Notes under the pieces: model-generated
What the model was told of the DNA's origin: nothing
Databases searched by the model: none
What the model saw: only the letters and a program-made list of their open reading frames with translations
In this document: piece after piece, positions 1-64,000 of the stretch
Position numbering within the stretch: the first letter of the stretch is position 1
Layout of the letters: each line of letters opens with the position of its first letter
DNA from: a phage
Strand: one strand, 5' to 3'
Sequence record: PZ386965.1
DNA: 64,000 nt
Position numbers and translations under genes: made by a program

Positions 1-7
1 GTATTCC

Positions 8-640
8 TCACAGTACGTTAGTTACAAGGGTAATGATTTCTTTAGACACATTAGGGAAGTCAATGTAAGTATATTTACCACCGATCTTAATCTTAACATC
101 ATTTTCAAGAGAAGTAAACAGCTTTGATTCAGTTTCTGACATGTTGTATGCAAAGATTCTAAGAGCGCCATCTCGTCGAATTTCAATTTGGCGAATGCCT
201 AGAACTCGTTTAGCGAATCGAACTTCTAAGTTACTACGGTTTTCACCAATTTCTTTAACTTCAACTTTATCTTTAATATTTTCAAAAACAAAGTTTGCTA
301 ATTCATGCATTTCAGGAGTAACTCCACGTGCTTTTCTGGTGTTACGTTTCTGAAGAAGTTCTGGAGCATTTTCTTGGGCAAAGAGGTCTGCAGCTTTTTG
401 GATAATATCCATTGCTTCGCCTGTTGCTACAAGTCCATCACCGGATTTTTCGACTAAACCTTTCTTAATCAATACACCAATGTTAGAGTTAACAACTGAT
501 GCACTGTATTCTGCTTCCAGAGCTTCACGGACATTGGCAGCAGTGGTGAAGTTGTTCTTAATGATATAAACCATTATTGCAGCAGTTTTTTCATTCAGAG
601 CGTTTTCAGAAGCTTTGATGATGTAAGTAACTTTAGACAT
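8..640 (-). CDS. motA: MotA, middle-transcription activator
   Basis: 210 aa; N-terminus MSKVTYIIKAS and length match T4 MotA; SD GGAG upstream. Confidence 0.9.
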   Translation of the reverse strand: MSKVTYIIKASENALNEKTAAIMVYIIKNNFTTAANVREALEAEYSASVVNSNIGVLIKKGLVEKSGDGLVATGEAMDIIQKAADLFAQENAPELLQKRNTRKARGVTPEMHELANFVFENIKDKVEVKEIGENRSNLEVRFAKRVLGIRQIEIRRDGALRIFAYNMSETESKLFTSLENDVKIKIGGKYTYIDFPNVSKEIITLVTNVL

Positions 641-706
641 TTTATTTCTCCAAATTAGTATTTGTTTTGATAGGTCTATAATATCATGTTTGAAGCAAAA
701 GTAAAC
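625..706 (-). repeat. promoter/5'UTR/start cassette, copy 1 (motA)
   Basis: about 80 bp about 90 percent identical to 945..1028. Confidence 0.7.
678..706 (-). promoter_or_regulatory. early-type sigma70-like promoter for motA
   Basis: minus-sense GTTTAC - 17 nt - TATTAT then conserved AGACCTATCAA. Confidence 0.6.
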
Positions 707-743
707 TTTATTTTGGGCTCTTTTTCAAAAGCCCTGGTAAAAT

Positions 744-959
744 TTACAAACTCATTTCTTTAATAAGGCTAATAAGTTTTGCCTTTTTAGAACGAAGCTT
801 TTCTAAATGATGTCCATTTGAACCGCGAACCACTAAAGAATTGATTTCAACTTCTAAGAAATTTAATTCTTCAACAAGTGCTTTACGAGGAGCATTCATA
901 CCAGGTTTAACTTTACCGAAACGAGTAGTTGTGTTTTGGGTTAATTTCATTTTAGACAT
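744..959 (-). CDS. hypothetical protein, 71 aa
   Basis: ORF with same promoter/UTR/MSK start cassette as motA. Confidence 0.5.
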   Translation of the reverse strand: MSKMKLTQNTTTRFGKVKPGMNAPRKALVEELNFLEVEINSLVVRGSNGHHLEKLRSKKAKLISLIKEMSL

Positions 960-1028
960 TTTATTTCTCCAATTTGGTTGTTTTGTTTTGATAGGTCTAT
1001 AATATCACGTTTGAAGCACATGTAAACT
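945..1028 (-). repeat. promoter/5'UTR/start cassette, copy 2
   Basis: near-identical to 625..706, including RBS and ATGTCTAAA start. Confidence 0.7.
999..1027 (-). promoter_or_regulatory. early-type promoter for 71-aa gene (duplicate of motA promoter)
   Basis: GTTTAC - 17 nt - TATTAT; near-identical to motA promoter/UTR. Confidence 0.6.
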
Positions 1029-1038
1029 GTTTTGTGAG

Positions 1039-1070
1039 AAAAAAAAGCACAAAAGGGAGCCGAAGCTCCC
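1039..1070 (-). terminator. intrinsic terminator after gene 52
   Basis: GGGAGC-ttcg-GCTCCC hairpin followed by T-run in minus sense. Confidence 0.65.
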
Positions 1071-1146
1071 TAATCATGTTTGTCCAACCAATACAGCCAA
1101 ATCACTAGTGCAGCTATTGCACCGAGAAATCCTAAGGCTAGGGCAC

Positions 1147-2472
1147 TCAAAGTGCCTCCAAGTCTTTAGTGTACTCTGTCACAACATCAGTAGACTTCCA
1201 ATACTCATTTTCTTCTTTCTTAGCTTTAGCTTCTTCTGCTAGTTTACGTGCTTCGTCGGAAGTGATATGGAAGATGTTAAGACCCACCAGTTTATCGACA
1301 TGTTCTTTGTACATTTCGATTTGTGCTAGCTCTTCAGTCAAAGCTTTACGAGTCTTGCCCTGAATCACGATTTCACCGTTGATAACTTTTTTGATGAAGT
1401 GTGCCTTAGCAAAAGCCAGTTTAAATGCTTTTTCAGATTCAAGGATTTTGTTGTCAATACGTTTCTGAACGTAAGTCTTACGGACTTCAACAAAATCTTT
1501 GATTAAGTCCACTACGTTATCGTAGACTGCTAATTTACCCTTTTCATTAATCACTGTGATGTTTTGTGAACGACGTTCGATGAGACTAAAATCTTTCATG
1601 ATTTTTTCATGACGTAGCTCTTCATCATCAGGAAGCGAGTACTCTTTACGGAACTTCACCTTAAACCCAAAGCCGTGTTCACCACAATCATCTTCCCATG
1701 AGATTAGACCTTTGTCTTCCAACGGGTCAAGAACCTTACTCACATACGTTTCACGGTCGAATTTATACGGGATTTCAGTTATCTGCATTTGAGTGCGAGA
1801 TGTGAACTTATATGTTCCGTGAATCTCATAACGCCCATCAACTTCATGTACTTCACCATGGAATTCCGGGAATTCAACTTTTGGCTTAGTGACATTTTTA
1901 CCTTGAAGAGCTTGTAATACAGCCTTTTTTACCGATTTAAAACTATGAGGCAGAATACTTGTTGCGTAACCGGTTGCAATACCAGATACACCATTCAAAA
2001 GAACTGTCGGAATAATAGGAAGATAGAATTTTGGTGGAACGTGTTCTTTATCTTCATGAGCTGGAGCATATTCAGTATCTTTATATACGTTATAGAAATT
2101 TTTACTTACACGAGCAAAAATATAACGAGATGCTGCAGCTTTTTGGACTGTTCGAGAACCAAAGTTGCCTTGACCATCTAATAGTGGATAGTTGTTATTC
2201 CATGTGTTAGCCATCAATGCACCTGCATCTTGTGCAGAAGATTCACCATGGTGATAACCTAAATCTGCAACACCGCCTGCAATTGACGCAAGTTTATGAA
2301 ATTTTTCTTTATTACCACGAGCCAAATCTAACGCACGATGGACCACAAAACGTTGAACCGGCTTAAATCCATCAATCATGTTTGGGATTGCACGGTTTTC
2401 AACGGTGTACATCGCATATGCTAAGGCTTCGTTATCAATAATACTTTTTAGATTACGAGAATTCAATTGCAT
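1147..2472 (-). CDS. 52: DNA topoisomerase II medium subunit (GyrA-like)
   Basis: 441 aa, T4 gp52 size and synteny next to motA. Confidence 0.9.
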   Translation of the reverse strand: MQLNSRNLKSIIDNEALAYAMYTVENRAIPNMIDGFKPVQRFVVHRALDLARGNKEKFHKLASIAGGVADLGYHHGESSAQDAGALMANTWNNNYPLLDGQGNFGSRTVQKAAASRYIFARVSKNFYNVYKDTEYAPAHEDKEHVPPKFYLPIIPTVLLNGVSGIATGYATSILPHSFKSVKKAVLQALQGKNVTKPKVEFPEFHGEVHEVDGRYEIHGTYKFTSRTQMQITEIPYKFDRETYVSKVLDPLEDKGLISWEDDCGEHGFGFKVKFRKEYSLPDDEELRHEKIMKDFSLIERRSQNITVINEKGKLAVYDNVVDLIKDFVEVRKTYVQKRIDNKILESEKAFKLAFAKAHFIKKVINGEIVIQGKTRKALTEELAQIEMYKEHVDKLVGLNIFHITSDEARKLAEEAKAKKEENEYWKSTDVVTEYTKDLEAL

Positions 2473-2476
2473 ATTT

Positions 2477-2617
2477 TCACCATATTAATGAACGAATATC
2501 CATTATAACATCTGAAATGAAAAGCACTACTTGGATTAGTCCAAACATCACACCATAGTACAGAACCGTAAGCAACAACAAGAGCCCGAAGGCTCCTGCT
2601 AAGATTTTCTTAATCAT
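2477..2617 (-). CDS. small hydrophobic membrane protein, 46 aa
   Basis: ATG overlaps stop of upstream small ORF (TAATG); hydrophobic; below ORF-track cutoff. Confidence 0.35.
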   Translation of the reverse strand: MIKKILAGAFGLLLLLTVLYYGVMFGLIQVVLFISDVIMDIRSLIW

Positions 2618-2763
2618 TACTCGCCTTTTAACACGTTAAAAAGAGCTAAGACCGCTAAGGTGCCTTGTGATACGGCCTGTTGAAATACTGTTGTTTCGCC
2701 TGTAACTAAAGTGTTAACGAATAAAAACGACCAACACAACAATGCAATAATCCATGATACCAT
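2617..2763 (-). CDS. small membrane protein, 48 aa (ac-like by position)
   Basis: strong SD GAGGT; hydrophobic; sits where T4 ac/stp lie between 52 and ndd. Confidence 0.4.
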   Translation of the reverse strand: MVSWIIALLCWSFLFVNTLVTGETTVFQQAVSQGTLAVLALFNVLKGE

Positions 2764-2815
2764 TTTAATTACCTCAAAAATAAATTAAAGGCCTAACTTA
2801 ATAGGCCTGTATAAA

Positions 2816-3262
2816 TTAGTAACTCTGCAGAATGAATTTGAAATTATCGGCCAGAAGACGGTTCATTTCAGTGAGTGTTTGATATTCTGATGTATGGTTG
2901 CGAGTGAATGCCAGAGCCAATTGACCTTTACCATAACCAGTGGTCAGTGGTTTCATGTTCTTGGCTGAAACAAAGATTACGTCATATTCAATATTATTAG
3001 TACCCATGGTACGGGCTAGTTGCGAACGGCCTTGACGAATGTGAGAAAGAATTGCATCCAACCCTTGTTTAGAACGTTGACGTCCTACAAAGAATCGTGC
3101 TGCTACTTGTCGCCAATCAGATGAACCTTTAACAAAGAAGTAAAAACCTTCACGAGAACGAAACTCTTTAGAAACTTCAGAACCGTATTCGCCGTTACGA
3201 ACCACTGCAACAACTTCACCGCCAACTGCCAGAAGGTCTTTACGAGTTAAATATTTGGACAT
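2816..3262 (-). CDS. ndd: Ndd nucleoid disruption protein
   Basis: 148 aa; conserved [14 protein letters not shown]...[20 protein letters not shown] motifs as in T4 Ndd. Confidence 0.85.
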
Positions 3263-3307
3263 GCTAATTTCCTCAATTGATTAATGTTTTTTGTAATCCA
3301 TGAGAGC

Positions 3308-3337
3308 ATTATACTCTGCTCTCAAGAGTTTGTACAA
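3308..3337 (-). promoter_or_regulatory. promoter for ndd with -10 flanked by inverted repeat
   Basis: minus-sense TTGTAC...GAGAGCA GAG TATAAT GCTCTC. Confidence 0.5.
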
Positions 3338-3339
3338 TT

Positions 3340-3540
3340 TTATTCGGCTATATCAGAACGTTCAAAAAGCTCTTCAACAGTTAAACATTCAGTGTCATCT
3401 TCAATAAAGAATCGAGTCCAACACGTTGGGGCGATACAGTTATGAGTTTGTCCGGCGATAGAAGCTACACGAATAAGCTGCTGACCATTATTCAGAACAA
3501 ATTTTTCACCAATTTCAACATCTTTAAAAAGCTTAGCCAT
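3340..3540 (-). CDS. hypothetical protein, 66 aa
   Basis: ORF in ndd-denB interval. Confidence 0.45.
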   Translation of the reverse strand: MAKLFKDVEIGEKFVLNNGQQLIRVASIAGQTHNCIAPTCWTRFFIEDDTECLTVEELFERSDIAE

Positions 3541-3600
3541 TTTGTGTTCCTCATGTTTCAGTAGGACTACTATACCATAATCCTACCTTGTTGTAAACAA

Positions 3601-3711
3601 TTAAATTACATTAAAATATGTTAAAGCCAACCATGTTCCAGTGAACGAACATGCGATGTAAAACCACGCATCACAAATTGTTCTTAGTACAATAAGAAGT
3701 GCATTTTTCAT
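3601..3711 (-). CDS. tiny membrane protein, 36 aa
   Basis: SD GAGGT 6 nt upstream of ATG; hydrophobic. Confidence 0.25.
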   Translation of the reverse strand: MKNALLIVLRTICDAWFYIACSFTGTWLALTYFNVI

Positions 3712-3790
3712 AAGTACCTCAACACAATTGAAAATATTATACAAATCATTGGGATACTAAGCAACCATATTCCTATCCACATTTTAGAGC

Positions 3791-4054
3791 TCATATCTCA
3801 ACTTCCGCAAGTTCCATATATCCTTTGTTGATAACCTCTTTAAGGTCTTTAGAAAGAATAACATTAAAATGGTCGTTCATATGCCCGTTAACCAGACGAG
3901 TTATTTCGGCTTCAGATGACATATAAGGCACGTCCGAGTCCCAATGAGATAGACCTAAATGAGTATAAATCATCCCTTCGTCATCTGCGGTGTTGTACAT
4001 TGAAACAAACTCACCAGTCACTTTATGTTTTGCGTAGAAAAATTTAAATTTCAT
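3791..4054 (-). CDS. hypothetical protein, 87 aa
   Basis: ORF with upstream early-type promoter. Confidence 0.5.
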   Translation of the reverse strand: MKFKFFYAKHKVTGEFVSMYNTADDEGMIYTHLGLSHWDSDVPYMSSEAEITRLVNGHMNDHFNVILSKDLKEVINKGYMELAEVEI

Positions 4055-4122
4055 GATGTTATCCTCTTTTAGATAGGACTACTATATCATAGTCCTACTT
4101 AGTTGTAAACACTTTTATGAAA

Positions 4123-4680
4123 TTAAAGATGAAGATACCAGCCGTTGTAGTTGCTCTTGCGGACGATTTTCTTTAGGTCTTCATGGTCTCCCACGAACTT
4201 TATAGAATAAGAGAAGACGTCAGGTGAGGTTTCTTTGACATTCAATATAATAATACAGTCAGCGACTCGATGATTAAGGAAGGGCCCTATGTTGATTCCG
4301 TTGCCGCCTGGATAATCACCACTGTATCCTGTGGTAACAGAAATCCATTTAGAATCCATCTGATGTGTCTTGACTTCTACACGAATTCCACAATATTTGG
4401 GATGGGCCAACACGTCCCATGCATACGTGTATGGGTCTTCTACATCTTCAATACCTTTATTAACATATCCGTCTAGCCAATTTGCTACTACATACTCTGC
4501 AAAGACTGCAACCTTACAACGTCGAACTACATCTTCTTTGTTTTGGTCTGGATTTTGGCTCAACGAATATCGAGCAGTGTCAGCAATCTTCACCTTCATT
4601 TCACTAGTCAAAAACTCATTCGACAGAATAAATGTCGGAAGACTCTTCAGTCTCAACAATCCCAAGTTCGTCTTTACCAT
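4123..4680 (-). CDS. denB: possible endonuclease IV (DenB-like)
   Basis: internal Met gives 185 aa, the T4 DenB length; position between ndd and rIIB; no motif verified. Confidence 0.4.
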   Translation of the reverse strand: MVKTNLGLLRLKSLPTFILSNEFLTSEMKVKIADTARYSLSQNPDQNKEDVVRRCKVAVFAEYVVANWLDGYVNKGIEDVEDPYTYAWDVLAHPKYCGIRVEVKTHQMDSKWISVTTGYSGDYPGGNGINIGPFLNHRVADCIIILNVKETSPDVFSYSIKFVGDHEDLKKIVRKSNYNGWYLHL

Positions 4681-4903
4681 AGATACCTCTGATGTGTAGT
4701 TCGCCAAAATAAATGCGGTCACCTTCTTCAAGATATTCAGCATCTACAGGTGGAATTTCATTAACAACTTCGTCGCATTCTAACCAGCCATAGTGTGCAT
4801 CACCTGGGTGTTTTACCAATTTAGCACAATAAACCGATTTACACTTATGATGACCACGAAGATTAGCAATTTTGGATTCTGATACGTCAAATGGATGAAT
4901 CAT
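4616..4903 (-). CDS. hypothetical protein, 95 aa
   Basis: ORF overlapping start region of denB-like gene; start uncertain. Confidence 0.3.
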   Translation of the reverse strand: MIHPFDVSESKIANLRGHHKCKSVYCAKLVKHPGDAHYGWLECDEVVNEIPPVDAEYLEEGDRIYFGELHIRGIYGKDELGIVETEESSDIYSVE

Positions 4904-4912
4904 AATTACCCC

Positions 4913-4939
4913 TAAAGAAAAAAGGGGACCGAAGTCCCC
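4913..4939 (-). terminator. intrinsic terminator after rIIB
   Basis: GGGGAC-ttcg-GTCCCC hairpin plus TTTTTTCTTT. Confidence 0.65.
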
Positions 4940-4944
4940 AATTA

Positions 4945-5892
4945 TTATTCTGCAAATAATTCAGTAACGTCTGAAATTACTTCATAACGACAAGTACGCA
5001 TCTTAGCATCACCATAGTCAACCGGGATGGATACAACATCACGTGGATGAACTTTAACCTTAACAACTTTATCTGAGCTTGAACCAAAGTGGCGAATATA
5101 AGATTTAGCACAAACGTGGAGACCGCGAGAACAGGTTTGAGTATCATCGTCGTTAACTCGAGTACGAGGCATTGAAACAACTTTACCTGGGGAGTTATCA
5201 AATGTGCCACTATAGCAGTCTAAATAGTCCTTACGAACTACTTTCCACGCATAGAAATACCCATCTTCAGTGATTTCAATATCATTTGCAACCAAGAAGT
5301 CGAATAAACGTTGTACAGCTTTTTCGCTTGGGTTTTCTAACAGGTTTTCAAGGAACGGCAGATAGAATTTAAAGTCTTCGCCTTTTTCCATGGAATCAAT
5401 AATACGATTAACCAGGCCAGAACGAATCTCTATACCTTGATAAAATAAACTACCACCTTCAATAACAACATTACCGTCAACAAACTTACTAATAGCTTTC
5501 TTGATGTTAATAAGTTCGACAGCTTTACTAAGGTTTCCTGCGACCAGATTAGCTTTAATTTCTTCAAAATTTGCATGACTTGATGGGGTCGCATTGTATG
5601 CTACGCGTCCTTCAATAATTGAAATAAATTTAGATGACGCGTTCCATACGATTTCAGGACGATGTCCGCCGATAATAGGTTCATCATTTTCTGGAACTTC
5701 TTCGATTACATAAGAGGCATCGTTTGCTTCAGGGACAACGCCTTCTGCTTTAAAATTCTTAACAATCTTACGAAGAGTATCTGTTGAAATGTCGAAGTAA
5801 TCGGCAATTTCTTTACGAGTCCATTTGCCTGATTCAACCAGGCCGTAAGCTTCTAACTGTTCTTCTTGGGACAAGCATTTGATATTGTACAT
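4945..5892 (-). CDS. rIIB: rIIB membrane-associated protein
   Basis: 315 aa; MYNIKCL start and C-terminal EDGYFYAWKVVR...SRGLHVC block as in T4 rIIB. Confidence 0.9.
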   Translation of the reverse strand: MYNIKCLSQEEQLEAYGLVESGKWTRKEIADYFDISTDTLRKIVKNFKAEGVVPEANDASYVIEEVPENDEPIIGGHRPEIVWNASSKFISIIEGRVAYNATPSSHANFEEIKANLVAGNLSKAVELINIKKAISKFVDGNVVIEGGSLFYQGIEIRSGLVNRIIDSMEKGEDFKFYLPFLENLLENPSEKAVQRLFDFLVANDIEITEDGYFYAWKVVRKDYLDCYSGTFDNSPGKVVSMPRTRVNDDDTQTCSRGLHVCAKSYIRHFGSSSDKVVKVKVHPRDVVSIPVDYGDAKMRTCRYEVISDVTELFAE

Positions 5893-5901
5893 AATGTTTC
5901 C

Positions 5902-8115
5902 TTATTTGGCCGCTTCCACGGCCTTCATGAATTTAACGATTTGAGCGACCTGTTCTTTGGAAAGAGTACCACGTCGTCCCATGTATTCTGACACAATATG
6001 ATAATTGGTTTCGAATTCAATAACCATTTTATCATCATTATCGTAAGCATTATCTTTAAGCTTATTGAAAATTTTAGCACACAGTTCTAACTTCTTATTC
6101 AGGTCTGTATTAGTAGCACCTGCGAATCGATTCCATCCCCAACGATTATTTACTGTTGAGAGTTTTGCAAAGTCTTTACTGATTTCTTTGTTCTTAGAGC
6201 TAAAATACTTACTAAGGAAGTTAAGCTCTTCATTACGAGTAATATGATTCAAATAAGGCTGTGCTCTACGACTTGGTGATACATACTCATCATAATCCAC
6301 TTTATCGATTAGCGTAATATAGTCATTAATTGATTTTTCGAACAAACATTCTACTTCACCAAGTTTACGAACTTTCTTAGCAATCTGTGGACGAACTACA
6401 GTGAACTCTTTAATACCTGACAAATCAGCAATACGGGTCAAGAAATTGGAGTCATAGTTCAACCAACCTTTATCTGCGTCAAGACATTCAGCATTAGAAC
6501 GATTACGAACTATAGCATAACCTTGGATTTCATCTGCTTCACTTGCCGGAATAAAGAGGTCTTCTGATACCCAAACATCGTTTTCATTCTTAAAGAATCG
6601 ATGAGCACTTGGCGATTTAGGACGAGGCTCATTAGTCCGTTTCCTGACTTCAATCCATGGCTTAACGATTTGTAAAAGCTCTGAAGTCTTGTACATGTTA
6701 ATGTTGTCGCCATCAAAGATAACTTTAAGGCGTTCCAGAAGTTTCATTGCATCTTCGTCTGTAGGGTCAACGAATAGTACGCTTTTACCAAAACCTCGTG
6801 GAACTTTACCAGTTAATTTAACCTCGTCTTTAGACATTTCAATTGAATTAAGAGCTCGCATTAATGGAACGCGTCCCTTAACGTCGTCAATAACAATTTC
6901 AACGTTTTTAATGTTAATGCCAATCAGACTGTTAATTGAAATGGTTGCCGTTGAGCTACCACTTTCACGAATACGACGAAGACGAGGGGATTCAACGATA
7001 TCATATACGACGCCAAGATTACACCACTCAGGCCCCATTTTAAAACGTTTGTACAACTCAGAATAAGTTAGTTGTTCTTTAGAGTATTTCAGTGATTCAA
7101 TATTAGACCCAGCCTTTTCCATGTATTTACGAGCGGTATATCCAAGAGAATCAATTTCACGGAACACATGACGTGGGTATTTACAATCAATCCATTTCTT
7201 AGAATCTTCAGCGAACAATTTAGCATCGATTTCTGCAACGCGTTTATGGATATTTGCTACTGTACGTTTATCAAATGACAATGCTTCACGAGACGGAGCT
7301 ACATCTAGTTCACCCATAGGGAATTTAATATAAGCTGTAGTGCATCGCGTCATCATCCACGTTTGTTCTTTAATAACACTTCCGATTGGATATACAATAC
7401 CGCCATAAACAGCCATGATATTACCGCGTTCACCCCATGGAGCTTCCTTGGCCAAATATACATCATCAAATTCAGGGAAGTATTTAATATCTTTAACACC
7501 ACGAACTTCTGCAATATCACCTAGAGGACGCATAACATACGCAATTTCGGATGCAAACTTTTCAAAATCTTCCGGGTTAACCGGTACGACTACTTCTACA
7601 CCAGTACGGTCATCAGGACCCATCTTATCTACAAAAGTCGGCTTAATTTGTGGACCCGTGTCATCTTGGTAGATTACGTAACCACGAACTTCACCATTGT
7701 GATAAGACGTAAGGTTAAACGTATCGGTATATGCTAGTGGAGCTTTAGAGCCGAGTCCGAATCCACCAATGAAATCGTTGCTCGATGTTTTAGTTGAAGC
7801 AAAATATGAGTTATAGATTCCTGGCTCTTCGTCATTACCTCGAATGGTGAAATCGCTCATACCAGGACCAAAGTCTCGAACTACAAAGCGTGGGTCTAAA
7901 CGACCTGGAGCCTGAACAATAAACTTATCAGTGCAACCGTTAAGAATTTGTCCATCGATACAGTTTGTAATTAATTCACGTACACAAGCCAATTCTTTGT
8001 TTGTATAAAGGTCATTAGACAAAATCTTATAAACTTTGCTATTGCCTTGAATAGTGAATGCTGTGCTCTTACCGCCTGAACCAATAATCGTTTCTTTAGC
8101 CGTTTCAATAATCAT
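5902..8115 (-). CDS. rIIA: rIIA protein (GHKL-type ATPase domain)
   Basis: 737 aa, directly upstream of rIIB as in T4. Confidence 0.9.
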   Translation of the reverse strand: MIIETAKETIIGSGGKSTAFTIQGNSKVYKILSNDLYTNKELACVRELITNCIDGQILNGCTDKFIVQAPGRLDPRFVVRDFGPGMSDFTIRGNDEEPGIYNSYFASTKTSSNDFIGGFGLGSKAPLAYTDTFNLTSYHNGEVRGYVIYQDDTGPQIKPTFVDKMGPDDRTGVEVVVPVNPEDFEKFASEIAYVMRPLGDIAEVRGVKDIKYFPEFDDVYLAKEAPWGERGNIMAVYGGIVYPIGSVIKEQTWMMTRCTTAYIKFPMGELDVAPSREALSFDKRTVANIHKRVAEIDAKLFAEDSKKWIDCKYPRHVFREIDSLGYTARKYMEKAGSNIESLKYSKEQLTYSELYKRFKMGPEWCNLGVVYDIVESPRLRRIRESGSSTATISINSLIGINIKNVEIVIDDVKGRVPLMRALNSIEMSKDEVKLTGKVPRGFGKSVLFVDPTDEDAMKLLERLKVIFDGDNINMYKTSELLQIVKPWIEVRKRTNEPRPKSPSAHRFFKNENDVWVSEDLFIPASEADEIQGYAIVRNRSNAECLDADKGWLNYDSNFLTRIADLSGIKEFTVVRPQIAKKVRKLGEVECLFEKSINDYITLIDKVDYDEYVSPSRRAQPYLNHITRNEELNFLSKYFSSKNKEISKDFAKLSTVNNRWGWNRFAGATNTDLNKKLELCAKIFNKLKDNAYDNDDKMVIEFETNYHIVSEYMGRRGTLSKEQVAQIVKFMKAVEAAK

Positions 8116-8127
8116 ATTTTTCTCTCA

Positions 8128-8328
8128 TCACAAGTTACGTTTAAAAATTTCTGCTACTTCAAGAAGTTCTTCTTTAGTAGCTGTATCGGTTTGTATTTTA
8201 TATCGAATTTCTTTAAAGCGTTCTTTAAAGGACTCTGCTGATTCGATATCAAAAAATCTTTGGATAAGCCGGAATTCCCGGAGCACTGCTTTATCAAAAA
8301 GTTCCAAGTCCACGTTATATGTTCTCAT
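8128..8328 (-). CDS. rIIA.1-like small protein
   Basis: 66 aa ORF immediately upstream of rIIA. Confidence 0.55.
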   Translation of the reverse strand: MRTYNVDLELFDKAVLREFRLIQRFFDIESAESFKERFKEIRYKIQTDTATKEELLEVAEIFKRNL

Positions 8329-8353
8329 AATATTCTCTTCAGTAGATTCCTAG

Positions 8354-8404
8354 GGCACTATTACTAAAGACCATATAATCTATCATCTTATGTGTAATAG
8401 TGCC
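8354..8404. repeat. perfect 11-bp inverted repeat with 29-nt loop
   Basis: GGCACTATTAC ... GTAATAGTGCC between rIIA.1 and glycosyltransferase gene. Confidence 0.6.
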
Positions 8405-8420
8405 TCAGGCTATTCAGGAT

Positions 8421-9521
8421 TTACGCTGTGAAGATTTTATCCCACATCGCAACAACTGCATCTCGATTATACTTCTTCCATACTGCTTCAGCACGTTTAA
8501 CTCGAGCTTCGTATGTGTCAGTGAATTCTAATACAGCTTTTGTGTAAAGCGCAACTACTTCTTTCTTAGGAGTAGAGGAATCAATTTCTACACGCACAGT
8601 ATCTGGGTCGTATTCAAATGACGCATGAGGATAATCCTTAAAAACTAACTGGATTACAGGGACACCTTTAGAGATGGCTTCAATAGAACTATTCTCTACC
8701 GTACCTGTGTCAGGACACGTATTAATAAGTGCTTTAGCTGTTTTAAGACGTTCCATAATTTCACTGTGTGGAGCATCAATAATAACAGGATATTTAGCTG
8801 GTGGTGCCCATTTACTAGGACAGTATCCTGCACCATTTTCGCCTAGTGCTTTAATCGCTTCAAGAGCAACATCAGTACGACGCATTTTAGTGTCATAACG
8901 TTGTGCACTAATAATCAGATCAGTCGCCGGAAGAACTTCAGGTTTCTCATTCAAACAAATAACCGGATAATCTTCGGCTTCAAACAACGGATTTGCTCGC
9001 CAATAATCATAATCAATTTTGTCAGTCAGACCTGAAGTCATATAACAATATTTACGTTCAAATTCACGGAAGGCTTTAGTAGGAGCATAACTCTTACCAC
9101 CGTTCTTATGAATTTGAATAGTCTGGTCCCAAATTTGAACAATGCCACGAGATACCGGTTCAAATGGTGTTGCCATAAAATTCTTATGAACTTTAGAGAG
9201 ACCTGCGTCTTTAATTGCCTGAACGGTTAGTTTAGTCGGTTCCATAGTAACAACGAAATCGTATTCATGGATGCCGGCTAGTTCAACAATCTTACGAGCC
9301 ATAGTATAACTCATACCTAGACTGAATTTAGTCAGATGACCAACAGGATGATGATTAACCTTCCAATCACCAAATGTGTCATTATCAAAACCAATATAAT
9401 CAATATCGGCACCGATAGAAACTAAATATTTCAACACATTTAAATGTACTGCTTCAAGACCACCTTGTACACGGTCAGGATTAAATGGGACTGCACGAGA
9501 TGGGATAAACATAACTTTCAT
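8421..9521 (-). CDS. putative GT-B fold glycosyltransferase (candidate hmC-DNA pentosyl/arabinosyl transferase)
   Basis: 366 aa; N-terminal MKVMFIPSR...GGLE and C-terminal EAISKGVPVI resemble GT4-like glycosyltransferases; occupies T4 gene 60/mobA slot. Confidence 0.55.
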   Translation of the reverse strand: MKVMFIPSRAVPFNPDRVQGGLEAVHLNVLKYLVSIGADIDYIGFDNDTFGDWKVNHHPVGHLTKFSLGMSYTMARKIVELAGIHEYDFVVTMEPTKLTVQAIKDAGLSKVHKNFMATPFEPVSRGIVQIWDQTIQIHKNGGKSYAPTKAFREFERKYCYMTSGLTDKIDYDYWRANPLFEAEDYPVICLNEKPEVLPATDLIISAQRYDTKMRRTDVALEAIKALGENGAGYCPSKWAPPAKYPVIIDAPHSEIMERLKTAKALINTCPDTGTVENSSIEAISKGVPVIQLVFKDYPHASFEYDPDTVRVEIDSSTPKKEVVALYTKAVLEFTDTYEARVKRAEAVWKKYNRDAVVAMWDKIFTA

Positions 9522-9529
9522 AATTAAGC

Positions 9530-9565
9530 CTTATTAAAATTAAAATGAAGCTCCCGAAGGAGCTT
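9530..9565 (-). terminator. intrinsic terminator after gene 39
   Basis: AAGCTCC-ttcg-GGAGCTT hairpin overlapping stop codon, T-rich tail. Confidence 0.55.
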
Positions 9566-11381
9566 AGGACATCCATTCTTTACGAAGTTCTGAATCATCA
9601 CCCATCAACATTTCAAAGAGTTCTTTCCAATTTTCAGGAAGTTTAACTACGTCGTACACAGGGTTCTGAATCATTTCACGATATTCTGACTTTTCAAGGG
9701 AGCCTAATCCCTTGATGTATCGAATACTATGCTTAGGCAGTGTATCTTTAACTTCTTCATACTCAGCTACAGTATAAAACCATTTTTGAGTTTTGCCAAT
9801 TTGTGCAATAATTACAGGTGTTTTAACAAAGCGAATACGTCCTTGTTCAAACAATTCAGGCCAATTACTAAAGAAAGCAAGCAAAGCCGGATAGATACTT
9901 CCAAGACCGTCATGATCTGCATCAGTCATAATTGCAATATTACGATAGTTCGTATTCTCTGCCTTTTCACCAAGAATAAGACCTGTGATAGCACAGATAT
10001 CAAAGAGCTCTTTGTTCTTCATCATATCAGCATATGACATACCCCAGCTATTCATCACCTTACCACGTAACGGGAATCCGCCGTGTAGTTCACGGTCACG
10101 AACATCAATGAGATAACCAATTGCAGAATCACCTTCTGTTAAGAACAATGTCGTATCTGCATCTTTACCACATTGGTTAGCTTTAATATGCTTATGAACC
10201 TTAGCTTTAGTTGCCTTTTTAGCTGCTTTAGTTTCTGCAGCCTTTTCTGCCGCCAATTTACGAGCTAATGCTGCTTCAACAATAGGCATAATCAAGGCTT
10301 CGTTTTTAAGAAGTGCCTGAGCAATTTTCTTAGCATCTAATTGGATATGATTACGAATATCGCCATACGTTGACGTTAAACGTTCTTTAGTCTGAGAATC
10401 AAAACGCATGTTGCTCATGTCTCTAATAAACATCAACATTGTGAGGCATTCTTTAACACGAGCTTTAGTGACTTCAATACCCTTATATTTCTTTTTAATA
10501 CCCGGCAAAAGATGTTCGCAGATATCGTCCATTACACATTCAACATGATGTCCACCATTTTTAGTATGGATGTTATTCACATAAGTTAAATGACGGAAGC
10601 CATCTGGTGATGTTGTGAATGCTATAGAGACTTTATCATTTTCTTGAATGATGTTATCTTCACCAAATTGTTTAGCAAATCGTTTAAAATTACCATCAAC
10701 CTTTTTACCGTTAAATGTGAACTTGATATCAGGATAAACGACTGCCAATGTTTGAAGTCGGTCTAAAGTAATATCTAAATAAATTTGAGATAAATTATGC
10801 TCTTCAAATGAAGTGAAATCAGGAGTGAAGATTACTTTAGTGCCTTTACCTTTAGATTTCTTAGAAGACCATGATTTGTTTTCCATTCCGTTTGAACAGT
10901 TAACAGTGATTTCATTTTCGCCATCTGACGTAATGCCTGTAAACAACGTAGAGAAGATATTAGTTAAACTACTCCCTACACCGTTCATACCACCGGTCTT
11001 GCGTTCAGAGTCATCACCAAAGTTACCACCAGCCTTTGGAATAGTCCAGGCTGCTACAGGCCCAGGAATTTGTTCACCTGTTTGGTCGGTAACTAAACCT
11101 TGAGGAATACCACGTCCGTTATCTTCTACAGAAACTTGATTATTTTTAATTTGCACATCAATTTTATTTGCAAACTTAAATGATGTACGAATAGCTTCAT
11201 CAACCGAGTTGTCAATAATCTCATCGATTAATTTAACCAGGCCAGGAACATATTCAACTTGTTGATATTTACCAAACAAAAAACGCTCATGTGCTTCTTT
11301 GGCCGAAGAACCAATATACATACCACTACGTTTCTTAATATGTTCTACATCTGACAATACCTTAATTTCATTTTTAATCAT
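9564..11381 (-). CDS. 39: DNA topoisomerase II large subunit (GyrB-like), continuous 39+60-type
   Basis: 605 aa single ORF; GHKL ATPase and TOPRIM motifs. Confidence 0.9.
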   Translation of the reverse strand: MIKNEIKVLSDVEHIKKRSGMYIGSSAKEAHERFLFGKYQQVEYVPGLVKLIDEIIDNSVDEAIRTSFKFANKIDVQIKNNQVSVEDNGRGIPQGLVTDQTGEQIPGPVAAWTIPKAGGNFGDDSERKTGGMNGVGSSLTNIFSTLFTGITSDGENEITVNCSNGMENKSWSSKKSKGKGTKVIFTPDFTSFEEHNLSQIYLDITLDRLQTLAVVYPDIKFTFNGKKVDGNFKRFAKQFGEDNIIQENDKVSIAFTTSPDGFRHLTYVNNIHTKNGGHHVECVMDDICEHLLPGIKKKYKGIEVTKARVKECLTMLMFIRDMSNMRFDSQTKERLTSTYGDIRNHIQLDAKKIAQALLKNEALIMPIVEAALARKLAAEKAAETKAAKKATKAKVHKHIKANQCGKDADTTLFLTEGDSAIGYLIDVRDRELHGGFPLRGKVMNSWGMSYADMMKNKELFDICAITGLILGEKAENTNYRNIAIMTDADHDGLGSIYPALLAFFSNWPELFEQGRIRFVKTPVIIAQIGKTQKWFYTVAEYEEVKDTLPKHSIRYIKGLGSLEKSEYREMIQNPVYDVVKLPENWKELFEMLMGDDSELRKEWMS

Positions 11382-11421
11382 GTTGTCTCCTCGTTATGAA
11401 GGTATTCTATCATCCGAAATC

Positions 11422-11446
11422 TAAAGCAAAAAGGGCCGAAGCCCTT
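11422..11446 (-). terminator. intrinsic terminator
   Basis: AAGGGC-ttcg-GCCCTT hairpin plus TTTTTGCTTT. Confidence 0.6.
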
Positions 11447-11891
11447 ATTTAAATTTAATTTTCTGAAGTGCATCAATTGCAGCCAAACGCCCTTGTTCAC
11501 TTTTAACTGTAATGACCACATCGCCTGATACGATCACCGAACCATCAACAAATTCTATAGAGCCTTTTTTGAAATCGACAGCTGTATCTGGTTCCGGAAC
11601 TTCTTCAAAGAATTTAAATTCTGCACCGTAAATCAGAATATCACCTTGCATACTATGAATAGTTCGGCCATAATCGCCTACGGCTTCTACAGCAATCACT
11701 GAAACACCATAGCCAATCATCTCTTCCACAATAAAATCTTTGGACAATAAAGTAGTATGCAGATTAGTATTAAGACGTTTACCAGTCGTATTAAGAATTC
11801 TCAAGAAATTATCTTCCTGTCCTTTGATAATACGATATTTCTTACCAACTTCAAAACCTTTAAAACCTTTAAAAGCCGTATTAAAAGCCAT
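11445..11891 (-). CDS. hypothetical protein, 148 aa
   Basis: ORF followed by terminator hairpin. Confidence 0.55.
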   Translation of the reverse strand: MAFNTAFKGFKGFEVGKKYRIIKGQEDNFLRILNTTGKRLNTNLHTTLLSKDFIVEEMIGYGVSVIAVEAVGDYGRTIHSMQGDILIYGAEFKFFEEVPEPDTAVDFKKGSIEFVDGSVIVSGDVVITVKSEQGRLAAIDALQKIKFK

Positions 11892-11893
11892 AA

Positions 11894-12073
11894 TTAACCC
11901 TTCTTAAGTAAGTCGTAAAAACCACCATTCACATGTTTAGGAGCAGAAACCCGACGAGTAGACAGACGATGACATTCAGGGCAAACATCGTTTTCTCGTT
12001 CAGAAATCCTTTTAATTTTTTCATATTCATGGCCACAATCTTCAGATTGACATTTATAGTCGTATAACGGCAT
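11894..12073 (-). CDS. zinc-ribbon protein (FmdB-like), 59 aa
   Basis: MPLYDYKC..CGH...CPECH two CxxC pairs. Confidence 0.5.
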   Translation of the reverse strand: MPLYDYKCQSEDCGHEYEKIKRISERENDVCPECHRLSTRRVSAPKHVNGGFYDLLKKG

Positions 12074-12075
12074 TA

Positions 12076-12498
12076 TTATTCCTTAAAATGTGCTTTCAAC
12101 ATTTGATACAAAGACCATGCCTGGTCGTTATTTTCGATAGTAACTTTCATTACTGGGAATTCTGTGAAATCTTCTATCTGTTCTTGCTCTTCAGATGCTT
12201 GATATGGATTTCCAACTTCATCAAAAAACTCTGCTTCACTAGTAGAGAGCCAGATAAAGTTTTCATCAAGGATATCACCGCCTGTTGCGTATCCAACCAT
12301 GCCAGTAGATGTCACAATTTTAGTAGGACGTCCAAGATGGTCAACATCTAATACTTTAAATGGTTCCATGCCAAGACGTCGTGCATAAATCCCATTATCA
12401 GTATGGTCTTTAATAAACTCTTCTTGGGCACGTTTATCTTTAAATTGGTACCATGAGTTAACGCGGAATTTATTAGCCATTAGTAAGTTTCCTTCCAA
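12076..12498 (-). CDS. hypothetical protein, 140 aa
   Basis: ORF. Confidence 0.55.
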
Positions 12499-12752
12499 TA
12501 AGTTGTACCGTTTTCAGTGATTTCACGGAAGATACCATAGATAGGCATTTCATCACCGAGTTTTTCGTAAACGTAAACCACTTCAGTGTAGCATAAAAAT
12601 TCAGTCCAGTTTTTCTGTACAACAACTAAATCAGGATTAAACAGAACATCTTCAAACTCATCGATGTTTGAATCAGTAGTTACGTTTTTAATGATTTGAC
12701 GTTTCATAATATTCTCCTCTTGTTTTGATATGACTATAGTATCATAGGCCAT
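12480..12752 (-). CDS. hypothetical protein, 90 aa
   Basis: ORF. Confidence 0.45.
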
Positions 12753-12764
12753 AGTTGTTGTACA

Positions 12765-13289
12765 TCATTTTAGCAAAATAAAATCAACTTGTTCTGCCAA
12801 TGAACGTCTAAACATTAATTGACAACTTCCGAGGATGAAATCAGGTGCTTCATAGACAGCGATGTAGTATCCTTTAGCTTTCAAGAGTTCAACATCCACT
12901 TGGTCATCAAACCATGCATAAACCGCGTCAACACTTTCAAATCCAAAATAGAACCCTTGAGCCCAATCTTCACTCAATTCAAATGTGTACTCAATTCTAT
13001 GGTATCTTAAGATATTTTGTTCAAGGAGTTTGTCTTCATTTACTGTAGGACGATTAGGGACATTATAGTTGTCGCCGTGATGGTAGAAGTTACCTGAGAT
13101 TATTCCATGTTTATCAAGGAACTCCCATGTTTCTTCGGAGTTGTCAGTGCCAGACCAACCGTAAGGTGAGCGAGGTTCTTTATTCCAAGAGGTTTCCCAA
13201 ATTCTGACGGCTTTACCGTCTTCGATAACAATTCCTGGTAATGATTCACGTTGAGTACAAAAACTACGTTCTACGCGATAAACTAACAT
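12765..13289 (-). CDS. hypothetical protein, 174 aa
   Basis: ORF with early-type promoter upstream. Confidence 0.55.
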   Translation of the reverse strand: MLVYRVERSFCTQRESLPGIVIEDGKAVRIWETSWNKEPRSPYGWSGTDNSEETWEFLDKHGIISGNFYHHGDNYNVPNRPTVNEDKLLEQNILRYHRIEYTFELSEDWAQGFYFGFESVDAVYAWFDDQVDVELLKAKGYYIAVYEAPDFILGSCQLMFRRSLAEQVDFILLK

Positions 13290-13348
13290 ATTATTCTCCT
13301 CTGGTTGATATGGTTATAATATCAAAACCAGAGGAGAAGTAAACAACT

Positions 13349-13768
13349 TTATGCGAAAGCAGCTGGGCTATATTTTTTAATTTGGAATTCAGGAACTACC
13401 ATGAACTGCCCGGCAAAAACAATGTTATAAAGCTTGACACCATCTTCTACCCAACGGTCGCTAATAAATCCAGCGATTTGCTTAGTTTTCCATGGTGTTC
13501 CATCAGTTGCCGCAGCAATAGTGAATTCATGGTCTTTTTCAACAGAAACTGATCTGCATAGTCCCCATTTGAACGCTTTTTCTTCTGGCTCAATGAACTG
13601 GCTTTTAACGTAACCAATGTTGCCATCAGCATCACGAACTTTAACTTCATTGCGACCAAAAACAGGATCACTTACATAAAGAACTTCAACCAACTTACCA
13701 GCAACTTTAGAGCGAGAAGCATCCGATACGTGTACGTAATCACCAATAGAGAGATTTGCAATATTCAT
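13349..13768 (-). CDS. paralog family member 1 (C-terminal GFISDRWVEDG..LYNIVF motif)
   Basis: 139 aa; shares N- and C-terminal motifs with next two genes. Confidence 0.6.
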   Translation of the reverse strand: MNIANLSIGDYVHVSDASRSKVAGKLVEVLYVSDPVFGRNEVKVRDADGNIGYVKSQFIEPEEKAFKWGLCRSVSVEKDHEFTIAAATDGTPWKTKQIAGFISDRWVEDGVKLYNIVFAGQFMVVPEFQIKKYSPAAFA

Positions 13769-13777
13769 AATAATTCC

Positions 13778-14233
13778 TTAAGCTTTACGAGGAGATACAT
13801 AGCGAGTGATTTCAGATTCTTTAACAACTCTGAAGTCACCTAAGAATACGATATTGTATAACTTTTCACCATCTTCTACCCATTGGTCACTAATGAAGCC
13901 ACACATGATATCAGTTTTGTTTGGATAACCATATTCGTCGATGAAATCAAATTCTTTATCAGTCCGGAATTCAACGCCTTTGCAAAGGGCCCATTTGAAC
14001 TGTACATTAGGTTCAGTAGAAGCAAAATGAGCGCTCACATGAGTTTCCAAGAATTTAGGACTTACGTAAGCGTACTGAGTTTCAGTTTTTCCAGAACTAG
14101 GAATGATTCGAACTTTAACTTCTTTAACACGACCAGTACCATTAGTACGAAGTCCTACCACTTCAACTAGACGACCTGCAGCTTTAGAACGAGATGCAGA
14201 CGATACACGCTTAATTTCACCAATAGTAATCAT
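13778..14233 (-). CDS. paralog family member 2
   Basis: start moved to internal Met (MITIGEIK) because a promoter lies inside the ORF-track N-terminal extension. Confidence 0.6.
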   Translation of the reverse strand: MITIGEIKRVSSASRSKAAGRLVEVVGLRTNGTGRVKEVKVRIIPSSGKTETQYAYVSPKFLETHVSAHFASTEPNVQFKWALCKGVEFRTDKEFDFIDEYGYPNKTDIMCGFISDQWVEDGEKLYNIVFLGDFRVVKESEITRYVSPRKA

Positions 14234-14263
14234 AATTTCTCTCTCTTTGTTTAAGTTGAATTC

Positions 14264-14293
14264 ATTATACTCCATCCATCCTTGGATGTACAA
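14264..14293 (-). promoter_or_regulatory. promoter for paralog member 2
   Basis: TTGTAC - 18 nt - TATAAT with CCAAGGATGG spacer. Confidence 0.5.
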
Positions 14294-14295
14294 CA

Positions 14296-14790
14296 TTAAT
14301 TTAGAATATTAACTACTGCACTACGTGGAACCACACTAAAATCACCAGCATGAACAACGTTCAGAAGTTCAACACCGTCTTCAATCCACTGATCAGTTAC
14401 CCATCCATTTACTGGACCAGCGAATGGGCGTCGAATTGAAACATATTTACACAACAAATCAGTAGGCTCAATAGGCTTAATCAGAGTACCGTACATACAA
14501 GCGATATCCATATCAATACAGATGTCTTTAACGGGTTCTACTTCTTCAATCAACAGTTCAAAGTCGGTGCTTGGAAGGGCGGTGGTAGAAATTGTACCGT
14601 ATGAATTTTTAATTTCTAAGAATAACCAAGGGCCTTCAGCTTGTTTGATGAAGTTAACAATAGTGAAACTATTACCTTGAGTGGCACCTAAAATTTCACA
14701 AAACTTTTCATAAGCTCGCATTGAAGCACCGTACCAGTTAATTTGTTTTTCGTCTTTCAGGATGTAAGTAGCCGTGGTATTGATATTCAT
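14296..14790 (-). CDS. paralog family member 3
   Basis: 164 aa; C-terminal GWVTDQWIEDG..LLNVVH motif; own promoter. Confidence 0.6.
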   Translation of the reverse strand: MNINTTATYILKDEKQINWYGASMRAYEKFCEILGATQGNSFTIVNFIKQAEGPWLFLEIKNSYGTISTTALPSTDFELLIEEVEPVKDICIDMDIACMYGTLIKPIEPTDLLCKYVSIRRPFAGPVNGWVTDQWIEDGVELLNVVHAGDFSVVPRSAVVNILN

Positions 14791-14822
14791 AATGTTTTTT
14801 CCTGTTTGGTTAAGATAGAAAT

Positions 14823-14852
14823 ATTATACTCCAACCATCCTTGGTTGTAAAC
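14823..14852 (-). promoter_or_regulatory. promoter for paralog member 3
   Basis: GTTTAC - 18 nt (CAACCA..TGGTTG inverted repeat) - TATAAT. Confidence 0.55.
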
Positions 14853-14857
14853 TGTTT

Positions 14858-15535
14858 TTATCGCTGTTTTACACTTAACGGGTCAGGATTCTCAGGGACA
14901 TCTTCAAGGCCAAGCGCATAACGCTGAGCATATTTTAACATCAAAATATCTTTAGCACAATCGTGAATACTATCATGGGCAACGAATCCTTTTAGCGTAC
15001 CCATCGGTAATGGACACATACTTAATCCTCGTGTCAACGAGTAAGCTTCGATTGCCGTACGAATATCACGTTGAGCCCAGAATTTAACAGGTTCTAATTT
15101 ATCGGTATCAATATCTGGTTCAAGAACACCTTCATCACGATAGAGGTCACGAATCAAATCGACCAAGATCGGGAAGTCAAAGCTCATACCACGGCACCAC
15201 ATCTGTGATTTCCATTGGTCAACTTTATTAGCTCGACAATAATCTAAAAAGATTTTAATGCCTTCAAGCGTAGTGACATCGTCTTCAGACGGGGCCAGGT
15301 TTTTACGTGCTTCTGCTGATTGTTCTTTCCACCATTTCATAGTGGATTTAGCGAAAACTCGCTTCCCTTTTTGAGAAGCTAAATTAAATTTAATTCGCTT
15401 ACCTCGTTGAACAAGTTCTTCAAATGTTTCAACAACTTCAGGGTCCGAATTATATGCAATAACCGCAAGGTCAATAACAGCCGCTTTTGATGTATTGCCG
15501 AATGTTTCAAAGTCTATAATAACATCAGTGCTCAT
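14858..15535 (-). CDS. dexA: exonuclease A (DEDD 3'-5' exonuclease)
   Basis: 225 aa; IIDFETFG Exo I motif; T4 DexA size and position. Confidence 0.8.
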   Translation of the reverse strand: MSTDVIIDFETFGNTSKAAVIDLAVIAYNSDPEVVETFEELVQRGKRIKFNLASQKGKRVFAKSTMKWWKEQSAEARKNLAPSEDDVTTLEGIKIFLDYCRANKVDQWKSQMWCRGMSFDFPILVDLIRDLYRDEGVLEPDIDTDKLEPVKFWAQRDIRTAIEAYSLTRGLSMCPLPMGTLKGFVAHDSIHDCAKDILMLKYAQRYALGLEDVPENPDPLSVKQR

Positions 15536-15544
15536 AATTTTCTC

Positions 15545-16858
15545 TCAAATAAAATGGACGTCAAAACGACCACGAGTTGTGCCGACATACAATAACTGTT
15601 TAGCTAATTCTGAATCGGCGTAATGGATACACGGTGTATAAACAAAGGCCGTGTCAACAGACATACCCTGGGCCTTATGGAAGGTTGATACTGGTAGTGC
15701 CTTTACCTTAGTGAACATACGTTTAGCATCCCAGAATTCACTCCATGGAGCTTTACCACCTTTATTCCAGAATTTGTATGTTTCTGCGGTCTTAGCCAAA
15801 AACAAATTGAATTTATAAAGCTCTTCTTCGGAAGAAATAACCTTTATATCTTCGCGGATGTATTCTTCATCATCCCCATATGTTTCTACTGTAAGATTCC
15901 AGTATCGTATCATATATTCGCCTGAAACACCGCGTGCTTTAACGAATGTAGACGTTTCTACAGCGTCTCGAATACGAACGAATTGCCCGTTATTGAAAAG
16001 CATTTCGGTCATATTTTTGCCATCTAGCTTATATGTCTTAGTAAATGGCTCTTGTAGAACAATGACTTCGTCTTTAATAAATGGCTTTTCTGTTTCAAAA
16101 AGTTTTCGGCGAATAATTGAATTCAACTTATCTACTGACTTATTTGTGAATGCCATCATTCGATTTTCGAAAAGGTCTTCAGGAGTTTTAACGACATTAA
16201 AATAATTCATCATATACGATTTAAGGTCTGTATATCCATGAACACCATGCCCATCAACTACTTTATCATAAATCCATTTGCCATTACGAATATCAGTCGC
16301 AACATCAATAATTGGCGCATTGCTACGTTTAACTTCTGTAAGGTCGCATTGCACGAAGTCTTTGTGAGTGAAGAAAGGACTTAGATACGCAGTTGATTCG
16401 CCTGGGTCCACCGGTCGAATCTGACATCGGTCACCAATTCCAATTACTGTACACCATTTAGGGATACTAGCTAACATTATTTTAAACAGAGAACGGTCGC
16501 ACATTGACGCTTCATCAAATAACAGTACACGGCACAAGGCTAAGTCGGGAACCTTTTTCTGTTCAAATAATACGTTTTCTTCGTATGTGGTTGGGTTGAT
16601 TTTAAGAATGCTATGAATGGTTGATGCTTCTTGACCAGCAAGTTTGCTTAGAACCTTTTTAGCAGCATGTGTAGGGGCTGCTAAAATAATACCTGATTCT
16701 CCGGCAGAAATAAGAGCTTCAACAATAAATCTAGTAAGGGTTGTTTTACCTGTACCAGCAGGCCCATTAATAGTTACGTGATGTTTCTTTTCTTTAATAG
16801 CTTTCATAACAACGTTGAAGGCGTTTTTCTGGCCTTCAGTCAAATCATCAAATGTCAT
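15545..16858 (-). CDS. dda: Dda DNA helicase (SF1)
   Basis: 437 aa; Walker A GPAGTGKTT; T4 Dda size and synteny. Confidence 0.85.
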   Translation of the reverse strand: MTFDDLTEGQKNAFNVVMKAIKEKKHHVTINGPAGTGKTTLTRFIVEALISAGESGIILAAPTHAAKKVLSKLAGQEASTIHSILKINPTTYEENVLFEQKKVPDLALCRVLLFDEASMCDRSLFKIMLASIPKWCTVIGIGDRCQIRPVDPGESTAYLSPFFTHKDFVQCDLTEVKRSNAPIIDVATDIRNGKWIYDKVVDGHGVHGYTDLKSYMMNYFNVVKTPEDLFENRMMAFTNKSVDKLNSIIRRKLFETEKPFIKDEVIVLQEPFTKTYKLDGKNMTEMLFNNGQFVRIRDAVETSTFVKARGVSGEYMIRYWNLTVETYGDDEEYIREDIKVISSEEELYKFNLFLAKTAETYKFWNKGGKAPWSEFWDAKRMFTKVKALPVSTFHKAQGMSVDTAFVYTPCIHYADSELAKQLLYVGTTRGRFDVHFI

Positions 16859-17166
16859 CGTAAAGTCCCTGCAATTGGAATACTAACAATACGGCCTGTG
16901 TCCAGGATTCGTTGATATAATCTTTGCGTCTCCGCATCTAGTTTAACGTGTTTCATTTCAAGCTTATTAAACCAGAACTTACGCGGAGTTTCGACCATTC
17001 TTAGAACTCCCATTTTTAAATCTGTTTTATACTGTGTTTTCAAAGTATTGAAAACTTTATCTGCAATATCCTTTCTAAAAAATACTGCAGGACGATGCTC
17101 ATCAAGTGGAACCGGGACAGTAAATCCTTCCATATCTCGATAAACTATTGCATATACATAAACCAT
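16855..17166 (-). CDS. hypothetical protein (dda.1 position), 103 aa
   Basis: ORF. Confidence 0.5.
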   Translation of the reverse strand: MVYVYAIVYRDMEGFTVPVPLDEHRPAVFFRKDIADKVFNTLKTQYKTDLKMGVLRMVETPRKFWFNKLEMKHVKLDAETQRLYQRILDTGRIVSIPIAGTLR

Positions 17167-17168
17167 AA

Positions 17169-17915
17169 TTAACCTTTAATCAGTTGGAATAATGATGCGC
17201 TAAGTGGTAAGCCACGTTTCAATTTTAATTTACCAATGAAACCAATCTTTTCAAAACGTTGCAGACCTTGGATAACTTTATCATATGTATCGAAAAGCGA
17301 TTCAGCGTCAGTTAATTTAGTTTTAGTTTTCCAGTCAGAGCCTTTAAGAAGAACGTTGAGTTTAGTAAGTTCATGGCCTTCTGCTTGATGTGAGCCATTA
17401 ATGCGTGCTTTCAAAGCAACAATTCTAAGTTTAGATTCGTTAGATAAAGGTTGATTTTTCATCATGTTAGCCATATGCTTAACACGATTTTCACGTTTTG
17501 CTCGGATTTTTAAAATAGTATCATAAACCTTTTTAATTTGGGCCCATTTCTTCTCGTCGAGATTAAGTTTCTCTACTTTACGGGCAGAAGGATTAGCAAT
17601 ACGTCTTGCAACAGCGTCACGTTTCTCAATAAGCTCTTCTAATGTTAAATCAGAACGAGCCGTGTTATATTTTTTCTTAACTGGGATAACATTACCTTTA
17701 ATGTAGCCTATATCATTATTAAAACGTTCTAAGGATAATTTCTCACCTTCAACAGAGTTATTAAAAGATTCACCTGAGTAAGCGCAGACCTTTTGATCAA
17801 GAATGTTTTTAAGGTAATTAAAGTCTAAGTTAAAATCCTTAGAGCGTCTCTTCGCAGAAGCTCTGGTGTGGTCAAGACGACGATTGATTTTGTTAATTTT
17901 ATTATTTGATAACAT
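17169..17915 (-). CDS. srd: Srd-like protein (sigma-factor decoy position)
   Basis: 248 aa vs 250 aa T4 Srd; synteny dda - srd - modA. Confidence 0.5.
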   Translation of the reverse strand: MLSNNKINKINRRLDHTRASAKRRSKDFNLDFNYLKNILDQKVCAYSGESFNNSVEGEKLSLERFNNDIGYIKGNVIPVKKKYNTARSDLTLEELIEKRDAVARRIANPSARKVEKLNLDEKKWAQIKKVYDTILKIRAKRENRVKHMANMMKNQPLSNESKLRIVALKARINGSHQAEGHELTKLNVLLKGSDWKTKTKLTDAESLFDTYDKVIQGLQRFEKIGFIGKLKLKRGLPLSASLFQLIKG

Positions 17916-18066
17916 AATATTTTCCTCGGTCTTACGGACGTTTGGTCATTTAGCTGATGAGTCTATAGTATCATGTTCTCAGGATATGTACACTCTTTTT
18001 CGTAAAATGCTTTAAATTTTTGTGTGTTATAATGGTTCTGAGTTCCATCCGGTTATTCCAATCCAG

Positions 18067-18675
18067 TCAGTAACCGACAATAGACAGATTCCAGATTGTA
18101 TAACGTCCATCTTGAATAATAGAATCTACACGCAGTGTAGTCCCTATAGGGAGCATAAATTCACATTCGTCAGATATAAGTCTAGCATTAGACCGTCTTG
18201 TCGCTTCAGGGAAAGCTCCATTGAACTCACAAGATGGCGCAGCCAGAATCATGTTAAGCATATGTTCACGGAAGTTGAAAGCAAATGGTGCATCTTTGAT
18301 GCAGAACATATTAAATGTTCCATAAAAATTATATGAAGCGAAGTTACGTGCTACACCGAACACTGGGCTGAAGCTCATTACTCTGTCAAATTTAATAATA
18401 CTACCAATGCCTTTATCATCGAGTGTGGCCATAGTTTTCTTAGAGATTCCACGATACATTGTCTCAGGAACAGAAGACGTCCAATTTCTACGAACGATTG
18501 AACTTAACTCCTGTTGAATACAGTCTGGCTTGTTTTCCATACACTGCCACAGTACACTTTGTTCAATGTCGCTGAATTGACTATCAATTTCGTACTGCAA
18601 TTCATCTTGATATTCAGGGCATTGAGCACGGCGAACCATTTCCTCAATTTCACATTCATTATACGGCATAAACAT
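18067..18675 (-). CDS. modA: ADP-ribosyltransferase, ModA-like
   Basis: 202 aa; R (MYRGIS), S-x-S (SFSP), E-x-E (DECEF) motifs. Confidence 0.65.
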   Translation of the reverse strand: MFMPYNECEIEEMVRRAQCPEYQDELQYEIDSQFSDIEQSVLWQCMENKPDCIQQELSSIVRRNWTSSVPETMYRGISKKTMATLDDKGIGSIIKFDRVMSFSPVFGVARNFASYNFYGTFNMFCIKDAPFAFNFREHMLNMILAAPSCEFNGAFPEATRRSNARLISDECEFMLPIGTTLRVDSIIQDGRYTIWNLSIVGY

Positions 18676-18732
18676 TTAGGTTTCTCCTGTGGTTGATAAA
18701 GGTATAGTATCATCGTCGGTAGAGTTTGTACA

Positions 18733-19314
18733 CTAAAAATTCAACATTTTTAAATGAATGATTTTGTATAGTCGAGATAAAGGGTCATATTCTAAGTCTT
18801 CAATTTCCACAATCTCAAATCTAGAGATACCTGAGACCATGTATTCTTGTTCAGATTCAATCATATCTAGGACGTCAACACGCGTTTCTTCCATAACATG
18901 CTTAGGATTCTTTCCGGCAAGTACAATGTTAACCATGTTTTGGTAGTAATCAAAAATGAATGGAGCATTCCTGAGACTAAGAATAGTGTACGTCTGATAT
19001 TCCCATCTCCCAGAGAATTGACGAGCCGTACTGAAATCAGTTGTGAACGATGTTACTCGTCCAGGAGACCAATGGCATCCAACAGAAAGAAGGGAAAGAC
19101 GTTCTACTTCTTCTGGAGTTACACCACGGTAGAGTTCTACTGGTACTGTAGAAGTCATATGCTTACGAACAAGACGGTCTAATTCATAGTGGAAATCTGG
19201 GTCTTCCTTAGAATCGGTGCAAGCCCAGAGAATGTTTTGTTCTTGGCGGGTGAATTTGCTATCAATCAGATTTGTTAGGTATTCGCGTTCTTGAAGTTCA
19301 GATTGACATGTCAT
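18733..19314 (-). CDS. modB: ADP-ribosyltransferase, ModB-like
   Basis: 193 aa paralog; LYRGV, TSFTT, ESEQE motifs. Confidence 0.65.
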   Translation of the reverse strand: MTCQSELQEREYLTNLIDSKFTRQEQNILWACTDSKEDPDFHYELDRLVRKHMTSTVPVELYRGVTPEEVERLSLLSVGCHWSPGRVTSFTTDFSTARQFSGRWEYQTYTILSLRNAPFIFDYYQNMVNIVLAGKNPKHVMEETRVDVLDMIESEQEYMVSGISRFEIVEIEDLEYDPLSRLYKIIHLKMLNF

Positions 19315-19369
19315 GATAGACCTCCATTTAAAGATAAGCCTATCATAACACGAGAGGAGGGAATGTAAA

Positions 19370-19534
19370 CTACTTTTTAAGCTTTCCTACTAAAGGTCCA
19401 TCAGGACCAGGTTGTTCTAACATGAATAACGATGCTTTAAAAAGCAATGTCAACCCTTTCACCATTCGATACCATATCTCAAAGTCTTTTTCCTTGATTT
19501 CTAGTAAGAATTTCTCTTTAAATTTCTCTTTCAT
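19370..19534 (-). CDS. small charged protein, 54 aa
   Basis: ATGA overlap with upstream ORF stop; SD GGAG. Confidence 0.3.
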   Translation of the reverse strand: MKEKFKEKFLLEIKEKDFEIWYRMVKGLTLLFKASLFMLEQPGPDGPLVGKLKK

Positions 19535-19719
19535 TTCCAAGGACTCCATGGTGGAGGGTCGTCATAATAAGAGGCAAGGTCTTTCAGGGCTTCGACAGGT
19601 AAACTAAAGCCGTGTCGTTGTATAATACTATCTAGTTCATCAACAAGTTCACTACGATGCACTTTAGGAGCCTCAACTTCAGGCTCGTCAAACATACTCA
19701 TAAGGTCCATATTATTCAC
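19531..19719 (-). CDS. hypothetical protein, 62 aa
   Basis: ORF. Confidence 0.4.
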   Translation of the reverse strand: MNNMDLMSMFDEPEVEAPKVHRSELVDELDSIIQRHGFSLPVEALKDLASYYDDPPPWSPWK

Positions 19720-20179
19720 CGAGATAAAAACTAGCAGGTTCAGAGAATGTTTCTAGCGCTACACCTTTTGTCTTAAAAAAATTCCAAATAGCTCGTTGCA
19801 AATGGACTAAATCTGCTAATGATGTAATAAAGTATTTTTTGGCAAAATACTTATGGTCTCGCTTTTCAAACAGGTCTAAACGCTTTTCTGGATTCACATA
19901 AACGGCATTTTCCGTAGATTCATAACCTAAGTCCTTTATGCCTTCTTCAAGACTAAACGGAGAATTTTTAGAACGAGTAATAGCTCCAACTCGCTCTACA
20001 CGAATTTTGTAACCTTTAGGAATCTGCAATATATTGCAGAATTCTTCTACAATATATTGCGGATTATTTAGACTTTTGTTAATGAGAATAGCTATTTCTA
20101 GTGGAGTCTTATCTTCCACTGGTATATGTTTAAATGACTTGGCTTCAAGCAAATACATTTTAAATAGCATAGCATCCAT
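19712..20179 (-). CDS. hypothetical protein, 155 aa
   Basis: ORF. Confidence 0.5.
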   Translation of the reverse strand: MDAMLFKMYLLEAKSFKHIPVEDKTPLEIAILINKSLNNPQYIVEEFCNILQIPKGYKIRVERVGAITRSKNSPFSLEEGIKDLGYESTENAVYVNPEKRLDLFEKRDHKYFAKKYFITSLADLVHLQRAIWNFFKTKGVALETFSEPASFYLGE

Positions 20180-20358
20180 TATAATTTCCTCGATGGTTCA
20201 CCCATATAAAGTTTTACAATACGTTCGCCTTCATCTTCGACGAGCTTTTCTTCATGTTTCTGGAATTCTTTAGCCATATTCTCTTCAAGAACATCCAGCC
20301 AATCTTCTGGACCGACACCATCGTCCCAGCTTTTAAACCATTTAACTATCTTGTTCAT
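20179..20358 (-). CDS. hypothetical protein, about 59 aa
   Basis: start set to internal Met coupled to upstream stop. Confidence 0.35.
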   Translation of the reverse strand: MNKIVKWFKSWDDGVGPEDWLDVLEENMAKEFQKHEEKLVEDEGERIVKLYMGEPSRKL

Positions 20359-20603
20359 TCGCAGCTCCCTGAGCTTGAACCACAATCAGAATAACTTGAC
20401 CCGGAATCACCAGACCAAGATGATACGTATGAATGATTATAATCTGAAGAGCCTGAAGCATTAACCTGTTTTGTTTTTTGACGAACAACTTCTTCCATCA
20501 TTCCATCACCAATGTATTCCCAACTTTTTTCGTGTGTATCAGGAATAGGCAACATACCTTCGCCTGGTTTAACAGCAAATAACTTCTTCAGTATCGTAAG
20601 CAT
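20355..20603 (-). CDS. hypothetical protein with Ser/Gly-rich acidic tail
   Basis: SD GAGGAA upstream of internal Met; ORF-track start probably too far upstream. Confidence 0.35.
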   Translation of the reverse strand: MLTILKKLFAVKPGEGMLPIPDTHEKSWEYIGDGMMEEVVRQKTKQVNASGSSDYNHSYVSSWSGDSGSSYSDCGSSSGSCE

Positions 20604-20796
20604 TAATTGTTCCTCGAACAAAACGAACGCCACCGTCGTCCCAGCGGATTTCGGCATTAAATTTGACGTCTTCACCATCCATCATGAATGAGTGTATGAC
20701 TACATCATCGTAATATCCAAGACCGTATTTCAACGAAACTTCTTGAGCAATCAAAGCACCTAATGTGTTATTAGGTTTAATCCAACGATTTAACAT
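20569..20796 (-). CDS. hypothetical protein, about 76 aa
   Basis: SD AGAGGAG upstream of internal Met; promoter just upstream. Confidence 0.4.
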   Translation of the reverse strand: MLNRWIKPNNTLGALIAQEVSLKYGLGYYDDVVIHSFMMDGEDVKFNAEIRWDDGGVRFVRGTINAYDTEEVICC

Positions 20797-20859
20797 ATTG
20801 TTCTCCTCTTGAGTAAGTAAGAATATCTTAACACAGTTTTTAGTGGTTGTAAACTGTAT

Positions 20860-20890
20860 AAACAAAAAAAAGGAATCCCGAAGGATTCCT
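20860..20890 (-). terminator. intrinsic terminator after soc
   Basis: GGAATCC-ttcg-GGATTCC hairpin plus T9. Confidence 0.7.
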
Positions 20891-20898
20891 TAAATTAT

Positions 20899-21135
20899 TT
20901 AACCACTTACTGGTGTAGGGGTAAACATTGCAGCGTTCTTAGTTTTCCAAGTTGCTGCATCAGAAACGACATCAGAATAAGCTGCCTTTTCTGACGGAAA
21001 GATTTGGTAATGAGAATCTGCAATCCGATGTTCGTTTGAATAAATCTCAAACGGAACAGAAACTTCCATACCTTTAACTTCTTTACCTTCACCAGCAGGA
21101 TGCGTAAAGGTTTTGATGTTTACATAACCACCCAT
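20899..21135 (-). CDS. soc: small outer capsid protein Soc
   Basis: 78 aa; GYVNIKTF...HYQIFPSEKAAYS matches T4 Soc; late promoter TATAAATA upstream. Confidence 0.85.
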   Translation of the reverse strand: MGGYVNIKTFTHPAGEGKEVKGMEVSVPFEIYSNEHRIADSHYQIFPSEKAAYSDVVSDAATWKTKNAAMFTPTPVSG

Positions 21136-21166
21136 AATTAACTCCTTTGTTGTTTAATTACAGGTG

Positions 21167-21174
21167 TATTTATA
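21167..21174 (-). promoter_or_regulatory. late promoter (TATAAATA) for soc
   Basis: exact TATAAATA on minus strand about 30 nt upstream of soc ATG. Confidence 0.65.
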
Positions 21175-21180
21175 ACTTAA

Positions 21181-21717
21181 TTAGTAACCATTATCCTGAC
21201 GTTCAAAGTTGTGTTGGTTTTTCAAGTAGTAAAGTTTAAAGATTTCTTCAGCCGAAAGACCTAGACCTTGGAACATATTTAGAACGAAATGCAGAATATC
21301 AATCATTTCAAATTTAATTTCAAGCTGGTCTTCAGGAGACAGTTCATCGATACGACGATTTCGATATTCAGCATGTTGTGCTTTCCATGGCTTCCATACA
21401 CTGCTGGCGGCTTTTTCACCATTGCTCATACCACCAAGTGAAGTCAACAGTTCACGGAATTCATCATCAATATAATCTTTCTGATTACGCAGCCAATCAA
21501 CAACATCACCAGCAGTGGCCAATTCATCAGGATGTTTGTTATGTTCAGGCTTGTCATTTGCCAGACGAACCTGTAAAGATTTCTGCATATCAAGCATTAC
21601 CTGCAGTGGGTCTTTATCTTCGTGAATCAGAGCATTAAAATAAGCTTCTTCTGCTTTATCAACACCAGAAATAAGTTGTGAACATTCATTAAAGTGTGCC
21701 ATTATTTTTCCTTTCAA
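21181..21717 (-). CDS. 56: dCTP pyrophosphatase (MazG-like dCTPase)
   Basis: 178 aa (T4 gp56 171 aa); position between soc and 61. Confidence 0.75.
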   Translation of the reverse strand: MKGKIMAHFNECSQLISGVDKAEEAYFNALIHEDKDPLQVMLDMQKSLQVRLANDKPEHNKHPDELATAGDVVDWLRNQKDYIDDEFRELLTSLGGMSNGEKAASSVWKPWKAQHAEYRNRRIDELSPEDQLEIKFEMIDILHFVLNMFQGLGLSAEEIFKLYYLKNQHNFERQDNGY

Positions 21718-21790
21718 TTCAGTATAAGAGAGTTAATTCTAACATTAATTTTATAAAGCGTAATAAATAATAGGTAACCAAGGAGATATT

Positions 21791-21988
21791 ATGTTTAAAC
21801 TTCCATCGTTAATCAACGCTATTAAAGGCAATAAAAAGAAAACTGCTATCGCCGCAATAGTTGTAGGTGGCATTATTTCATGGAACTTCGGGATTGCACC
21901 GTTGTTAGTTGCCCATGGTATTATAGTTCCTTCTGTTCCATTGGATACTGTAGTTGATTTGGCCTTTGCTATTATAGGGCTTGTTTAA
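21791..21988 (+). CDS. small membrane protein, 65 aa (plus strand)
   Basis: strong SD AAGGAG 7 nt upstream; hydrophobic; converges on gene 61 stop. Confidence 0.5.
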   Translation: MFKLPSLINAIKGNKKKTAIAAIVVGGIISWNFGIAPLLVAHGIIVPSVPLDTVVDLAFAIIGLV

Positions 21989-23007
21989 ATCTTCGAATAA
22001 CGAGATAATCTCATTTTAGCATGCAACCCACTTGAAATATTCTGTTTCATATATTCTAAAATTTCTTGTGGTGTTGCATTTTCTTTCATTACCATATCAT
22101 TCACATCCTTTGATCTCCATGGAGCTCGATCCCAGAACATGACACGTTCGCCTGAATCAACTAATCGCTTCATGCGAGCTATAGTATCCGGATGCCTAGG
22201 TTCATTATCCATTACCCATACCCGACGTTCTTTAAATGGTACCACATCTAAATCTATCGAGCCGCCTGTAATAGCGATTGCATTGGGTATGAATAAACTA
22301 TCAATAGGGCCTTCCATTACCCAGACGTCTCCTTCCTTAACACGTTCAACACCATAAATTTTTGTTGCAGACTCAAACGCTTTAATAGTGATATATTTCT
22401 GAGGAGCATCTTTACGAAGTGCACGTCCTTGGAATGACTCGGCCTTCCCATCTTTATTAAAAATAGGAATCACTAAACGCGGTTCAGGAATCTCTTTCTT
22501 ATACGTACCAGGTTGAATCTTGTTGACCAATTTGGGCCATTCTAATGTGAACCATAATCTGTTCCATGATTCTTTAGGAATACACCGAGACTTAACATAT
22601 TTCACAATAGGATGCTCTTCAGGCAACTTGTCCAGACGAGAACAAGACGGCAAAGAATTTATAGTCTTTTTCTCTGGCTCTGGCTTAGCTTCAGGAACCT
22701 TTTCAATCTTTGGTTCCATTCTAGCTTTTTCTTTACGAACTTCCATTAGATACTCGCGATAAAGCTCTTCATCGTACTCTTTTAAGTATCCGGAAATTGT
22801 ATTGTGGTATTGACAGTTATAGCAATGTACATTACCAGGAGTACCACCGTAATACCATCCGCGGGCTTTCATTGCATCTGTCTGAGAGTCGCCACAAACT
22901 GGACAACGAAATGTTAATTTAAATGTGCTTGAATTATTGATTTGTCTAAAACGAGGGAGGTGAGAAAACGCACGATAAGCAAATTCATTATCTATCCATT
23001 CAGCCAT
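21985..23007 (-). CDS. 61: DNA primase
   Basis: 340 aa; zinc ribbon CPVCGD..CYNC and TOPRIM region. Confidence 0.9.
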   Translation of the reverse strand: MAEWIDNEFAYRAFSHLPRFRQINNSSTFKLTFRCPVCGDSQTDAMKARGWYYGGTPGNVHCYNCQYHNTISGYLKEYDEELYREYLMEVRKEKARMEPKIEKVPEAKPEPEKKTINSLPSCSRLDKLPEEHPIVKYVKSRCIPKESWNRLWFTLEWPKLVNKIQPGTYKKEIPEPRLVIPIFNKDGKAESFQGRALRKDAPQKYITIKAFESATKIYGVERVKEGDVWVMEGPIDSLFIPNAIAITGGSIDLDVVPFKERRVWVMDNEPRHPDTIARMKRLVDSGERVMFWDRAPWRSKDVNDMVMKENATPQEILEYMKQNISSGLHAKMRLSRYSKI

Positions 23008-23046
23008 AGTATTCTCCAGAGGCCTTAAATTAATAAGGCCATCTTA

Positions 23047-23541
23047 TCACAACTTATTAATATTTACTTTAATTCGCTTTCTTTTCTTGGAAGGAATTTG
23101 TTCTGGACCTTTATTTACAATTGCACCTGTAGTAGTTCCTGATGCAATAGCTTGAGGACTGCCACCTGAATCACCAGCCACCATATCCTCAAATAAAGGG
23201 AGTTCTTTAAATATTTCTTTCTGTTGTTCTTCTGTAATGTTATAGCGGGATGCTACGACACTCCAGGCAGACATCATTGAGGCCATTCCATTAAGTCCTG
23301 GAACAGTACTCATCATTCGCTTCATTGAACGAACTGAAGCATGAAAAGGTGTATAAGCCGCTTTCTCTTCGGGAGTAGAAGGACGTTTAAGAACACTTCC
23401 ACGTTCGTCGATTATTTTGGCTTCGTACGCTTTCCATTCGGTAAAAGGTTTTTGCATTAGTCGAATAAACTTATATGCGTAAACAGAATCTATTGCAGTG
23501 TTAATAATACCCATAGGTACCTCCTGAGTATATTTAATCAA
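23047..23541 (-). CDS. hypothetical protein, 164 aa
   Basis: ORF. Confidence 0.5.
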   Translation of the reverse strand: MIKYTQEVPMGIINTAIDSVYAYKFIRLMQKPFTEWKAYEAKIIDERGSVLKRPSTPEEKAAYTPFHASVRSMKRMMSTVPGLNGMASMMSAWSVVASRYNITEEQQKEIFKELPLFEDMVAGDSGGSPQAIASGTTTGAIVNKGPEQIPSKKRKRIKVNINKL

Positions 23542-23731
23542 TCACAAAGATCGCTTTATCACCGTTCGCATCTGTGACTTCATATGTAGTGTCTTCATAG
23601 TGTGGAATATTCCAAATTACACCATCATTAGCTTTTACGCTAATATTGTATTGGTGTTTTGAAACAACTTCATAATCTTCAAAACTTGTAAAAACACTAA
23701 TTTTAGAACCAGTGCAAATTGCAGTAGTCAT
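23534..23731 (-). CDS. hypothetical protein, 65 aa
   Basis: ORF. Confidence 0.4.
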   Translation of the reverse strand: MTTAICTGSKISVFTSFEDYEVVSKHQYNISVKANDGVIWNIPHYEDTTYEVTDANGDKAIFVID

Positions 23732-23732
23732 T

Positions 23733-24392
23733 TTAACCTCGATTCATAAATGCATTAAATATTTGGTCATCAACAGAAATTTCTAATTCGACTTCAATTG
23801 CTTCAACCTTTTCTTCAGGTGGTAATTCGTATCCACACACTACAATTTTTTCATCGATATCAAAATATACAGAAGCAATACGATTAATGTTACTTTCAGT
23901 TAAGTCTAAATCAACATCAACATCTTTTTGACCTACACTTAAAGGATAACTAATACGGGTTATTTTATTATCTTTAACAAAGAGTCCACCAACATACTCT
24001 GTACTACGTTTGAAGTTTACACGTTTCCGAATTGAAAGATATGATACATCTTTACCGTGAGCTCGGCTCATAGGACATAATGAATAGCTAGAATAAGAGA
24101 TGTCAAATCCTACGCCTTCAACATGTGCTAGAGTATCATGAGTAAACCAATTATAGTCGTATGCTAAATCCATTAAATTATAATATGTGAAAGGCACTGG
24201 ATTAACATCATATGTTGTACCTTTAAAATCTGCCCAGGCAACGATTTCGTTATCTTTAACAATTACAAAAATTATACCAATATGGTATCCGTTATTATTT
24301 TCATTCGGTGTTATATTATAACATTGTGCATTAGGAAATTTACCATATTTAAATGGCGCGTTTTTGTGCATATAATAAATCATATTATTCAC
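23733..24392 (-). CDS. hypothetical protein, 219 aa
   Basis: ORF. Confidence 0.55.
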   Translation of the reverse strand: MNNMIYYMHKNAPFKYGKFPNAQCYNITPNENNNGYHIGIIFVIVKDNEIVAWADFKGTTYDVNPVPFTYYNLMDLAYDYNWFTHDTLAHVEGVGFDISYSSYSLCPMSRAHGKDVSYLSIRKRVNFKRSTEYVGGLFVKDNKITRISYPLSVGQKDVDVDLDLTESNINRIASVYFDIDEKIVVCGYELPPEEKVEAIEVELEISVDDQIFNAFMNRG

Positions 24393-24678
24393 CTGTGATT
24401 TCGGTTACGATATCTTTGTTATCGAAATTAGGGTCACAATACAAAACATAGTTGTACTGCATGATACCGCCAGACTTAAGTTGTTCAACAACTTTATTAA
24501 CCATATTAGGACGGTCTCGTTTAGTGATGTTCATGATATCAGAGAAGATTTGTTGTTCAACATCTTCTTGATTTGCAGTCATTGACCACTCACAGAGGTC
24601 TTTATCATAACCTGCCGTAACTGGAGCCGGTGCACATGATACTGCAAGTAGGATTGCTGCCAATGATAACTTTTTCAT
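24385..24678 (-). CDS. sp: Spackle periplasmic lysozyme inhibitor (superinfection exclusion)
   Basis: 97 aa; signal peptide and AGYDKDLCEWSMTA...LKSGGIMQYNYVLYCD match T4 Sp. Confidence 0.75.
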   Translation of the reverse strand: MKKLSLAAILLAVSCAPAPVTAGYDKDLCEWSMTANQEDVEQQIFSDIMNITKRDRPNMVNKVVEQLKSGGIMQYNYVLYCDPNFDNKDIVTEITGE

Positions 24679-24741
24679 TTTAACTCCTTAGTTGATTTGA
24701 TAGGACTACTATACTATAGTCCATCTATAATGTAAACAAGT

Positions 24742-24990
24742 TTATTCTTTTTCGCGAATAATAATTACTTGTTGAGGCTGCTGAGCCGATTTCTTTTCGG
24801 CAACGATAGACCAAATTAAAGTTCCAATCCAACCAACCATCGTCCAGTTAAAGAGTAAAGATACAAAGAAGATTGCTGTTGTGCTTTTTGTGCCACGAAT
24901 AAGTGCGATTACCCAAGGCAACATGTAAATGATGATTGAACCAATACCTGCGATTAAAACTGCTACTGAACTAGCCACGAATAATTCCAT
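24742..24990 (-). CDS. Imm-like superinfection immunity membrane protein
   Basis: 82 aa, two TM segments, LPWVIALIRG...NWTMVGWIG motif typical of Imm family. Confidence 0.5.
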   Translation of the reverse strand: MELFVASSVAVLIAGIGSIIIYMLPWVIALIRGTKSTTAIFFVSLLFNWTMVGWIGTLIWSIVAEKKSAQQPQQVIIIREKE

Positions 24991-25051
24991 GTTAATTTCC
25001 TCTTGATTTGTTATGTTTATAGTATCTTGGTTTAACTTTGGTGTAAACCAA

Positions 25052-25420
25052 TTAATTAAATTTGTTTAAACGTTCAATACACTGGACGTAGTTATTCGCG
25101 ATTTGTTTCTGGGTAGGCTCTTTACCAGTTGTTTCAACATAGCGAATAAATGCGATTTCAGTAGCCTGTAGACAATGTTCTTTAACGCGTTGTTCTTTTG
25201 ACATAGCTACAGTATCAGAGTCACGATAACGTTGAGCATGAGCATCAGCTTGAATCATTCGATTACCTACAGTAACCGGGTCTTCCACTTCAACTTTAGG
25301 TTGGTTGTACTGTTTAACATTCGGATTGTAAATCAGTTGGCCAACGTTATTAGGGATAAAGCCATGAGCACCACATCCGGTTAATCCAAATACCATTGCT
25401 AAAGCGATTAATTTTTTCAT
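25052..25420 (-). CDS. lipoprotein
   Basis: MKKLIALAMVFGLTGC lipobox at internal Met. Confidence 0.5.
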   Translation of the reverse strand: MKKLIALAMVFGLTGCGAHGFIPNNVGQLIYNPNVKQYNQPKVEVEDPVTVGNRMIQADAHAQRYRDSDTVAMSKEQRVKEHCLQATEIAFIRYVETTGKEPTQKQIANNYVQCIERLNKFN

Positions 25421-25490
25421 TTCAATTTCCTCTATAGTTGATAGGTCTATAGTATCACTACCATAGACCCCTGTAAACAATTATTTTATT

Positions 25491-25631
25491 TTATTCCTCG
25501 TCTTCATGCTCGTAAGCATGTTCTTCAGATTCACGGTCGCAGTCTAAACAAGTCGCATTATCATATGCATCGAAAACAGCTTCGTCTTCATAGACGCTAC
25601 AACCACACACTACACATTCTACTTCTTCCAT
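25491..25631 (-). CDS. small Cys-rich acidic protein
   Basis: CVVCGC...CLDC; start at internal Met. Confidence 0.35.
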   Translation of the reverse strand: MEEVECVVCGCSVYEDEAVFDAYDNATCLDCDRESEEHAYEHEDEE

Positions 25632-25632
25632 T

Positions 25633-25836
25633 TTAGATTTCCTCTTTACGCCAATCGGATTCAAAAACTTTCTTATCATCAACAAATGCTTCAACTAAAG
25701 CTTTATTTACTTCAGCAAATTGAGAAGTGGCCCGTAGGATTTGGTCTTTATCAGACACGTCCATGGTAACTTCTTTGGTAAACATATTCCCATTTTCAAA
25801 CCAACCAATAAACAACACTTTAGCCATATTTTCCAT
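25633..25836 (-). CDS. hypothetical protein, about 67 aa
   Basis: start at internal Met after upstream stop. Confidence 0.4.
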   Translation of the reverse strand: MENMAKVLFIGWFENGNMFTKEVTMDVSDKDQILRATSQFAEVNKALVEAFVDDKKVFESDWRKEEI

Positions 25837-25837
25837 T

Positions 25838-26155
25838 TTAGATTTCCTCACAGAAGGCCCATTCAGCGTGATAAACTGTAGCACCTTTAGTATCATTCAT
25901 TTGAACTACGTCTACCGGAGAAATTACTCGATAGAGACGTGGTTCACCTCCATAAGAGTGTGCTGCTCGTCCTGCATAAATCTTTGCTAAACCGATATCT
26001 TCAGTAAAGAATACACGATCCAAGTTTTTCTTACGTCCAGTTTCAGACAGAACTCCTGTTTCTTCAGGAGGACAAAGCATGTTTTCGATGTTAGCTGAAC
26101 TACTTGAACCGTGATAAAAAATCTTAAATTCTGCTTTACAATCGATGGTTTTCAT
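25838..26155 (-). CDS. hypothetical protein, 105 aa
   Basis: ORF. Confidence 0.5.
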   Translation of the reverse strand: MKTIDCKAEFKIFYHGSSSSANIENMLCPPEETGVLSETGRKKNLDRVFFTEDIGLAKIYAGRAAHSYGGEPRLYRVISPVDVVQMNDTKGATVYHAEWAFCEEI

Positions 26156-26210
26156 TTTGTTCTCCAGTAGTTGATAGGTCTATAATAACACAACTACCGG
26201 AGAAGTAAAC

Positions 26211-26585
26211 TTAAAAATGTAATTTAGATATATCTGCGTTGATTTCGTTTTGGTTTGCGTCGTATGCAATTAAACGAACCGCTTTAGATGGGTCATTCAA
26301 TGCATAGAAATGATGGAACATTGCTCGAACGATATCACCATTTACGAGTTCTACCTGGATAGGAGAACCTTTTTCGAGTTGGAAATGTTCATAAGCTTTG
26401 ATGGTTCGCAGATAATCAAGTTTTTGATTTCCGGCTCCGACAATTTGTACGATACGTTTGCCCATGTTTTCCATACGAGATACAATAGTTTTAGGGGCAA
26501 GAATAACGTAGGTTGCCAGTGGAGAAACTACTTCAACAGTTGTGTTTTCTGTGATTGCAGTAAAAATTGCTTGAGACATATTCAT
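26211..26585 (-). CDS. hypothetical protein, 124 aa
   Basis: ORF with promoter upstream. Confidence 0.5.
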   Translation of the reverse strand: MNMSQAIFTAITENTTVEVVSPLATYVILAPKTIVSRMENMGKRIVQIVGAGNQKLDYLRTIKAYEHFQLEKGSPIQVELVNGDIVRAMFHHFYALNDPSKAVRLIAYDANQNEINADISKLHF

Positions 26586-26650
26586 AATGTTTTCCTCTTG
26601 GTTGGTGTAAGTACATCATATCATGCCTAGAGGAAGATGTAAACCCCGAA

Positions 26651-26668
26651 AGGAGACCGAAGTCTCCT
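26651..26668 (-). terminator. hairpin after gene 41 (possible terminator)
   Basis: GGAGAC-ttcg-GTCTCC; T-run weaker in minus sense, strong in plus sense. Confidence 0.4.
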
Positions 26669-26673
26669 TTTTA

Positions 26674-28116
26674 TTAAAATTTTAACTCGTTGGCTAAGCT
26701 ATCTAGGTCAGCACGTGTTGCTTTGGCTTTACCTACGCGTTCCGTACGATTCACCTCTGCCTGACGCATCTGAGCACCTGCGTTTTCATTTACTGTGTTA
26801 GGTGTGTTCATGCCTTCTTGCTCAATCTCAACCCATTTCTGATTGCCTTTACGTACACCCATCAAGAACTTGTTCCACTTATTCTTATCACCGTATCGTG
26901 ATTTGATTTGTTTGATAAGTTGTTGTTCAGCTTGTGCAAGTTCTTCGGTTTCAATTACGGCCAACATGAAATCTGCCGTTGCTGGTAAACCTGCTGATTC
27001 TGCGATATCACTCATGTTCATGTCTGAAGCATCCCATGCTGCACGTCCTACTTGAGCTGCAGTCCATAGAACTGTTTCAGATTCTACTGCTAATGCACGA
27101 AGTTCTTCTGCGATAGCTTTAACTAATGTGTAGCTATTTTCAGTGTAAACTCTGATACGACAAGACCCACAAATACCTAAGTAATCAACCATGATTACAG
27201 ATGGCACAAAGTTCTTCTTAAGTTTTAACTCATTAAGCAATGCACGAAATGTATTAGCATTAGCTCCACCAGTAGGATACTGTTTAACTACTAAACGTCC
27301 TAATGTGGATTTTGAACGCCATTTTTCCATCTTGGCTTTATATTCAGCATAAGATACGTTACCGTCATCAATATCATCAAGTGATACGTCAAGCATGTTT
27401 GCATCTATACGCTTAGCGCAAACTTCTTCAGCCATTTCCATTGAAATATAAAGAACATTATGGCCTGTTTGAAGATAATCTGCAGCAAGTGAACAAAGGC
27501 CTAAAGATTTACCAACGTTAACACCAGCCATTAAAACATTCAGTGTACCGGTTTCAGCACCACCTTTAGTGATTTTATTCAGAATGTTTAATTTGAACGG
27601 GACCTTACGTGCTTTGTTCAGATAAGAAAGCCAGCGTGCTTCATAGTCTTCCATCCAGTCATGCCCAACATAACTATCAAACGAAATTGAAAGTGCTTGA
27701 CGCATAATATCAGGAATAGCTCCTACGTCAGGCATTTTCTTGTTACGTTGTTCTGGAGGTAGTTCAGCATTAGACTGAATCTCAATGATTTTGGACGTAG
27801 CATTATACATCGCTTTTTGCTGGACATATTTCTCAGTTTCTTTAACCAACCATTCGTGGTCTTCAGGAGTATCAGCCAATTTTTCAATTAGGTCTGAAGT
27901 TCCTTTATATTCGGCTTCAGTTAAAGAACTGTTATCTAAAGCCACCTTTAATGCATTGATAGATGGCATTGCATTATATTCGTTAACGTGGCTCTTTATA
28001 ATTTTAAAGACGTTTTTTGCCGGTCCACGCTCAAAATACTCAGAATCCATATAAGGCCAGACCTTAGAAAAATAAGCCTGGTCATATACTAGATGAGACA
28101 AAATAATTTCTACCAC
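26674..28116 (-). CDS. 41: replicative DNA helicase (DnaB-like)
   Basis: 480 aa; Walker A GVNVGKS; T4 gp41 size. Confidence 0.9.
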   Translation of the reverse strand: MVEIILSHLVYDQAYFSKVWPYMDSEYFERGPAKNVFKIIKSHVNEYNAMPSINALKVALDNSSLTEAEYKGTSDLIEKLADTPEDHEWLVKETEKYVQQKAMYNATSKIIEIQSNAELPPEQRNKKMPDVGAIPDIMRQALSISFDSYVGHDWMEDYEARWLSYLNKARKVPFKLNILNKITKGGAETGTLNVLMAGVNVGKSLGLCSLAADYLQTGHNVLYISMEMAEEVCAKRIDANMLDVSLDDIDDGNVSYAEYKAKMEKWRSKSTLGRLVVKQYPTGGANANTFRALLNELKLKKNFVPSVIMVDYLGICGSCRIRVYTENSYTLVKAIAEELRALAVESETVLWTAAQVGRAAWDASDMNMSDIAESAGLPATADFMLAVIETEELAQAEQQLIKQIKSRYGDKNKWNKFLMGVRKGNQKWVEIEQEGMNTPNTVNENAGAQMRQAEVNRTERVGKAKATRADLDSLANELKF

Positions 28117-28125
28117 GATAACTCC

Positions 28126-28488
28126 TTAAAAGAATTTAAATTTTTTCTTGGCCCGTTCATTAAAAGCTTGTTGTACTTGCATTGTAACACATTTTTCAAC
28201 ATGCGGTGCAAGTTCTGCTTTTCTGTCCTGGTCAAGAACTGCAAAGTCCATTACGATTTTACCATCAACCCAGTCTAGTTTTGTAATATAGACTATATGA
28301 TGAGAACCGTCTTCAAGTGTAATCAGAATCTCTTGAATGACATTTTCCATTGCTGAACGGATAATTTTAAGAGATTCATTAAACACTCGTTCTTTGCGAA
28401 TGTCTTCCCCTTCCGAAGAAGGGGATTCATCAACGATTTCTAGATTTAAATCATCGAGATTATTCATCGAAATCTTCCATTTCGTCAA
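28126..28488 (-). CDS. 40: gp40-like protein
   Basis: 120 aa ORF between uvsX and 41 as in T4. Confidence 0.45.
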   Translation of the reverse strand: MTKWKISMNNLDDLNLEIVDESPSSEGEDIRKERVFNESLKIIRSAMENVIQEILITLEDGSHHIVYITKLDWVDGKIVMDFAVLDQDRKAELAPHVEKCVTMQVQQAFNERAKKKFKFF

Positions 28489-29632
28489 GGTCGTTTTCTA
28501 TATCTGCTGCAGACGGAGCATCAGAAGCTTTAACCGGAACTTTAGTTGTTGCTTTGCAATTAATAAGGTCGTTAACAGCGTCATCAACTTCTTTAATAGA
28601 AGAGATAGCACCTAGTTTATATTTAGTTTCAATTGCATCTCGGAAAGGTTTGTGTTTAAACAAAGGTCCCCAGAATTCTACACAATCAGTAGCTTTAGCA
28701 CGCCACGATTTCTCTTCACGAATCATTTCGCCTGTTTCTTCGTCAAGGAATTCACGAGCATACCAACCGGCTTTAGGCTTAACAACAAATCCAATTTCAG
28801 TTGCCATTTCTAACAAGCCACTGAATGGGTCGATACCACCATCAAAATTAACTGTGATTGGGAAAGTAGATTTTTCTTTAACTGTACGAGATTTTTCTGC
28901 TTTCAACGTGAAGTCATAACCGGTCAATTCTGTACCTTCTTTAACCTGACGTTTAGAGATAAAGAATACAGTGTTAGCAGAGTAAAGAATACCTGTACCA
29001 CCACCCATAATCTCTTTAGGATATAGTCCGCCGATTTCCATTGCTGTATGGTTGATTGCAACACACGGAATATCTTTAATAGTCAGATACGGGGTCACAA
29101 TACGGAACAGAGATTTAAGTGCCTTAGCACGAGACATATCACCTACGACTTTCTCATTCAATGCATCTTCGGTTTCTTTCTTAGATGCAGTATTACCGAT
29201 TGAATCGATAAAGATAATAACTTTATCACCGCGTTCAATCGCGTCAAGCTGATTAGTCATATCAACTTTAAGTTGTTCGACGGACTGAATTGGTGTATGA
29301 ACTACACGGTCTAAATCAACACCCATTGAACGAAAATAAGATTCTGAAGCACCAAATTCTGAGTCATAGAACAAACAGATTGCATCTTTATATTTCTTCA
29401 TATACGCTGCAACCATAGTTAGTCCAAACAGCGTTTTAAAGTGTTTAGAAGGTGCAGCAAAAATAGTCAAGCCTGATTGCAATCCTGCATTCAGAGCACC
29501 ACCTAGTGCAATATTCAACATCGGAATACGAGTAGGGACTTCATCACGATTATTAAACAGCTTAGACTTAGTCAAGTCTGCAGTCATTTTAGAAGTAGAA
29601 GCTTTAATCAGACGAGATTTTAAATCAGACAT
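28460..29632 (-). CDS. uvsX: UvsX recombinase (RecA-like)
   Basis: 390 aa; RecA-type ATPase core; T4 UvsX size. Confidence 0.9.
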   Translation of the reverse strand: MSDLKSRLIKASTSKMTADLTKSKLFNNRDEVPTRIPMLNIALGGALNAGLQSGLTIFAAPSKHFKTLFGLTMVAAYMKKYKDAICLFYDSEFGASESYFRSMGVDLDRVVHTPIQSVEQLKVDMTNQLDAIERGDKVIIFIDSIGNTASKKETEDALNEKVVGDMSRAKALKSLFRIVTPYLTIKDIPCVAINHTAMEIGGLYPKEIMGGGTGILYSANTVFFISKRQVKEGTELTGYDFTLKAEKSRTVKEKSTFPITVNFDGGIDPFSGLLEMATEIGFVVKPKAGWYAREFLDEETGEMIREEKSWRAKATDCVEFWGPLFKHKPFRDAIETKYKLGAISSIKEVDDAVNDLINCKATTKVPVKASDAPSAADIENDLDEMEDFDE

Positions 29633-29731
29633 TGTATTTTTCCATAGGCATCATTATATTTTACTCATGTTTAAAAGATAAAACGATTATATACTAAGGG
29701 TTATACAGCATTTAAAACTTTAAACAGGCTC

Positions 29732-30280
29732 TTAACGAGCCCATTTGATGATTTCTGTAATCAAACCATTACGTTCGCTTGCATTAAATCCTATAACTTT
29801 GTTAGCACCATCATGATTAAGTAATTGATATGTTTGGATTTTGTTATGAATTGCAAACTCTTCAAAATGTGAAATGACTGTATTAAAACCGAATGAAGAC
29901 AAAGTAATAAGGTCGTCTTCAAAACTTTCAGTCATTTCGTTACGTGTTAAAATAATTGTGAACACATCATGGTTTTGGCAAAGACGAACATAGTCCTGTT
30001 CATAAACGTCAAGAATCGAGTCCGCATCTTGTCGAATACGTCCATAAACCCAGTTACTAATATATCCACGGTCTAACAGATAAATCTTAGTAGGGTCTAA
30101 ATAATTCAACATCGTTTCGAAACAACCAACTTCATTTCGAGACTTAACATCGAAACGTCCATCAACTGTTCGTTTAGGGAAATCAATCTTTACATATCTT
30201 TCACTAATTTCCATTATGTCATTAATGAAAGTTGTTTTACCGGCATTATCCGGGCCATCTACTAAAATAATTTTAGCCAT
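29732..30280 (-). CDS. P-loop kinase, thymidylate/nucleotide-kinase-like
   Basis: 182 aa; Walker A VDGPDNAGKTT and LLDRGY (DRY-like) motif; occupies T4 segA/beta-gt interval. Confidence 0.55.
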   Translation of the reverse strand: MAKIILVDGPDNAGKTTFINDIMEISERYVKIDFPKRTVDGRFDVKSRNEVGCFETMLNYLDPTKIYLLDRGYISNWVYGRIRQDADSILDVYEQDYVRLCQNHDVFTIILTRNEMTESFEDDLITLSSFGFNTVISHFEEFAIHNKIQTYQLLNHDGANKVIGFNASERNGLITEIIKWAR

Positions 30281-30281
30281 T

Positions 30282-31181
30282 TTATTCCTCGATTACGACA
30301 TCTTCGTATTTAGGTATATTATACGGCGAAGAAATTAAAGCATTAAAGTAGATGAACTCACCAAGACCTGGATGGAATACTTCTTCAGGATTTTCGAAAT
30401 ATTGAATTTTCGGACGTCCTTTAAGAATTTGATAGTACTCAGTTTTAGTTGGTTTAAAAATTCGAATCAGCGCTTCTTCAGGATACTTATTTCTGTCGAA
30501 GCTATTATTTGGATCGGTTATATAAAGCGCTTGGCCTAATTGAATTGCACATTCAACCACTTGTTCAAAACGATAGCACGGGTCACTAATTCGAAATGGA
30601 TGAAAAATACCATCTAGATGAATAGGAGCCAAATCACCTACAAGACGCTGCATGATGGAAGGACGTATAACTTTCTGCGTTACGATAATCTTATTACCAT
30701 CTGCACCTGCGTTAACCAGCACTTCTTTTTGACGTTCATTCAACACAGTAGTTTGAAGTGAACGATTAACAGACAACATGTCGGTTTTTAAGAATTCATC
30801 AATATAAAAACGTGGTTTATTAGGGTCTGCAGTGATATTGAAATTGAATTCCACATCAAAAGCGCCGCCATAACCAGTGATATCTGTGATTAGAAAATCA
30901 CAATCATAATAATCAATTAATGAATCAACCACAAATTCATTTTCAGTCCAGAAATATTTACGAGTGTTATACGCGTTATCTTTATACCATAATGGAACAA
31001 ACTTAAATTCTGGGAAAAGACGTTCACATTCTTTAATATCAGATGCATTACGTGGATATGTAATCACATCACCCGGATTAGCACGGTGCAAATGAAGTTG
31101 GAAGTTGCCATCCTTAAGGATAGCATACTGTCCAGTTTCATAAGACCGCATACTCAAGATTGGTACGCGGAAAATAGCCAT
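30282..31181 (-). CDS. hypothetical protein, 299 aa (beta-gt locus)
   Basis: ORF immediately downstream of gene 42 where T4 has beta-gt; no motif recognised. Confidence 0.55.
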   Translation of the reverse strand: MAIFRVPILSMRSYETGQYAILKDGNFQLHLHRANPGDVITYPRNASDIKECERLFPEFKFVPLWYKDNAYNTRKYFWTENEFVVDSLIDYYDCDFLITDITGYGGAFDVEFNFNITADPNKPRFYIDEFLKTDMLSVNRSLQTTVLNERQKEVLVNAGADGNKIIVTQKVIRPSIMQRLVGDLAPIHLDGIFHPFRISDPCYRFEQVVECAIQLGQALYITDPNNSFDRNKYPEEALIRIFKPTKTEYYQILKGRPKIQYFENPEEVFHPGLGEFIYFNALISSPYNIPKYEDVVIEE

Positions 31182-31897
31182 TAGTCAAGGAATCCTTTAA
31201 CATAATCAAAATCACGTTCAAACACATGGGCACTTACCATGGTATGAGTATAATCACCAACTTCTACACCGCATTCGTTAGCGATATAATGAAGTAATTT
31301 TCCTTGGAGATAAAAATCCAACTGCATAACAACAGCACAGTTCTGAGAACGCATATGACAGTGGGTATAAAGCTTACCATCACGAATATAATAAGTTACT
31401 GAGTCAGTACATGGATATTCAAGTGTTTCGTCCGAATCAAGCAAAGCCTGATCAGAACTTTCTAGAATTTGGAACACAACTCTTCGAGAGTTAGGTTTTT
31501 CTTTAAGTTCTTTTAGAAGAGTTGGTAATTGGGCCGCAATGCGAGGACCATAGAAAGTGTTGAAGTTCGCCGGCAAAACATCTGATTTTGGTTTAGAAAT
31601 AAATTTAGCGACATTAGGATATGCCTTAAACGCTTCTTCTGCGTTGGTACCACCAGAAATCATAAACTTCCAGAAGTCTTCGGCATATTCATAAGAGATG
31701 CGGTTAATACGTGGGTCGGTCATTTTGAATGATGATGGAGTGTCAACAACTACTGTCATAGACCCAATTTCATTACAACGTCCAATACGAGAATCAGTTA
31801 CGAATTCCGGGTTTTCTAAAATTTCACGATTGACTGCTTTAAACGCGGTTTGAAAATCTGCGGCTTTGATATATTTCATTGTGTTATGTTTTCCCAT
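31181..31897 (-). CDS. 42: dCMP hydroxymethylase (thymidylate-synthase fold)
   Basis: 238 aa; CTDSVTYYIRD...MRSQN block aligns with T4 gp42 CTNTVQYLIRD...MRSND. Confidence 0.8.
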   Translation of the reverse strand: MGKHNTMKYIKAADFQTAFKAVNREILENPEFVTDSRIGRCNEIGSMTVVVDTPSSFKMTDPRINRISYEYAEDFWKFMISGGTNAEEAFKAYPNVAKFISKPKSDVLPANFNTFYGPRIAAQLPTLLKELKEKPNSRRVVFQILESSDQALLDSDETLEYPCTDSVTYYIRDGKLYTHCHMRSQNCAVVMQLDFYLQGKLLHYIANECGVEVGDYTHTMVSAHVFERDFDYVKGFLD

Positions 31898-31939
31898 GTT
31901 TACCTCAATACAATTTATTATATACTCAATTCGTAAAGC

Positions 31940-32179
31940 TTATTTGAATTTCTTGACAATGTTGATATAACGTAAAGCTTCAGAATCTATACTTCCAAGA
32001 ACACTATGAAGGAATGCATCAGTGTAGTATTCTAATTGAACAGGTTCTTTAATCACTTTAGCCGCTTTGGTTTCAAACAGGCCCATAAGGGCCTTTTTAA
32101 GAATTTGTTCGTTAGTGTTCAGTTTCATAGTCAAAATCTCTTCGTTAAGTTTATAATTAAAACTTTTTCTAGAAATCAT
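31940..32179 (-). CDS. hypothetical protein, 79 aa
   Basis: ORF at 3' end of sugar cassette. Confidence 0.45.
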   Translation of the reverse strand: MISRKSFNYKLNEEILTMKLNTNEQILKKALMGLFETKAAKVIKEPVQLEYYTDAFLHSVLGSIDSEALRYINIVKKFK

Positions 32180-33345
32180 TCCGGGTACCTCAAAGCGTCA
32201 TCAGAGTTAGTTATATCAATAATAGATATGGAGTTTTCTGCTAACCCGTTTTTAGATAATTGACGTTTATAATACCTTTCACAATATGTACACGTTGACC
32301 CACAGATTTCATTAGCACAATCAAAATCTGGATGTCTGAACCACCTTTTTTCTAAAAAGCCATCTAACAAAGAGGTTTCAATATTTACTGTATGTGAAAA
32401 CTCAGTCTCATTTTCAAGAGTGAAAATAGTCTCTAAAGGCTTCCACAGTTCTAACAAATTACCTTCAAACTTTTCAGAAGCGTATGCTTCAAGAACTTTC
32501 AAAATGTAGTCTGTGCTACCTGTACGTCCTGAAACTTTGAATTGAGTGATACCAATATCATTATAAAGTTTCAAATCTTGAGGACGAACAAAACGAGTTC
32601 TCAACCAGTTAAATGGGTCTGTATCACGAGCTTTAATACAGTGCTGCATTGGATATCCATTTAAGGATTTAGCATCATCAGCGGTAACATCAGTACTATG
32701 GAAAATATAGCAAGAGTCACGATAGCTACAATGTGTTGTATACCCTTTACCAGCATTAGAACAGAACTCATTTACAAGAACTTCAAATATTATATTGTTC
32801 TTATTGCAAAACTCTGCTGCACGCTTCAGGAAAGAAACTGAACGGTTCTTATGAATTCCACAGCAGACCTTTTTGATATTATATTGGTCATGCAAGTATT
32901 TGATTTGAGTTACGGCATCAACATGTAGAATTGTTGAAACTTCAATCTCAATATCTTTATTGACTTCACGAACAATTTCCATAACAACAGGGTTAGCGAT
33001 AGTAATACGCCATACGCCTATTGACCAAAGATACTGAACATAATCCTGAATAGCTTTCTTCTTCCACTCAACTAGTTCTCTTTTTGAACCAGGATTTATC
33101 GTGTTGAGTGTATAGTTAAAGCAAATACCTAATTCATTACAACGTTTAACATAGTCTTCTAACATCTTTTTGTCAACGTCAGGAAGCCTAAAATCAGGTC
33201 TGGCTGCTACAAAAGCCATTTCTCTTGTAGAACCATATACTTCGTTTATCAAGCTATTAGGATAGGTTTTATTGAGCTCTACGATTTTATCAAGAAGAGC
33301 TAAATCAAAATTCGTTCCGATTTTAAAAGTATTCATTTTTTGCAT
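32176..33345 (-). CDS. Cys-rich enzyme of unknown family (possible Fe-S/metal site)
   Basis: 389 aa; C-terminal C-x4-C-x3-C-x2-C cluster (CANEICGSTCTYC); inside sugar cassette. Confidence 0.55.
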   Translation of the reverse strand: MQKMNTFKIGTNFDLALLDKIVELNKTYPNSLINEVYGSTREMAFVAARPDFRLPDVDKKMLEDYVKRCNELGICFNYTLNTINPGSKRELVEWKKKAIQDYVQYLWSIGVWRITIANPVVMEIVREVNKDIEIEVSTILHVDAVTQIKYLHDQYNIKKVCCGIHKNRSVSFLKRAAEFCNKNNIIFEVLVNEFCSNAGKGYTTHCSYRDSCYIFHSTDVTADDAKSLNGYPMQHCIKARDTDPFNWLRTRFVRPQDLKLYNDIGITQFKVSGRTGSTDYILKVLEAYASEKFEGNLLELWKPLETIFTLENETEFSHTVNIETSLLDGFLEKRWFRHPDFDCANEICGSTCTYCERYYKRQLSKNGLAENSISIIDITNSDDALRYPE

Positions 33346-33391
33346 CTCGCGTTAATTGATGCGATGGTTTTTACAGGTCTTACTTAAATTA

Positions 33392-33793
33392 TTATAGATT
33401 CGGTTTATATGATTTAAATGTTTCGAATTCGCCTTTATTCATAAGAGTTTTGAATTCGTCAGGACGCATAGCTTTGTCGTCGATAATCCAATCATATACT
33501 GGTTTATGTGTTAGCAAATTATGGTACTTCAAACCAATGTTTTCCAAGTTCTGAATCAGACTTGGGAGAATGTCAATTGCTATACGACCAGGACCTACTG
33601 ACTTCATACCACGAGCAGTGTAAAGCGTTATGGTATGCCCTGCATCATACAGGGCATTAATGGCAGACACCATTTCGACGTCCGGTTTGAAGTTCACGTA
33701 ATCACGATTGTTATTCCACTCTGTTATACAATCATCGACATCAAAACAAAGATTAAGCATGTTTTCTACACGGTGCATTAGATTCGTTCCCAT
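33392..33793 (-). CDS. HAD-superfamily phosphatase (cap-less, KdsC-like)
   Basis: 133 aa; motif I FDVDDCIT, motif II LYTARG, motif III/IV K..DWIIDD. Confidence 0.6.
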   Translation of the reverse strand: MGTNLMHRVENMLNLCFDVDDCITEWNNNRDYVNFKPDVEMVSAINALYDAGHTITLYTARGMKSVGPGRIAIDILPSLIQNLENIGLKYHNLLTHKPVYDWIIDDKAMRPDEFKTLMNKGEFETFKSYKPNL

Positions 33794-35463
33794 TGATGAG
33801 TGATATCGCCACCGATTGGACGATAGGAAACACCAGTTTCTTTATCAGTTAGTACCCATTTACCAGGATTTTTTGTAATCAGAGTAGCCATTACAGGTTC
33901 TGCTACGTCATAACTAATAGAGCCATCTTGAAGTACACGACCCATGTTACGTAATTGCTTAGTCAGAAGTTCCATACCTTTATAATATGCGGCTACCGCT
34001 TTAAGTGGATTATTCTTGAAATAACCACCTAATGCAATCCAGATAATTGCTACTGCCAAATGATGATACTCGTTAAACGAACTCATCTTTCCATATTTGT
34101 AAACTAATGGATTGATGTTAATAGTCACATTACAAGTTGTTTCATCAATAGTAAACTGTCCCCAGGTCGGATTAGCATTGAATTCATCATAACCTGAAAC
34201 AGCATAAAGCACTTTAGCTTCATCGTACAATTTTGGCCCGTAAATCTTGGTTTCACCAAAATATCCACGAGGGTCGATAAACTTGACTTCGCCGTTATCA
34301 GTAATCATAGTATTACTGAAGTTCGGGTCACCATGAATAACAGAGTACTGTCCCTGAGAACGGTTATGATAACGAATAAGATGTTCTAAAGCTTGTTTCA
34401 ACATTGGCTTCAGACGTCCAATCTTAGTGTAGTTCACGTGTGTGATTTTACCAAATGAATCAATCAATGGCTGAATGCTTTCACAACGATCAATAACTTT
34501 CGTATAGAACTCTTTAGTGAAATCACGGCGAACAGTTTCAGGACTTACAAAATAAGTGTCCGTGCTGAATTTCAGTGCATCTAAAATTGCATCAACAATT
34601 TGTGGACGAGCAAGACTTGATTTGGATTTAATATATTCAAATGCCGGCTTACCTTTAATACGTTCCATTTCAAAATTATTTTCATTTACCGAAACTAACT
34701 GAGGAACTGAATCTGATTTCACTTTCAAGTACCATGAAATCTCATCTTTTTGAAGAGCTCGACCTTGTTCGGTTAACGCGAATTTAGTTACAGTTTCTTC
34801 GCCAATTTCAACTGCATTAAAACTACGATTAAGTTCACGAACTTCATGAGCTTTTTCAAGTTTAGGCATATCACCTAAATCAATTAGATTCATAAGCTCT
34901 GATTTATTGAATGCACTCCCGTAAAGGAATTCTACAAAATCACGTCCTTTGCAGTATTCGTGAATTTCCTCATCAGTAGAACCCATGTAGAATTCCCAGT
35001 CTTTGAACTGATAAATTCCTACAACATTACCGCCTGTTGAACCTACGTTAGTGATATTTTCACCATCGAAATTATATCGACATTCATCACCCTTAACATA
35101 GATTGCGTTAACATTCCAAGACCATGAACCAAAATCAGGAATAATATCACACCAGTTAACAATTACGTTATGTCCATCTAAATCTTTGTATAATTTAGCA
35201 AGAGCATAAGCAGAACCATACGCTTCATCAACTGTACGAATAGTCACATTGAACCCTTCTTGCTCACAATAAGCTCGAACAGTTTCAGCAAATTTTGAAT
35301 GAACTACTACAATAATTTCATCTGCGCCAAGGTCAGAATAAATTGTATACAAATTGCTCAGAATAGTGTCTTGTTTATAGTTAACAAGCACCTTAGGAAT
35401 ATGATGCGTTATTGGATACAAACGAGTTGCCAGTCCAGCACCAAGAATAACAGCTTTTTTCAT
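33778..35463 (-). CDS. bifunctional sugar-1-phosphate nucleotidylyltransferase / APH-type anomeric sugar kinase
   Basis: 561 aa; N-terminal AVILGAGLATRLYPIT..PKVLV (RmlA-like NTP-transferase); C-terminal HGDPNFSN...FIDPRG (Brenner kinase motif). Confidence 0.7.
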   Translation of the reverse strand: MKKAVILGAGLATRLYPITHHIPKVLVNYKQDTILSNLYTIYSDLGADEIIVVVHSKFAETVRAYCEQEGFNVTIRTVDEAYGSAYALAKLYKDLDGHNVIVNWCDIIPDFGSWSWNVNAIYVKGDECRYNFDGENITNVGSTGGNVVGIYQFKDWEFYMGSTDEEIHEYCKGRDFVEFLYGSAFNKSELMNLIDLGDMPKLEKAHEVRELNRSFNAVEIGEETVTKFALTEQGRALQKDEISWYLKVKSDSVPQLVSVNENNFEMERIKGKPAFEYIKSKSSLARPQIVDAILDALKFSTDTYFVSPETVRRDFTKEFYTKVIDRCESIQPLIDSFGKITHVNYTKIGRLKPMLKQALEHLIRYHNRSQGQYSVIHGDPNFSNTMITDNGEVKFIDPRGYFGETKIYGPKLYDEAKVLYAVSGYDEFNANPTWGQFTIDETTCNVTININPLVYKYGKMSSFNEYHHLAVAIIWIALGGYFKNNPLKAVAAYYKGMELLTKQLRNMGRVLQDGSISYDVAEPVMATLITKNPGKWVLTDKETGVSYRPIGGDITHQWERI

Positions 35464-35504
35464 GTTGTGGTCCTCATTGGTAAGTAGGTGTATTGTACAC
35501 TATT

Positions 35505-35648
35505 CTAGTTAAAGCATTCATACTTTGCTTGTAGTCCAATCATAATCCATCCGATTATAAGAGTCGGAATCATTACTGGAGCCGTTAAGCTCCAGTAGAT
35601 AGTCATGACAAGCATCAATAGTAAAAGTCCTATTGTTATTGCTTTCAT
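35505..35648 (-). CDS. small membrane protein, 47 aa
   Basis: ATGA overlap with SIS gene stop; hydrophobic. Confidence 0.35.
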   Translation of the reverse strand: MKAITIGLLLLMLVMTIYWSLTAPVMIPTLIIGWIMIGLQAKYECFN

Positions 35649-36280
35649 TGCTCGCCTCGTAACATGGCACCTAGTGCACCGCCTGGATGGAACTTAAGGA
35701 AGTCATTAGAGGTAAATCCACGTTCAGACGAAAGGTTGATAGCGAACGTATCGATAAGCGCTAACAACAATGTAGTGGACATTGTCGGAGCTAAAGAGTT
35801 CTCGTCAACTTCTACCGCGATACCGGTACAGAACGTATAATCAAAAAGAGCTTCGTATTCTTGCGGAATGTCCGGGTTACAATGCAACAGAATCTGTTTA
35901 ACCTGAGGACGAATCATACGAAGATGTTTAGCAACACCTATCATTTCTTCAGTTTTACCAGAACGACTAATATGAATCAACACGTCATTAGGCGCAATGA
36001 ATCCTGCATCACCGTGAGAATAATGCCCAGTGTTCAAGTACATACTTGGGATACCGAGTGAAGCAAATGTCTCGGAAGCTTTAGTTGCAATATTAGCATT
36101 CTTACCAACACCTGTAATAATTACTCGGCTTTCATAATTACTAAGACCAGGGCGTCGAAGAGTTTCTAGAATAGCATTATAACGAGCAGGGTTTTGACTA
36201 ATTACTTTAGCCATAGCGGCCAAAGAAGAAGCTTGTTTTATGATTGCGTCAATAGCGATATTAATAGGAGTAGTTTTCAT
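35645..36280 (-). CDS. SIS-domain sugar-phosphate isomerase, arabinose-5-phosphate isomerase-like (KdsD/GutQ N-domain)
   Basis: 211 aa; ITGVGKNANIATKASETFASLG, ISRSGKTEE, LAPTMSTT, HPGGALG blocks match KdsD SIS domain. Confidence 0.75.
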   Translation of the reverse strand: MKTTPINIAIDAIIKQASSLAAMAKVISQNPARYNAILETLRRPGLSNYESRVIITGVGKNANIATKASETFASLGIPSMYLNTGHYSHGDAGFIAPNDVLIHISRSGKTEEMIGVAKHLRMIRPQVKQILLHCNPDIPQEYEALFDYTFCTGIAVEVDENSLAPTMSTTLLLALIDTFAINLSSERGFTSNDFLKFHPGGALGAMLRGEQ

Positions 36281-36320
36281 ATTTCTCTCATTTAATTAGT
36301 TTACCGTCCATGGTATTATA

Positions 36321-39032
36321 TCAAAAATCGAACATATCGAACAGAGATGCTTTCTTCTCGTAATCGAGTTTCGCTGCTGATGTGAATCCTTCAAGTGGTT
36401 TAATAAATGTCTTCTCAAGGAGAACAGTGTAGTCCATCCAATGAAGTACGTCGTCTTTAATTAAATCTGTGATTTCAGTACCAGAAGGCCATGCGATACA
36501 TTTATCACCGAATGGGTTTCCTTCACGTAAAGGCAGAACATATACTTTTTCACCTTCTACAACTTGTGGAGCATCAATATTACCTTTGATAGCCCGGTTA
36601 TACGTCAGAATTCCACGAATATGGAACGGACATTTAGGGCCAGGGAATCCACCAACATCATATTTAGCAATGTTATTCGCAGAAGATACCGACGCGATGC
36701 TAATATAATTCAATTGACGGAATTCTTTTTCAAACTCTTTAAAATATTCTTGTAATGATTCTTCACCTTCTTGAAGCATACGACGAATACATTCCTTAAG
36801 AGCTTTCTGTACTGCTTTAGGAGTCGAAGATTTCTGAGTCTCGAGACCCATGATTTTGAGTTTAGGCTCAGCGTATCTGGTTCCTTCCATATCCCACACG
36901 TTTAATGCATAACGTTTCTTACCAGTCCAAAATCCGCCAATACCTTTAGAACCGAGCGGAGGGCCAGCAATAGCTTCTCGGTCCATGAACATTAAGTGTT
37001 GTTTATTGTTCATGTATTCACACATTTCACGGAAACCTCTATCAATAGCTGGTTCCATACGTTCACGTGCAAACTTATCTAAGAAGTCTACCCAATGGTT
37101 AGTATCACGGAATTTAGATTCACCAACCTTATCAATAATTTTATCTGCAGATACGTAAATAGAGTCTGTATCACCATAAAGAACGAAAGCTTCACCTTCT
37201 GTACCACAAACTTCATTCAGATATTCATTAACTTTACGTTCAATCCACTGTAAAGCCATTTGTCCGAATGTTGTGATTGCAGTAGCATTACGCAAATCAT
37301 AATAACGGAACCAGACGTTGCCAAGTGCACCATAAAGTGAGTTGATAAGCAATTTACGGTTAATTTGTGCAGTCATACCTGCAACTTCAGTACGTTGAGC
37401 TCTAAACAACATTTCATTAAGAGATTTAGCAGACAACTTTTTAATCTTTTCTTTAATCTCATCACTGAAGTCGAAACGATAATCAACATCTAATGGTTCG
37501 TCAACAGAAAGATTAGGATTATGCAATGCCTCTTTAATTATTTCACCGTTACGTTGAGCTGCAAGCATGTAACCTTTATGTTCTTTACGTTGATTAAAGA
37601 CCTTAGTGATTTCAGTTGGAACTACACCATCACGATCTTTATAATACATCATGCCGTTAGGAGAACAACTGTACACATCTGAAGGACGTTCAGCGATTGC
37701 GTTAATATAATCATGCAATGGAGCTACTTTAAACGTTCCTGCTATTGTTTCCGGGCTAATATTCACTTGGCGAATAATACTTGGATACAGAGATGTAAGG
37801 TCGAAACTCATTACATATTTGTATCGATTTGGAATAGGTTCCTTAACAAAAGCGCCAGGATAAGGTTGAACCGGGTGAGAACGACCTTGTGGAATCACCT
37901 TGTTCTGCTCTTTAAGGCTATTAAAAATAATAGCATCCCATGTTTTAATTGGGCTAAACACAGATTGAATCTGTATCTTAGCATAATAACCCATGTCCAA
38001 ACTCAAGTTGATGAACTGACGCTTAGCATCAATTTGCAATACACGATACACGTCGATAATGTTATAAGAAATATATCGTTGGTGATTGCTTTCACGAAGC
38101 TTAGAAATAGGGCCGTCATATTTCAGTTTACCAACGTTCAATTCAAATTCTGAAATGTAATCCAGAGAATACGACGGTTGATTGGTAAAAGAGAATTTTT
38201 TGTAAAGGTCGATATAATCAAGAACAGAGATACCGAACAATGTAATGATTTCACGAGAACCATACATGTTTTCGATAACTTTAACACGAGTTTTACGATG
38301 TGGTGATAAACGTTTCGCAGTAGATTCGCCAAAAATATTCTTGATTCTGTTATACACATATGGAATATCAAATGACTCAACGTTCCATCCAGTCAAAATG
38401 ACAGGAGTTTTCTGTTGCCAGAAGTTGAGATATTCCATCAACAATTCTTTTTCGTTATCGAACGGCATATAAATGATTTTATCGATAATTTCAGATGGAA
38501 CTTCATCACCACCTTGTTCTTGAAGCTTAGCCGCAATTTCGATAGACCATTCTTCTACATTACCATACGGAGAATTCAATAGATCAAATACGTAGAACCT
38601 GTCGTCAATTGAGTCATAATGGGTGATAGCATCAATCGGATGTTTTGCTTGTGACGGCTCAGGGAACCCATCCGGAGATGTTACTTCGATGTCGAAGTTA
38701 GCCACACGAATTTTTGTATGGTCGTATTTGATTTCATAGTTATAAGTGTCAGACAAATACGCCAATTTGAAATCGTCCATGCCAAGTGCTTCAAGTCCGA
38801 TATCTTCCATGCGTTTAATCCATTGGGAGGCATCACGCATATTAGCGAACAACTTACGAGTACACGGCTTACCGTAGATATCGAAATATTTCGTAGCCTG
38901 ACTTTCTGGACAATGAGCAAACAGTGATGGTTTATATTCTACTTCACGAGTACGTTCACGGCCATTAGAATCGATGTAACGTTCAAAAATTGAATCACCA
39001 ATCTGTTCAACCGTTAAGTAAAATTCTTTCAT
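36321..39032 (-). CDS. 43: DNA polymerase (family B), RB69-type
   Basis: 903 aa; exo motifs FDIEV, pol motifs DTDS and KKRY; sequence essentially that of RB69 gp43 as I recall it. Confidence 0.95.
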   Translation of the reverse strand: MKEFYLTVEQIGDSIFERYIDSNGRERTREVEYKPSLFAHCPESQATKYFDIYGKPCTRKLFANMRDASQWIKRMEDIGLEALGMDDFKLAYLSDTYNYEIKYDHTKIRVANFDIEVTSPDGFPEPSQAKHPIDAITHYDSIDDRFYVFDLLNSPYGNVEEWSIEIAAKLQEQGGDEVPSEIIDKIIYMPFDNEKELLMEYLNFWQQKTPVILTGWNVESFDIPYVYNRIKNIFGESTAKRLSPHRKTRVKVIENMYGSREIITLFGISVLDYIDLYKKFSFTNQPSYSLDYISEFELNVGKLKYDGPISKLRESNHQRYISYNIIDVYRVLQIDAKRQFINLSLDMGYYAKIQIQSVFSPIKTWDAIIFNSLKEQNKVIPQGRSHPVQPYPGAFVKEPIPNRYKYVMSFDLTSLYPSIIRQVNISPETIAGTFKVAPLHDYINAIAERPSDVYSCSPNGMMYYKDRDGVVPTEITKVFNQRKEHKGYMLAAQRNGEIIKEALHNPNLSVDEPLDVDYRFDFSDEIKEKIKKLSAKSLNEMLFRAQRTEVAGMTAQINRKLLINSLYGALGNVWFRYYDLRNATAITTFGQMALQWIERKVNEYLNEVCGTEGEAFVLYGDTDSIYVSADKIIDKVGESKFRDTNHWVDFLDKFARERMEPAIDRGFREMCEYMNNKQHLMFMDREAIAGPPLGSKGIGGFWTGKKRYALNVWDMEGTRYAEPKLKIMGLETQKSSTPKAVQKALKECIRRMLQEGEESLQEYFKEFEKEFRQLNYISIASVSSANNIAKYDVGGFPGPKCPFHIRGILTYNRAIKGNIDAPQVVEGEKVYVLPLREGNPFGDKCIAWPSGTEITDLIKDDVLHWMDYTVLLEKTFIKPLEGFTSAAKLDYEKKASLFDMFDF

Positions 39033-39113
39033 TTAATTTCCTTTAGACGAGTTATTGTCTTTTGTTTGTTGATGAACTTATTATACTCCAAATGGGACCG
39101 AAGTCCCATTGCT

Positions 39114-39491
39114 TTAATTACCAATTGTATATTTTGCTTTCAAAGTCCAGTCATCTTTCTGTTTAAAAGAGATAACACGGAAGTTATTAGTCAGGCCAAA
39201 CAGATCTTCACGAGCAGAGTCTTCAATAACAATTAATCCCCAGTCTTCAAGCAACTGAGCAATCGAATCACGTCGCTGATAGTCTTCACCATCAATATCA
39301 ACCTGACGTCCATCCATACGCAACATTTCTTTAAAGTGGACGATATAATACTTACCTTGCTTTTGGAGGATATGACAAGACTGGTAAAGGACTTTATCCT
39401 TGTTATTAGCGATGCCCATACGAGTCAAAGTCTCTTTGACTTTCAGAAAATCTTCAGGGTTCTTCAATTTAATTTCAATCATTTTTACCAT
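39114..39491 (-). CDS. regA: RegA translational repressor
   Basis: [41 protein letters not shown] matches T4 RegA. Confidence 0.85.
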
Positions 39492-40048
39492 TCCAATGCT
39501 ATTTTTTTAAATTGTTTTTGTTCTTTCACATTTTTTGTAACTTCTTTGAGAAACTCATCAGTGACCATGGCCTTCAGTTCTTTAAGGACTATTGGCAGCT
39601 TGTTATTTTTTTCAAGGAGCCGCTTATACTCGGTAGCATCATTCATGTTGATTGTGTAACGTTTCATCAACAGTTTGATAACTAGTAACTCTGAAGTGTC
39701 TTCGACTAGTTTAGCCCATTTAGAGAATCGACGACCATGCGGAATTGCCACCATCATATAGTTGAAGTGCGCTTCATCACTTAATTCAGAACCGACTAAG
39801 TTCATCATGTAAACAGCTGGCATACATTCCGGGAACTGTGATAATGAGTTCTCAACCATAAATTTTGAGTAGTCGACCTGAGCAATTGACATAGATTTCT
39901 TTTCATTAATAGCATTAATGATTTTAAAGAATTCATTCTCAGGTTTTTCTTTAAACATATCAGCACATTTTTGAATCGCATCAGCGTCATTAGACTTCCA
40001 TGCAATTTGGTGCTCGTTAAGTTGGACGTCATCATCAAATAAGTTCAT
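39485..40048 (-). CDS. 62: clamp loader small subunit
   Basis: 187 aa, same as T4 gp62; synteny. Confidence 0.85.
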
Positions 40049-40049
40049 A

Positions 40050-41012
40050 TTATTTCCAAGTCAGTTCGCAGGTCAGTTGAAGAAGCATATACATAACATG
40101 TAATTCAATATTACTTGCTAATCCATGAAACTTATTATTTTCGCCTGCAATTTCATAAAGCGAAATAATACTTTTACCAGGTGCAACTTGGTCATAACAT
40201 TCTGAAACTAATTTATCGATGAACCATGAATAATCTGCAGCATATTTTGGAGCTAATGCACGAAGTTGTTTGATATCTTTGTTCTTCATTGCTTCGATAA
40301 CATCAGAGACTGTGCCACGGTCATTAGTTACGATAGACAAAATACCTGCATCAAGAACACCTTTAGACGAGTACTGGTCTAATTGACCAATTGTACGACG
40401 AAAGTCCGGGAAGTTCTTTTTAACCAGAGCTGCAACAACTTTCATATCAGCGATTTCGATATTTTCATTCTTACAGATTTCAACCATACGATGAATCATT
40501 TTCTTCATCATCGAGATTTTATCTTCTTCGGTTGGACGTCCGAATTCGATAACTCGACAACGACTACGTAATGGTTCAATAATTCCATCGATGTTGTTAG
40601 CAGTAATAACAATAGAGCAGTTACTAGAGAATTCTTCCATAAACGTACGAAGGTGACGTTGTGATTCGGCGAGGCCACTACGGTCAAATTCATCAATAAC
40701 AATAACTTTAGGCTTGCCTTCCATTGAGACTGAACGAGCGAATGCAGTTAACGGACCACGCACAAAATCAATCTTACAATCAGAACCGTTGACGAACATC
40801 ATTTCGGCATTGATATCATTACATAATGCTTTTGCTACGGTTGTTTTACCTGTACCAGGAGAAGGAGAGTGCAAAATAATATGAGGAAGTTTTCCTTTAG
40901 ATACTAAAGACTTGAATGTTTCATGGTCATACGCAGGCAGAATACATTCGTCAATGGAAGAAGGACGATATTTCTGTTCTAGAATGTGTTCTTTAGAATT
41001 GATAGTAATCAT
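40050..41012 (-). CDS. 44: clamp loader large subunit (AAA+)
   Basis: 320 aa; Walker [11 protein letters not shown]. Confidence 0.9.
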
Positions 41013-41087
41013 GTAATTTTCCTCATTATCATTAAACTGGAGGATTTCTCCTCCATAATCGTATCACAATAAACGTAAAGCTTTGAC

Positions 41088-41774
41088 TTAGAAGTCGTGA
41101 GTAGAATCGGCTTCCATCGCAATAACATAACTTACTTGAGAGCTTTCAAACTTAGCTGCAACTTTATCACCAGCTCCCCACAACATTACTTTATAGTTAC
41201 CTGGCTGGATTTTCATATTAGCCATATTGATTACGAAGTTAAAGTTGTTAGAACCATCATAATCAGTAAGAGTCAAAGAATACTTAGGACGAGTTAGACC
41301 AGAATCTTCAACTTTATTATAACCATTGATAACAATTTTACCATCTTTATTTGTAATAGCAATTGTATCAATCTGAAGACCACGTGAAACTCGAAGCAAT
41401 TGTTGAAGGTCTTCAGCTTTAATTTCAGTAATCACAGAAGCCACTGGGAATTGAATTGGCTTATTAGGAAAAACAATGGTGCTCTTGTCAGCGGCAGGCC
41501 AATAAACCGTGGAACGTGTATCTGCAATTTTAATATTGCCATCGGTGTGCATTGAAATTTCGGCATCATCAGACACTAGACTCAAAATGCTTAAGAAGCT
41601 ATTCAAATCATAAAGTGCTACGTCAAAATCAATTTCATCAGAGATATTTGCTTCCGCATAAGTGGTGCCATTAACTGCACGAGTCATAATAAATTTACCT
41701 TGACTCAGCAGAATGCCGGAGTTAATAGAGGCAAAGTTTTTCAGAATAGCGATAGTATCTTTAGACAGTTTCAT
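41088..41774 (-). CDS. 45: sliding clamp
   Basis: starts MKLSKDT at internal Met; near-identical blocks to T4 gp45. Confidence 0.9.
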   Translation of the reverse strand: MKLSKDTIAILKNFASINSGILLSQGKFIMTRAVNGTTYAEANISDEIDFDVALYDLNSFLSILSLVSDDAEISMHTDGNIKIADTRSTVYWPAADKSTIVFPNKPIQFPVASVITEIKAEDLQQLLRVSRGLQIDTIAITNKDGKIVINGYNKVEDSGLTRPKYSLTLTDYDGSNNFNFVINMANMKIQPGNYKVMLWGAGDKVAAKFESSQVSYVIAMEADSTHDF

Positions 41775-41816
41775 TTTATTTCCTTTCAAGACAATTCAAA
41801 GTTTATAACAAATTTA

Positions 41817-42233
41817 TTATGCAGCAACCATTTGCTTTTTGATAGCTTCAGGCAGTGATTCAATATATTCTGGAATTTTAGAAGCAACAATTTCGCCAGC
41901 TGCAATTAGTTGTTCGTCGGCATCAACACAATAGAAATCTTCCAGACGCTCAGAACCATCTTTATCAAGAACGATTTTTCCACCTGCTTCAATAGAATCT
42001 TTATAGTGCTTACGCATCAGATGAATCCACATATCAGATACATCGTTATCAATAAAACCATAAATCATAAAACGAGTTTCTTGTGGCAAAGATTGAAGCT
42101 TTTTAGCACTTGCGTCATCACAATGCAGGACCCATGCTTTACGAACACGATTATGGTTATGCGGGTTAGCGTCAGTACGGATAGAAGTAACTTTCAGATC
42201 AGCAGCGGTAAAACCTTTAGCAGTAGTAAACAT
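41817..42233 (-). CDS. rpbA: RNA polymerase binding protein RpbA-like
   Basis: 138 aa at T4 rpbA position. Confidence 0.55.
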   Translation of the reverse strand: MFTTAKGFTAADLKVTSIRTDANPHNHNRVRKAWVLHCDDASAKKLQSLPQETRFMIYGFIDNDVSDMWIHLMRKHYKDSIEAGGKIVLDKDGSERLEDFYCVDADEQLIAAGEIVASKIPEYIESLPEAIKKQMVAA

Positions 42234-42245
42234 ATTATTTCTCTC

Positions 42246-42437
42246 TTATTCGTAGAAGTCAGTAACTGTCCATGCGGAATTGCGATTAGACATTATTTTA
42301 TTATACTCATCTTTAAAAGCAGATTTGAGCATTTGTTCAGTAACAATATGTTCTTCACCTGAAAACGTATTGGTCAAAACATATTTTTTAATTTCAGGGA
42401 CAACGAGAAGATGTTGTCCGGTTGAATACTCCGCCAT
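42246..42437 (-). CDS. 45.2-like small protein
   Basis: 63 aa ORF. Confidence 0.5.
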   Translation of the reverse strand: MAEYSTGQHLLVVPEIKKYVLTNTFSGEEHIVTEQMLKSAFKDEYNKIMSNRNSAWTVTDFYE

Positions 42438-42461
42438 TATAAATCTCCGTGTTTAAAGCAA

Positions 42462-42469
42462 TATAAATA
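42462..42469 (+). promoter_or_regulatory. late promoter (TATAAATA) for HNH endonuclease gene
   Basis: exact TATAAATA on plus strand about 45 nt upstream of ATG at 42515. Confidence 0.55.
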
Positions 42470-42514
42470 GGTTTATCAATTTATCTGTTGCTGTATCAAA
42501 TAAGGATTTAGTAA

Positions 42515-43231
42515 ATGAATTATAACTCAATATACGAAAAGCTTATTACCAATGCTAAATCAAGAAGTTTAGATGGTTATACAGAACGTCATCACATTAT
42601 ACCACAATGTTTAGGTGGAAGTGATGATGCTTCAAACTTAGTAGACTTAACACCAGAAGAACATTATTTGGCACATCAACTGTTGGTAAAAATCTATCCA
42701 GATAATGCCTCTTTAATATACGCTGCTCGTATGATGACCATATCATCTCCTAAAGCAGATAGAAGCAAAAACAAATTATTTGGATGGCTTCGTCGTAAGA
42801 ATCAAGAAGTTCAAAAGAACAAAGAATTCACGGCTGAAACCCGTAAGAAAATGTCCGAGTCTGCAAAAAATAAACCAAAGATTACCTGTCCACATTGTGG
42901 TTTAACTGGAACTGAAGGAAACATGCGTCGTTGGCATTTTGATAATTGTAAACAAGGTCCAACGCCTAAAATAGTAAAATTATCTGATGATGAAAAACAG
43001 AGGATAAGTTCTAAACTTAAAACAATAGAGTGGAAACTCCACACATGTGTACACTGTGGTCTAGAAGGAAAAGCTTGCAATATAGTTCCTCATGAGAAAA
43101 ACTGCAAACTTAATCCTAATAGAATAAAACCTAATGTAACAATAGTGGAATGTCCATACTGCTCTAAAAGTGGTTCTATATCAAATATGAAAAGATGGCA
43201 TTTCGATAATTGTAAATATAAGCCTCATTAA
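42515..43231 (+). CDS. free-standing HNH homing endonuclease with three Zn-finger-like repeats
   Basis: HNH motif ERHHIIPQCLGG..SNLV..EEH..AH; three C-x2-C...H-x-D-N-C repeats; SD AAGGA; opposite strand. Confidence 0.75.
   Translation: MNYNSIYEKLITNAKSRSLDGYTERHHIIPQCLGGSDDASNLVDLTPEEHYLAHQLLVKIYPDNASLIYAARMMTISSPKADRSKNKLFGWLRRKNQEVQKNKEFTAETRKKMSESAKNKPKITCPHCGLTGTEGNMRRWHFDNCKQGPTPKIVKLSDDEKQRISSKLKTIEWKLHTCVHCGLEGKACNIVPHEKNCKLNPNRIKPNVTIVECPYCSKSGSISNMKRWHFDNCKYKPH
42515..43231 (+). mobile_element. probable mobile homing-endonuclease insertion between 45.2 and 46
   Basis: single opposite-strand gene in a conserved replication-gene block. Confidence 0.45.
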
Positions 43232-44916
43232 GAGGCTTTCATCACAGTAAATCGTCCAACTTTGCTCATTTGAAGATGTTGTCCATAAGCTTGTGGGTCA
43301 TGGTCTCTGTGACTAATTATAAACACGTTTGCATCGGTTAGAGAGTTAAGAATTGTTGAAATAGCTTTAATACCTTCAGAATCAGTCGCGGAATCCATGA
43401 CTTCGTCCATAATTAATGTATTGATTCTAACACCAGAGACCTTTTCAGCAATATCTCGCCATGTAAACAACAATGCGATATCGATACGTGCCTTTTCACC
43501 TTGACTAAATGAAGCATAACTGAACTCTTCACGGCCACGTGATTTTATAGATTCATTGAATTCTTCATCAATAGAAAACACGTAATCAGCTTCCATGATT
43601 TTAAGGTAATGGTTAATCTGCTTGTTGAACAGAGGCACATATTTTTTAATGATAGCACCTTTAATACCAGAATCTTTTAACATATCTGTGATAATACCAC
43701 GATGGTATTTTTCAAGAACGATATCTGATTTTGTTTTAATGATTTTATCAAGTTCTTTTTGAAGCAAAGCTATCTCATCGGCATGGTCGATAAATTCCGC
43801 CGAGGCTTGTTCTATTGCAGCTTTAACTTTCTTAGCTTTATCAATAGTGGCAATCATTGCTTGTTTCTTGGTACGAATATCAGATGCAAGGTCCTGTTTA
43901 GTCTTAACATTAGCTCTATATTCGTCCACTAGGACACTCAGATTATCTCTGTGACATGTAAGTTGCTCGAATGAGTGATTACATTCATGAAGCTTATCGG
44001 TAATCTTAGAGACAATAGGATCACCCTGGTGCAACTGTGATGCACAAGTAGGACATGTACCGCCATCATGATACATCTTAATAACTTTGTTATATGAGTC
44101 AATTTTAGATTTAATCAAGAATGCTTCTTGTCCGATCTTGTTGAATGCCTCAGTAGGGTCTTCGTCAAGAACGATATTAAGTAGACGCTCATTAGCTTCT
44201 TCGATTTCTGCTTTTAATGAACGAGCTTCTTTGGCTAGGTCGTCATACATATTCTGTAGACGCGCTACATTATCACCAGATAATTTCTTTTGACGTTCGA
44301 TATTCTCGTTATAAATCTTAATTTGTTGGATAACACCATCTTTCTTGGCATCGAGAACTTGTCCCTGGGAATTAAGTTCTCGAACTTGAGACTTATTGAT
44401 TTTATCCATTTCAGCAAGTGTGCCGACTTCTAAAAGGTCTTCGACAAGTTTTCTACGAGCAGGGGTGCTAAGAGCCATGAAAGGGGTATACCCTGCCGTC
44501 CCAAGCACAACGATCTGTTTAAAAGACGCGTATGACATTCCGATGCTACGTTCAAATTCTTCTTGGAAGTCACGACTGCTGGCAGATTCATCGAGACGAA
44601 CACCGTCAACGGAGATTTCGAAAATATTGGGCTTTTGGCCACGTTTAATGAAGTATTTTTTATCATCGAATTCCATCCAAAGCTCAACTAAGAGCTCTTT
44701 CTTGTTCGTGCTATTAATGATTTGTCCTTTCTTAACATCACGAAATGGTTTACCGAAAAGTCCGAAAGTAATGGCTTCTAACATCGTAGATTTACCACCG
44801 CCATTTTTACCAGTGATTAATGTTTTTTGGACTTTATCTAATTGGATATCAATAGGATTCCCACCTACCGACATGATGTTTTGATAACGAACACGATTTA
44901 ATTTAAATGATTTCAT
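43228..44916 (-). CDS. 46: recombination endonuclease subunit (Rad50/SbcC-like)
   Basis: 562 aa; Walker A GKNGGGKST, coiled coil, C-terminal D-loop region. Confidence 0.9.
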   Translation of the reverse strand: MKSFKLNRVRYQNIMSVGGNPIDIQLDKVQKTLITGKNGGGKSTMLEAITFGLFGKPFRDVKKGQIINSTNKKELLVELWMEFDDKKYFIKRGQKPNIFEISVDGVRLDESASSRDFQEEFERSIGMSYASFKQIVVLGTAGYTPFMALSTPARRKLVEDLLEVGTLAEMDKINKSQVRELNSQGQVLDAKKDGVIQQIKIYNENIERQKKLSGDNVARLQNMYDDLAKEARSLKAEIEEANERLLNIVLDEDPTEAFNKIGQEAFLIKSKIDSYNKVIKMYHDGGTCPTCASQLHQGDPIVSKITDKLHECNHSFEQLTCHRDNLSVLVDEYRANVKTKQDLASDIRTKKQAMIATIDKAKKVKAAIEQASAEFIDHADEIALLQKELDKIIKTKSDIVLEKYHRGIITDMLKDSGIKGAIIKKYVPLFNKQINHYLKIMEADYVFSIDEEFNESIKSRGREEFSYASFSQGEKARIDIALLFTWRDIAEKVSGVRINTLIMDEVMDSATDSEGIKAISTILNSLTDANVFIISHRDHDPQAYGQHLQMSKVGRFTVMKAS

Positions 44917-45152
44917 ATGTATTCTCTTCGAATGAAGTCCTCTACATATTTTAACATGTCATCTCTATCAGCAAAATACTCATCTAGTTCTGCATACATA
45001 ACAACACCTGGTGCGTACTCACAGGTAACATACATTGTTCCAAAGAAACGAGGAGTTGTCTCCTCGTAATTCTCAGTCCATTCAACGATACCAATATAAC
45101 CGTCACCAATACTAAATTCGTGACGATGGATTTCATAGTCAGTCTTCGTCAT
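44913..45152 (-). CDS. hypothetical protein (46.1 position)
   Basis: ORF; start likely internal Met. Confidence 0.45.
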   Translation of the reverse strand: MTKTDYEIHRHEFSIGDGYIGIVEWTENYEETTPRFFGTMYVTCEYAPGVVMYAELDEYFADRDDMLKYVEDFIRREYI

Positions 45153-45396
45153 TATACGCATCCTCGATACACGCTTCAGCCATTTTAAGAATAGAGCCAG
45201 GAGTATCATTGTCCATTATATTAAAGCTAAATTCAATAGCCCAGTCGGTACAGACATGAACGGCTTTAACTTCATTGCCTTCAACGCGTAATGGCTCAAT
45301 CCAATACTTGATAGTGTTCTCGAATCCATCATCATCTTTAACGTCTATTTCAACTTCAAGCCCGAGCCCAGCATTATTAAATTCATCTAAAGTCAT
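45139..45396 (-). CDS. hypothetical acidic protein, 85 aa
   Basis: ORF. Confidence 0.45.
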   Translation of the reverse strand: MTLDEFNNAGLGLEVEIDVKDDDGFENTIKYWIEPLRVEGNEVKAVHVCTDWAIEFSFNIMDNDTPGSILKMAEACIEDAYNDED

Positions 45397-46412
45397 TGTG
45401 TTGCCTCAATATAAAGTTCGTTGGAATATTTGACCAGCGCTTCTCTGTCTTCGTCTGAGATATCTGGAATAGCGTCAATATATTCTTTAATGATATCTTG
45501 AAGTGATTTAATCTCGATTTCCTGGTCATCATCAGATTCAACACTGTTATCAACTTTAGAAACCATACGAAGAGAGTGAACTACTTTTTCAAGTTCAGAT
45601 TCAAACTTAGTCAACTCTGAATCAATTTCTGATACTATAACACGTACGGCTAGATTAGTATAATCAGAATAATTGATTTTGCCTTTAAATGGATAAGTGA
45701 TTCGTCGATGCCATGTTGTTTCATTAGGAATAAATTCCATACGTTCAACATCAGTGTCAAATACCCAGAATCCACGTGGGTCGTTCTCGTCACCTGCAGT
45801 AAGGGTCCATGGTGTCCCAATATATTTGACGTTAGCAGCTTCAGAGATTGTGTGGAAGTGGCCGGACCAGACTTGTTTATAGGTCTTTAAGAAATCAGGT
45901 TCAAGCCCATGGGACTTCATTCCTTTATAGAAATAAAAGCCGTTCAGTTCCCAGTGACCAACACAATACGCAGCAGAAGAAGTCTTGATGTGCTCTAAGA
46001 TTTCACCTGTATTTTCTTCACACATCCATGGAACGATATCAATCAGACATCCGTCAAAATCTACAGTAGTTGGATGCTCGTAAATAGTAAAGTTTTCAAA
46101 TTGAGTTAACAATTCAGAAACAGTGTTAGGTGTTATTGTATTCTTAAACGCCATGTCATGGTTTCCTATCGTGACATGAACGTGAATGCCTGCTTTAGAA
46201 ATCATATCAACGATTTCACGATTGAATTCCATTGTACGATGTGTTATTGCTTTACGGACGTCAAACCAATCACCGTACTGAATCCAAGTTTTAATCCCGT
46301 GTTTCTTAGAGTATTCAATTGCTTGTCGAATACCATCACGTTGAATATCTTGAACCCATGGGTCGTCTTGTTTGACTCCGATATGGAAGTCGCCTAAGTG
46401 CAAAATTTTCAT
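45393..46412 (-). CDS. 47: recombination endonuclease subunit (Mre11/SbcD-like)
   Basis: 339 aa; MKILHLGDFHIG phosphoesterase motif I. Confidence 0.9.
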   Translation of the reverse strand: MKILHLGDFHIGVKQDDPWVQDIQRDGIRQAIEYSKKHGIKTWIQYGDWFDVRKAITHRTMEFNREIVDMISKAGIHVHVTIGNHDMAFKNTITPNTVSELLTQFENFTIYEHPTTVDFDGCLIDIVPWMCEENTGEILEHIKTSSAAYCVGHWELNGFYFYKGMKSHGLEPDFLKTYKQVWSGHFHTISEAANVKYIGTPWTLTAGDENDPRGFWVFDTDVERMEFIPNETTWHRRITYPFKGKINYSDYTNLAVRVIVSEIDSELTKFESELEKVVHSLRMVSKVDNSVESDDDQEIEIKSLQDIIKEYIDAIPDISDEDREALVKYSNELYIEATQ

Positions 46413-46454
46413 ATTATTTCCTCATTAGTTAATTCATTCTATCATCCGTTTATA

Positions 46455-46482
46455 AAGCAAAAAAGGAACTCCGAAGAGTTCC
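46455..46482 (-). terminator. intrinsic terminator upstream of gene 47
   Basis: GGAACTC-ttcg-GAGTTCC hairpin plus TTTTTTGCTTT. Confidence 0.6.
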
Positions 46483-46655
46483 TATCCACATAGTACACCA
46501 TACAGAGGCTCATTTGAACTTTTAAATCGAATTGGCTTGTATGTAATAGTTCCTTCGGCTTTAGCTTTATCATAAGACTCTTTAAAACGTCTCATTCTTT
46601 CTGCTTTGCCTTTACGGATTTTATCAAAATTTTCAGAAGTCGGGATGTTCGTCAT
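46482..46655 (-). CDS. small basic protein, 57 aa
   Basis: SD GAGAGGTG; ends in terminator hairpin. Confidence 0.3.
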   Translation of the reverse strand: MTNIPTSENFDKIRKGKAERMRRFKESYDKAKAEGTITYKPIRFKSSNEPLYGVLCG

Positions 46656-46694
46656 GCATAAGCACCTCTCAGAAAATGCCTAAATCGATTTCTC

Positions 46695-46916
46695 TCATCG
46701 TTTCCACCATTTCTTAACTTGAAATGAATCAACCCACACGAGTTGTTTTGGGTCTGCCTTTACAATAGGCGGACAAATTTCTGTAATAGAACCGTCGTGA
46801 TATTCCTTTTCGGAAATTTTAACACAAAGAGGACCACCCAATTTAATGGTGAACCCTGCGTTCAGCTTCAGACGTTTAAACTTTGTTTGAACTAGCGCCA
46901 TTAATGATGTCCTCAA
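46695..46916 (-). CDS. hypothetical protein, 73 aa
   Basis: ORF; start uncertain. Confidence 0.4.
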   Translation of the reverse strand: MRTSLMALVQTKFKRLKLNAGFTIKLGGPLCVKISEKEYHDGSITEICPPIVKADPKQLVWVDSFQVKKWWKR

Positions 46917-47199
46917 TAGCTTGACGAGTAGTAACCCACTGGATTTTAATTAACTTGTCATTATATGGTTGTCGTAGAATATCCCGAGATTTCTTAATAG
47001 CATATTCGTAAGCTTCGAAGTTGTTTTGAATTGCTGCTTCTTGAGCATGAGCATAAAGACGGTTTAGTTCAAAACGGTTCTTTTTAAGAATCTTTTCGGA
47101 TTTTTTACGTGCTTCAGCTTCATTTTTCTTTTGGATTTCTTGTAGCATTTTAGCTACTGCATCTTCTGCTTCTTTATTTTCAATAATCTCGGTAGTCAT
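46876..47199 (-). CDS. hypothetical protein, 107 aa
   Basis: ORF. Confidence 0.5.
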   Translation of the reverse strand: MTTEIIENKEAEDAVAKMLQEIQKKNEAEARKKSEKILKKNRFELNRLYAHAQEAAIQNNFEAYEYAIKKSRDILRQPYNDKLIKIQWVTTRQAIEDIINGASSNKV

Positions 47200-47200
47200 A

Positions 47201-47416
47201 TTATCTCATTAAATTAAAATAAAAACGTCCGTCCTCTTCAATACAGAACTCGTACTCAACTGGAGTCCCATTTATCGAAAATGACACGTCATGCGGGTTC
47301 AAAGGGTCGATGTCAAAATTAATTTTAAATTCTCGACCCAACAGTTTTACCAAATAAGGGATTGCTTCGTCAAAAGGTTCTTCTAAGTAGTTAGAGATGT
47401 CAATTGTCATCCTCAT
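47201..47416 (-). CDS. hypothetical protein, about 70 aa
   Basis: start at internal Met just after gene 55 stop. Confidence 0.4.
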
Positions 47417-47975
47417 ATAAAAAATCCAAACTAGGCGAATCGCTAACAACTTCCTTCTTTTCAGCCCCAGGAGCTTTATAAGCGGATTCTTCATAATGCG
47501 TCATTTTATCGTAGATGTCTTGAATAAACGTTTCATCTACCAACGCTACCATATCATCGTCATGACTGTCGTAGACATTATGAACGAAGTAACTATATTT
47601 CTTTGCAACTTCCTTACGTTCTTTTTTGATACGTTGGACAAAAGCATTAAAACAAGCTCGAGTTATGTATGCATGTGGGTTATTGTACTTAGTTTCGTCG
47701 AAATTATGAAGTCCCTTAATAGAGGCTTCAATCCCATCTGCAATCATCTCCTGCTTCCAAGACTGGGTATATCCTGAAAAGTTGAAACGTTTGGACAGGC
47801 CTTCGGCGATAAGCATAATTGCTAAACCGATGGTATCATTCTGACGAATAATTTTGTTTGGGTCTTTATTATTTAAGAGCTCCTTTTTCCACTCGATTAT
47901 AGCGGCGAGAAGCTCTTTATTATTCACATAGTTATTTTTAGGTTTTTGTTCAGTCATAAGTACCTCTTGGCTCAA
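47400..47975 (-). CDS. 55: late sigma factor
   Basis: 191 aa; long identical blocks to T4 gp55 ([52 protein letters not shown]). Confidence 0.9.
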
Positions 47976-48029
47976 TTCATAGGTCTATTATATCATAATA
48001 TTTAGAGGCCTATCTTAAAGCACGAGATA

Positions 48030-48299
48030 CTATCGGAGCAAACAATACGCCTGGAATACTTTTTCCATTAAACGTTTGAACTCATGTATATCAATATAAA
48101 GCTCGGTTAATCCAGCTCCATAAAGAAAATCTAAAAAGTTCTCATGTGTTTCGTTATAGTCGCCTTCGTTTAATTGAGATACATGAGTTTCCCAAAAACC
48201 GACACCTTTAACAAATGGAAAATACGTAACTTTCATAAAGTTGTCGACGTAAAATTCGCCCAGCTTTTCTTCAGTTATACTGATTCGAGTTAATTTCAT
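48030..48299 (-). CDS. hypothetical protein, 89 aa
   Basis: ORF. Confidence 0.45.
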   Translation of the reverse strand: MKLTRISITEEKLGEFYVDNFMKVTYFPFVKGVGFWETHVSQLNEGDYNETHENFLDFLYGAGLTELYIDIHEFKRLMEKVFQAYCLLR

Positions 48300-48523
48300 T
48301 CTAGTTCCTTTGCCGCTTCAAGAGCAGCATCCAATGAATCAAATTGGTCAACGAAATCAATATTCAACGCATCGTCAACCGTAGCATATAACCACCATTG
48401 TTTGAATTCGTATTCTAGAATAAATCCAAGCCCTTCAATCTGAGAAAGACCTAGACTATTTGTACCAACTTCGTAACCAGCTAGACGCAGGTCATTAATC
48501 AAAGCTTCTGTTAATACGCTCAT
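48296..48523 (-). CDS. hypothetical acidic protein, 75 aa
   Basis: ORF. Confidence 0.45.
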   Translation of the reverse strand: MSVLTEALINDLRLAGYEVGTNSLGLSQIEGLGFILEYEFKQWWLYATVDDALNIDFVDQFDSLDAALEAAKELE

Positions 48524-48852
48524 TTTACCGCCTTAACAATTTTCAGGTCAACGAATTTTTTCTTACGTTGATTTTTCATACGACGGATAGTCTTTTCAGA
48601 GATTTCATGTTTCTGATAAGCTTTAGATTCAACACCAAATGCAGCAACGTCAAATTCAGAAAGAATATATTGTACTAGAATTTCACGAATAGAATTACGT
48701 CCAATTTTCTGGTCGTGTTTTTGCATGATTTCATAAAGACGGAATTCCCAGGCGTCAAGAACTTGAGGAGTAACAATATTGCCAGATTCCAGAAGAGCAA
48801 CAACTTTATCGAAAGCGAAAGAATTAACTACGTTTTTGATTTTAGTAGACAT
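48520..48852 (-). CDS. hypothetical protein, about 110 aa
   Basis: start at internal Met downstream of a hairpin-type promoter. Confidence 0.45.
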   Translation of the reverse strand: MSTKIKNVVNSFAFDKVVALLESGNIVTPQVLDAWEFRLYEIMQKHDQKIGRNSIREILVQYILSEFDVAAFGVESKAYQKHEISEKTIRRMKNQRKKKFVDLKIVKAVK

Positions 48853-48918
48853 ATTATTTTCCTCGGTTATTTTATTATCCAACGAGAGAATTATACTCAT
48901 CTCTCAAGAGTTTGTATA

Positions 48919-49158
48919 TTATTTTTTAAGCATGAAAAGTAAGTAATTTGTATCACGTGGAGTAATATCAACACCCATATCAAAGATGCCTTTATAGATT
49001 GGGTATTTGTTTTCGGTTGTATCGAAGCTGAAACTATTTCCATCACAACTAACAGTAATAGCATCTGTTAAAATGTCATACTCAATCCTAACAATTGAAT
49101 CCCCAATTTTAACGTCGAGGTGTTTTTTGAATTTGATAAAATCTAATTCTTGGGCCAT
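48919..49158 (-). CDS. hypothetical protein, 79 aa
   Basis: ORF. Confidence 0.45.
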   Translation of the reverse strand: MAQELDFIKFKKHLDVKIGDSIVRIEYDILTDAITVSCDGNSFSFDTTENKYPIYKGIFDMGVDITPRDTNYLLFMLKK

Positions 49159-49221
49159 GATATTTTCCTCATTTTAAGACGATAGGAAGATAATAACATG
49201 TCTTCCTATCGTTGTACATTA

Positions 49222-49422
49222 TTAACCGAACTTTTTAGCGCCTTTCCAGCCTTCGTACATAACTGCACAAGTCAATAGTACAGCATGTTGGCATTCTTTG
49301 TATTTGTAAATCCAGAACCAGCGTAAGAAGTCTTCATCCTCAACACCATTGAGTTTCATGTTGGCAAAGAATTCGGCACGTTCTTCACGAAGCTTTTGCG
49401 ATAACATAGATTCAGGATTCAT
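49222..49422 (-). CDS. hypothetical protein, about 66 aa
   Basis: ORF. Confidence 0.4.
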   Translation of the reverse strand: MNPESMLSQKLREERAEFFANMKLNGVEDEDFLRWFWIYKYKECQHAVLLTCAVMYEGWKGAKKFG

Positions 49423-49553
49423 TTTATATTCCATGCCCCATTTTCATCGATGAACTTAATCCAGTCATTTACAGACCATTTAGTTGTATCACCCTTTGGA
49501 TTAACATTTAAAGTATATAATCCCTGCTTAAAAAGCATTCGTTTGATATTCAT
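49419..49553 (-). CDS. hypothetical protein, about 44 aa
   Basis: SD GAGGAA; internal Met start. Confidence 0.35.
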   Translation of the reverse strand: MNIKRMLFKQGLYTLNVNPKGDTTKWSVNDWIKFIDENGAWNIK

Positions 49554-49560
49554 AATTTCC

Positions 49561-49854
49561 TCAACTGTAACGATAACATTCGTTAGCTTTACGTTTGGCT
49601 TCAGTATGAGAAGTATTATAATCATACTCTTCTTTACTGTAAACATCTTTTTTCAACTTACGAACTTCTTTGCGGAGTTGTCGATTCATTTCATTCTTGA
49701 CTTCAGAATCAACACCTTTCATACGTTTCCATTTATCTGAGCGGAAGATGTTTTCAACCATGTCTTTGTGGCTAACACCATCAGGAGCTTTACGCTTACC
49801 AAAATAGTCGTAATCGCGAACTTTCAAATCTTTACGACGATATGTTTTACCCAT
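49561..49854 (-). CDS. hypothetical basic protein, about 97 aa
   Basis: SD GAGGT upstream of internal Met. Confidence 0.4.
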   Translation of the reverse strand: MGKTYRRKDLKVRDYDYFGKRKAPDGVSHKDMVENIFRSDKWKRMKGVDSEVKNEMNRQLRKEVRKLKKDVYSKEEYDYNTSHTEAKRKANECYRYS

Positions 49855-49861
49855 AAGTACC

Positions 49862-50110
49862 TCAGAGGTTGATTGATACAATGCGTTTGATAAAATTCAC
49901 TTCACTTACTGAAAGGTCTTTAAGACCGATTGATTCTAAACGCTGAGTAAGCGTCAACATCGGGATATAATCCCAATGAGTTTTATTTGCTTGATAAGTA
50001 CGAACGCCATTAGCAATTTCAACATGCAAATCTGAAATGGTAACGAATACCAGACGCTCATCATTAACTTTAAGGGTTAGAACAACTTTCTTTGAATCTA
50101 AACTAATCAT
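49862..50110 (-). CDS. hypothetical protein, 82 aa
   Basis: ORF. Confidence 0.45.
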   Translation of the reverse strand: MISLDSKKVVLTLKVNDERLVFVTISDLHVEIANGVRTYQANKTHWDYIPMLTLTQRLESIGLKDLSVSEVNFIKRIVSINL

Positions 50111-50289
50111 AGTTTAATTTCCTTCGCGATTGAACAGAAGATACCACGGTCACAAAGCAGTTCACCAATTTCTGGATATTTGATTGAACGGTACCAAACA
50201 TCCAGGCTTGAAATTCTGGTTATCTGTATTGCATTACCGTTGACAGAATAGTACTGGTCAACCTTAATTTCTTTATCTTCAATTGACAT
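50107..50289 (-). CDS. hypothetical protein, about 60 aa
   Basis: promoter lies inside ORF-track extension; internal Met start. Confidence 0.35.
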   Translation of the reverse strand: MSIEDKEIKVDQYYSVNGNAIQITRISSLDVWYRSIKYPEIGELLCDRGIFCSIAKEIKL

Positions 50290-50456
50290 TTTGTTTTCCT
50301 CTGTGGTAGATGATGCTAATCTTAACATATCTATCGAGGATGTAAACTGTTTTATGAAAATATTTTTGATTTGAGAGGGGCACAAGGAGATAGTGAAGTG
50401 AAGATTCTAATGGATTATATTAGAAATAAGGATAAAGAAGACCAGGCGGCACCTGG

Positions 50457-50779
50457 TCAATCTTCTATGATATCAGAGTCGTATCCTAATGAAATCAAGG
50501 ACTTTTTAAACTCTGCAATATTCTTTTGTTTCTTATCATTTAAAAATATGACAGGATAACGAATATTAAGTGAAGTGAATCCTGCACGTTTAGCAAGAGA
50601 TACGATTAAAGGACGATCATATTCAATCTTACCATTATTAGTGAGGACTTTATAAAATGTATAAGGAGCATTGAGCTCCTTTAAAAGTTTTGTAACGGTA
50701 TAACATCCTGGACAACGTCCAACTTCTTCAGGGATGCCATAGACTTCAATCTTATTCTTTAAGTTCGAGTTTTGTTCCA
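50457..50779 (-). CDS. nrdH: glutaredoxin-like NrdH-type redoxin
   Basis: CPGCY active-site motif; likely GTG start with SD AAGGA; start uncertain. Confidence 0.5.
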
Positions 50780-51063
50780 CGAGAAATAATTCCTTGGTAA
50801 GCCCAATAAGGAGGATTAACAGAATCATCACCAGAATTTTCTTCAGGGAAATAAACCTGGATAACGAAGCCGGATTCATCAAAGGTGAAATAAGTAGTAG
50901 GCAGTTCACCTAACAAATCGGCACGAGCGTTGATTTCTTCGAGGTCTTGTTCACGTCCAGCCCAGAAGCTTGGGTTCAGACTACATTCATAGAAATAATA
51001 GTCATTACCGAACATATCAAACCCCTTCCAACTCTCTACCACGTACTGCTCAAAACTAATCAT
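50752..51063 (-). CDS. hypothetical protein, 103 aa
   Basis: ORF. Confidence 0.45.
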   Translation of the reverse strand: MISFEQYVVESWKGFDMFGNDYYFYECSLNPSFWAGREQDLEEINARADLLGELPTTYFTFDESGFVIQVYFPEENSGDDSVNPPYWAYQGIISRGTKLELKE

Positions 51064-51065
51064 AA

Positions 51066-51281
51066 TTAAGCCTTTTTATCAAGAACAGAATTCAGTTTGT
51101 TAGTAATTTTGTCCAGACGCTCATTGAACTCACTAGAAGATAAGCCCTTTTCTGGAGAAATTAAACTAATCACGAAAAATACACCAGTAAAAGGAATAAG
51201 AAAAATAGCTCCAACTGCCATAAACAAAAAGAACGTTACAGTTGTAAGAAAATCAGCTAAACCTTTACGAAATTTATACAT
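51066..51281 (-). CDS. small membrane protein, 71 aa
   Basis: hydrophobic ORF. Confidence 0.4.
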   Translation of the reverse strand: MYKFRKGLADFLTTVTFFLFMAVGAIFLIPFTGVFFVISLISPEKGLSSSEFNERLDKITNKLNSVLDKKA

Positions 51282-51392
51282 ATTTACCCTTAATTAATTA
51301 ACCAAGCGTTGATAAGCAAACAATATTGCGAATAAAATTCTGGACCAAAATGAAAAATCATATCATTTATAGTGTCCATAATGTAATTCAAT

Positions 51393-51863
51393 TTAATCAT
51401 GTTTCCACACCCCATCGGTATTTGACCAAAGTCGCTGATTATCTGATCCTCGCCACAACTTTTTGGTCGGAAGATTTTTCTCATACTTACCATCAATAAT
51501 AACATCAACATATTTAAGCATTTCTAGTTGTTTAATATCTTCAAACTTATATCCTGTCCACAACCAAATGCTTTTACTGGGATAAAGATTTTTAATAGTT
51601 TGAACCACAGAGTGAATCACATCTCTGTTATCAGGATAGAGAGGGTCACCTCCGGTTATAGTCAATCCTTCTATATAATCATTATTCAAACATTCAATTA
51701 ATTGTTCTAGTGTCTCTCCGGTGAATGGAGCACCATTTCTAGCGTTCCATGTTGATTTATTATAACACCCTTCGCATTTATGCAAACAACCTGTAACGAA
51801 AAGAACGACCCTGCAACCAGGGCCATTAACAAAATCGCAAGGATAAAATCTATCATAATTCAT
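51393..51863 (-). CDS. nrdG: anaerobic ribonucleotide reductase activating protein (radical SAM)
   Basis: 156 aa; CxxxCxxC (CLHKCEGC) near N-terminus. Confidence 0.9.
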   Translation of the reverse strand: MNYDRFYPCDFVNGPGCRVVLFVTGCLHKCEGCYNKSTWNARNGAPFTGETLEQLIECLNNDYIEGLTITGGDPLYPDNRDVIHSVVQTIKNLYPSKSIWLWTGYKFEDIKQLEMLKYVDVIIDGKYEKNLPTKKLWRGSDNQRLWSNTDGVWKHD

Positions 51864-53677
51864 TGGTGTTTAACCCTATGCATGATTTCTTTATTTTTAC
51901 CGAGATTAAATCCGCGTTCGTTCGGATTTCCAAGATAACCGCATGTTCTTCTTATGGTGTTCATCTTTTTAGGATCAGTTTCTCCACAAACTGAACAAAC
52001 AAATCCATTTTCAGTAGGAGTCATTTCATGAGTACTTCCGCATGTAAAACATTTATCCACTGGCATATTAACACCAAAATAATCTAAATGTTGCGCAGCA
52101 TAATCCCAGACAGCCTCAAGTCCCTTTAAATTGTTTTTCATATCTGGAAGTTCAACATAAGAAATGTGACCACCTGTCGCAATGAAATGATACGGCGCTT
52201 CACGAGAAATCTTTTCAAACGGAGTAATATTTTCTTCTACTGAAACATGGAAACTATTAGTGTACCAGCCTTTATCGGTAACATCTTTTACGCTTCCATA
52301 TTTTTCAGTATCAAGTTTACAGAAGCGATAACAAAGGTTTTCAGCAGGAGTAGAATATAAACTAAAAGCAAATCCAGTTCTTTCGGTCCACTGTTTAAGA
52401 TGAGCATTCATTTTAGTTAAAATTTCTTGTCCAATATCACGACCAACAAGAATATTCAATTCATGAATACCAATGTATCCTAAAGACACTGAACTTCTGC
52501 CGTTTTTAAATAACTCAATTATATCGTCATCAGGTTTAAGACGAACCCCGAATGCACCTTCTTGGTAAAGAATAGGAGCAACAGTCGCTTTAACTCCTTT
52601 TAAAGAACTAATTCTACACATCAAGGCTTCAAAACACAGATCCATTCGTTCATTAAATAGCTCAACAAATTTCTGTTCATTGAACTGTGTTCCAATATAA
52701 GAATCTAACGCGATACGAGGAAGATTCAGTGTTACAACACCAAGATTATTACGTCCATCAAGAATTTCATTACCAGTCGAATCTTTCCATACGCTCAAGA
52801 AACTACGGCAACCCATTGGAGAAACAGGAACTGAAGAACCGGTAATAGCTTTATTATTCTTAACAGAAATAATGTCAGGATACATTCTTTTGCTTGCACA
52901 TTCTAACGCAAGTTGTTTAATATCATAGTTTGGATCATCTTTATAAAGATTAACACCTTCTTCAACAAACATAACAAGTTTAGGAAAAATAGGAGTTATT
53001 CCATCACGACCAAGACCTTTAATGCGGTTTTTAAGAATTGCCTTCTGAATCATTCGTTCAGTCCAGTCGGTTCCTGTTCCAAATGTTATAGTAACAAAAG
53101 GAGTTTGCCCGTTTGAACTAAAAAGAGTATTTACTTCATATTCATAAGCTTGGAATGCATCGTATACGTCTTTTTCCGTTTTAGATTGAGCATAATTCAA
53201 CGCATCAGCGATTTGCCATTTTTCTGCATCCTCAATATGTTTTGCATAGGTGCGTTTAACATAGGGAGAAAGTACTTTATCTACATTAGCAAAAGTCGTT
53301 CCGCCGTATTGATGGGAAGCAACTTGTGCAGTAATTTGTGCCATAATTGCAGTAGCAACACCAATCGATTTAGGCGTTTCGATTTGAGCATTGCCTAATT
53401 TAAAACCATTCTCAAGCATCCCCTTTAAATCGACTAAACAGCAATTAGTAAACGGAAGAGCAGGAGAATAATCAATATCATGCATGTGGATAATTCCACT
53501 TTCATGCGCATTCATAATAAAAGACGGGACCGTATTTTTGGCAATGTGCTTAGACACAATACCAGCCATAAGGTCCCGTTGAGTTGGAAAAACACGAGAA
53601 TCTTTATTAGCATTCTCGTTCAAAAGATCTTTATTAGTTTTACGAATTAATCCTTCAATTTCTTTTTCAATTTTCAT
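51860..53677 (-). CDS. nrdD: anaerobic ribonucleoside-triphosphate reductase
   Basis: 605 aa; C-terminal Zn site CFTCGS..CSVCG and glycyl-radical RTCGY motif. Confidence 0.9.
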   Translation of the reverse strand: MKIEKEIEGLIRKTNKDLLNENANKDSRVFPTQRDLMAGIVSKHIAKNTVPSFIMNAHESGIIHMHDIDYSPALPFTNCCLVDLKGMLENGFKLGNAQIETPKSIGVATAIMAQITAQVASHQYGGTTFANVDKVLSPYVKRTYAKHIEDAEKWQIADALNYAQSKTEKDVYDAFQAYEYEVNTLFSSNGQTPFVTITFGTGTDWTERMIQKAILKNRIKGLGRDGITPIFPKLVMFVEEGVNLYKDDPNYDIKQLALECASKRMYPDIISVKNNKAITGSSVPVSPMGCRSFLSVWKDSTGNEILDGRNNLGVVTLNLPRIALDSYIGTQFNEQKFVELFNERMDLCFEALMCRISSLKGVKATVAPILYQEGAFGVRLKPDDDIIELFKNGRSSVSLGYIGIHELNILVGRDIGQEILTKMNAHLKQWTERTGFAFSLYSTPAENLCYRFCKLDTEKYGSVKDVTDKGWYTNSFHVSVEENITPFEKISREAPYHFIATGGHISYVELPDMKNNLKGLEAVWDYAAQHLDYFGVNMPVDKCFTCGSTHEMTPTENGFVCSVCGETDPKKMNTIRRTCGYLGNPNERGFNLGKNKEIMHRVKHQ

Positions 53678-54147
53678 TTTAAACTCTTTCTAAGCTGCTT
53701 TTTGAATGAAGCTATTAATTGTGTTTTAGTATCAGATTCATTATATTCAAATCCTCTTTGAAGCATCTCGGCCATCATTTCCTCTTTACCTAGTCTTGAG
53801 AACTCTTTAGTTTTGTCTGGAACAAAATTAGGATGGATATTATTATCAGAATAATCTTGTTTCAAATAAGCAAGAAGAGCTTCAAGCCATTCTAAGTAGT
53901 CAACGTTTTGACCTTTCAAACCGGAACGGTTGAACTTATGCTTCATTTGACCTTCTGCTGCGTTGCACAGATTACAGAGTAATCCACGAACTCTACCGGC
54001 TTTTGGCCCATTTAATTCGTGGTCATGGTCAAGATGGTTACCTTGAACATCAGGGTCTAATTCACGGTGGCAAATAGGACACTTACCGTTCTGTGCATCA
54101 TAAAATTTTTGTTTTTCTTCTTTATATTTTGCGCCTGATAATAACAT
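53674..54147 (-). CDS. 49: endonuclease VII (Holliday junction resolvase)
   Basis: 157 aa as T4 gp49; CPICHRELD...HLDHDH motif; late promoter upstream. Confidence 0.85.
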   Translation of the reverse strand: MLLSGAKYKEEKQKFYDAQNGKCPICHRELDPDVQGNHLDHDHELNGPKAGRVRGLLCNLCNAAEGQMKHKFNRSGLKGQNVDYLEWLEALLAYLKQDYSDNNIHPNFVPDKTKEFSRLGKEEMMAEMLQRGFEYNESDTKTQLIASFKKQLRKSLK

Positions 54148-54176
54148 GATAAACCCTTACCTTAAATAGATAAGGG

Positions 54177-54184
54177 TATTTATA
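54177..54184 (-). promoter_or_regulatory. late promoter (TATAAATA) for gene 49
   Basis: exact TATAAATA on minus strand about 30 nt upstream of gene 49 ATG. Confidence 0.6.
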
Positions 54185-54186
54185 AT

Positions 54187-54366
54187 TTAGTAAACGTTAT
54201 AAAAGTCTCGATGGAAACGCTTATACTGACGAATCATTCTTTTAGTAGGACGAGTTTCTGAAATAATTGAAGTCCTCATATTTGGATTGTTTGGGGCCCC
54301 AATCATAATAAATTTCCAAGATTTTTGACCGTTTGTTCTTTCGCCAAAAAATAACGCAGTTTTCAT
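54187..54366 (-). CDS. small basic protein, 59 aa (RPTKR...FY family)
   Basis: shares ...TRPTKR..R..KR.HR.FY C-terminus with ORF 54791..54988. Confidence 0.35.
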   Translation of the reverse strand: MKTALFFGERTNGQKSWKFIMIGAPNNPNMRTSIISETRPTKRMIRQYKRFHRDFYNVY

Positions 54367-54375
54367 AATAAGCCC

Positions 54376-54789
54376 TTAACTTAAACGTCTTTCTAAATAT
54401 TCAATGTATTCCGCTGCGGCTTGCATCAGATTGCCTTCATAACCGTCATTATTTTCTTGACCAGCTAATTTAGCTAAAGCATAAGAAATACGTTCACCTT
54501 CGAATTCGCCAAGTCCACCATCACAAACTACTTGGTCAATTTCTTCGAGTTCGTCTATTGAATGGGATTCCCAGAAGCACCAAAGAGAAGTATCACGGTC
54601 ATAGATGCAAAGTTTCTCACCTGTGTTCAACATCACTTCGATAATGCCATGGTCGCCATAACCATCTTCGGTAGTAGTACCAATTACCTTGATGATTGTT
54701 CCTTTCTTTAATTCAGGAAACTTGTCTTGTAGTTCTTCGTCTTCTTTAACAATCTTGAACCATTTACCGCGAGTTTCAGAAATATTCAT
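54376..54789 (-). CDS. hypothetical acidic protein, about 137 aa
   Basis: start at internal Met (MNISETRG). Confidence 0.45.
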   Translation of the reverse strand: MNISETRGKWFKIVKEDEELQDKFPELKKGTIIKVIGTTTEDGYGDHGIIEVMLNTGEKLCIYDRDTSLWCFWESHSIDELEEIDQVVCDGGLGEFEGERISYALAKLAGQENNDGYEGNLMQAAAEYIEYLERRLS

Positions 54790-54790
54790 A

Positions 54791-54988
54791 TCAATATTCT
54801 CTATAAAAGTTACGATGAGAACGTTTAGCTTTGCGAAGCTGACGTTTAGTAGGACGAACTGTAAATGGTTGTCCAGAGAAAAAATTCGGATCGGTTTTAA
54901 TAAGCAAACACCAATCATGCTTGCCATTTTTTAATAAACGGTACAATAATTTAACTTGCATAATAATCTCTTCCCATTTCCATATCAA
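54791..54988 (-). CDS. small basic protein, 65 aa (RPTKR...FY family)
   Basis: paralog of 54187..54366. Confidence 0.35.
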   Translation of the reverse strand: MIWKWEEIIMQVKLLYRLLKNGKHDWCLLIKTDPNFFSGQPFTVRPTKRQLRKAKRSHRNFYREY

Positions 54989-55089
54989 TTAATTCATTTA
55001 TTGAAGGTTCATCATAACATGGTTCTTCGTCGTTGTAAACCGTTTCGACGTCTGGCTCGACAGTCTCCCATCGAGCCGAATACCACGGT

Positions 55090-55446
55090 TTAACCCCGGA
55101 GTTTATTGAGCTCTTCATAATCAATCCAGGATTCTAGCCCTGATGGCAGGTCACATTCAATGTTCCACAGAAGCTCTTCAATGGCTTGCAGGCGATTATA
55201 TTCTTCAACGGTAATGGTAACCATTGGTGCAACCGGTTCTGCCTTTTTAACCATCATATCGTTCATCAGGACGTAAAGGTCATCACGAACGACAGTGTCG
55301 TTCCAACCCCATGATTTGGCTTCGTAAGCTAATGACGAAGGGAGCACATTTAAAACTTCAATAATAGATGGAGATTCAGGACCAAGCTCTGATACACAAA
55401 CTTCGTATGCATCTTGGAAATCTTTAAGATTTAATGAATATGTCAT
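55090..55446 (-). CDS. hypothetical protein, 118 aa
   Basis: ORF. Confidence 0.5.
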   Translation of the reverse strand: MTYSLNLKDFQDAYEVCVSELGPESPSIIEVLNVLPSSLAYEAKSWGWNDTVVRDDLYVLMNDMMVKKAEPVAPMVTITVEEYNRLQAIEELLWNIECDLPSGLESWIDYEELNKLRG

Positions 55447-55464
55447 TTAAAATATTCTCGCAGT

Positions 55465-55761
55465 TTATTGTTCTACCCAGGCACAGGAAACTTCGAAATC
55501 AGGACCACCGTATTCCCAGTGATATTCACCAACAGGAATCCAGTCACCGTGCTCGTTTTCTTCGTAGTCTTCAGGTTCAAGACCAACGAATCGCCATTGA
55601 ACACCTATGATTCGATTACCCATTAATATACGAAATTCACCCCATGGATTATCGATAGCATATTGGATATCGTTCTTAGCACGAGAACACATTTCTTGAT
55701 ATAACAAAGCTTCTAATTCGCCCTGATCATAAGGGCCCGGGAAAGTTAAATCAATACTCAT
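55465..55761 (-). CDS. hypothetical protein, 98 aa
   Basis: ORF. Confidence 0.5.
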   Translation of the reverse strand: MSIDLTFPGPYDQGELEALLYQEMCSRAKNDIQYAIDNPWGEFRILMGNRIIGVQWRFVGLEPEDYEENEHGDWIPVGEYHWEYGGPDFEVSCAWVEQ

Positions 55762-56036
55762 TTAAAATATTCTCGCAGTTGGTCAAATCCACCAATATGA
55801 CTTCCGTCAGGAGCAAATACTTGAGGCATAGTCAATCCAACTTGTGATTCACGTCCAAGCTTAACCAGAAGCTCAGCAATTTTTTCTTCATCGAATACAC
55901 CTTTTTCTGGCATAATGTTGATAAATTCAAACGGCTGTTTCTTAACAGTCAGCAATCGTTTCGCATTATCGCAATAAATGCATTTATGAATAGTAGAGTC
56001 ATACCCGTACACTTTAAACATTATTTTTCCTTTCAT
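55758..56036 (-). CDS. nrdC: thioredoxin/glutaredoxin NrdC
   Basis: MFKVYGYDST..CIYCDNAKRLL active-site region as in T4 NrdC. Confidence 0.8.
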   Translation of the reverse strand: MKGKIMFKVYGYDSTIHKCIYCDNAKRLLTVKKQPFEFINIMPEKGVFDEEKIAELLVKLGRESQVGLTMPQVFAPDGSHIGGFDQLREYFK

Positions 56037-56427
56037 CGATTAAATATGCAACGCCAAATACAATACATGTAATAAAACCTGTGATACAGATAGAAACCAA
56101 CAACACTGTACCAAAGAACCAAATCAAGTTATCTTTAGTAGTTTGTTTGATATCCATCTCACGAATTTCTATAGCTATCGTATCACCTTTATTCAGAAGC
56201 GTATAAAATGACGGTGATACACGCCTGTCAAAAACTCGTCCTTGCTCATCTTTATAGACTGCAATAAATTCTAATTTAGAATATTTTCCTGTAGATTGGC
56301 CTGAGATTAATTCCACTACCTCCACAGGAATTACTTTAGTTTCCATGTAAGTATTCTGGCTGTTCCAAATGAATGGAATAATAGCAAAAACTAAAGCTGC
56401 GATAAAACAACGAAGGCTATATCTCAT
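56014..56427 (-). CDS. membrane protein, 137 aa
   Basis: N- and C-terminal TM segments. Confidence 0.5.
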   Translation of the reverse strand: MRYSLRCFIAALVFAIIPFIWNSQNTYMETKVIPVEVVELISGQSTGKYSKLEFIAVYKDEQGRVFDRRVSPSFYTLLNKGDTIAIEIREMDIKQTTKDNLIWFFGTVLLVSICITGFITCIVFGVAYLIDERKNNV

Positions 56428-56732
56428 TATAATGTTCTCTCAAATTTGTGGAAGCATTTACGGCATTTCAATTTCAAGTTATCAGTGGTCCAGTTAACCA
56501 GTTGGACTTGGATAGTTCCACATTCCGGGCATGGATGTTTTGCTGCCGATTTGGCAGCATTTTCACGTCGTTCAACCATTTTCATTATTTCGTTCCATGC
56601 TGGAGGAACGAACTCTTCTTCACCGTGGATTTTATCTCGCTGAACAAATTCAATCTTTGAACTATCGTCAATAAACTTAACCAAGCCATGATTAGTGCTC
56701 ATATCAATATCCTCTAAAAGACGTAGGTTCAT
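56427..56732 (-). CDS. zinc-ribbon protein, 101 aa
   Basis: C-terminal CPEC...CRKC. Confidence 0.5.
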   Translation of the reverse strand: MNLRLLEDIDMSTNHGLVKFIDDSSKIEFVQRDKIHGEEEFVPPAWNEIMKMVERRENAAKSAAKHPCPECGTIQVQLVNWTTDNLKLKCRKCFHKFERTL

Positions 56733-57673
56733 TATAACACCTCAATGGCATTTCGTAAACCGTCCGCTTTCGCATTCAGAGCTTTTAACGATTTAGTCTG
56801 TTCTTTAATCTGAGCTTCGACTTCTTTCAGACGAGATTTGAGATATTCACGTTCTTCGCTCAGGTTATCAACCTTTTCAACTTTAGGTTCTTTAGGCTTA
56901 TACTCGTTAGGATTCTTCAGTTTAATTCGAATTCGAGAACTGAATAACATTGAACCGTTATCTTCGGTTTCGTCGAACATTTCAACAACATCCATAGTCT
57001 GTAACATCACGCAGAGTTTATAAGACAACGAACGAATAGTTTTGTTGTGCTTATTAATTTCTTCGGCTTTCATGGCACCGAGATTACGTGAGTAGTAATA
57101 AGGAACCTGGATATCAATTGATAATGATGCGTTACCATTACCTGTTGGTTTGAATACTGCAGTAACCCAATCTTTAACATGAACTTTATTTGTACGATCA
57201 TCGCCGCCTGTGAATAATTTACGAGAATGTTTAAAAAGCATATTCACTTGGTTATTGAATTCACAAGCAAATTTATCAGCAAATTTAGTTTCAGGAATGG
57301 TAGATAACCAATCAGCCAAATGAGTCTTTTTAACATCATTAACAATAGTGAATTCAACCAAATCGGTTTTAGATGTCACAGATTTAATAAAGCTCGGTTT
57401 CATAAAGTTTTTAATGTTATCGCGAGCTACAGTAGAAGATAATAAACGAGAACGTTTGAACCATTGAAGCAGCGTCCCTAATGAATGAGAATATGCATTT
57501 TGAGTATCTTTACAGATATGATTTTCTTGGTCCGTGTATGTACCAAAATCTCGAAGAATACCACTTACTACATCTCGGTGTGGAATATCAAATCCTAGTG
57601 CACCAGAAGCGCGCTGAGCATGAACGTTAGCGATAAGACCGGCAAAGTATTCAATGTAATGTGAACGTGTCAT
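56732..57673 (-). CDS. hypothetical protein with C-terminal coiled coil, 313 aa
   Basis: ORF behind CCAAGGATGG-type promoter. Confidence 0.55.
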   Translation of the reverse strand: MTRSHYIEYFAGLIANVHAQRASGALGFDIPHRDVVSGILRDFGTYTDQENHICKDTQNAYSHSLGTLLQWFKRSRLLSSTVARDNIKNFMKPSFIKSVTSKTDLVEFTIVNDVKKTHLADWLSTIPETKFADKFACEFNNQVNMLFKHSRKLFTGGDDRTNKVHVKDWVTAVFKPTGNGNASLSIDIQVPYYYSRNLGAMKAEEINKHNKTIRSLSYKLCVMLQTMDVVEMFDETEDNGSMLFSSRIRIKLKNPNEYKPKEPKVEKVDNLSEEREYLKSRLKEVEAQIKEQTKSLKALNAKADGLRNAIEVL

Positions 57674-57735
57674 AATATTTTCCTCTCGTTAAGATAGAAA
57701 GATTATACTCTAACCATCCTTGGTTGTAAACTGAT

Positions 57736-58695
57736 TTATGATTTTAATGCATTCATTGCGTTAAAAAGTTTAGAGTATTGCAACTGGAGATTGGTCACCA
57801 CCTGTTGAGCATCACGAAGCTTAGCTTGTGCCTTATCAAGTTCAGCAGACAGTTGGTCTACAGTAGCCTTGATTTGATTGTAATAATAATCTTCAGCCGG
57901 AAGAAGGTCATTAGAAACATTTAGTTTTACTGCCGACAGTTTGCACACATTTGGCAAACCTTTAAACATACCAGATTGTGCTGGAGAATATGCACCTAGA
58001 ACCTCTGCATTACCGACTGGTGTTGCTGTAATATTGCCTTCAAACAATGCATTTTCCTTTTTAAGATTTTGATAGTATTCAGAGTCTTTGTGCCACCATG
58101 GTGCAGGAACCTTTTTACCAATAGATACACGAGCTTGGATAGCGATATGGCCCTTATTCTTGATAAGGTCGACAATATTAAGCTCACGAGAATAAATTGC
58201 TTTAATCTGGTGGATATTATCACCTAAAACTTCCAACGCTTGGTGGAATACACGAGCAACGTTATCATTCTTAGGTTTATACGTAAGAGTGAACTCATTC
58301 TCACTGATAACCATGATTTCCAACTTATCGTAAGTATATTTCAAATGTTTCATGTTAATTGCTTGAGGACGAATACGAGAAGCAATGGCCATCAGATTGT
58401 TAAGGTTATTCCGGAACTGCTTAGCGAAATATTGTCCTTCACCGCCAATACAAAAATTACGAAGTTTCTGTTTGGCCAGTAAACGACTGAACTCGCCATT
58501 TTTAATGAACTCTTTAACGGGTGTGTTAGTAACGCATTCAAATTGAGTAAACTTACGAGAATTAATCCCATAATACGAACAGATTTCTTCAATCTCTTCA
58601 GGAGTCTTTACAGGCATACGGATAGGATTAGGTCCTGGGGTATATGCGTTCGAGGTAAATTCTTTGATAAGTTCTCTACGTGTAATAAAAGCCAT
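57736..58695 (-). CDS. hypothetical protein with C-terminal coiled coil, 319 aa
   Basis: ORF behind CCAAGGATGG-type promoter. Confidence 0.55.
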   Translation of the reverse strand: MAFITRRELIKEFTSNAYTPGPNPIRMPVKTPEEIEEICSYYGINSRKFTQFECVTNTPVKEFIKNGEFSRLLAKQKLRNFCIGGEGQYFAKQFRNNLNNLMAIASRIRPQAINMKHLKYTYDKLEIMVISENEFTLTYKPKNDNVARVFHQALEVLGDNIHQIKAIYSRELNIVDLIKNKGHIAIQARVSIGKKVPAPWWHKDSEYYQNLKKENALFEGNITATPVGNAEVLGAYSPAQSGMFKGLPNVCKLSAVKLNVSNDLLPAEDYYYNQIKATVDQLSAELDKAQAKLRDAQQVVTNLQLQYSKLFNAMNALKS

Positions 58696-58750
58696 TTTAT
58701 ATTCCTCATGTTGAAAAATTTATTATACTCCAACCATCCTTGGTTGTACA

Positions 58751-59746
58751 TCATTCCTTAAGAAGTTTTACTACTTGAATAAGATTAGCTCGTTCTGTTT
58801 TATTTTTACCATTTAAGCCTGCTAATCGTGAGATTTCATCGTCAGTCTGTTGAATAGTTACATTAAGTTCGTTAATCAAAGCTTCAAAGTATTTGATTTG
58901 CTCAGCATGTTTTGATTCAAATTTCTGAACCGGAATAACGTCTTGGTTTAGTTCGTCAATAAGGTCTTTAAGAGCATCTTCTTGGTTGATATCGTATTCA
59001 ACTTCTTTTATTTCTTCAACTAGCTCGTCTTTATATCTAACGTCTTTTAGTCCTGGTGCTGGTCCTGAAATCTCTTCTTTAAGAGTACAAACATACCCAA
59101 TACGGTATCCAGTGCCGTCTCGCTTGATATCAACTTCGTCGATAAATCCACAATGTTTGAGACCAGAGCCGATTAGGTCAAAATATCCTTGACGACGTCC
59201 TTCAAACGTTACACGAACTACTAAGACAGTTTTGCCTGCAATCTTTTGAAGCTCACATTTATAAAAGTCAGTTGAACCTGAATAACGTGGATGAGTTTTA
59301 AAGTTCATCTGACGATCTAGGCCCATTTGTAAACGTGCTGTTACGGCCATAAAACGTGTTTGGTTCTCGTTAAGATGAGCAACAATCCATTTCAAAGGCA
59401 TTTTACACTGTTCACGACCGAACAAATCAGTACGTCCTAGATTACGCAGGATGTTGTTAGAGTTAATCATCGACAGAACGTTAAGTTTATTCAGCGCGCT
59501 GAAGATTCCATCAGCCATTGATTTTCCGTAGCCTTTACACGCTTTAATAAGCGCTCGCGGTAGATTAGTATAGATTTCAGACGGCATATGAAAATCAAAT
59601 TTACTAACCAGTAATTGATGAACTTGGATAGCAATTCGTTCATAATTAAGCGCTCTGCGATCATTATGGTCTTTAAACCACACTTTAATCTGTGAAGCAC
59701 ATAAACCGTTAATTTCATGTTTTATCGCATCAGATGTAATGCTCAT
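58751..59746 (-). CDS. hypothetical protein with C-terminal coiled coil, 331 aa
   Basis: ORF behind related promoter. Confidence 0.55.
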   Translation of the reverse strand: MSITSDAIKHEINGLCASQIKVWFKDHNDRRALNYERIAIQVHQLLVSKFDFHMPSEIYTNLPRALIKACKGYGKSMADGIFSALNKLNVLSMINSNNILRNLGRTDLFGREQCKMPLKWIVAHLNENQTRFMAVTARLQMGLDRQMNFKTHPRYSGSTDFYKCELQKIAGKTVLVVRVTFEGRRQGYFDLIGSGLKHCGFIDEVDIKRDGTGYRIGYVCTLKEEISGPAPGLKDVRYKDELVEEIKEVEYDINQEDALKDLIDELNQDVIPVQKFESKHAEQIKYFEALINELNVTIQQTDDEISRLAGLNGKNKTERANLIQVVKLLKE

Positions 59747-59808
59747 AACTATTTCCTCAGATTGAATTGGAACTCAAAACCATTATAACCCGTCCTTGGG
59801 TAAAGCGT

Positions 59809-60336
59809 TTATGCGTGAACCGTCTTTAAACGTTCTTCAAATTTCCGAAGAGTACTAATACGTTCTGCTTTCTGTTTTGTATAGTTTGCAATACGTTCTG
59901 AAGTGAGAGCGTATCGTTCGTTTACTGTTTCTTTCATGAAGTCAGGGATTTCACGAGAAGCTTTAATTTCATCAAACTTGTCGAGTACTGCCTGGTCTTC
60001 AGCGATTAAATTTTCATACATCTCGATATCTTTCTTGATAAACTCGATATCTTCCTGAGTTACTTTGGATAAACGAGATGCTTTATCCTTTTTGTACTGC
60101 TCGTTAGTTTCACGAGACCAGAATAATGTACGTTTTTTGTTAGTGTTTTTGTAGACTTCCACAATTCCAACTGAATCGATGATAACAATCCAATTCCAGC
60201 GAGATTTGAAAATCTGACCTCCATCCACAGTAATCTCGTTACCATAAGCAACGTCATTAAAGAACTTGCTCTGTGCTTCAGATTTAAATTTACCGTCGTT
60301 ATAATTTACCAGGTTGAAAATATCTTTAGCGTTCAT
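59809..60336 (-). CDS. hypothetical protein, 175 aa
   Basis: ORF with promoter upstream. Confidence 0.5.
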   Translation of the reverse strand: MNAKDIFNLVNYNDGKFKSEAQSKFFNDVAYGNEITVDGGQIFKSRWNWIVIIDSVGIVEVYKNTNKKRTLFWSRETNEQYKKDKASRLSKVTQEDIEFIKKDIEMYENLIAEDQAVLDKFDEIKASREIPDFMKETVNERYALTSERIANYTKQKAERISTLRKFEERLKTVHA

Positions 60337-60363
60337 GTTTTACCTCCAGTAGTTGATAGGTCT

Positions 60364-60392
60364 ATAATAACATAACCATAGACCTTGTAAAC
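60364..60392 (-). promoter_or_regulatory. early-type promoter with 8-bp inverted repeat straddling -10
   Basis: GTTTAC AAGGTCTATGG... TATTAT AGACCT. Confidence 0.55.
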
Positions 60393-60394
60393 AA

Positions 60395-60682
60395 CTAAAA
60401 GAAACTTTTTTCGGTATTTTTTCCACTGAACCAAACAGACTTCGGGATTTTTTGTAATTTTTCAGATTTAAGTTTCTCTTCCTGTTCTTTCTTATATACA
60501 CTCTTGTCGTACTGGAGCATCTCTATGGCATTCTTTTGCAAATGATCTAAGGTAATTAAGGCTTTAGTTTTTCCTTTCAAGGAAGAGTCCTGGCGAACCT
60601 CCTCGCTATATTGCATTGTAGAACTAACCATACGATGTGCATAGAGTTCGACTGCGGCTTTAATTTTTTGCATAAAATCCAT
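60395..60682 (-). CDS. hypothetical protein, 95 aa
   Basis: ORF. Confidence 0.4.
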   Translation of the reverse strand: MDFMQKIKAAVELYAHRMVSSTMQYSEEVRQDSSLKGKTKALITLDHLQKNAIEMLQYDKSVYKKEQEEKLKSEKLQKIPKSVWFSGKNTEKSFF

Positions 60683-60820
60683 AACATATCCTCTTTGATT
60701 TGTACATCATTATTTTTAAATATTTCTATGCCCTCAGTAGGTTCCTGGTGTCCTTCTTTGAGGTAAGCCATATGATTATTCATCTTTATGGCTTTTGTTA
60801 CCTCAGAACTTCCTATAAGC

Positions 60821-61822
60821 TTATTTCAGTAAAGTAACTTCCGAGATTTCTTCCCAACCATCTTTATCAGTTGAAATAAAATCTGCTACATAAAGAGCCG
60901 TACGTAATGATACATTGCGAAGACGAGATACGTTAGCCTTCATCCAGGACAATGCTTTATACGTTTCTGCATCCGTCAGACCACGTTTCTGCATCATGTC
61001 AGTAGATAATATTACATCTTCAACTCGAACCATAATCTCTTCATTAGAGTGTACTCCAAGGTCGAGATACACTGAACGAGATACTAAAGCTTGAAGGTGT
61101 GGAGCAAGTTTCGAACCCCGTTCTAACTCTTTATCGATATCAACGTTTGTAATGAAAACGATAGTACCTTCAAACTCAAATTCTTTATCAATACCCTTAT
61201 CCTCGAGATAAGATGACGCAGTGCTCCAACAAACTTTGCGTTTATCTCCGGTATCTAATGCGGCTTTAAGAAGGTTCAGGATGTCCATATCTGAGAATAC
61301 GTCAACGTCATCGATTAAGAGAACGCTGTCTGCATCACGGTTGAGCCAAAGTTGTTCGTAAAGGCCAATACCAGAGATTTTACCATTAATGCTTTTGTAT
61401 TTGATGAAACCATTATCATTAGCATTACTAAGTGCTTTATCCAGAGAATACGTCTTACCAATACCAGCTGCACCTGAAATAATGAGTGAACGAATTTTGC
61501 CATCGATAATGCCATTCGTCATCATGTTCATTACTTTAAAGCGTTTGTTGATACGAGTTTTCATATCTTCAGTGCTTTCAACAACTGCAACTGGTGATGT
61601 CTCAACTCCTTCCATTACGATGTCTGATTTGAAGACCCATACTCCACGTTCAGAACCATCAATCATAACGAAAATTTTACCGTCACCTAAGTGAGAACAT
61701 TCAGGATTAAGCTTTGCCGGGAACCAGGTCTTTGTGGCAACATAAGAACCAGAGATTTCGTTATTACGATAGATACCTTTTTTGATTTGAACGTTGAACA
61801 TTTTATTCTCCAATTTACTCAT
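60821..61822 (-). CDS. P-loop NTPase (AAA-like ATPase) of unknown function
   Basis: Walker A ISGAAGIGKTYS and Walker B VLLIDDVD. Confidence 0.6.
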   Translation of the reverse strand: MSKLENKMFNVQIKKGIYRNNEISGSYVATKTWFPAKLNPECSHLGDGKIFVMIDGSERGVWVFKSDIVMEGVETSPVAVVESTEDMKTRINKRFKVMNMMTNGIIDGKIRSLIISGAAGIGKTYSLDKALSNANDNGFIKYKSINGKISGIGLYEQLWLNRDADSVLLIDDVDVFSDMDILNLLKAALDTGDKRKVCWSTASSYLEDKGIDKEFEFEGTIVFITNVDIDKELERGSKLAPHLQALVSRSVYLDLGVHSNEEIMVRVEDVILSTDMMQKRGLTDAETYKALSWMKANVSRLRNVSLRTALYVADFISTDKDGWEEISEVTLLK

Positions 61823-61890
61823 TTCGTTTCGATAGGTCTATAGTATCATATCCTAAAAGCATGTACACTACTTTTTAAAAATATTTTAAC

Positions 61891-61915
61891 CCCCTAAAGG
61901 GACCCGAAGGTCCCC
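61891..61915 (-). terminator. hairpin after secreted-protein gene (possible terminator)
   Basis: GGGACC-ttcg-GGTCCC; T-run interrupted. Confidence 0.4.
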
Positions 61916-61919
61916 ACAT

Positions 61920-62186
61920 TTACTTATCACACTTAGCAACATAATTAGGCATATCACAGAATACGGAGCGTGTAACTACTCGACCCTTTGACCATGCTTC
62001 AGTTGCTTGTCCGGCCGTGCTATTAATATAGCTTGATTTGATATTCTCAATACCCTGAGAATGTGATGCATTTACCGAACCGTTAGAAGGCGCAGAAGAC
62101 TGGTTACCACCAGCTCCTGTACCTGTGGTAGCACCAACAGAGAATGCCATCATTACTGCGAATAAACCAATTACTAATTTTTTCAT
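61920..62186 (-). CDS. secreted small protein, 88 aa
   Basis: N-terminal signal peptide; Ser/Gly/Asn-rich. Confidence 0.5.
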   Translation of the reverse strand: MKKLVIGLFAVMMAFSVGATTGTGAGGNQSSAPSNGSVNASHSQGIENIKSSYINSTAGQATEAWSKGRVVTRSVFCDMPNYVAKCDK

Positions 62187-62217
62187 ATTTACCTCAAGTT
62201 AATGGTTATTTATCTAC

Positions 62218-63207
62218 TTATTTATAGTAAGAATTATGATTTTCGAGATAGACTTGCTCAAGGAAATCATCCCAGAAACTCATATCTACTTTTTGTTGCA
62301 TACCATTCTTGGCAGCTTGTTCTGACGCATGTTCAACTTGGTCAACGATATCTTCTAGGAATTCTTGTACAGTTTTAAACGTATGTTTACCAAGCTTAAC
62401 ATCGAGAATAAATGGAGCATCTTGAAGTGGGTAAACCAGGTCGCCGGTTTTGTAAATTTCCAATAATTGAAGTCCACCACGACATGCATGACTCAATGCT
62501 TTCCAGTCAATACCTTCGTTAGCTTCTGCCTTACGAGCACGTTCACCATAGTTCTCTTCTAGTTTAACCAGGATGGCATTGAACTCTTTATTGGTTAACG
62601 TGTCTTGGAATTTACGGTCTAACAGATTATAGAATGTTTGCTTACCTGTTTTCTCGTTTTCGGTTTCAACCCACGAAGCAAATTCACCTACAGGCAGAAC
62701 ATTCTTCATATGTGATAAACGAATTACTGCACCATTATCAAAGTATTGTCCCCATTCATTAGAACGTTTAAGGGCTTGACGAAGAACAGCCAGTCGAGAA
62801 CCCTTGACACCGTATTTAGAAGCTTGCTTACGGACATACCCTAAATAAGATTTCATGTTAGTGGTATAGAAACGAGACCTGTTATCTTGAATATACTTCC
62901 ATACATCAGGCAAATCAGATTTAACTACTAGACTTGGTGGAGTGTGAAGCATATCTAATGCGACGGTTTCACCATCCGCAGCTAGTTTAAAGAAATATTT
63001 GAGACTATACAACTCATGGTCTACGTCGTCTTTTGTGTTCTTAGAAGATGTGTTATTCGTGTTCTTGCTCATGTGTTCTTTAACGTTACCGGTCAAGATA
63101 TCACGAGCATGAGGGACATAAATTTCTTTAAAATCGACGTCAGATTCAGGAGTAGACGTTCCATAAAGGTGGCTACCAAAGTAGCTTTTCATAATTGTTT
63201 TCATCAT
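62218..63207 (-). CDS. Pol-beta-superfamily nucleotidyltransferase-like protein
   Basis: 329 aa; N-terminal GS-x10-DVD motif (FGSHLYGTSTPESDVDF). Confidence 0.5.
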   Translation of the reverse strand: MMKTIMKSYFGSHLYGTSTPESDVDFKEIYVPHARDILTGNVKEHMSKNTNNTSSKNTKDDVDHELYSLKYFFKLAADGETVALDMLHTPPSLVVKSDLPDVWKYIQDNRSRFYTTNMKSYLGYVRKQASKYGVKGSRLAVLRQALKRSNEWGQYFDNGAVIRLSHMKNVLPVGEFASWVETENEKTGKQTFYNLLDRKFQDTLTNKEFNAILVKLEENYGERARKAEANEGIDWKALSHACRGGLQLLEIYKTGDLVYPLQDAPFILDVKLGKHTFKTVQEFLEDIVDQVEHASEQAAKNGMQQKVDMSFWDDFLEQVYLENHNSYYK

Positions 63208-63677
63208 TTAGCCTTATATTCAAGAGTAGGACAGACTTTTTCTTTACGAGCTTTAAGGTATTCACCTATTAATGATTTCTTACGTTCAATAGGTTCAAGT
63301 CCATTTTTAATTCGTTCTTGGTTTTGCGCAATGAGCTCAATTTCTTTATAATATTTTCTGTCGTTATATTTGTCTAATAACCAAGATGGACCAATTACCG
63401 CCCCGACAGCAATAAGAACCATTACTGATATTGTTAAAATGCCTATACCAATTGAAGCAGGAACTAATGTCCATAAACTACTAAAGACAAAGAATTTAGT
63501 TAAAATTTCTTGGCCAATGATTGCGGCACCTGCTAAAGTTGCAAATCCAACAATTGAAACAGCCAATACCGGAATAAACGTTTTCCAAAAATAAGCACAT
63601 AATGTTTTCGGACGATTCCATGTACTATTGAACGTGGCATAAATTTTAAAGTGCCAAGAGTTTTCATTGATAATCAT
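63204..63677 (-). CDS. membrane protein, 157 aa
   Basis: multiple TM segments. Confidence 0.5.
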   Translation of the reverse strand: MIINENSWHFKIYATFNSTWNRPKTLCAYFWKTFIPVLAVSIVGFATLAGAAIIGQEILTKFFVFSSLWTLVPASIGIGILTISVMVLIAVGAVIGPSWLLDKYNDRKYYKEIELIAQNQERIKNGLEPIERKKSLIGEYLKARKEKVCPTLEYKAK

Positions 63678-63686
63678 AATAATTCC

Positions 63687-63941
63687 TTATTTCAAAGTCG
63701 GGATAATAGAATCGAGATAAGCTTTAAGAGCAACTGCTTCATCTTTGTCTAATGTAATGATATGTTGACGAAGGTCGTCAATTTGACGAATAACTACAAC
63801 ATCACCGTCTTCATAAGAAGGATTAACGCTCAGGACTGTTGTATAGTCAGGGTTGTCCTGATTTGTAATAAAAGCATTACGACATTTAGCCCATTGAAGT
63901 TTGGCCTTTTTGGCTGTTTCAGATTCCATGAATTCTTTCAC
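63687..63941 (-). CDS. hypothetical protein, 84 aa
   Basis: ORF. Confidence 0.45.
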   Translation of the reverse strand: MKEFMESETAKKAKLQWAKCRNAFITNQDNPDYTTVLSVNPSYEDGDVVVIRQIDDLRQHIITLDKDEAVALKAYLDSIIPTLK

Positions 63942-64000
63942 TTTAGCGACGAATGTTTTCCAATTATTAATAGAAAAACATTCGTCTTCTGTTTCGATAT

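Follow-up and report, generated by a model that had tools for sequence, protein, structure and literature searches.

A Predicted Mob-Family HNH Homing Endonuclease Gene at the 45.2/46 Junction of an RB69-like Phage

1. Introduction

The 64-kb stretch of DNA analyzed here (the window) belongs to an RB69-like T4-type coliphage of the genus Mosigvirus; its region 41800-44000 is 98.8% identical to Mosigvirus mar005p1 (OZ035759.1), and the parts of that region shared with RB69 show about 98.6% identity to RB69. Here, a single intact gene runs on the plus strand between genes 45.2 and 46, and it raises the question of what it encodes, how it came to occupy this junction, and whether it is kept for its own propagation or for the benefit of the phage. 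We consider it very probable, with some room left for doubt, that it is a free-standing homing endonuclease gene (HEG) of the T4 Mob family (HNH, His-Me finger) specialized for the 45.2/46 junction of T4-like phages. The case for homing here is built from homology, from the presence of the gene in some genomes and its absence from others at a single fixed site, from signs of purifying selection and mosaicism, and from divergence out of step with that of gp46.

A first reading of the letters alone (the sequence-only reading) had described the gene as the only sizeable one on the plus strand, lying between 45.2 and 46 with its stop converging on that of gene 46, and the description holds. In a survey limited to open reading frames (ORFs) of at least 90 aa (98 in the window), the HEG alone among those on the plus strand is not nested in a minus-strand gene, the remaining ones either overlapping a minus-strand ORF, mostly a longer one, or being short gap ORFs with a non-ATG start; of these, four were searched against PHROG and none had a match, in contrast to the minus-strand ORF that one of the four overlaps. 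The converging stop codons of the HEG and gene 46 overlap in the palindrome TTAA (43228-43231). The range 42438-43231 originally assigned to the gene is right for the ORF that it contains, but not for its start: 42438 is the first base past the 45.2 start codon, and the range comprises the intergenic leader together with the ORF. The 3′-end sequence of gene 46 is ACAGTAAATCGTCCAAC, and 46.1/46.2 are retained in the window (44913-45396). The features discussed below are collected in Table 1.

Table 1. Features of the 45.2/46 junction in the window, of the encoded protein, and of same-site genes in other phages
Feature	Position	Strand	Remarks
rpbA	41817..42233	-	left side
Gene 45.2	42246..42437	-	left neighbor; N-terminus altered by cassette
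HEG cassette	42433..43238		806 bp; replaces 67 bp of RB69-type 45.2/46 intergenic region
MotA-type middle-promoter motif	42436..42460	-	TGCTTTA-N12-TATAAT; back to back with late promoter motif; toward 45.2/rpbA
T4-type late promoter motif	42462..42469	+	TATAAATA; 45 nt upstream of ATG, -53 to -46 from A of ATG
Ribosome-binding site	42502..42506	+	AAGGA, read from sequence; 8 nt between site and ATG
HEG coding sequence	42515..43231	+	intact ORF, ATG start, 238 codons, 238 aa
Variant block, fingers 2 and 3	42961..43195	+	relative to commoner a20/ST0-type allele
Inverted repeat	43220..43238		AAGCCTC-ATTAA-GAGGCTT, perfect 7-bp; centered on TTAA shared by both stops
Gene 46	43228..44916	-	right neighbor; last three residues altered by cassette
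HNH nuclease domain	about residues 1-100		HEG protein
Helical linker	residues 105-120		HEG protein
C2HC finger 1	residues 122-146		C125-x2-C128-x12-H141-x3-C145
Helix	residues 158-170		HEG protein
C2HC finger 2	residues 175-198		C178-x2-C181-x11-H193-x3-C197
C2HC finger 3	residues 210-234		C213-x2-C216-x12-H229-x3-C233
Dhakavirus IME281 (AWD91232.1)	45.2/46 site	antisense	66% aa identity
Tequatrovirus fFiEco06 (AUV60917.1)	45.2/46 site	antisense	59% aa identity
Klebsiella phage RCIP0009	45.2/46 site	antisense	47% aa identity
Cronobacter phage leB, Pseudotevenvirus (AOG16184.1)	45.2/46 site	antisense	45% identity; annotated "putative Mob-like HNH homing endonuclease"
P0003, 100-kb metagenomic T4-like contig	45.2/46 site	antisense	77% aa identity

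2. Occupied and Empty Sites

Set against the RB69 locus (L001 1134..1200), the gene is seen to be carried by a discrete cassette with a GC content of 33.4%, compared with 37.0% for the window as a whole. Both neighboring genes are changed at the ends that meet the cassette, 45.2 in its first codons and gene 46 in its last three: the N-terminus of the 45.2 product reads MAEYSTG in the window and MEYSTG in RB69, an Ala codon having been added after the start, and the C-terminus of gp46 reads ...FTVMKAS in the window and ...FTVMTVS in RB69. The 45.2 start codon, the 45.2 ribosome-binding site, and the gene 46 stop are all supplied by the cassette, and a remnant of ancestral intergenic sequence, CGTGTT(T)AAAGC together with CATTATAA, adjoins the late promoter motif. 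The empty site of RB69 itself holds a strong intergenic hairpin, GATGTGGTTATAATGACCACATC (L001 1150-1195, minus strand; dG -13.3, z -4.8), which includes the -10 box of a middle-promoter-like element and is mostly removed by the cassette; T4 has an inverted repeat at the equivalent place.

The sequence-only reading had proposed comparing the 45.2-46 junction among related phages, and that comparison shows the HEG in 14 of the 263 phage records that match the region and an empty site in most of the others, including RB69, HX01, and the original vB_Eco_mar005P1 isolates, with flanks that are about 98% identical; RB69 had been predicted to lack homing endonuclease genes by Petrov et al. (PMC2993671). 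When nine occupied genomes were aligned with six empty ones, no fixed allele outside the cassette separated the two groups, and the flanks displayed no co-conversion signature in the form of fixed differences, reduced diversity, or a carrier haplotype, flank diversity being equal in the occupied and empty groups. Co-conversion tracts, if any, are thus short or erased. The sole positive sign of co-conversion comes from the comparison of the window with OZ035759.1, in which 331 of 14,202 positions differ (2.3%) and none of these falls within the 893 bp from 42581 to 43473, a tract that spans the 3′ part of the HEG, the right junction, and the end of gene 46, and that looks like the product of a recent exchange.

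Other variable places were seen in the course of these comparisons. The segment 48000-48250 is a local hypervariable spot, with 23 differences from OZ035759.1 (L009) in 250 bp against about 5 per 250 bp elsewhere. In two of the carriers, phages F2 (L010 4604-5201) and G2469 (L011 4604-5201), a second gene, annotated as "MobD-like homing endonuclease" in the former and "hypothetical protein" in the latter, replaces 46.1/46.2 beyond gene 46, which in these two phages is flanked on both sides by endonuclease genes. Between gene 45 and rpbA, phage G2285 (L013 609-1498) has two additional ORFs that neither the window nor RB69 contains, which makes this another variable junction nearby.

3. Protein Architecture and Family Assignment

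The protein opens with an HNH motif at residues 22-54, ERHHIIPQCLGGSDDASNLVDLTPEEHYLAH, in which E24, H26, H27, P30, C32, G35, N41, L45, H50, and H54 show no substitution among 104 aligned homologues drawn from public genomes and metagenomes; the N-terminal HNH motif of the sequence-only reading is thereby borne out. When a profile was built from these homologues, residues 23-52 lined up with the HNH core of EcoKMcrA (E 0.008), and the HNH of a group II intron maturase and that of Cas8-HNH matched over the same stretch. Searches of Pfam and NCBIfam returned sub-threshold matches only (HNH, HNH_5, and IscB), with E values of 0.013 and 0.022 for the Pfam HNH models, and the window protein has no match to NUMOD3, which is present in many homologues.

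The nuclease domain is followed by three C2HC modules separated by helical segments (Table 1). The AlphaFold (AF2) model built on the 104-sequence alignment has a mean pLDDT of 93.7 and renders each of the three modules as a beta-beta-alpha finger, with two short strands and a helix, at pLDDT above 90. Three modules had been recognized from the letters alone, each with the signature WHFDNCK; the number is correct, but the signature occurs only in fingers 1 and 3, which end in RWHFDNCK, finger 2 having PHEKNCK instead. The repetition reported at the DNA level was likewise recovered, as two copies of the 21-nt repeat TGGCATTTYGATAATTGTAAA at 42932 and 43196. Across the 104 homologues, finger 3 is the only one with family-wide invariant zinc ligands, all four of them. 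The three modules are predicted from the model to form a C-terminal DNA-binding region apart from the nuclease domain, which is a feature of the Mob class, defined by Barth et al. as an N-terminal HNH domain combined with a C-terminal zinc finger (PMC10448857).

Comparisons of the full protein place it in the same class. It matches PHROG 655 "homing endonuclease" (E 3e-66), shares 34% identity with T4 MobE over 99% of its length (tblastn, E 1e-26), and has homologues in 1116 phage records (tblastn). A Foldseek search of predicted viral structures (BFVD) gave 86 matches at E ≤0.001, including models of T4 MobB (4e-10), MobC (2.8e-8), and I-TevIII as well as many "Mob-like" entries. Nothing significant was found when the whole AF2 model was searched against solved structures, probably because the model is a string of small domains, nor in a single-sequence search of the PDB sequences. 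All comparisons agree and support membership in the T4 Mob family (HNH), and the initial attribution of a free-standing homing endonuclease architecture fits with PHROG 655, the MobE homology, and the BFVD matches to MobB and MobC. The gene would then be an ordinary selfish HEG of a well-known kind, a supported reading under which nuclease activity is predicted, and near-identical copies are already labeled homing endonuclease in several public records.

4. Expression Signals

The exact late promoter motif that had been noticed about 45 nt upstream of the gene is present, and TATAAATA has no other plus-strand copy in the 64 kb. Its total count in the window is 4 against 6.8 expected by chance, so the motif alone is not significant and the support for it comes from its conservation in orthologues: in the genes of Mosigvirus, Dhakavirus, and Tequatrovirus it precedes the ATG by 41-53 nt (-44 for the Dhakavirus orthologue, -41 for that of Tequatrovirus) and is followed by a conserved leader, and it is degenerate (CTTAAATA, CCTAAATA) in the Klebsiella and Cronobacter phage orthologues. 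TATAAATA is therefore a plausible late promoter of the HEG. The leader around the AAGGA ribosome-binding site is itself conserved across genera. An RNA hairpin hiding the ribosome-binding site, as reported for mobE, was considered and rejected, the leader folding no better than shuffled sequence (z = 0.04).

Back to back with this motif stands a putative middle promoter pointing the other way. The pattern TGCTTTA-N12-TATAAT is strongly enriched, with 13 copies in the window for 1.6 expected, most of them on the minus strand, and the copy in the cassette has its -10 box over the 45.2 start codon, as a result of which its transcripts would probably skip 45.2 and serve rpbA and gene 45. The near-copy in RB69, cGCTTTA-N12-TATAAT, sits 27 nt farther from 45.2, and its transcripts would include the 45.2 leader. 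In carriers, 45.2 may rely on transcripts that read through the antisense HEG. Read-through of this kind, from gene 46 toward 45.2, would pass two minus-strand terminator-like hairpins with T-rich tails within the HEG coding region (42828-42846 and 43030-43042); a scan of 2 kb found three terminator-like sites against 1.0 expected.

The inverted repeat at the converging gene ends folds with a dG of -10 kcal/mol on the plus strand and -14 kcal/mol on the minus strand (z -4.5 and -5.1). IME281 has the same stem, and fFiEco06 has another stem at the equivalent position. A consensus scan called no intrinsic terminator at the converging ends, the hairpin having no clear T-run; it is likely a 3′-end hairpin for both transcripts, with a putative role as terminator.

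5. Movement, Selection, and Competing Explanations

The same junction is occupied well beyond Mosigvirus: at least four further T4-like lineages have a HEG homologue between 45.2 and 46, in antisense orientation to the two genes (Table 1). In all of the occupied genera, divergence of the gp46 tail sets in directly after the conserved KVGRF, and 45.2 of the occupied Tequatrovirus reads (M)AEYSTG from a GTG start, whereas T4, with an empty site, has no inserted codon. The identity of the HEG compared with that of gp46 is 59 versus 81% for Tequatrovirus, 66 versus 66% for Dhakavirus, 77 versus 68% for the P0003 contig, and 48 versus 40% for the Klebsiella phage; HEG divergence thus does not track gp46 divergence, and this pattern fits movement of the gene between genomes. 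Within the closer relatives, the left flank of ESCO47 is 83% identical to the window and the 5′ part of its HEG 96%.

The gene is under strong purifying selection. Codons 1-148 of the Mosigvirus alleles have a dN/dS of 0.04-0.07 (dS up to 0.22), and the HEG is intact in each of the nine alleles compared, a combination that speaks for sustained constraint and against a fresh one-off insertion. The sequence-only reading had taken the gene for a likely recent mobile insertion, and of this the mobility is upheld by the empty sites of RB69 and most Mosigvirus genomes amid flanks of about 98% identity, while the recency is upheld only in part, given that the alleles have diverged to a dS of up to 0.22, roughly as far as the flanks, and that the same site is occupied in other genera. 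The HEG is best read from these comparisons as an old circulating element rather than a one-off new arrival; and since it is found in no more than 14 records, with an allelic divergence close to that of the flanks, it is not currently sweeping.

Constraint and persistence of this kind would also be expected of a domesticated Mob-like protein kept because it benefits the phage, for example by cutting the DNA of competitor phages, and so excluding them, without copying itself in, or by acting as a DNA-binding regulator of the adjacent divergent promoters. The low dN/dS and the long residence of the gene at one site across genera are compatible with such a role, as are the middle and late promoter motifs lying back to back and the ancestral remnant beside the late promoter, which could act as an operator in the way known from I-TevI, an enzyme that represses its own late promoter (reviewed in PMC2988022). 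Yet a generally useful gene should be commoner than 14 of 263 records, the divergence that does not follow gp46 and the mosaic flanks are signatures of movement, the invariance of the catalytic residues argues against a mere binding protein, and exclusion is in any case compatible with homing in T4 endonucleases; we therefore consider domestication unlikely.

Still less probable, to the point that we give it little credence, is an inactive relic, that is, an intact ORF whose product no longer cleaves and which persists since its deletion would harm the ends of 45.2 and gene 46 or an embedded promoter. The dependence of both neighbors on the cassette for the 45.2 start codon and ribosome-binding site and for the gene 46 stop, and the middle-promoter motif that the cassette carries for downstream genes, would provide a reason for retention, and embedded promoters are known to favor the retention of endonuclease genes (PMC2988022). 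A relic should, however, have accumulated replacement changes and frameshifts, whereas dN/dS stays at 0.04-0.07 with dS up to 0.22, nine of nine alleles are full length, and the catalytic residues and the zinc ligands of finger 3 are invariant in the 104 homologues. Finally, a packaging-associated or general HNH nuclease of the terminase-linked kind, suggested by the structural and profile matches of the HNH core to non-homing enzymes (GVE2 HNH, McrA, and Cas8-HNH), can be set aside almost entirely, because the gene lies in the replication/recombination region away from the terminase genes, its full-length relatives are Mob-type endonucleases, and the genomes with an empty site, which make up most of the relatives and show the gene to be dispensable, effectively refute it.

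6. A Variant Finger Block

The window allele is identical at the protein level (100% aa) to that of OZ035759.1, and both differ from the commoner a20/ST0-type allele in a block that covers fingers 2 and 3. Within the block the identity to the a20/ST0 allele is about 54% for DNA and about 45% for amino acids, whereas identity outside the block is 96-100% for the DNA of the gene and its flanks and 97-100% for the N-terminal part of the protein, a discontinuity which implies that finger modules have been exchanged between alleles at the same site. In the phage collection, the block has a DNA match in OZ035759.1 only, and a search for its donor gave no further DNA match; the nearest protein block (70% aa) is that of P0003, a T4-like contig with a HEG at the same site. 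Domain shuffling among phage homing endonucleases has been reported by Barth et al. (PMC10448857).

One may speculate, although we think it improbable and would not build on it, that the three tandem C2HC beta-beta-alpha fingers constitute a modular, exchangeable DNA-reading array like eukaryotic C2H2 arrays, and that the swapped finger 2-3 block is the outcome of retargeting in nature, or of an arms race against variants of the target site, by an element that keeps to the one junction. If this were true, such phage endonucleases would provide compact specificity modules that can be swapped and are joined to a nickase.

7. Comparison with Known Systems

T4 MobE, encoded between nrdA and nrdB, resembles the window protein in being free-standing between conserved genes and overlapping the end of a neighbor, and the two have the same N-terminal HNH (HHIIPxCxGG...NLV.L...EH..AH) and the same C-terminal C2HC finger (CPHCxK...RWH(F/Y)D(N/K)CK). 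They part in the middle of the protein, where MobE, with its one finger, has EETRxKMS-type helical repeats in place of fingers 1 and 2, and in their expression: mobE lies on the same strand as its neighbors, has no promoter of its own, and relies on upstream transcription (PMC2790892), whereas the HEG of the window is antisense to its neighbors and has its own late-promoter motif. They also appear to differ in the protection of the carrier. MobE has its target in nrdB, at a distance from where its gene is inserted, and polymorphisms in the flanks protect the carriers (PMC2790892); in the window no flank polymorphism splits carriers from non-carriers, and disruption of the site is the more likely means.

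The Mob-like genes of IME281, fFiEco06, leB, and a20 (WBF82730.1) have the same site, orientation, and three-finger layout as the HEG of the window, encode 236-239 aa, and are 45-81% identical to it, and the closer of the 45.2/46-site genes share the late-promoter motif and the conserved leader. The window allele is set apart from the other same-site genes by its different finger 2-3 block, which matches only OZ035759.1. In the literature searched, we found neither an experimental characterization of the IME281, fFiEco06, leB, and a20 genes nor a study of the 45.2/46-site gene lineage.

HNH homing endonucleases of T-even phages, the class predicted for the HEG product, also include Hef of phage U5 and I-TevIII. 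The zinc-finger part of the window protein (residues 156-236) has 44% identity to translated U5 DNA from the nrdB region where Hef has been described, and the I-TevIII model matches the window protein structurally; the insertion sites and targets of Hef and I-TevIII are different, and I-TevIII is intron-encoded. With the two-domain HNH enzymes of the I-HmuI type, which have nicking chemistry (PMC2790892), the window protein shares an extended layout with a nuclease domain and a separate DNA-binding part. No significant match to this type was obtained from the sequence or the structure of the window protein. I-HmuI is not known to use C2HC fingers.

8. Proposed Mechanism and Implications

The homing cycle that we propose draws on analogy with MobE, in which an HNH-dependent, strand-specific nick in nrdB of T2 leads to gene conversion and homing (PMC2790892); by this analogy, enzymatic activity, the choice between a nick and a double-strand cut, the target site, and late expression are all assigned provisionally. 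Transcription by RNA polymerase with the late sigma factor of the phage would start at TATAAATA late in infection and yield the 238-aa protein. Its three C2HC fingers and helical linkers would bind, in a co-infecting relative with an empty site, a long stretch of DNA that lies at the gene 46 3′ end or beside it and takes in adjacent intergenic sequence, the N-terminal HNH domain would nick or cut nearby, and T4-type recombination-dependent repair from the occupied genome would copy in the 806-bp cassette. The carrier would be immune because the 67-bp segment replaced by the cassette would constitute all or part of the target: as no fixed flank differences exist outside the cassette, carriers, if the enzyme is active, are most likely protected by target disruption.

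The value of the finding lies mainly in annotation and in phage genome evolution, and current understanding is unchanged by it. The HEG marks a genetic-exchange boundary beside genes 46 and 47, the essential recombination nuclease genes. RB69, reported as predicted to be free of HEGs (PMC2993671), and its close HEG-carrying relatives offer a convenient natural pair of recipient and donor, and the 45.2/46 lineage, with two alleles that differ only in fingers 2 and 3, could be used to probe the role of zinc fingers in target choice by HNH enzymes.

What the first reader, a model, noticed from the sequence alone, without database searches (positions are those of the whole stretch)
56732..59746. 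Three consecutive ~320-aa genes with C-terminal coiled coils, each behind a CCAAGGATGG-type promoter
ORFs of 313, 319 and 331 aa each end in a long heptad-rich helix. Each is preceded by a promoter of the same sub-class as the triplicated family at 13349..14790. Sequence similarity among them is weak, but the shared architecture and promoter class suggest a diverged paralog array expressed together. Function is unknown.
Basis: partly seen in the sequence, partly recalled or inferred. Interest (0 to 1): 0.4.

Follow-up and report, generated by a model that had tools for sequence, protein, structure and literature searches.

The report
Phage paralog array, probable immunity blockers
Three neighbouring early genes of an RB69-like T-even phage match T4 nrdC.3, nrdC.5 and nrdC.6 and are very diverged copies of one another on small promoter-hairpin cassettes; because T4 nrdC.5 is known to switch off the bacterial Dsr1 defence, they are probably a small anti-immunity arsenal, a known kind of thing.

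Summary
The window is a Mosigvirus (RB69-like) T-even phage. The three minus-strand ORFs are real.

**Identity**
- A (313 aa) is the ortholog of T4 NrdC.3.
- B (319 aa) is a DUF7235/NrdC.5 family member.
- C (331 aa) is an NrdC.6 homolog.
- In T4 all four array genes (nrdC.3 to nrdC.6) give early RNA and detected protein.

**C-terminal helices.** The three have the three highest C-terminal heptad scores of 58 ORFs in the window.

**Promoters.** 'CCAAGGATGG' is a hairpin (stem, AGGA loop, stem) that keeps pairing through compensatory changes. For A and B it sits inside a T4-type early promoter, which makes it a known PeSL cassette. C has a one-mismatch hairpin behind a MotA-box middle-type promoter.

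**Paralogy.** BLASTP finds nothing between the three. Profile-profile comparison supports homology:
- NrdC.3 with NrdC.4: 97.7%.
- That pair with NrdC.5: 88%, coiled coil removed.
- All three with NrdC.6: 72 to 92%, but only after each profile was enriched with one outgroup sequence.
- Controls reached at most 3%.

AlphaFold models were poor (pLDDT 47 to 51), but their secondary-structure order is the same.

**Function.** Inferred, not shown. T4 nrdC.5 neutralises Dsr1, and neighbouring genes block OLD and Septu. The genes are therefore probably fast-evolving anti-defence proteins. This is a new member of a known kind, of moderate interest.

The parts
58751..59746 (-). Gene C, 331 aa: homolog of T4 NrdC.6 (phrog_2257; Pfam PF26899 on its close relatives)
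   Evidence: ORF. It is 29.7% identical to T4 NrdC.6 over 276 aa, E 3.7e-18. The gene order NrdC.8, C, B, A, NrdC.2 is conserved across loci.
57736..58695 (-). Gene B, 319 aa: member of DUF7235 (PF23882), the family of T4 NrdC.5 and RB69 NrdC.5
   Evidence: Pfam DUF7235 scores 393.8 bits over the full length against a cutoff of 30. T4 NrdC.5 scores 420.6 bits in the same family. B is 24.5% identical to T4 NrdC.5 over 302 aa, E 4e-9, and 95% identical to RB69 NrdC.5.
56732..57673 (-). Gene A, 313 aa: ortholog of T4 NrdC.3 (phrog_1435; PF26897 on its relatives). Its stop overlaps the ATG of the NrdC.2-like gene (ATAATG)
   Evidence: 56.6% identical to T4 NrdC.3 over the full length, E 3e-120.
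59782..59806 (-). Middle-type promoter cassette upstream of C. It consists of a MotA-box-like GCTTTA (59806-59801), the hairpin ACCC-aaggac-GGGT (59801-59788) and TATAAT (59787-59782)
   Evidence: Sequence. Hairpin scan. Folding gives -5.9 kcal/mol. The homologous site in phage SA79RD is annotated as a T4 middle promoter, GCTT(N13-15)TATAAT. The same arrangement lies upstream of T4 nrdC.7 and of nrdC.6 in L010 and L017.
58722..58750 (-). Early promoter plus stem-loop (PeSL-type) upstream of B. It consists of TGTACA (58750-58745), the hairpin CAACCA-agga-TGGTTG (58746-58731) and TATAAT (58727-58722)
   Evidence: The promoter scan gives 10 of 12 matches with a 17-nt spacer. The hairpin is (-6.9 kcal/mol).
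57702..57730 (-). Early promoter plus stem-loop (PeSL-type) upstream of A. It consists of TTTACA (57730-57725), the hairpin AACCA-agga-TGGTT (57725-57712) and TATAAT (57707-57702)
   Evidence: The promoter scan gives 11 of 12 matches with a 17-nt spacer. About 50 nt are nearly identical to the cassette at 14851.
58754..58930 (-). C-terminal heptad-rich helical tail of C (residues about 273-331, with a break at 295-301)
   Evidence: Heptad score 6.5, p = 0.005. Helices 273-294, 302-312 and 316-330 in the model.
57739..57897 (-). C-terminal heptad-rich helical tail of B (residues about 267-319)
   Evidence: Heptad score 8.1, p = 0 of 200 shuffles. The stretch above the 95% null level covers 267-319.
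56735..56860 (-). C-terminal heptad-rich helical tail of A (residues about 272-313)
   Evidence: Heptad score 7.6, p = 0 of 200 shuffles. Helix 272-312 in the model.
56731..56759 (-). Promoter-like site inside the 3' end of A (TTTACG-N17-TATAAT with an upstream TG), pointing at the NrdC.2-like gene. Candidate only
   Evidence: The promoter scan gives 10 of 12 matches. SA79RD annotates an early-promoter-like site at the same place.

Best explanation
These are the nrdC.3-like (A), nrdC.5-like (B) and nrdC.6-like (C) genes of an RB69-type T-even phage.

**Origin.** They are very diverged paralogs of one ancestral gene. T4 keeps a fourth copy, nrdC.4.

**Architecture.** Each protein has the same build:
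- an N-terminal helical region with two shared motifs, roughly [FL]xKxGxLSxxxAxxxLxNF and FxxN(x)4L(x)3AxRL;
- a small beta-hairpin / helix / beta-hairpin unit;
- a linker;
- a C-terminal coiled-coil helix of 35 to 55 residues that most likely makes the protein oligomeric.

**Expression.** Each gene is its own small expression cassette.
- A and B have a sigma-70 T4-type early promoter with a stem-loop in the spacer (a PeSL).
- C has the same kind of hairpin in a MotA-type middle promoter.
- Transcription therefore occurs in the first minutes of infection.
- The repeated cassettes also provide recombination points at which copies are gained, lost or swapped between phages.

**Function.** This is inferred. 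The proteins are accessory anti-defence factors that bind and neutralise host immune proteins. B's family includes the T4 inhibitor of the SIR2-type NADase Dsr1. The paralogs have most likely diverged to cover different targets or target variants.

**What is shown and what is inferred.**
- Shown: gene identity, synteny, the heptad tails, the promoter and hairpin anatomy, and statistical support for homology.
- Taken from the literature on T4: early expression, dispensability, and nrdC.5 against Dsr1.
- Inferred: that B acts on Dsr1-like proteins, that A and C are anti-defence at all, direct binding, and oligomerisation.
For: **Identity and synteny**
- 96% DNA identity to Mosigvirus phages.
- Homology of A, B and C to T4 NrdC.3.5 and .6 (A is an ortholog at 56.6% identity, B and C are distant homologs at 24.5% and 29.7%).
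- DUF7235 membership of B and of T4 NrdC.5.
- Conserved gene order NrdC.8.6.5, (.4).3.2 in 10 or more loci.

**Paralogy**
- hhalign gives 97.7% for NrdC.3 with NrdC.4.
- It gives 88.3% for NrdC.3+4 with NrdC.5, core only.
- It gives 71.9 to 92.5% for NrdC.3+4+5 with NrdC.6 after enrichment.
- Bridging single sequences: LilPanda gp192 scores 94.8% and 33.4% against the two sides, and EnA02 scores 65.8% and 11.5%.
- Controls reach at most 3.1%.
- The two motifs are placed in register in every alignment.
- Independent AlphaFold runs give a co-linear order of secondary-structure elements.

**Coiled coil:**

**Promoters and hairpins**
- Anatomy.
- The stem is kept by compensatory changes. Position 4 carries AT, CG, TA and GC pairs and is paired in 9 of 9 sequences.
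- This matches the published PeSL/PmSL definition, TTTACW-N17-TAYWAT with the stem-loop between the -35 and -10 boxes (PMC4122927, PMC2839356).

**Expression in T4:** nrdC.3.4 and .6 give early RNA and early protein. nrdC.5 gives early RNA and middle protein (PMC9697503 supplement).

**Function**
- Expressing T4 nrdC.5 restores infection of dsr1-carrying cells, and the gene is dispensable on laboratory hosts (PMC9391042).
- Neighbouring genes Gp49.2 and NrdC.1 inhibit OLD and Septu.
- The families are confined to T-even phages and diverge fast: only 6 representatives among 1.84 billion proteins, and 22 to 24% identity within DUF7235.
- Copies are often broken or deleted.
Against: - No confident structure could be obtained (pLDDT 50.9 and 47.3), so a common fold is not demonstrated.
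- The link of C to A and B is weak with plain family profiles (0.3 to 9.8%). It reaches 72 to 92% only after one outgroup sequence is added to each side.
- B is only about 24% identical to the T4 protein that was tested on Dsr1, so its target may differ.
- Nothing is known experimentally about NrdC.3 or NrdC.6. The four-term search for nrdC.3.4.5 and .6 found four papers; none of the three listed reports a function for NrdC.3 or NrdC.6.
- The mechanism of NrdC.5 itself (binding or otherwise) is unpublished in the library searched.
- The promoters are consensus matches plus analogy. No transcript ends were mapped for this phage.
Confidence: 0.55

Rival explanations
1. The genes are paralogs, but not immune antagonists. 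On this reading they are early host-takeover or housekeeping accessories, for example proteins that bind host nucleoid, membrane or replication/transcription components. The Dsr1 effect of T4 NrdC.5 would then be an indirect or lineage-specific side effect.
For: - The function of NrdC.3.4 and .6 is untested.
- B is only 24% identical to T4 NrdC.5.
- There is no match to any defence or anti-defence-related model, Pfam domain of known function or PDB chain.
- Many T4 early genes act on host physiology (established knowledge).
Against: - The only experimental datum for the superfamily is anti-defence.
- The locus is flanked by other proven inhibitors.
- The genes are dispensable, often broken, copy-number variable and confined to a narrow phage group. 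This pattern is typical of arms-race genes rather than of conserved takeover functions.
Confidence: 0.25
2. The three genes are unrelated accessory ORFs that only look alike. On this reading, similar length and a C-terminal coiled coil arose independently, and the promoter cassettes merely shuffle unrelated ORFans side by side, as PeSLs are proposed to do.
For: - BLASTP finds no similarity.
- Pfam and PHROGs keep the three in separate families.
- Plain profiles of C's family against the others score within or near the noise (0.3 to 1.6%).
- PeSL cassettes are described as flanking unrelated ORFans.
- The structure models are too poor to show a common fold.
Against: - NrdC.3+4 with NrdC.5 gives 88.3% over 206 core columns without the coiled coil.
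- Enriched profiles link C's family at E 3.4e-5 to 4.9e-7, while 28+3 controls stay at E 0.014 or worse.
- The same two motifs align in register in all pairs.
- After its own family, the NrdC.5 HMM ranks NrdC.3, NrdC.4 and NrdC.6 members plus syntenic outgroup candidates in 22 of its first 22 places out of 619 ORFs. With the coiled coil trimmed, the ranking is similar but includes a few unrelated ORFs.
- The order of secondary-structure elements is the same in the independent models of A and C.
Confidence: 0.12
3. The proteins are phage-versus-phage or superinfection-control factors, that is, defence rather than counter-defence. They would be expressed early to exclude competitors.
For: Early expression and accessory status fit. 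T-even early regions do carry exclusion genes (established knowledge).
Against: There is no match to PADLOC defence models. The tested family member acts against a host defence.
Confidence: 0.05

Closest known systems
T4 NrdC.5 (DUF7235, PF23882), the T4 early protein that counteracts the E. coli ECOR17 Dsr1 defence (Srikant, Guegler and Laub 2022, PMC9391042)
   Same: B is a full-length DUF7235 member (393.8 bits). It occupies the same position in the array, has the same length class and the same C-terminal heptad tail. Its T4 counterpart gives early RNA.
   Different: B is only about 24% identical to the T4 protein. RB69-type, T4-type and Dhakavirus-type members are three deeply split subtypes. 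Activity of B on Dsr1 or anything else is untested, and the mechanism of T4 NrdC.5 is not known either.
T4 NrdC.3, NrdC.4 and NrdC.6 (uncharacterised early proteins; PF26897 and PF26899 families)
   Same: A is the NrdC.3 ortholog (56.6% identity) and C is an NrdC.6 homolog (29.7%). Synteny is conserved, and the T4 counterparts give early RNA and early protein.
   Different: This phage has three copies, not four: nrdC.4 is absent. In the T4 reference, NrdC.6 lacks the coiled-coil tail because of a frame change. Databases do not record that these families are related to one another or to DUF7235.
PeSL / PmSL cassettes (promoter-early or promoter-middle stem-loops) of T4-like phages (Arbiol et al. 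2010, PMC2839356; Comeau et al. 2014, PMC4122927)
   Same: The elements here are intergenic and have a TTTACW-N17-TAYWAT promoter with a stem-loop between the -35 and -10 boxes, followed by a Shine-Dalgarno sequence and ATG. They are repeated nearly identically at distant sites (57730 and 14851) and flank variable accessory genes. A MotA-box version exists upstream of C.
   Different: This sub-class has a short stem of 4 to 8 bp with a conserved AGGA loop and CCA/TGG inner pairs, unlike the G-run/C-run or AGNA/TCNT stems described. In the loci held here it marks mostly this paralog array plus two genes of the 13349-14790 family. Terminator or recombination activity is not tested.
DSAD1 of SPbeta-like phages (inhibitor of DSR2)
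   Same: It is a functional analogy only: a phage protein that neutralises a defence-associated sirtuin, in that case by binding the sensor region.
   Different: No sequence relationship was seen or expected, the host group differs, and the target is DSR2 rather than DSR1. Direct binding by NrdC.5-type proteins is an assumption.

Membership tests
DUF7235 / NrdC.5 family (gene B) | Significant full-length match to Pfam PF23882 | tested here: met
   393.8 bits, E 7.8e-118, residues 15-318 on profile positions 1-307, cutoff 30. T4 NrdC.5 scores 420.6 bits.
DUF7235 / NrdC.5 family (gene B) | Same genomic position as T4 and RB69 nrdC.5 (between the nrdC.6-type and nrdC.4/.3-type genes) | tested here: met
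   Gene order in the window, T4 and 10 or more loci.
DUF7235 / NrdC.5 family (gene B) | Neutralises Dsr1 (the functional property shown for the T4 member) | not testable with these tools
   Only literature on T4 is available (PMC9391042). B shares 24% identity with that protein.
NrdC.3 family (gene A) | Full-length homology to T4 NrdC.3 | tested here: met
   56.6% identity over 313 aa, E 3e-120. phrog_1435 full length. Relatives carry PF26897.
NrdC.6 family (gene C) | Homology to T4 NrdC.6 | tested here: met
   29.7% identity over 276 aa, E 3.7e-18. phrog_2257. Relatives carry PF26899. The family profile finds the T4-type and Dhakavirus-type members at 76 to 104 bits.
One superfamily NrdC.3/.4/.5/.6 (paralog array) | Statistically supported homology between the families outside the coiled coil | tested here: met
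   NrdC.3 with NrdC.4: 97.7%. NrdC.3+4 with NrdC.5: 88.3%, E 2.9e-6, 206 columns, tails trimmed. NrdC.3+4+5 (trimmed) with NrdC.6 plus EnA02: 71.9%, E 3.4e-5. Controls at most 3.1%. The C link depends on enrichment; plain profiles give 9.8%.
One superfamily NrdC.3/.4/.5/.6 (paralog array) | Common three-dimensional fold | tested here: inconclusive
   AlphaFold models of A and C have pLDDT 50.9 and 47.3. The order of helices and strands is the same. Foldseek against BFVD gives TM of about 0.3 and is uninformative.
PeSL (promoter-early stem-loop) cassette | Sigma-70-type early promoter TTTACW-N17-TAYWAT in an intergenic spacer, followed by a Shine-Dalgarno sequence and ATG | tested here: met
   A: TTTACA-17-TATAAT. 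B: TGTACA-17-TATAAT. Not met for C, where the spacer from TTTACC is 11 nt. C fits the middle-promoter (PmSL) form GCTT-N15-TATAAT.
PeSL (promoter-early stem-loop) cassette | [quoted passage not shown] | tested here: met
   Hairpins at 57725-57712, 58746-58731 and 59801-59788. Pairing is kept by compensatory changes across 9 cassettes.
PeSL (promoter-early stem-loop) cassette | Promoter activity, terminator/attenuator activity, and recombination between cassettes | not testable with these tools
   These were shown for RB49/phi1 PeSLs only (PMC2839356). Copy-number differences between phage lineages are compatible with cassette exchange.
Coiled-coil protein | Heptad periodicity of hydrophobic residues over at least 4 heptads in a helix | tested here: met
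   Home-made a/d score against shuffles: p 0.005 or lower for all three. They are the top three of 58 ORFs. Only coiled-coil noise hits appear in Pfam and PDB. No standard predictor (COILS, MARCOIL) was available, and the oligomer state is unknown.
Phage anti-defence protein (functional class) | Early expression, dispensability on permissive hosts, and rescue of infection on a host carrying a defined defence | not testable with these tools
   Early RNA and detected protein for all four T4 homologs. Dispensability and rescue on Dsr1 are shown for T4 nrdC.5 only. There is nothing for A or C.

The most novel reading that the evidence does not exclude
NrdC.3, .4, .5 and .6 form one fast-evolving superfamily of coiled-coil-tailed immune antagonists, apparently restricted to T4-like phages. 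T-even phages keep them as an array of self-contained promoter-hairpin cassettes, so copies can be swapped, duplicated or dropped. Each paralog neutralises a different host defence, or a different Dsr1/SIR2-type variant. Other T4-like genera carry a single copy next to nrdC. The covarying AGGA hairpin would then be the shared linker of this cassette system, and possibly also an RNA-level signal.
Probability: 0.3. Interest if true: 0.6.

Novelty: new member of a known kind. Interest (0 to 1): 0.38.

Why it matters
- **Dsr1.** It is still a poorly understood defence, and the way T4 NrdC.5 disarms it is unknown. If NrdC.5 is one of four related proteins with a common core and an oligomerising tail, there are natural variants to compare. 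A, C and NrdC.4 also become immediate candidates for inhibitors of other defences.
- **Annotation.** Hundreds of GenBank records label these proteins 'thioredoxin' only because of the gene name. Nothing here supports that label.
- **Cassettes.** The hairpin-promoter cassettes add a concrete, sequence-defined example of how T-even phages may reshuffle accessory genes.
- **Scope.** None of this is new in kind. Its value is in linking known pieces and making predictions that can be tested.

Tried and rejected
1. **Pairwise BLASTP** among A, B and C found nothing.
2. **Contaminated first profiles.** The first family profiles gave a spurious strong link between NrdC.3 and NrdC.5. I traced it to P0033, a natural nrdC.5::nrdC.3 deletion chimera in the alignment. 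Those numbers are discarded and all profiles were rebuilt. The same chimera was in the alignment used for the AlphaFold run of A.
3. **AlphaFold2** of A (30 sequences) and C (5 sequences) gave pLDDT 50.9 and 47.3. Only the secondary structure is usable.
4. **Foldseek against BFVD.**
   - With the A model only its own family appeared.
   - With the C model the hits were its own family, then roughly 300-aa proteins of other T4-like phages at E 4e-4 to 2e-2 but TM of about 0.3. This is suggestive and not used as proof.
5. **A merged MAFFT alignment** of the three families misplaced motif 1 of A. It was not used for searches or folding.
6. **The whole-library HMM search** with the C family returned only 6 representatives, so it added no diversity.
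7. **IMG/VR and metagenome scans** with NrdC.8 as an anchor gave only 8 and 6 loci, mostly close relatives.
8. **Aeromonas and Cronobacter T4-like loci** lack the synteny.
9. **No informative match** in PDB by sequence or profile, PADLOC, NCBIfam or Rfam.
10. **Intrinsic terminators.** None lies on the coding strand between the genes; the only coding-strand match lies inside gene A.
11. **The KM16 354-aa protein** beside the NrdC.2-like gene could not be placed in any family (at most 5%).
12. **Miller et al. 2003** (PMC150520), the T4 promoter catalogue, is not held.

Full report
**What the window is.** The 3-kb region is 96% identical to Mosigvirus (RB69-like) T-even phages such as Shigella phage ESh15 and Escherichia phage SA79RD. 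Five hundred and twelve phage records match it. The annotated relative shows the familiar T4 neighbourhood: endonuclease VII, pin, nrdC, then the nrdC.x genes, all on one strand. GC content is flat at about 37%. In this window everything relevant is on the minus strand.

**The observation.** The three ORFs are exactly as reported: A is 56732..57673 (313 aa), B is 57736..58695 (319 aa) and C is 58751..59746 (331 aa). Each has a GAGG ribosome-binding site. Plus-strand ORFs over the region are short (61 to 80 aa) and have no support. Rfam finds nothing on either strand.

The C-terminal heptad-rich helices are real. A simple a/d-position score peaks in the last 40 to 55 residues of each protein and beats 200 shuffles, with p = 0, 0 and 0.005. 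Among 58 minus-strand ORFs of at least 120 aa in the window, these three have the three highest C-terminal scores. The only weak database hits for these tails are coiled-coil proteins such as prefoldin, troponin T and laminin.

**The 'CCAAGGATGG promoter'.**
- The decamer occurs exactly four times in 64 kb, always on the coding strand. Two sites are upstream of A and B and two are in the 13349-14790 gene family. With one mismatch allowed there are six sites against 1.7 expected.
- It is a hairpin: a 4 to 8 bp stem, an AGGA loop (AAGGAC in the C-upstream and L010 cassettes), then the complementary stem.
- For A and B it lies in the 17-nt spacer of a T4-type early promoter, TTTACA or TGTACA followed by N17 and TATAAT.
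- Comparing nine such cassettes from this window, T4 and a Dhakavirus-type contig, the outer stem positions change but stay paired. Position 4 carries AT, CG, TA and GC, and positions 3 and 5 also show compensatory changes. The hairpin is therefore under selection.
- This is what Krisch and co-workers named PeSLs (promoter-early stem-loops): TTTACW-N17-TAYWAT with a stem-loop between the -35 and -10 boxes, placed before accessory genes in the plastic regions of T4-like genomes. PeSLs were shown in RB49/phi1 to act as promoter plus attenuator and to recombine with one another (PMC2839356, PMC4122927).
- Upstream of C the hairpin has one mismatch (ACCC-aaggac-GGGT) and the promoter type differs. 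TTTAC is too close to the -10 box (11 nt), but GCTT-N15-TATAAT fits the MotA-dependent middle promoter. The annotators of SA79RD reached the same reading at the same site.
- The same middle-type hairpin cassette precedes T4 nrdC.7 and the nrdC.6-type gene of L010 and L017.

**What the genes are.**
- A is the ortholog of T4 NrdC.3 (56.6% identity over the full length).
- B is a distant homolog of T4 NrdC.5 (24.5% identity, E 4e-9). Both are full-length members of Pfam DUF7235, at 394 and 421 bits.
- C is a homolog of T4 NrdC.6 (29.7% identity, E 4e-18).
- T4 has four genes of this size in a row, nrdC.3.4.5 and .6. The RB69-type phages lack nrdC.4. Dhakavirus-type genomes lack nrdC.3 but keep nrdC.4.
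- In T4, nrdC.3.4 and .6 are early at both RNA and protein level. nrdC.5 is early in RNA and middle in protein, so all four are made (PMC9697503 supplement).

**Are they paralogs?** BLASTP says no, so I built family profiles from database homologs and from syntenic loci.

A first strong link between NrdC.3 and NrdC.5 turned out to be an artefact. One 'homolog', P0033, is a natural deletion chimera that fuses residues 146-272 of NrdC.5 to residues 141 onward of NrdC.3. After removing it, the results were:
- NrdC.3 with NrdC.4: 97.7%.
- NrdC.3+4 with NrdC.5, coiled-coil tails cut off: 88.3%, E 2.9e-6, 206 aligned columns.
- NrdC.3+4+5 with NrdC.6: 9.8%, E 0.0033 with plain profiles.
- The same trimmed, unenriched NrdC.3+4+5 query against NrdC.6 plus the Enterobacter phage EnA02 358-aa protein: 71.9%, E 3.4e-5, core only.
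- With Klebsiella phage LilPanda gp192 also added to the NrdC.3+4+5 side and full-length profiles: 92.5%, E 4.9e-7.

The two outgroup proteins score against both sides. LilPanda gp192 gives 94.8% and 33.4%. EnA02 gives 65.8% and 11.5%.

Controls are clean. Twenty-eight other window ORFs of at least 200 aa reach at most 1.4% and 1.9%. NrdC.8.10 and .11 reach at most 3.1%.

Every alignment puts the same two motifs in register:
- Motif 1: FKRSRLLSSTVARDNIKNF (A), FIKNGEFSRLLAKQKLRNF (B), LNKLNVLSMINSNNILRNL (C).
- Motif 2: FNNQVNMLFKHSRKL (A), FRNNLNNLMAIASRI (B), LNENQTRFMAVTARL (C).

After its own family, the NrdC.5 HMM ranks NrdC.3, NrdC.4 and NrdC.6 members plus syntenic outgroup candidates in all of its first 22 places among 619 ORFs. 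With the tail trimmed, the ranking is similar but includes a few unrelated ORFs.

**Structure.** These families exist only in T-even phages, so the alignments are shallow. The whole-library search with C's family found six representatives among 1.84 billion proteins. The models have pLDDT 50.9 and 47.3.

Their secondary structure, obtained independently, is co-linear:
- three N-terminal helices;
- a helix-break-helix at motif 1;
- a helix at motif 2;
- strands starting at residue 162 in both proteins (three strands to 188 in A, a two-strand hairpin to 179 in C);
- a helix;
- a second hairpin;
- a linker;
- the terminal helix.

Foldseek with such models is not trustworthy. For the record, C's model hit uncharacterised proteins of about 300 aa in other T4-like phages.

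I put the probability that A and B are homologous at about 0.85, and that C belongs with them at about 0.75.

**Function and mechanism.**
- The only experiment on this superfamily is on T4 nrdC.5. A T4 clone that had deleted the region could not plate on cells carrying the ECOR17 dsr1 gene, which encodes a SIR2-type NADase defence. Expressing nrdC.5 restored plating (PMC9391042).
- The immediate neighbours include other proven inhibitors: Gp49.2 against OLD and NrdC.1 against Septu.
- The genes are dispensable and vary in copy number.
- They are often damaged. RB69 nrdC.5 matches in three pieces, one IMG/VR T4-type phage has a split nrdC.4, T4 nrdC.6 has lost its tail by a frame change, and there is the P0033 deletion.
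- They diverge very fast, with 22 to 24% identity between DUF7235 subtypes.

This is the signature of arms-race genes. My best reading is that A, B and C are early anti-defence proteins. Their core domain would bind a host immune protein and the coiled coil would make them multivalent. B would most likely act on Dsr1-like sirtuins, and A and C on other targets.

Binding, oligomerisation and the targets of A and C are inference. No PDB, PADLOC, NCBIfam or functional Pfam match gives independent support.

**Novelty.** The genes, their Pfam and PHROG families, the PeSL cassettes and the anti-Dsr1 activity are all already described. Two points appear not to be recorded. One is that NrdC.3, .4, .5 and .6 are one diverged family. 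The other is that a specific AGGA-loop hairpin cassette, kept paired by compensatory changes, accompanies them. These are useful and testable but modest. I file the finding as a new member of a known kind.

Noticed in passing
protein P0033; corresponds to window 56732..57250 fused to T4-type nrdC.5: A database 'homolog' of A is a natural deletion chimera. Residues 1-129 are T4 NrdC.5 146-272 (94% identity) and the rest is NrdC.3 from residue 141. The join is at a short shared FN(K/Q)VN stretch, and nrdC.4 is removed. It silently contaminated a family profile and produced a false 55-bit cross-family hit.
   Followed up: yes
window 57712-57725, 58731-58746, 59788-59801, 14267-14290, 14826-14850; L002 7890-7905, 8945-8962, 11330-11350: The promoter hairpins keep an AGGA loop and CCA/TGG inner pairs, while the outer pairs change in a compensatory way. 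In 6 of 9 cassettes a GGAG follows the stem directly. GGAG is the motif cut by the T4 RegB endoribonuclease (from memory), so an RNA-level role in read-through transcripts is conceivable.
   Followed up: partly
window 705, 1026, 13343, 25477, 26209, 60391 (minus strand): There is a second class of early promoters: TTTAC(A/T)-N16/17-TA(T/C)TAT followed by AGACCTATCAA. At 25477 and 60391 an inverted repeat (GGTCTAT / ATAGACC) brackets the -10 box. This is a different PeSL-like sub-class, and the NrdC.8-like gene just upstream of C has one.
   Followed up: partly
window 13349..14790 (minus strand): Three small paralogs (139, 172 and 164 aa) share a C-terminal motif, roughly G(F/W)(I/V)(S/T)D(Q/R)W(V/I)EDG, and lie downstream of a 225-aa ORF that looks like exonuclease DexA (from memory). 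Two of the three carry the same AGGA-hairpin early promoter. The cassette at 14851 is nearly identical over about 50 nt to the one upstream of A.
   Followed up: partly
L002 (T4 AF158101) 10067..10894 and the 90 nt upstream of nrdC.5: T4 NrdC.6 is 275 aa and lacks the coiled-coil tail. The tail (…EIFRLSGLSSKAKSEREKLIKIVDLLKS) is still encoded in another frame just before nrdC.5, whereas relatives have an intact 295-aa protein. This is either a frameshift or a sequence error in the reference.
   Followed up: partly
L018 12329-13129 (Klebsiella phage LilPanda gp192); L019 12471-13547 (Enterobacter phage EnA02); L021 12785-13816 (Acinetobacter phage Konradin gp116): Other T4-like genera carry a single distant member of the superfamily at the same place, just upstream of the nrdC or nrdC.2-like genes. 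The array of three or four copies is therefore an expansion in the T4, RB69 and Dhakavirus lineages.
   Followed up: partly
GenBank records under: Many records name these proteins, and also NrdC.10 and NrdC.11, 'thioredoxin'. The label seems to have been carried over from the gene symbol nrdC.x. No thioredoxin domain is detected in A, B or C.
   Followed up: yes
window 59809..60336 (minus strand): The NrdC.8-like protein (175 aa, 83% identical to T4) also ends in a heptad-rich stretch (score 5.7, p = 0.03). It shows no profile similarity to the array proteins (at most 0.8%).
   Followed up: partly
window 56732..56736 (minus strand): The stop codon of A overlaps the start codon of the NrdC.2-like zinc-ribbon gene (ATAATG), which suggests translational coupling. 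A promoter-like site also lies within the last 30 nt of A.
   Followed up: no

Follow-up and report, generated by a model that had tools for sequence, protein, structure and literature searches.

Hairpins nested in the early promoters of an RB69-like phage probably matter as read-through RNA at gene boundaries

Why does the -10 element of an early phage promoter lie inside an inverted repeat? The question is raised by a minus-strand promoter in the window, by which we mean the whole 64,000-nt stretch of phage DNA analysed here (PZ386965.1). Its -35 element is GTTTAC (60387..60392) and its -10 element is TATTAT (60364..60369), with a predicted start near 60357 and the ATG at 60334..60336. A reading of this DNA from its letters alone (the sequence-only reading) had sorted such repeats into three classes and had proposed structure-dependent promoter control, through a cruciform or an operator.

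A 4-kb piece around the 60358..60385 site is 98% identical to many Mosigvirus genomes (RB69-like, Tevenvirinae), and a second piece of the window is 99.5% identical to Shigella phage Shf125875. Its genes lie on the minus strand and follow the order known from T4's early genes, rIIA to nrdC. These similarities identify the window as early-region DNA of a Mosigvirus, an RB69-like T-even phage. Zero Rfam families match anywhere in the window. Five ORFs of about 320 aa at 56.7–63.2 kb were considered as paralogues and rejected because blastp found no similarity.

The pattern GTTTAC-N16-19-TAYWAT has 11 exact matches in the window, where 0.38 would be expected, and every one is on the minus strand. 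We used 16 clear promoter sites to build a position-weight matrix, which when scanned over the window gives about 24 minus-strand promoters of the T4 early type (GTTTAC-N17/18-TAnnnT) and just one comparable score on the plus strand. Predicted leaders, from +1 to ATG, are 20–43 nt long. The record of phage SA79RD (98% identical) annotates a T4-type early promoter at the site equivalent to 60364..60392. Both the exact matches and this annotation support the sequence-only reading in calling these sites early promoters. RB69 itself has 57 predicted T4-type early promoters with a GTTTAC -35, a TAnnnT -10 and an A-rich upstream element (Nolan et al. 2006, PMC1524935). The window promoters resemble that set in consensus, orientation and position before early genes, and its C preference at -3 to -1 corresponds to the AGNCCT block of the window. 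Hairpins and inverted repeats have no occurrences in that paper.

Many promoters had been said to share a conserved block just past the -10. The block is real: AGACCTATCAA has five exact copies (667, 988, 25438, 26171 and 60353), each immediately after a -10. With one-mismatch copies at two further promoters, "many" comes to 5–7 of 24. At up to two mismatches there is no excess over chance (28 versus 21.7), so only the exact and near-exact promoter copies are meaningful.

About 15 of the 24 promoters carry an embedded inverted repeat. It extends across the -10, sits within the spacer, or pairs the spacer or -10 with the downstream Shine–Dalgarno (SD) sequence or AUG (Table 1). The sequence-only reading was right that the -10 belongs to a potential hairpin, as part of its loop or of its 3' arm. 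At 60358..60385, AGGTCTAT (60378..60385) pairs with ATAGACCT (60358..60365) as had been described. The full hairpin has eight Watson–Crick pairs followed by two G·U and one U-A, with the -10 in its loop and 3' arm. TAGTTG (60392..60397, the region of the upstream stop codon) and CAACTA (60350..60355) form an outer helix, and the RNA fold is -16.7 kcal/mol (z = -2.5). The second class 1 case, placed near 25440, is GGTCTAT/ATAGACC at the 25478 promoter. Among other hairpins centred on a -10, that at 4073..4110 is the A-T variant of a covarying pair (see below), and that at 3560..3598 contains a sense-strand U·G wobble and folds to -15.8 kcal/mol as sense versus -6.3 kcal/mol as antisense RNA.

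Class 2 stems enclose a TATAAT. The first example stands as described (3301..3324, TGAGAGCA, 8 nt, TGCTCTCA); the second, at 48884..48905, is GAGAGA...TCTCTC, a compensatory variant and not GAGAGCA/TGCTCTC as had been claimed. Class 3 stems lie within the spacer. Their pattern, CAACCA-AGGA-TGGTTG in the minus-strand reading, is confirmed at 14832..14847 and 58731..58746, while the copy near 57712..57725 has one arm mismatch (TGGTTA).

A fourth kind lies beyond these classes. At 13344, 26210 and 50347, and weakly at 26644, the spacer is complementary to the downstream SD region. The 13294..13344 hairpin has a 13-bp stem (-23.9 kcal/mol, z = -6.6), the 26160..26210 hairpin a 14-bp stem including one G·U (-21.0 kcal/mol, z = -5.3), and the 50297..50347 sequence folds to -15.0 kcal/mol (z = -4.8). 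At 19309..19370, upstream of a 193-aa modB-like gene, the 5' arm is the -10 plus the bases just after it, and the 3' arm contains part of the SD and the start codon (19312..19314).

Table 1. Early promoters of the window and the inverted repeats embedded in them
Feature	Position	Strand	Arms and remarks
Early promoter	60364..60392	(-)	Upstream of 175-aa NrdC.8-like ORF
Class 1 hairpin	60358..60385	(-)	5' arm AGGTCTATGGT 60375..60385, 3' arm ATTATAGACCT 60358..60368
Spackle (sp) early promoter, class 1 hairpin	25443..25478	(-)	GGGTCTATGGTA 25459..25470 x TACTATAGACCT 25443..25454
Early promoter, -10-centred hairpin	4073..4110	(-)	GTAGGACTAT 4089..4098 x GTAGTCCTAT 4073..4082
Early promoter, -10-centred hairpin	3560..3598	(-)	GGTAGGATTAT 3577..3587 x GTAGTCCTACT 3560..3570
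Early promoter, hairpin	24703..24737	(-)	GGACTAT 24716..24722 x GTAGTCC 24703..24709
Class 2 promoter (motB-type)	3301..3337	(-)	TGAGAGCA 3317..3324 x TGCTCTCA 3301..3308, TATAAT in loop
Class 2 paralogue	48884..48919	(-)	GAGAGA 48900..48905 x TCTCTC 48884..48889 around TATAAT
Class 3 promoter, spacer-internal hairpin	14823..14852	(-)	CAACCA 14842..14847, loop AGGA, TGGTTG 14832..14837
Class 3 compensatory variant	14264..14293	(-)	CATCCA 14283..14288 x TGGATG 14273..14278; absent from the sequence-only reading
Class 3 copy, weakened stem	57702..57731	(-)	AACCA/TGGTT; outer C opposite A
Class 3 copy, -35 ATGTAC	58722..58751	(-)	CAACCA 58741..58746 x TGGTTG 58731..58736
motB.2-type early promoter in SD-covering hairpin	13294..13344	(-)	Spacer TTCTCCTCTGGTT 13326..13338 x AACCAGAGGAGAA 13294..13306 (contains SD)
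Early promoter in ribosome-site-covering hairpin	26160..26210	(-)	TTCTCCGGTAGTTG 26191..26204 x CAACTACTGGAGAA 26160..26173
modB-type early promoter	19309..19370	(-)	5' arm TGTTATGATAGGCTT 19336..19350 x 3' arm AGGTCTATCATGACA 19309..19323
Early promoter, spacer-SD pairing	50297..50347	(-)	Spacer TCCTC..TAGAT x ATCTA..GAGGA (includes SD)

The sequence-only reading had let its claim depend on how often repeats occur at promoters relative to expectation, and on this count the repeats prove enriched over random 62-mers. They are non-random and under selection. At 7 of 24 promoters the -10 is spanned by an ungapped Watson–Crick stem of 7 bp or more, compared to 6% of random minus-strand 62-mers (P = 4e-4; this and the following tests overstate independence, as the 24 promoters are a few paralogous families with fewer than 24 independent events). 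Stems of at least 8 bp are found at 4 of 24 (1.7% of random sequences), and spacer-internal 6-bp stems at 3 of 24 (1%). Mean folding energy is -10.3 kcal/mol for the promoters and -8.3 kcal/mol for chimeras whose 5' and 3' halves come from two different promoters (permutation P = 3.5e-4). Ungapped stem length replaced a statistic of base pairs enclosing the -10, which was dropped as too permissive (52–57% of random sequence passed).

Comparative data are independent of these within-window tests. We scanned IMG/VR for GTTTAC-N17/18-TANNNT-AGNCCTATC, a pattern that leaves the spacer and one arm position free and does not select for pairing. The scan found 120 loci with 123 distinct promoters. 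The N of AGNCCT and the N' of GGN'CT in the spacer form a Watson–Crick pair in 42 of 45 cases (T-A 13, G-C 21, A-T 8), with two sense-strand G·U pairs and one mismatch; the sequences are related, and these cell counts overstate the number of independent events. The fourth combination, C-G, is present in a wider set of related promoters. The class 1-type 5' arm occurs in varying registers, with loops of 6–12 nt. In the late register, 21 of 236 distinct sequences have at least 7 of 8 Watson–Crick pairs, against 0–2 when the 3' arm is slid by 1–8 nt. In an alignment of 26 sequences (A1), 9 of 11 pairs change on both sides, none of 500 shuffles reaches any of five measures, and slid controls score far lower; as A1 was chosen for pairing at its inner eight positions, only the covariation measures carry weight and not the percentage paired. 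IMG/VR scans with the spackle protein and with the exact class 2 DNA pattern found only two loci and one locus, respectively.

The other classes vary in the same manner. Class 2 arm pairs include GAGAGC/GCTCTC, GAGAGA/TCTCTC, GGGACC/GGTCCC, GGGAGC/GCTCCT and GGGGCC/GGCCCC. Class 3 arm pairs are CAACCA/TGGTTG, CATCCA/TGGATG and CTTCCA/TGGAGG (the last with a U·G), a further scan giving the two latter variants. We also compared whole or partial early regions of AnYang (Dhakavirus), DK-13 (Gaprivervirus), Sf23 (Tequatrovirus), Moon (Moonvirus) and PG7 (Karamvirus). Hairpins with differing sequences recur in T4, Dhakavirus, Gaprivervirus, Karamvirus and Moonvirus. Orthologues of the 3301..3337 promoter in T4, DK-13, AnYang and Sf23 retain the hairpin with different stems; the motB orthologue arms are GAGAGC/GCTCTC, GGGACC/GGTCCC, GGGGCC/GGCCCC and GAGAGCC/GGCTCT, the T4 promoter reading GGGACC-AGAGTATAAT-GGTCCC. 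The T4 dmd promoter has a 15-bp stem around TATAGT. In T4, the motB.2 promoter pairs its spacer with the SD and the modB promoter pairs its -10 with SD/AUG. The motB.2 arms are TTCTCCTCTGGTT/AACCAGAGGAGAA in the window, TTCTCCTCATG/CATGAGGAGAA in AnYang and TCCTCGGTTAGTTGTGG/CCATAGCTACTGAGGA in T4, where three pairs are G·U. The sp promoter hairpin was not found in the T4 orthologue, nor the 26210 hairpin in DK-13. Overall, pairing is kept by compensatory change, which shows selection for pairing.

These data bear on whether the hairpins are by-products of mobile promoter cassettes, with recombination copying and homogenising the units and the hairpin serving recombination or nothing. Near-identical promoter cores do occur at distant sites (14852, 57731, 58751), and the same core is joined to different downstream leaders in different phages or contigs. 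There are also reports of insertions, deletions and mini-circles mediated by the related PeSL (promoter-early stem-loop) cassettes of T4-like phages (PMC2839356, PMC4122927). However, copying alone makes no new matched pairs, and the covarying position has three Watson–Crick pairs (a fourth in the wider set) in addition to the compensatory variants; these require selection for pairing. Orthologous promoters at fixed loci also retain the structure despite diverged sequence. We therefore regard the by-product account as quite improbable, although a role in recombination is compatible with the explanation that we prefer and does not exclude it.

Placement gives a second line of evidence. At 13 of the 15 promoters with an embedded hairpin, the upstream stop codon is within 12 nt of the -35. 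A separate strong hairpin stands just upstream at 5 of the 9 promoters without an embedded one (61868, 26644, 20854, 1027 and 706) and at 0 of the 15 with one (Fisher P~0.003). Four of these five stand-alone hairpins have a UUCG loop and some have a U-tract; that at 20870..20891 is followed by TTTTTT. Embedded hairpins thus replace stand-alone, terminator-like hairpins where intergenic room is absent.

Selection for pairing could act on DNA or on RNA. Under DNA-level control, cruciform extrusion or a palindromic operator bound by a phage or host protein would modulate initiation at the embedded promoter. The repeats are indeed centred on the -10 and the bases just after it, class 2 stems are perfect G+C-rich palindromes, and a palindromic site would likewise show symmetric changes. 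For these perfect Watson–Crick palindromes, DNA and RNA fit equally well. An operator should nevertheless conserve a half-site at a fixed spacing. Instead, the stems of the three classes are unrelated, most stem pairs of A1 change on both sides, and register and loop vary; with no shared stem sequence, there is no conserved protein half-site. A cruciform should have long perfect arms and a very short spacer, but most Watson–Crick arms here are 6–8 bp with 6–12 nt between them, dimensions that are poor for extrusion. The longer stems depend on G·T positions, which are mismatches in DNA. In a sigma-70 open complex the region of the 5' arm (-22 to -15) should also remain double-stranded, which counts against DNA-level control.

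Wobble pairs distinguish the two strands. In transition-tolerant stems we counted 20 G·T positions (wobbles in the sense RNA) versus 2 A·C positions (wobbles in the antisense RNA). Chimeric controls give a ratio of about 70:30, and random sequence one of 56:44. Against the 70% chimeric null the excess has a binomial P~0.02, part of it coming from the G/T-rich extended -10. Mean folding energy over the 24 promoters is equal on the two strands (-9.95 sense versus -10.0 kcal/mol antisense) and undecisive, so the RNA case rests on the wobble counts and on the involvement of the SD and AUG. Several 3' arms are the SD/AUG itself. Such pairing is meaningless for DNA and relevant only in mRNA, which favours RNA. 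In the -10-centred hairpins the 3' arm ends at the predicted start or within about 3 nt of it, so both arms are present only in RNA that comes from upstream. The hairpins that the embedded ones replace, with their UUCG loops, are likewise of RNA type. The absence of a half-site, the varying register, the G·T bias, the SD/AUG arms and the placement all argue against the cruciform or operator of the sequence-only reading, and we consider DNA-level control, which has the least support of the readings, very unlikely. From sequence, the evidence most likely points to read-through RNA from upstream and not to control of promoter DNA.

What might such an RNA hairpin do? The simplest proposal is a plain terminator of the upstream gene that happens to overlap the next promoter and has no role in translation. 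The SA79RD record annotates a "rho-independent terminator" overlapping its promoter, equivalent to window 60348..60385, and so names the 60358..60385 hairpin; in the Moon record, an annotated terminator covers the ribosome site of the modB-like gene. When assayed with lacZ, one PeSL stem-loop acted much as rrnB T1 does (PMC2839356), and embedded and stand-alone hairpins are complementary in distribution. The embedded hairpins share with intrinsic terminators and the CUUCGG hairpins of T4 that they are stable sense-strand stem-loops at gene ends. They differ in having A+U-richer stems, larger loops and no U-tract, and so lack the G+C-rich stem and U-tract that mark an intrinsic terminator. Hairpins of that kind stand alone upstream of 61868, 26644, 20854 and 1027, and stand-alone hairpins often do have a U-tract. 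What follows an embedded hairpin is, for example, ATCAACTACTGG or AATAATATG, and termination is not predicted by the canonical intrinsic model. Early transcripts are known to run on into the genes that follow (PMC2988021), the lacZ assay does not tell termination apart from effects on translation or stability, and SD/AUG-specific pairing in six genera is unneeded for termination. We consider termination alone unlikely.

On balance, the comparisons make it fairly probable that these loci are composite early-promoter/hairpin cassettes of the PeSL type, in which the inverted repeat matters as read-through RNA. A polymerase from an upstream promoter would read through, transcribing both arms, and the hairpin would fold at the gene boundary. 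There, as an attenuator or a stable 3' end, it would show where the upstream unit stops. Where genes abut, the boundary hairpin would be squeezed into the promoter. In a subset (13344, 26210, 19370 and 50347, weakly 26644) it would also pair the SD/AUG of the next gene. A transcript from the nested promoter, with its start predicted about 7 nt past the -10, would lack the 5' arm and present a free ribosome site. The net effect would be to insulate each early gene from upstream transcription. A concealed ribosome site could also give Rho-dependent polarity, through untranslated RNA open to Rho (for background, PMC2988021). As pure speculation, RegB could cleave at the GGAG that lies just downstream, so that the hairpin would remain as a protective 3' end (for background on RegB, PMC3014915). 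We infer the transcription start positions and the read-through, as well as the effects on termination, RNA stability and translation. A literature search found no usable transcript-end maps for T4-type phages.

PeSL cassettes are the closest known systems (Arbiol et al. 2010, PMC2839356; Comeau et al. 2014, PMC4122927). In phi1/RB49 the described stem-loop positions include between the -35 and -10 and over the -10, and G-T stem pairs were noted; one stem-loop lowered lacZ expression downstream of it much as a strong terminator would, and roles as terminator or attenuator of upstream transcription and as recombination sites were proposed (PMC2839356). PeSLs were later reported in PST/T4 and nt-1/KVP40 (PMC4122927); in PST, a figure legend of that paper places the stem-loops just upstream of the promoter. 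The window has the same arrangement: an early sigma-70-type promoter, A/T-rich on its upstream side, is combined with a stem-loop, SD and ATG come next, and the cassette recurs many times between small early genes. The stem-loop overlaps or adjoins the promoter (15 of 24 embedded, 5 stand-alone upstream), and the site is intergenic, between the stop codon and SD plus ATG. In contrast, RB49/phi1 cassettes have TTGACA-type promoters and polyG/polyC stems. The 2010 paper contains no occurrence of RB69 or of "translation", and does not discuss concealment of the ribosome site. The window case fits PeSL in a genus not mentioned in that paper; what is new here is the covariation evidence and the placement rule.

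The ribosome-site subset has a different precedent. In T4 e, soc, 49 and I-TevI, a hairpin conceals the ribosome site and a promoter lies within it (PMC3014915). In both cases the SD and/or AUG is paired in long upstream transcripts, with the same geometry at 13344, 26210 and 19370. RNA begun at the nested promoter is without the 5' strand and can be translated; here the same is predicted if +1 is about 7 nt past the -10. The difference is in the promoter. In e, soc, 49 and I-TevI it is late (gp55, TATAAATA) and delays translation until late, whereas here it is early and sigma-70-type (GTTTAC/TAnnnT). By analogy, the subset would work like this family without being a member of it.

In predicted long transcripts, SD/AUG pairing occurs at 13344, 26210, 19370 and 50347 but not in classes 1–3. 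The predicted gain in ribosome-site accessibility from the long to the promoter-started transcript is 0.142 for promoter-proximal genes versus 0.070 for control genes (P = 0.015), an effect that is modest over the whole set and carried by the subset with strong occlusion. At modB, a hairpin pairing the -10 with SD/AUG is present in six genera (Mosigvirus, Tequatrovirus, Gaprivervirus, Dhakavirus, Karamvirus and Moonvirus) with energies of -19 to -27 kcal/mol, and a longer 110-nt Moon stretch folds to -31.0 kcal/mol. Its -10 hexamer covaries with the surroundings of the start codon, TATGAT occurring with AUCAUG and CATAAT with AUUAUG. We tentatively suggest from these patterns that the promoter-nested hairpins could be a conserved gate keyed to transcript origin. 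modB, motB.2 and a 105-aa ORF (25838..26155) would then be translated only from mRNA of their own promoter and not from early or middle read-through RNA, with the spacer or the -10 serving as the anti-ribosome-site strand. An origin-dependent gate for early genes is not described in the PeSL papers, and the T4 reviews consulted list late-promoter cases only.

If the preferred account is correct, the early region would follow a simple rule for keeping packed genes separate: where stop codon and -35 leave no room between them, the hairpin that marks the boundary goes inside the promoter. For annotation, a terminator predicted over an early promoter or a ribosome site of a T-even genome is probably a real structure and no error. 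For phage engineering, altering the spacer or the bases just past the -10 may alter how the downstream gene responds to read-through. If true, the subset that hides the ribosome site would carry a classic mechanism of T4 late genes over to early ones, among them modB, which encodes an ADP-ribosyltransferase, and the gate would tie translation of such genes to the brief period of early-promoter activity.

Strong hairpins with a UUCG tetraloop number 11 on the sense (minus) strand of the window, against one weak example on the plus strand (see table). Several of the 11 are followed by a U-tract, with early promoters immediately downstream. They are similar to the CUUCGG hairpins of T4 intercistronic regions, which have long been known (reportedly from Tuerk et al. 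1988).

Positions of minus-strand UUCG hairpins and of the (C)TATCAACTACTGGAG leader
Feature	Genome	Position	Strand
UUCG hairpin	window	61898..61915	minus
UUCG hairpin	window	46464..46483	minus
UUCG hairpin	window	39091..39110	minus
UUCG hairpin	window	28406..28425	minus
UUCG hairpin	window	26649..26670	minus
UUCG hairpin	window	20870..20891	minus
UUCG hairpin	window	11431..11446	minus
UUCG hairpin	window	9548..9565	minus
UUCG hairpin	window	4924..4939	minus
UUCG hairpin	window	2578..2599	minus
UUCG hairpin	window	1054..1071	minus
Leader	window	60343..60357	
Leader	window	26160..26175	
Leader	window	25430..25442	
Leader	T4	promoter at 27080	
Leader	T4	promoter at 6630	

Minus-strand positions 39060..39125 hold AATGGGAC-TTCG-GTCCCATT, a hairpin with a UUCG loop, immediately 5' of TGGAGTATAAT. 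Downstream of TGGAGTATAAT come a CATCAAC leader and the start of a gene near 39030. From its sequence, this site looks like a candidate promoter with a terminator-type hairpin in the spacer and no recognisable GTTTAC -35 element; it may be middle-type or atypical.

Two near-identical early promoters (678..706 and 999..1027), 320 bp apart, share the spacer core GCTTCAAAC and the leader AGACCTATCAAAACAAA, and each precedes a small gene whose protein starts MSK. The pair appears to be a promoter-plus-gene cassette duplicated in tandem. Within a coding region, a good early-promoter match (49615..49644) is kept in T4 near 41261; the downstream peptide MNIKRMLFKQGL is identical in both phages.

The modB hairpin, in which the -10 element pairs with the SD/AUG region, is also found in Citrobacter phage Moon (11601..11633). 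The transcribed leader (C)TATCAACTACTGGAG is conserved in T4 as well as in RB69-like phages, and TAGTTG, its complement, is found in the spacer at window 26210 and at T4 6630 and 8218, or alternatively immediately 5' of the -35 element (window 60392..60397). Because this complement recurs in the spacer or upstream of the -35 element, the conserved leader is often one strand of a helix.
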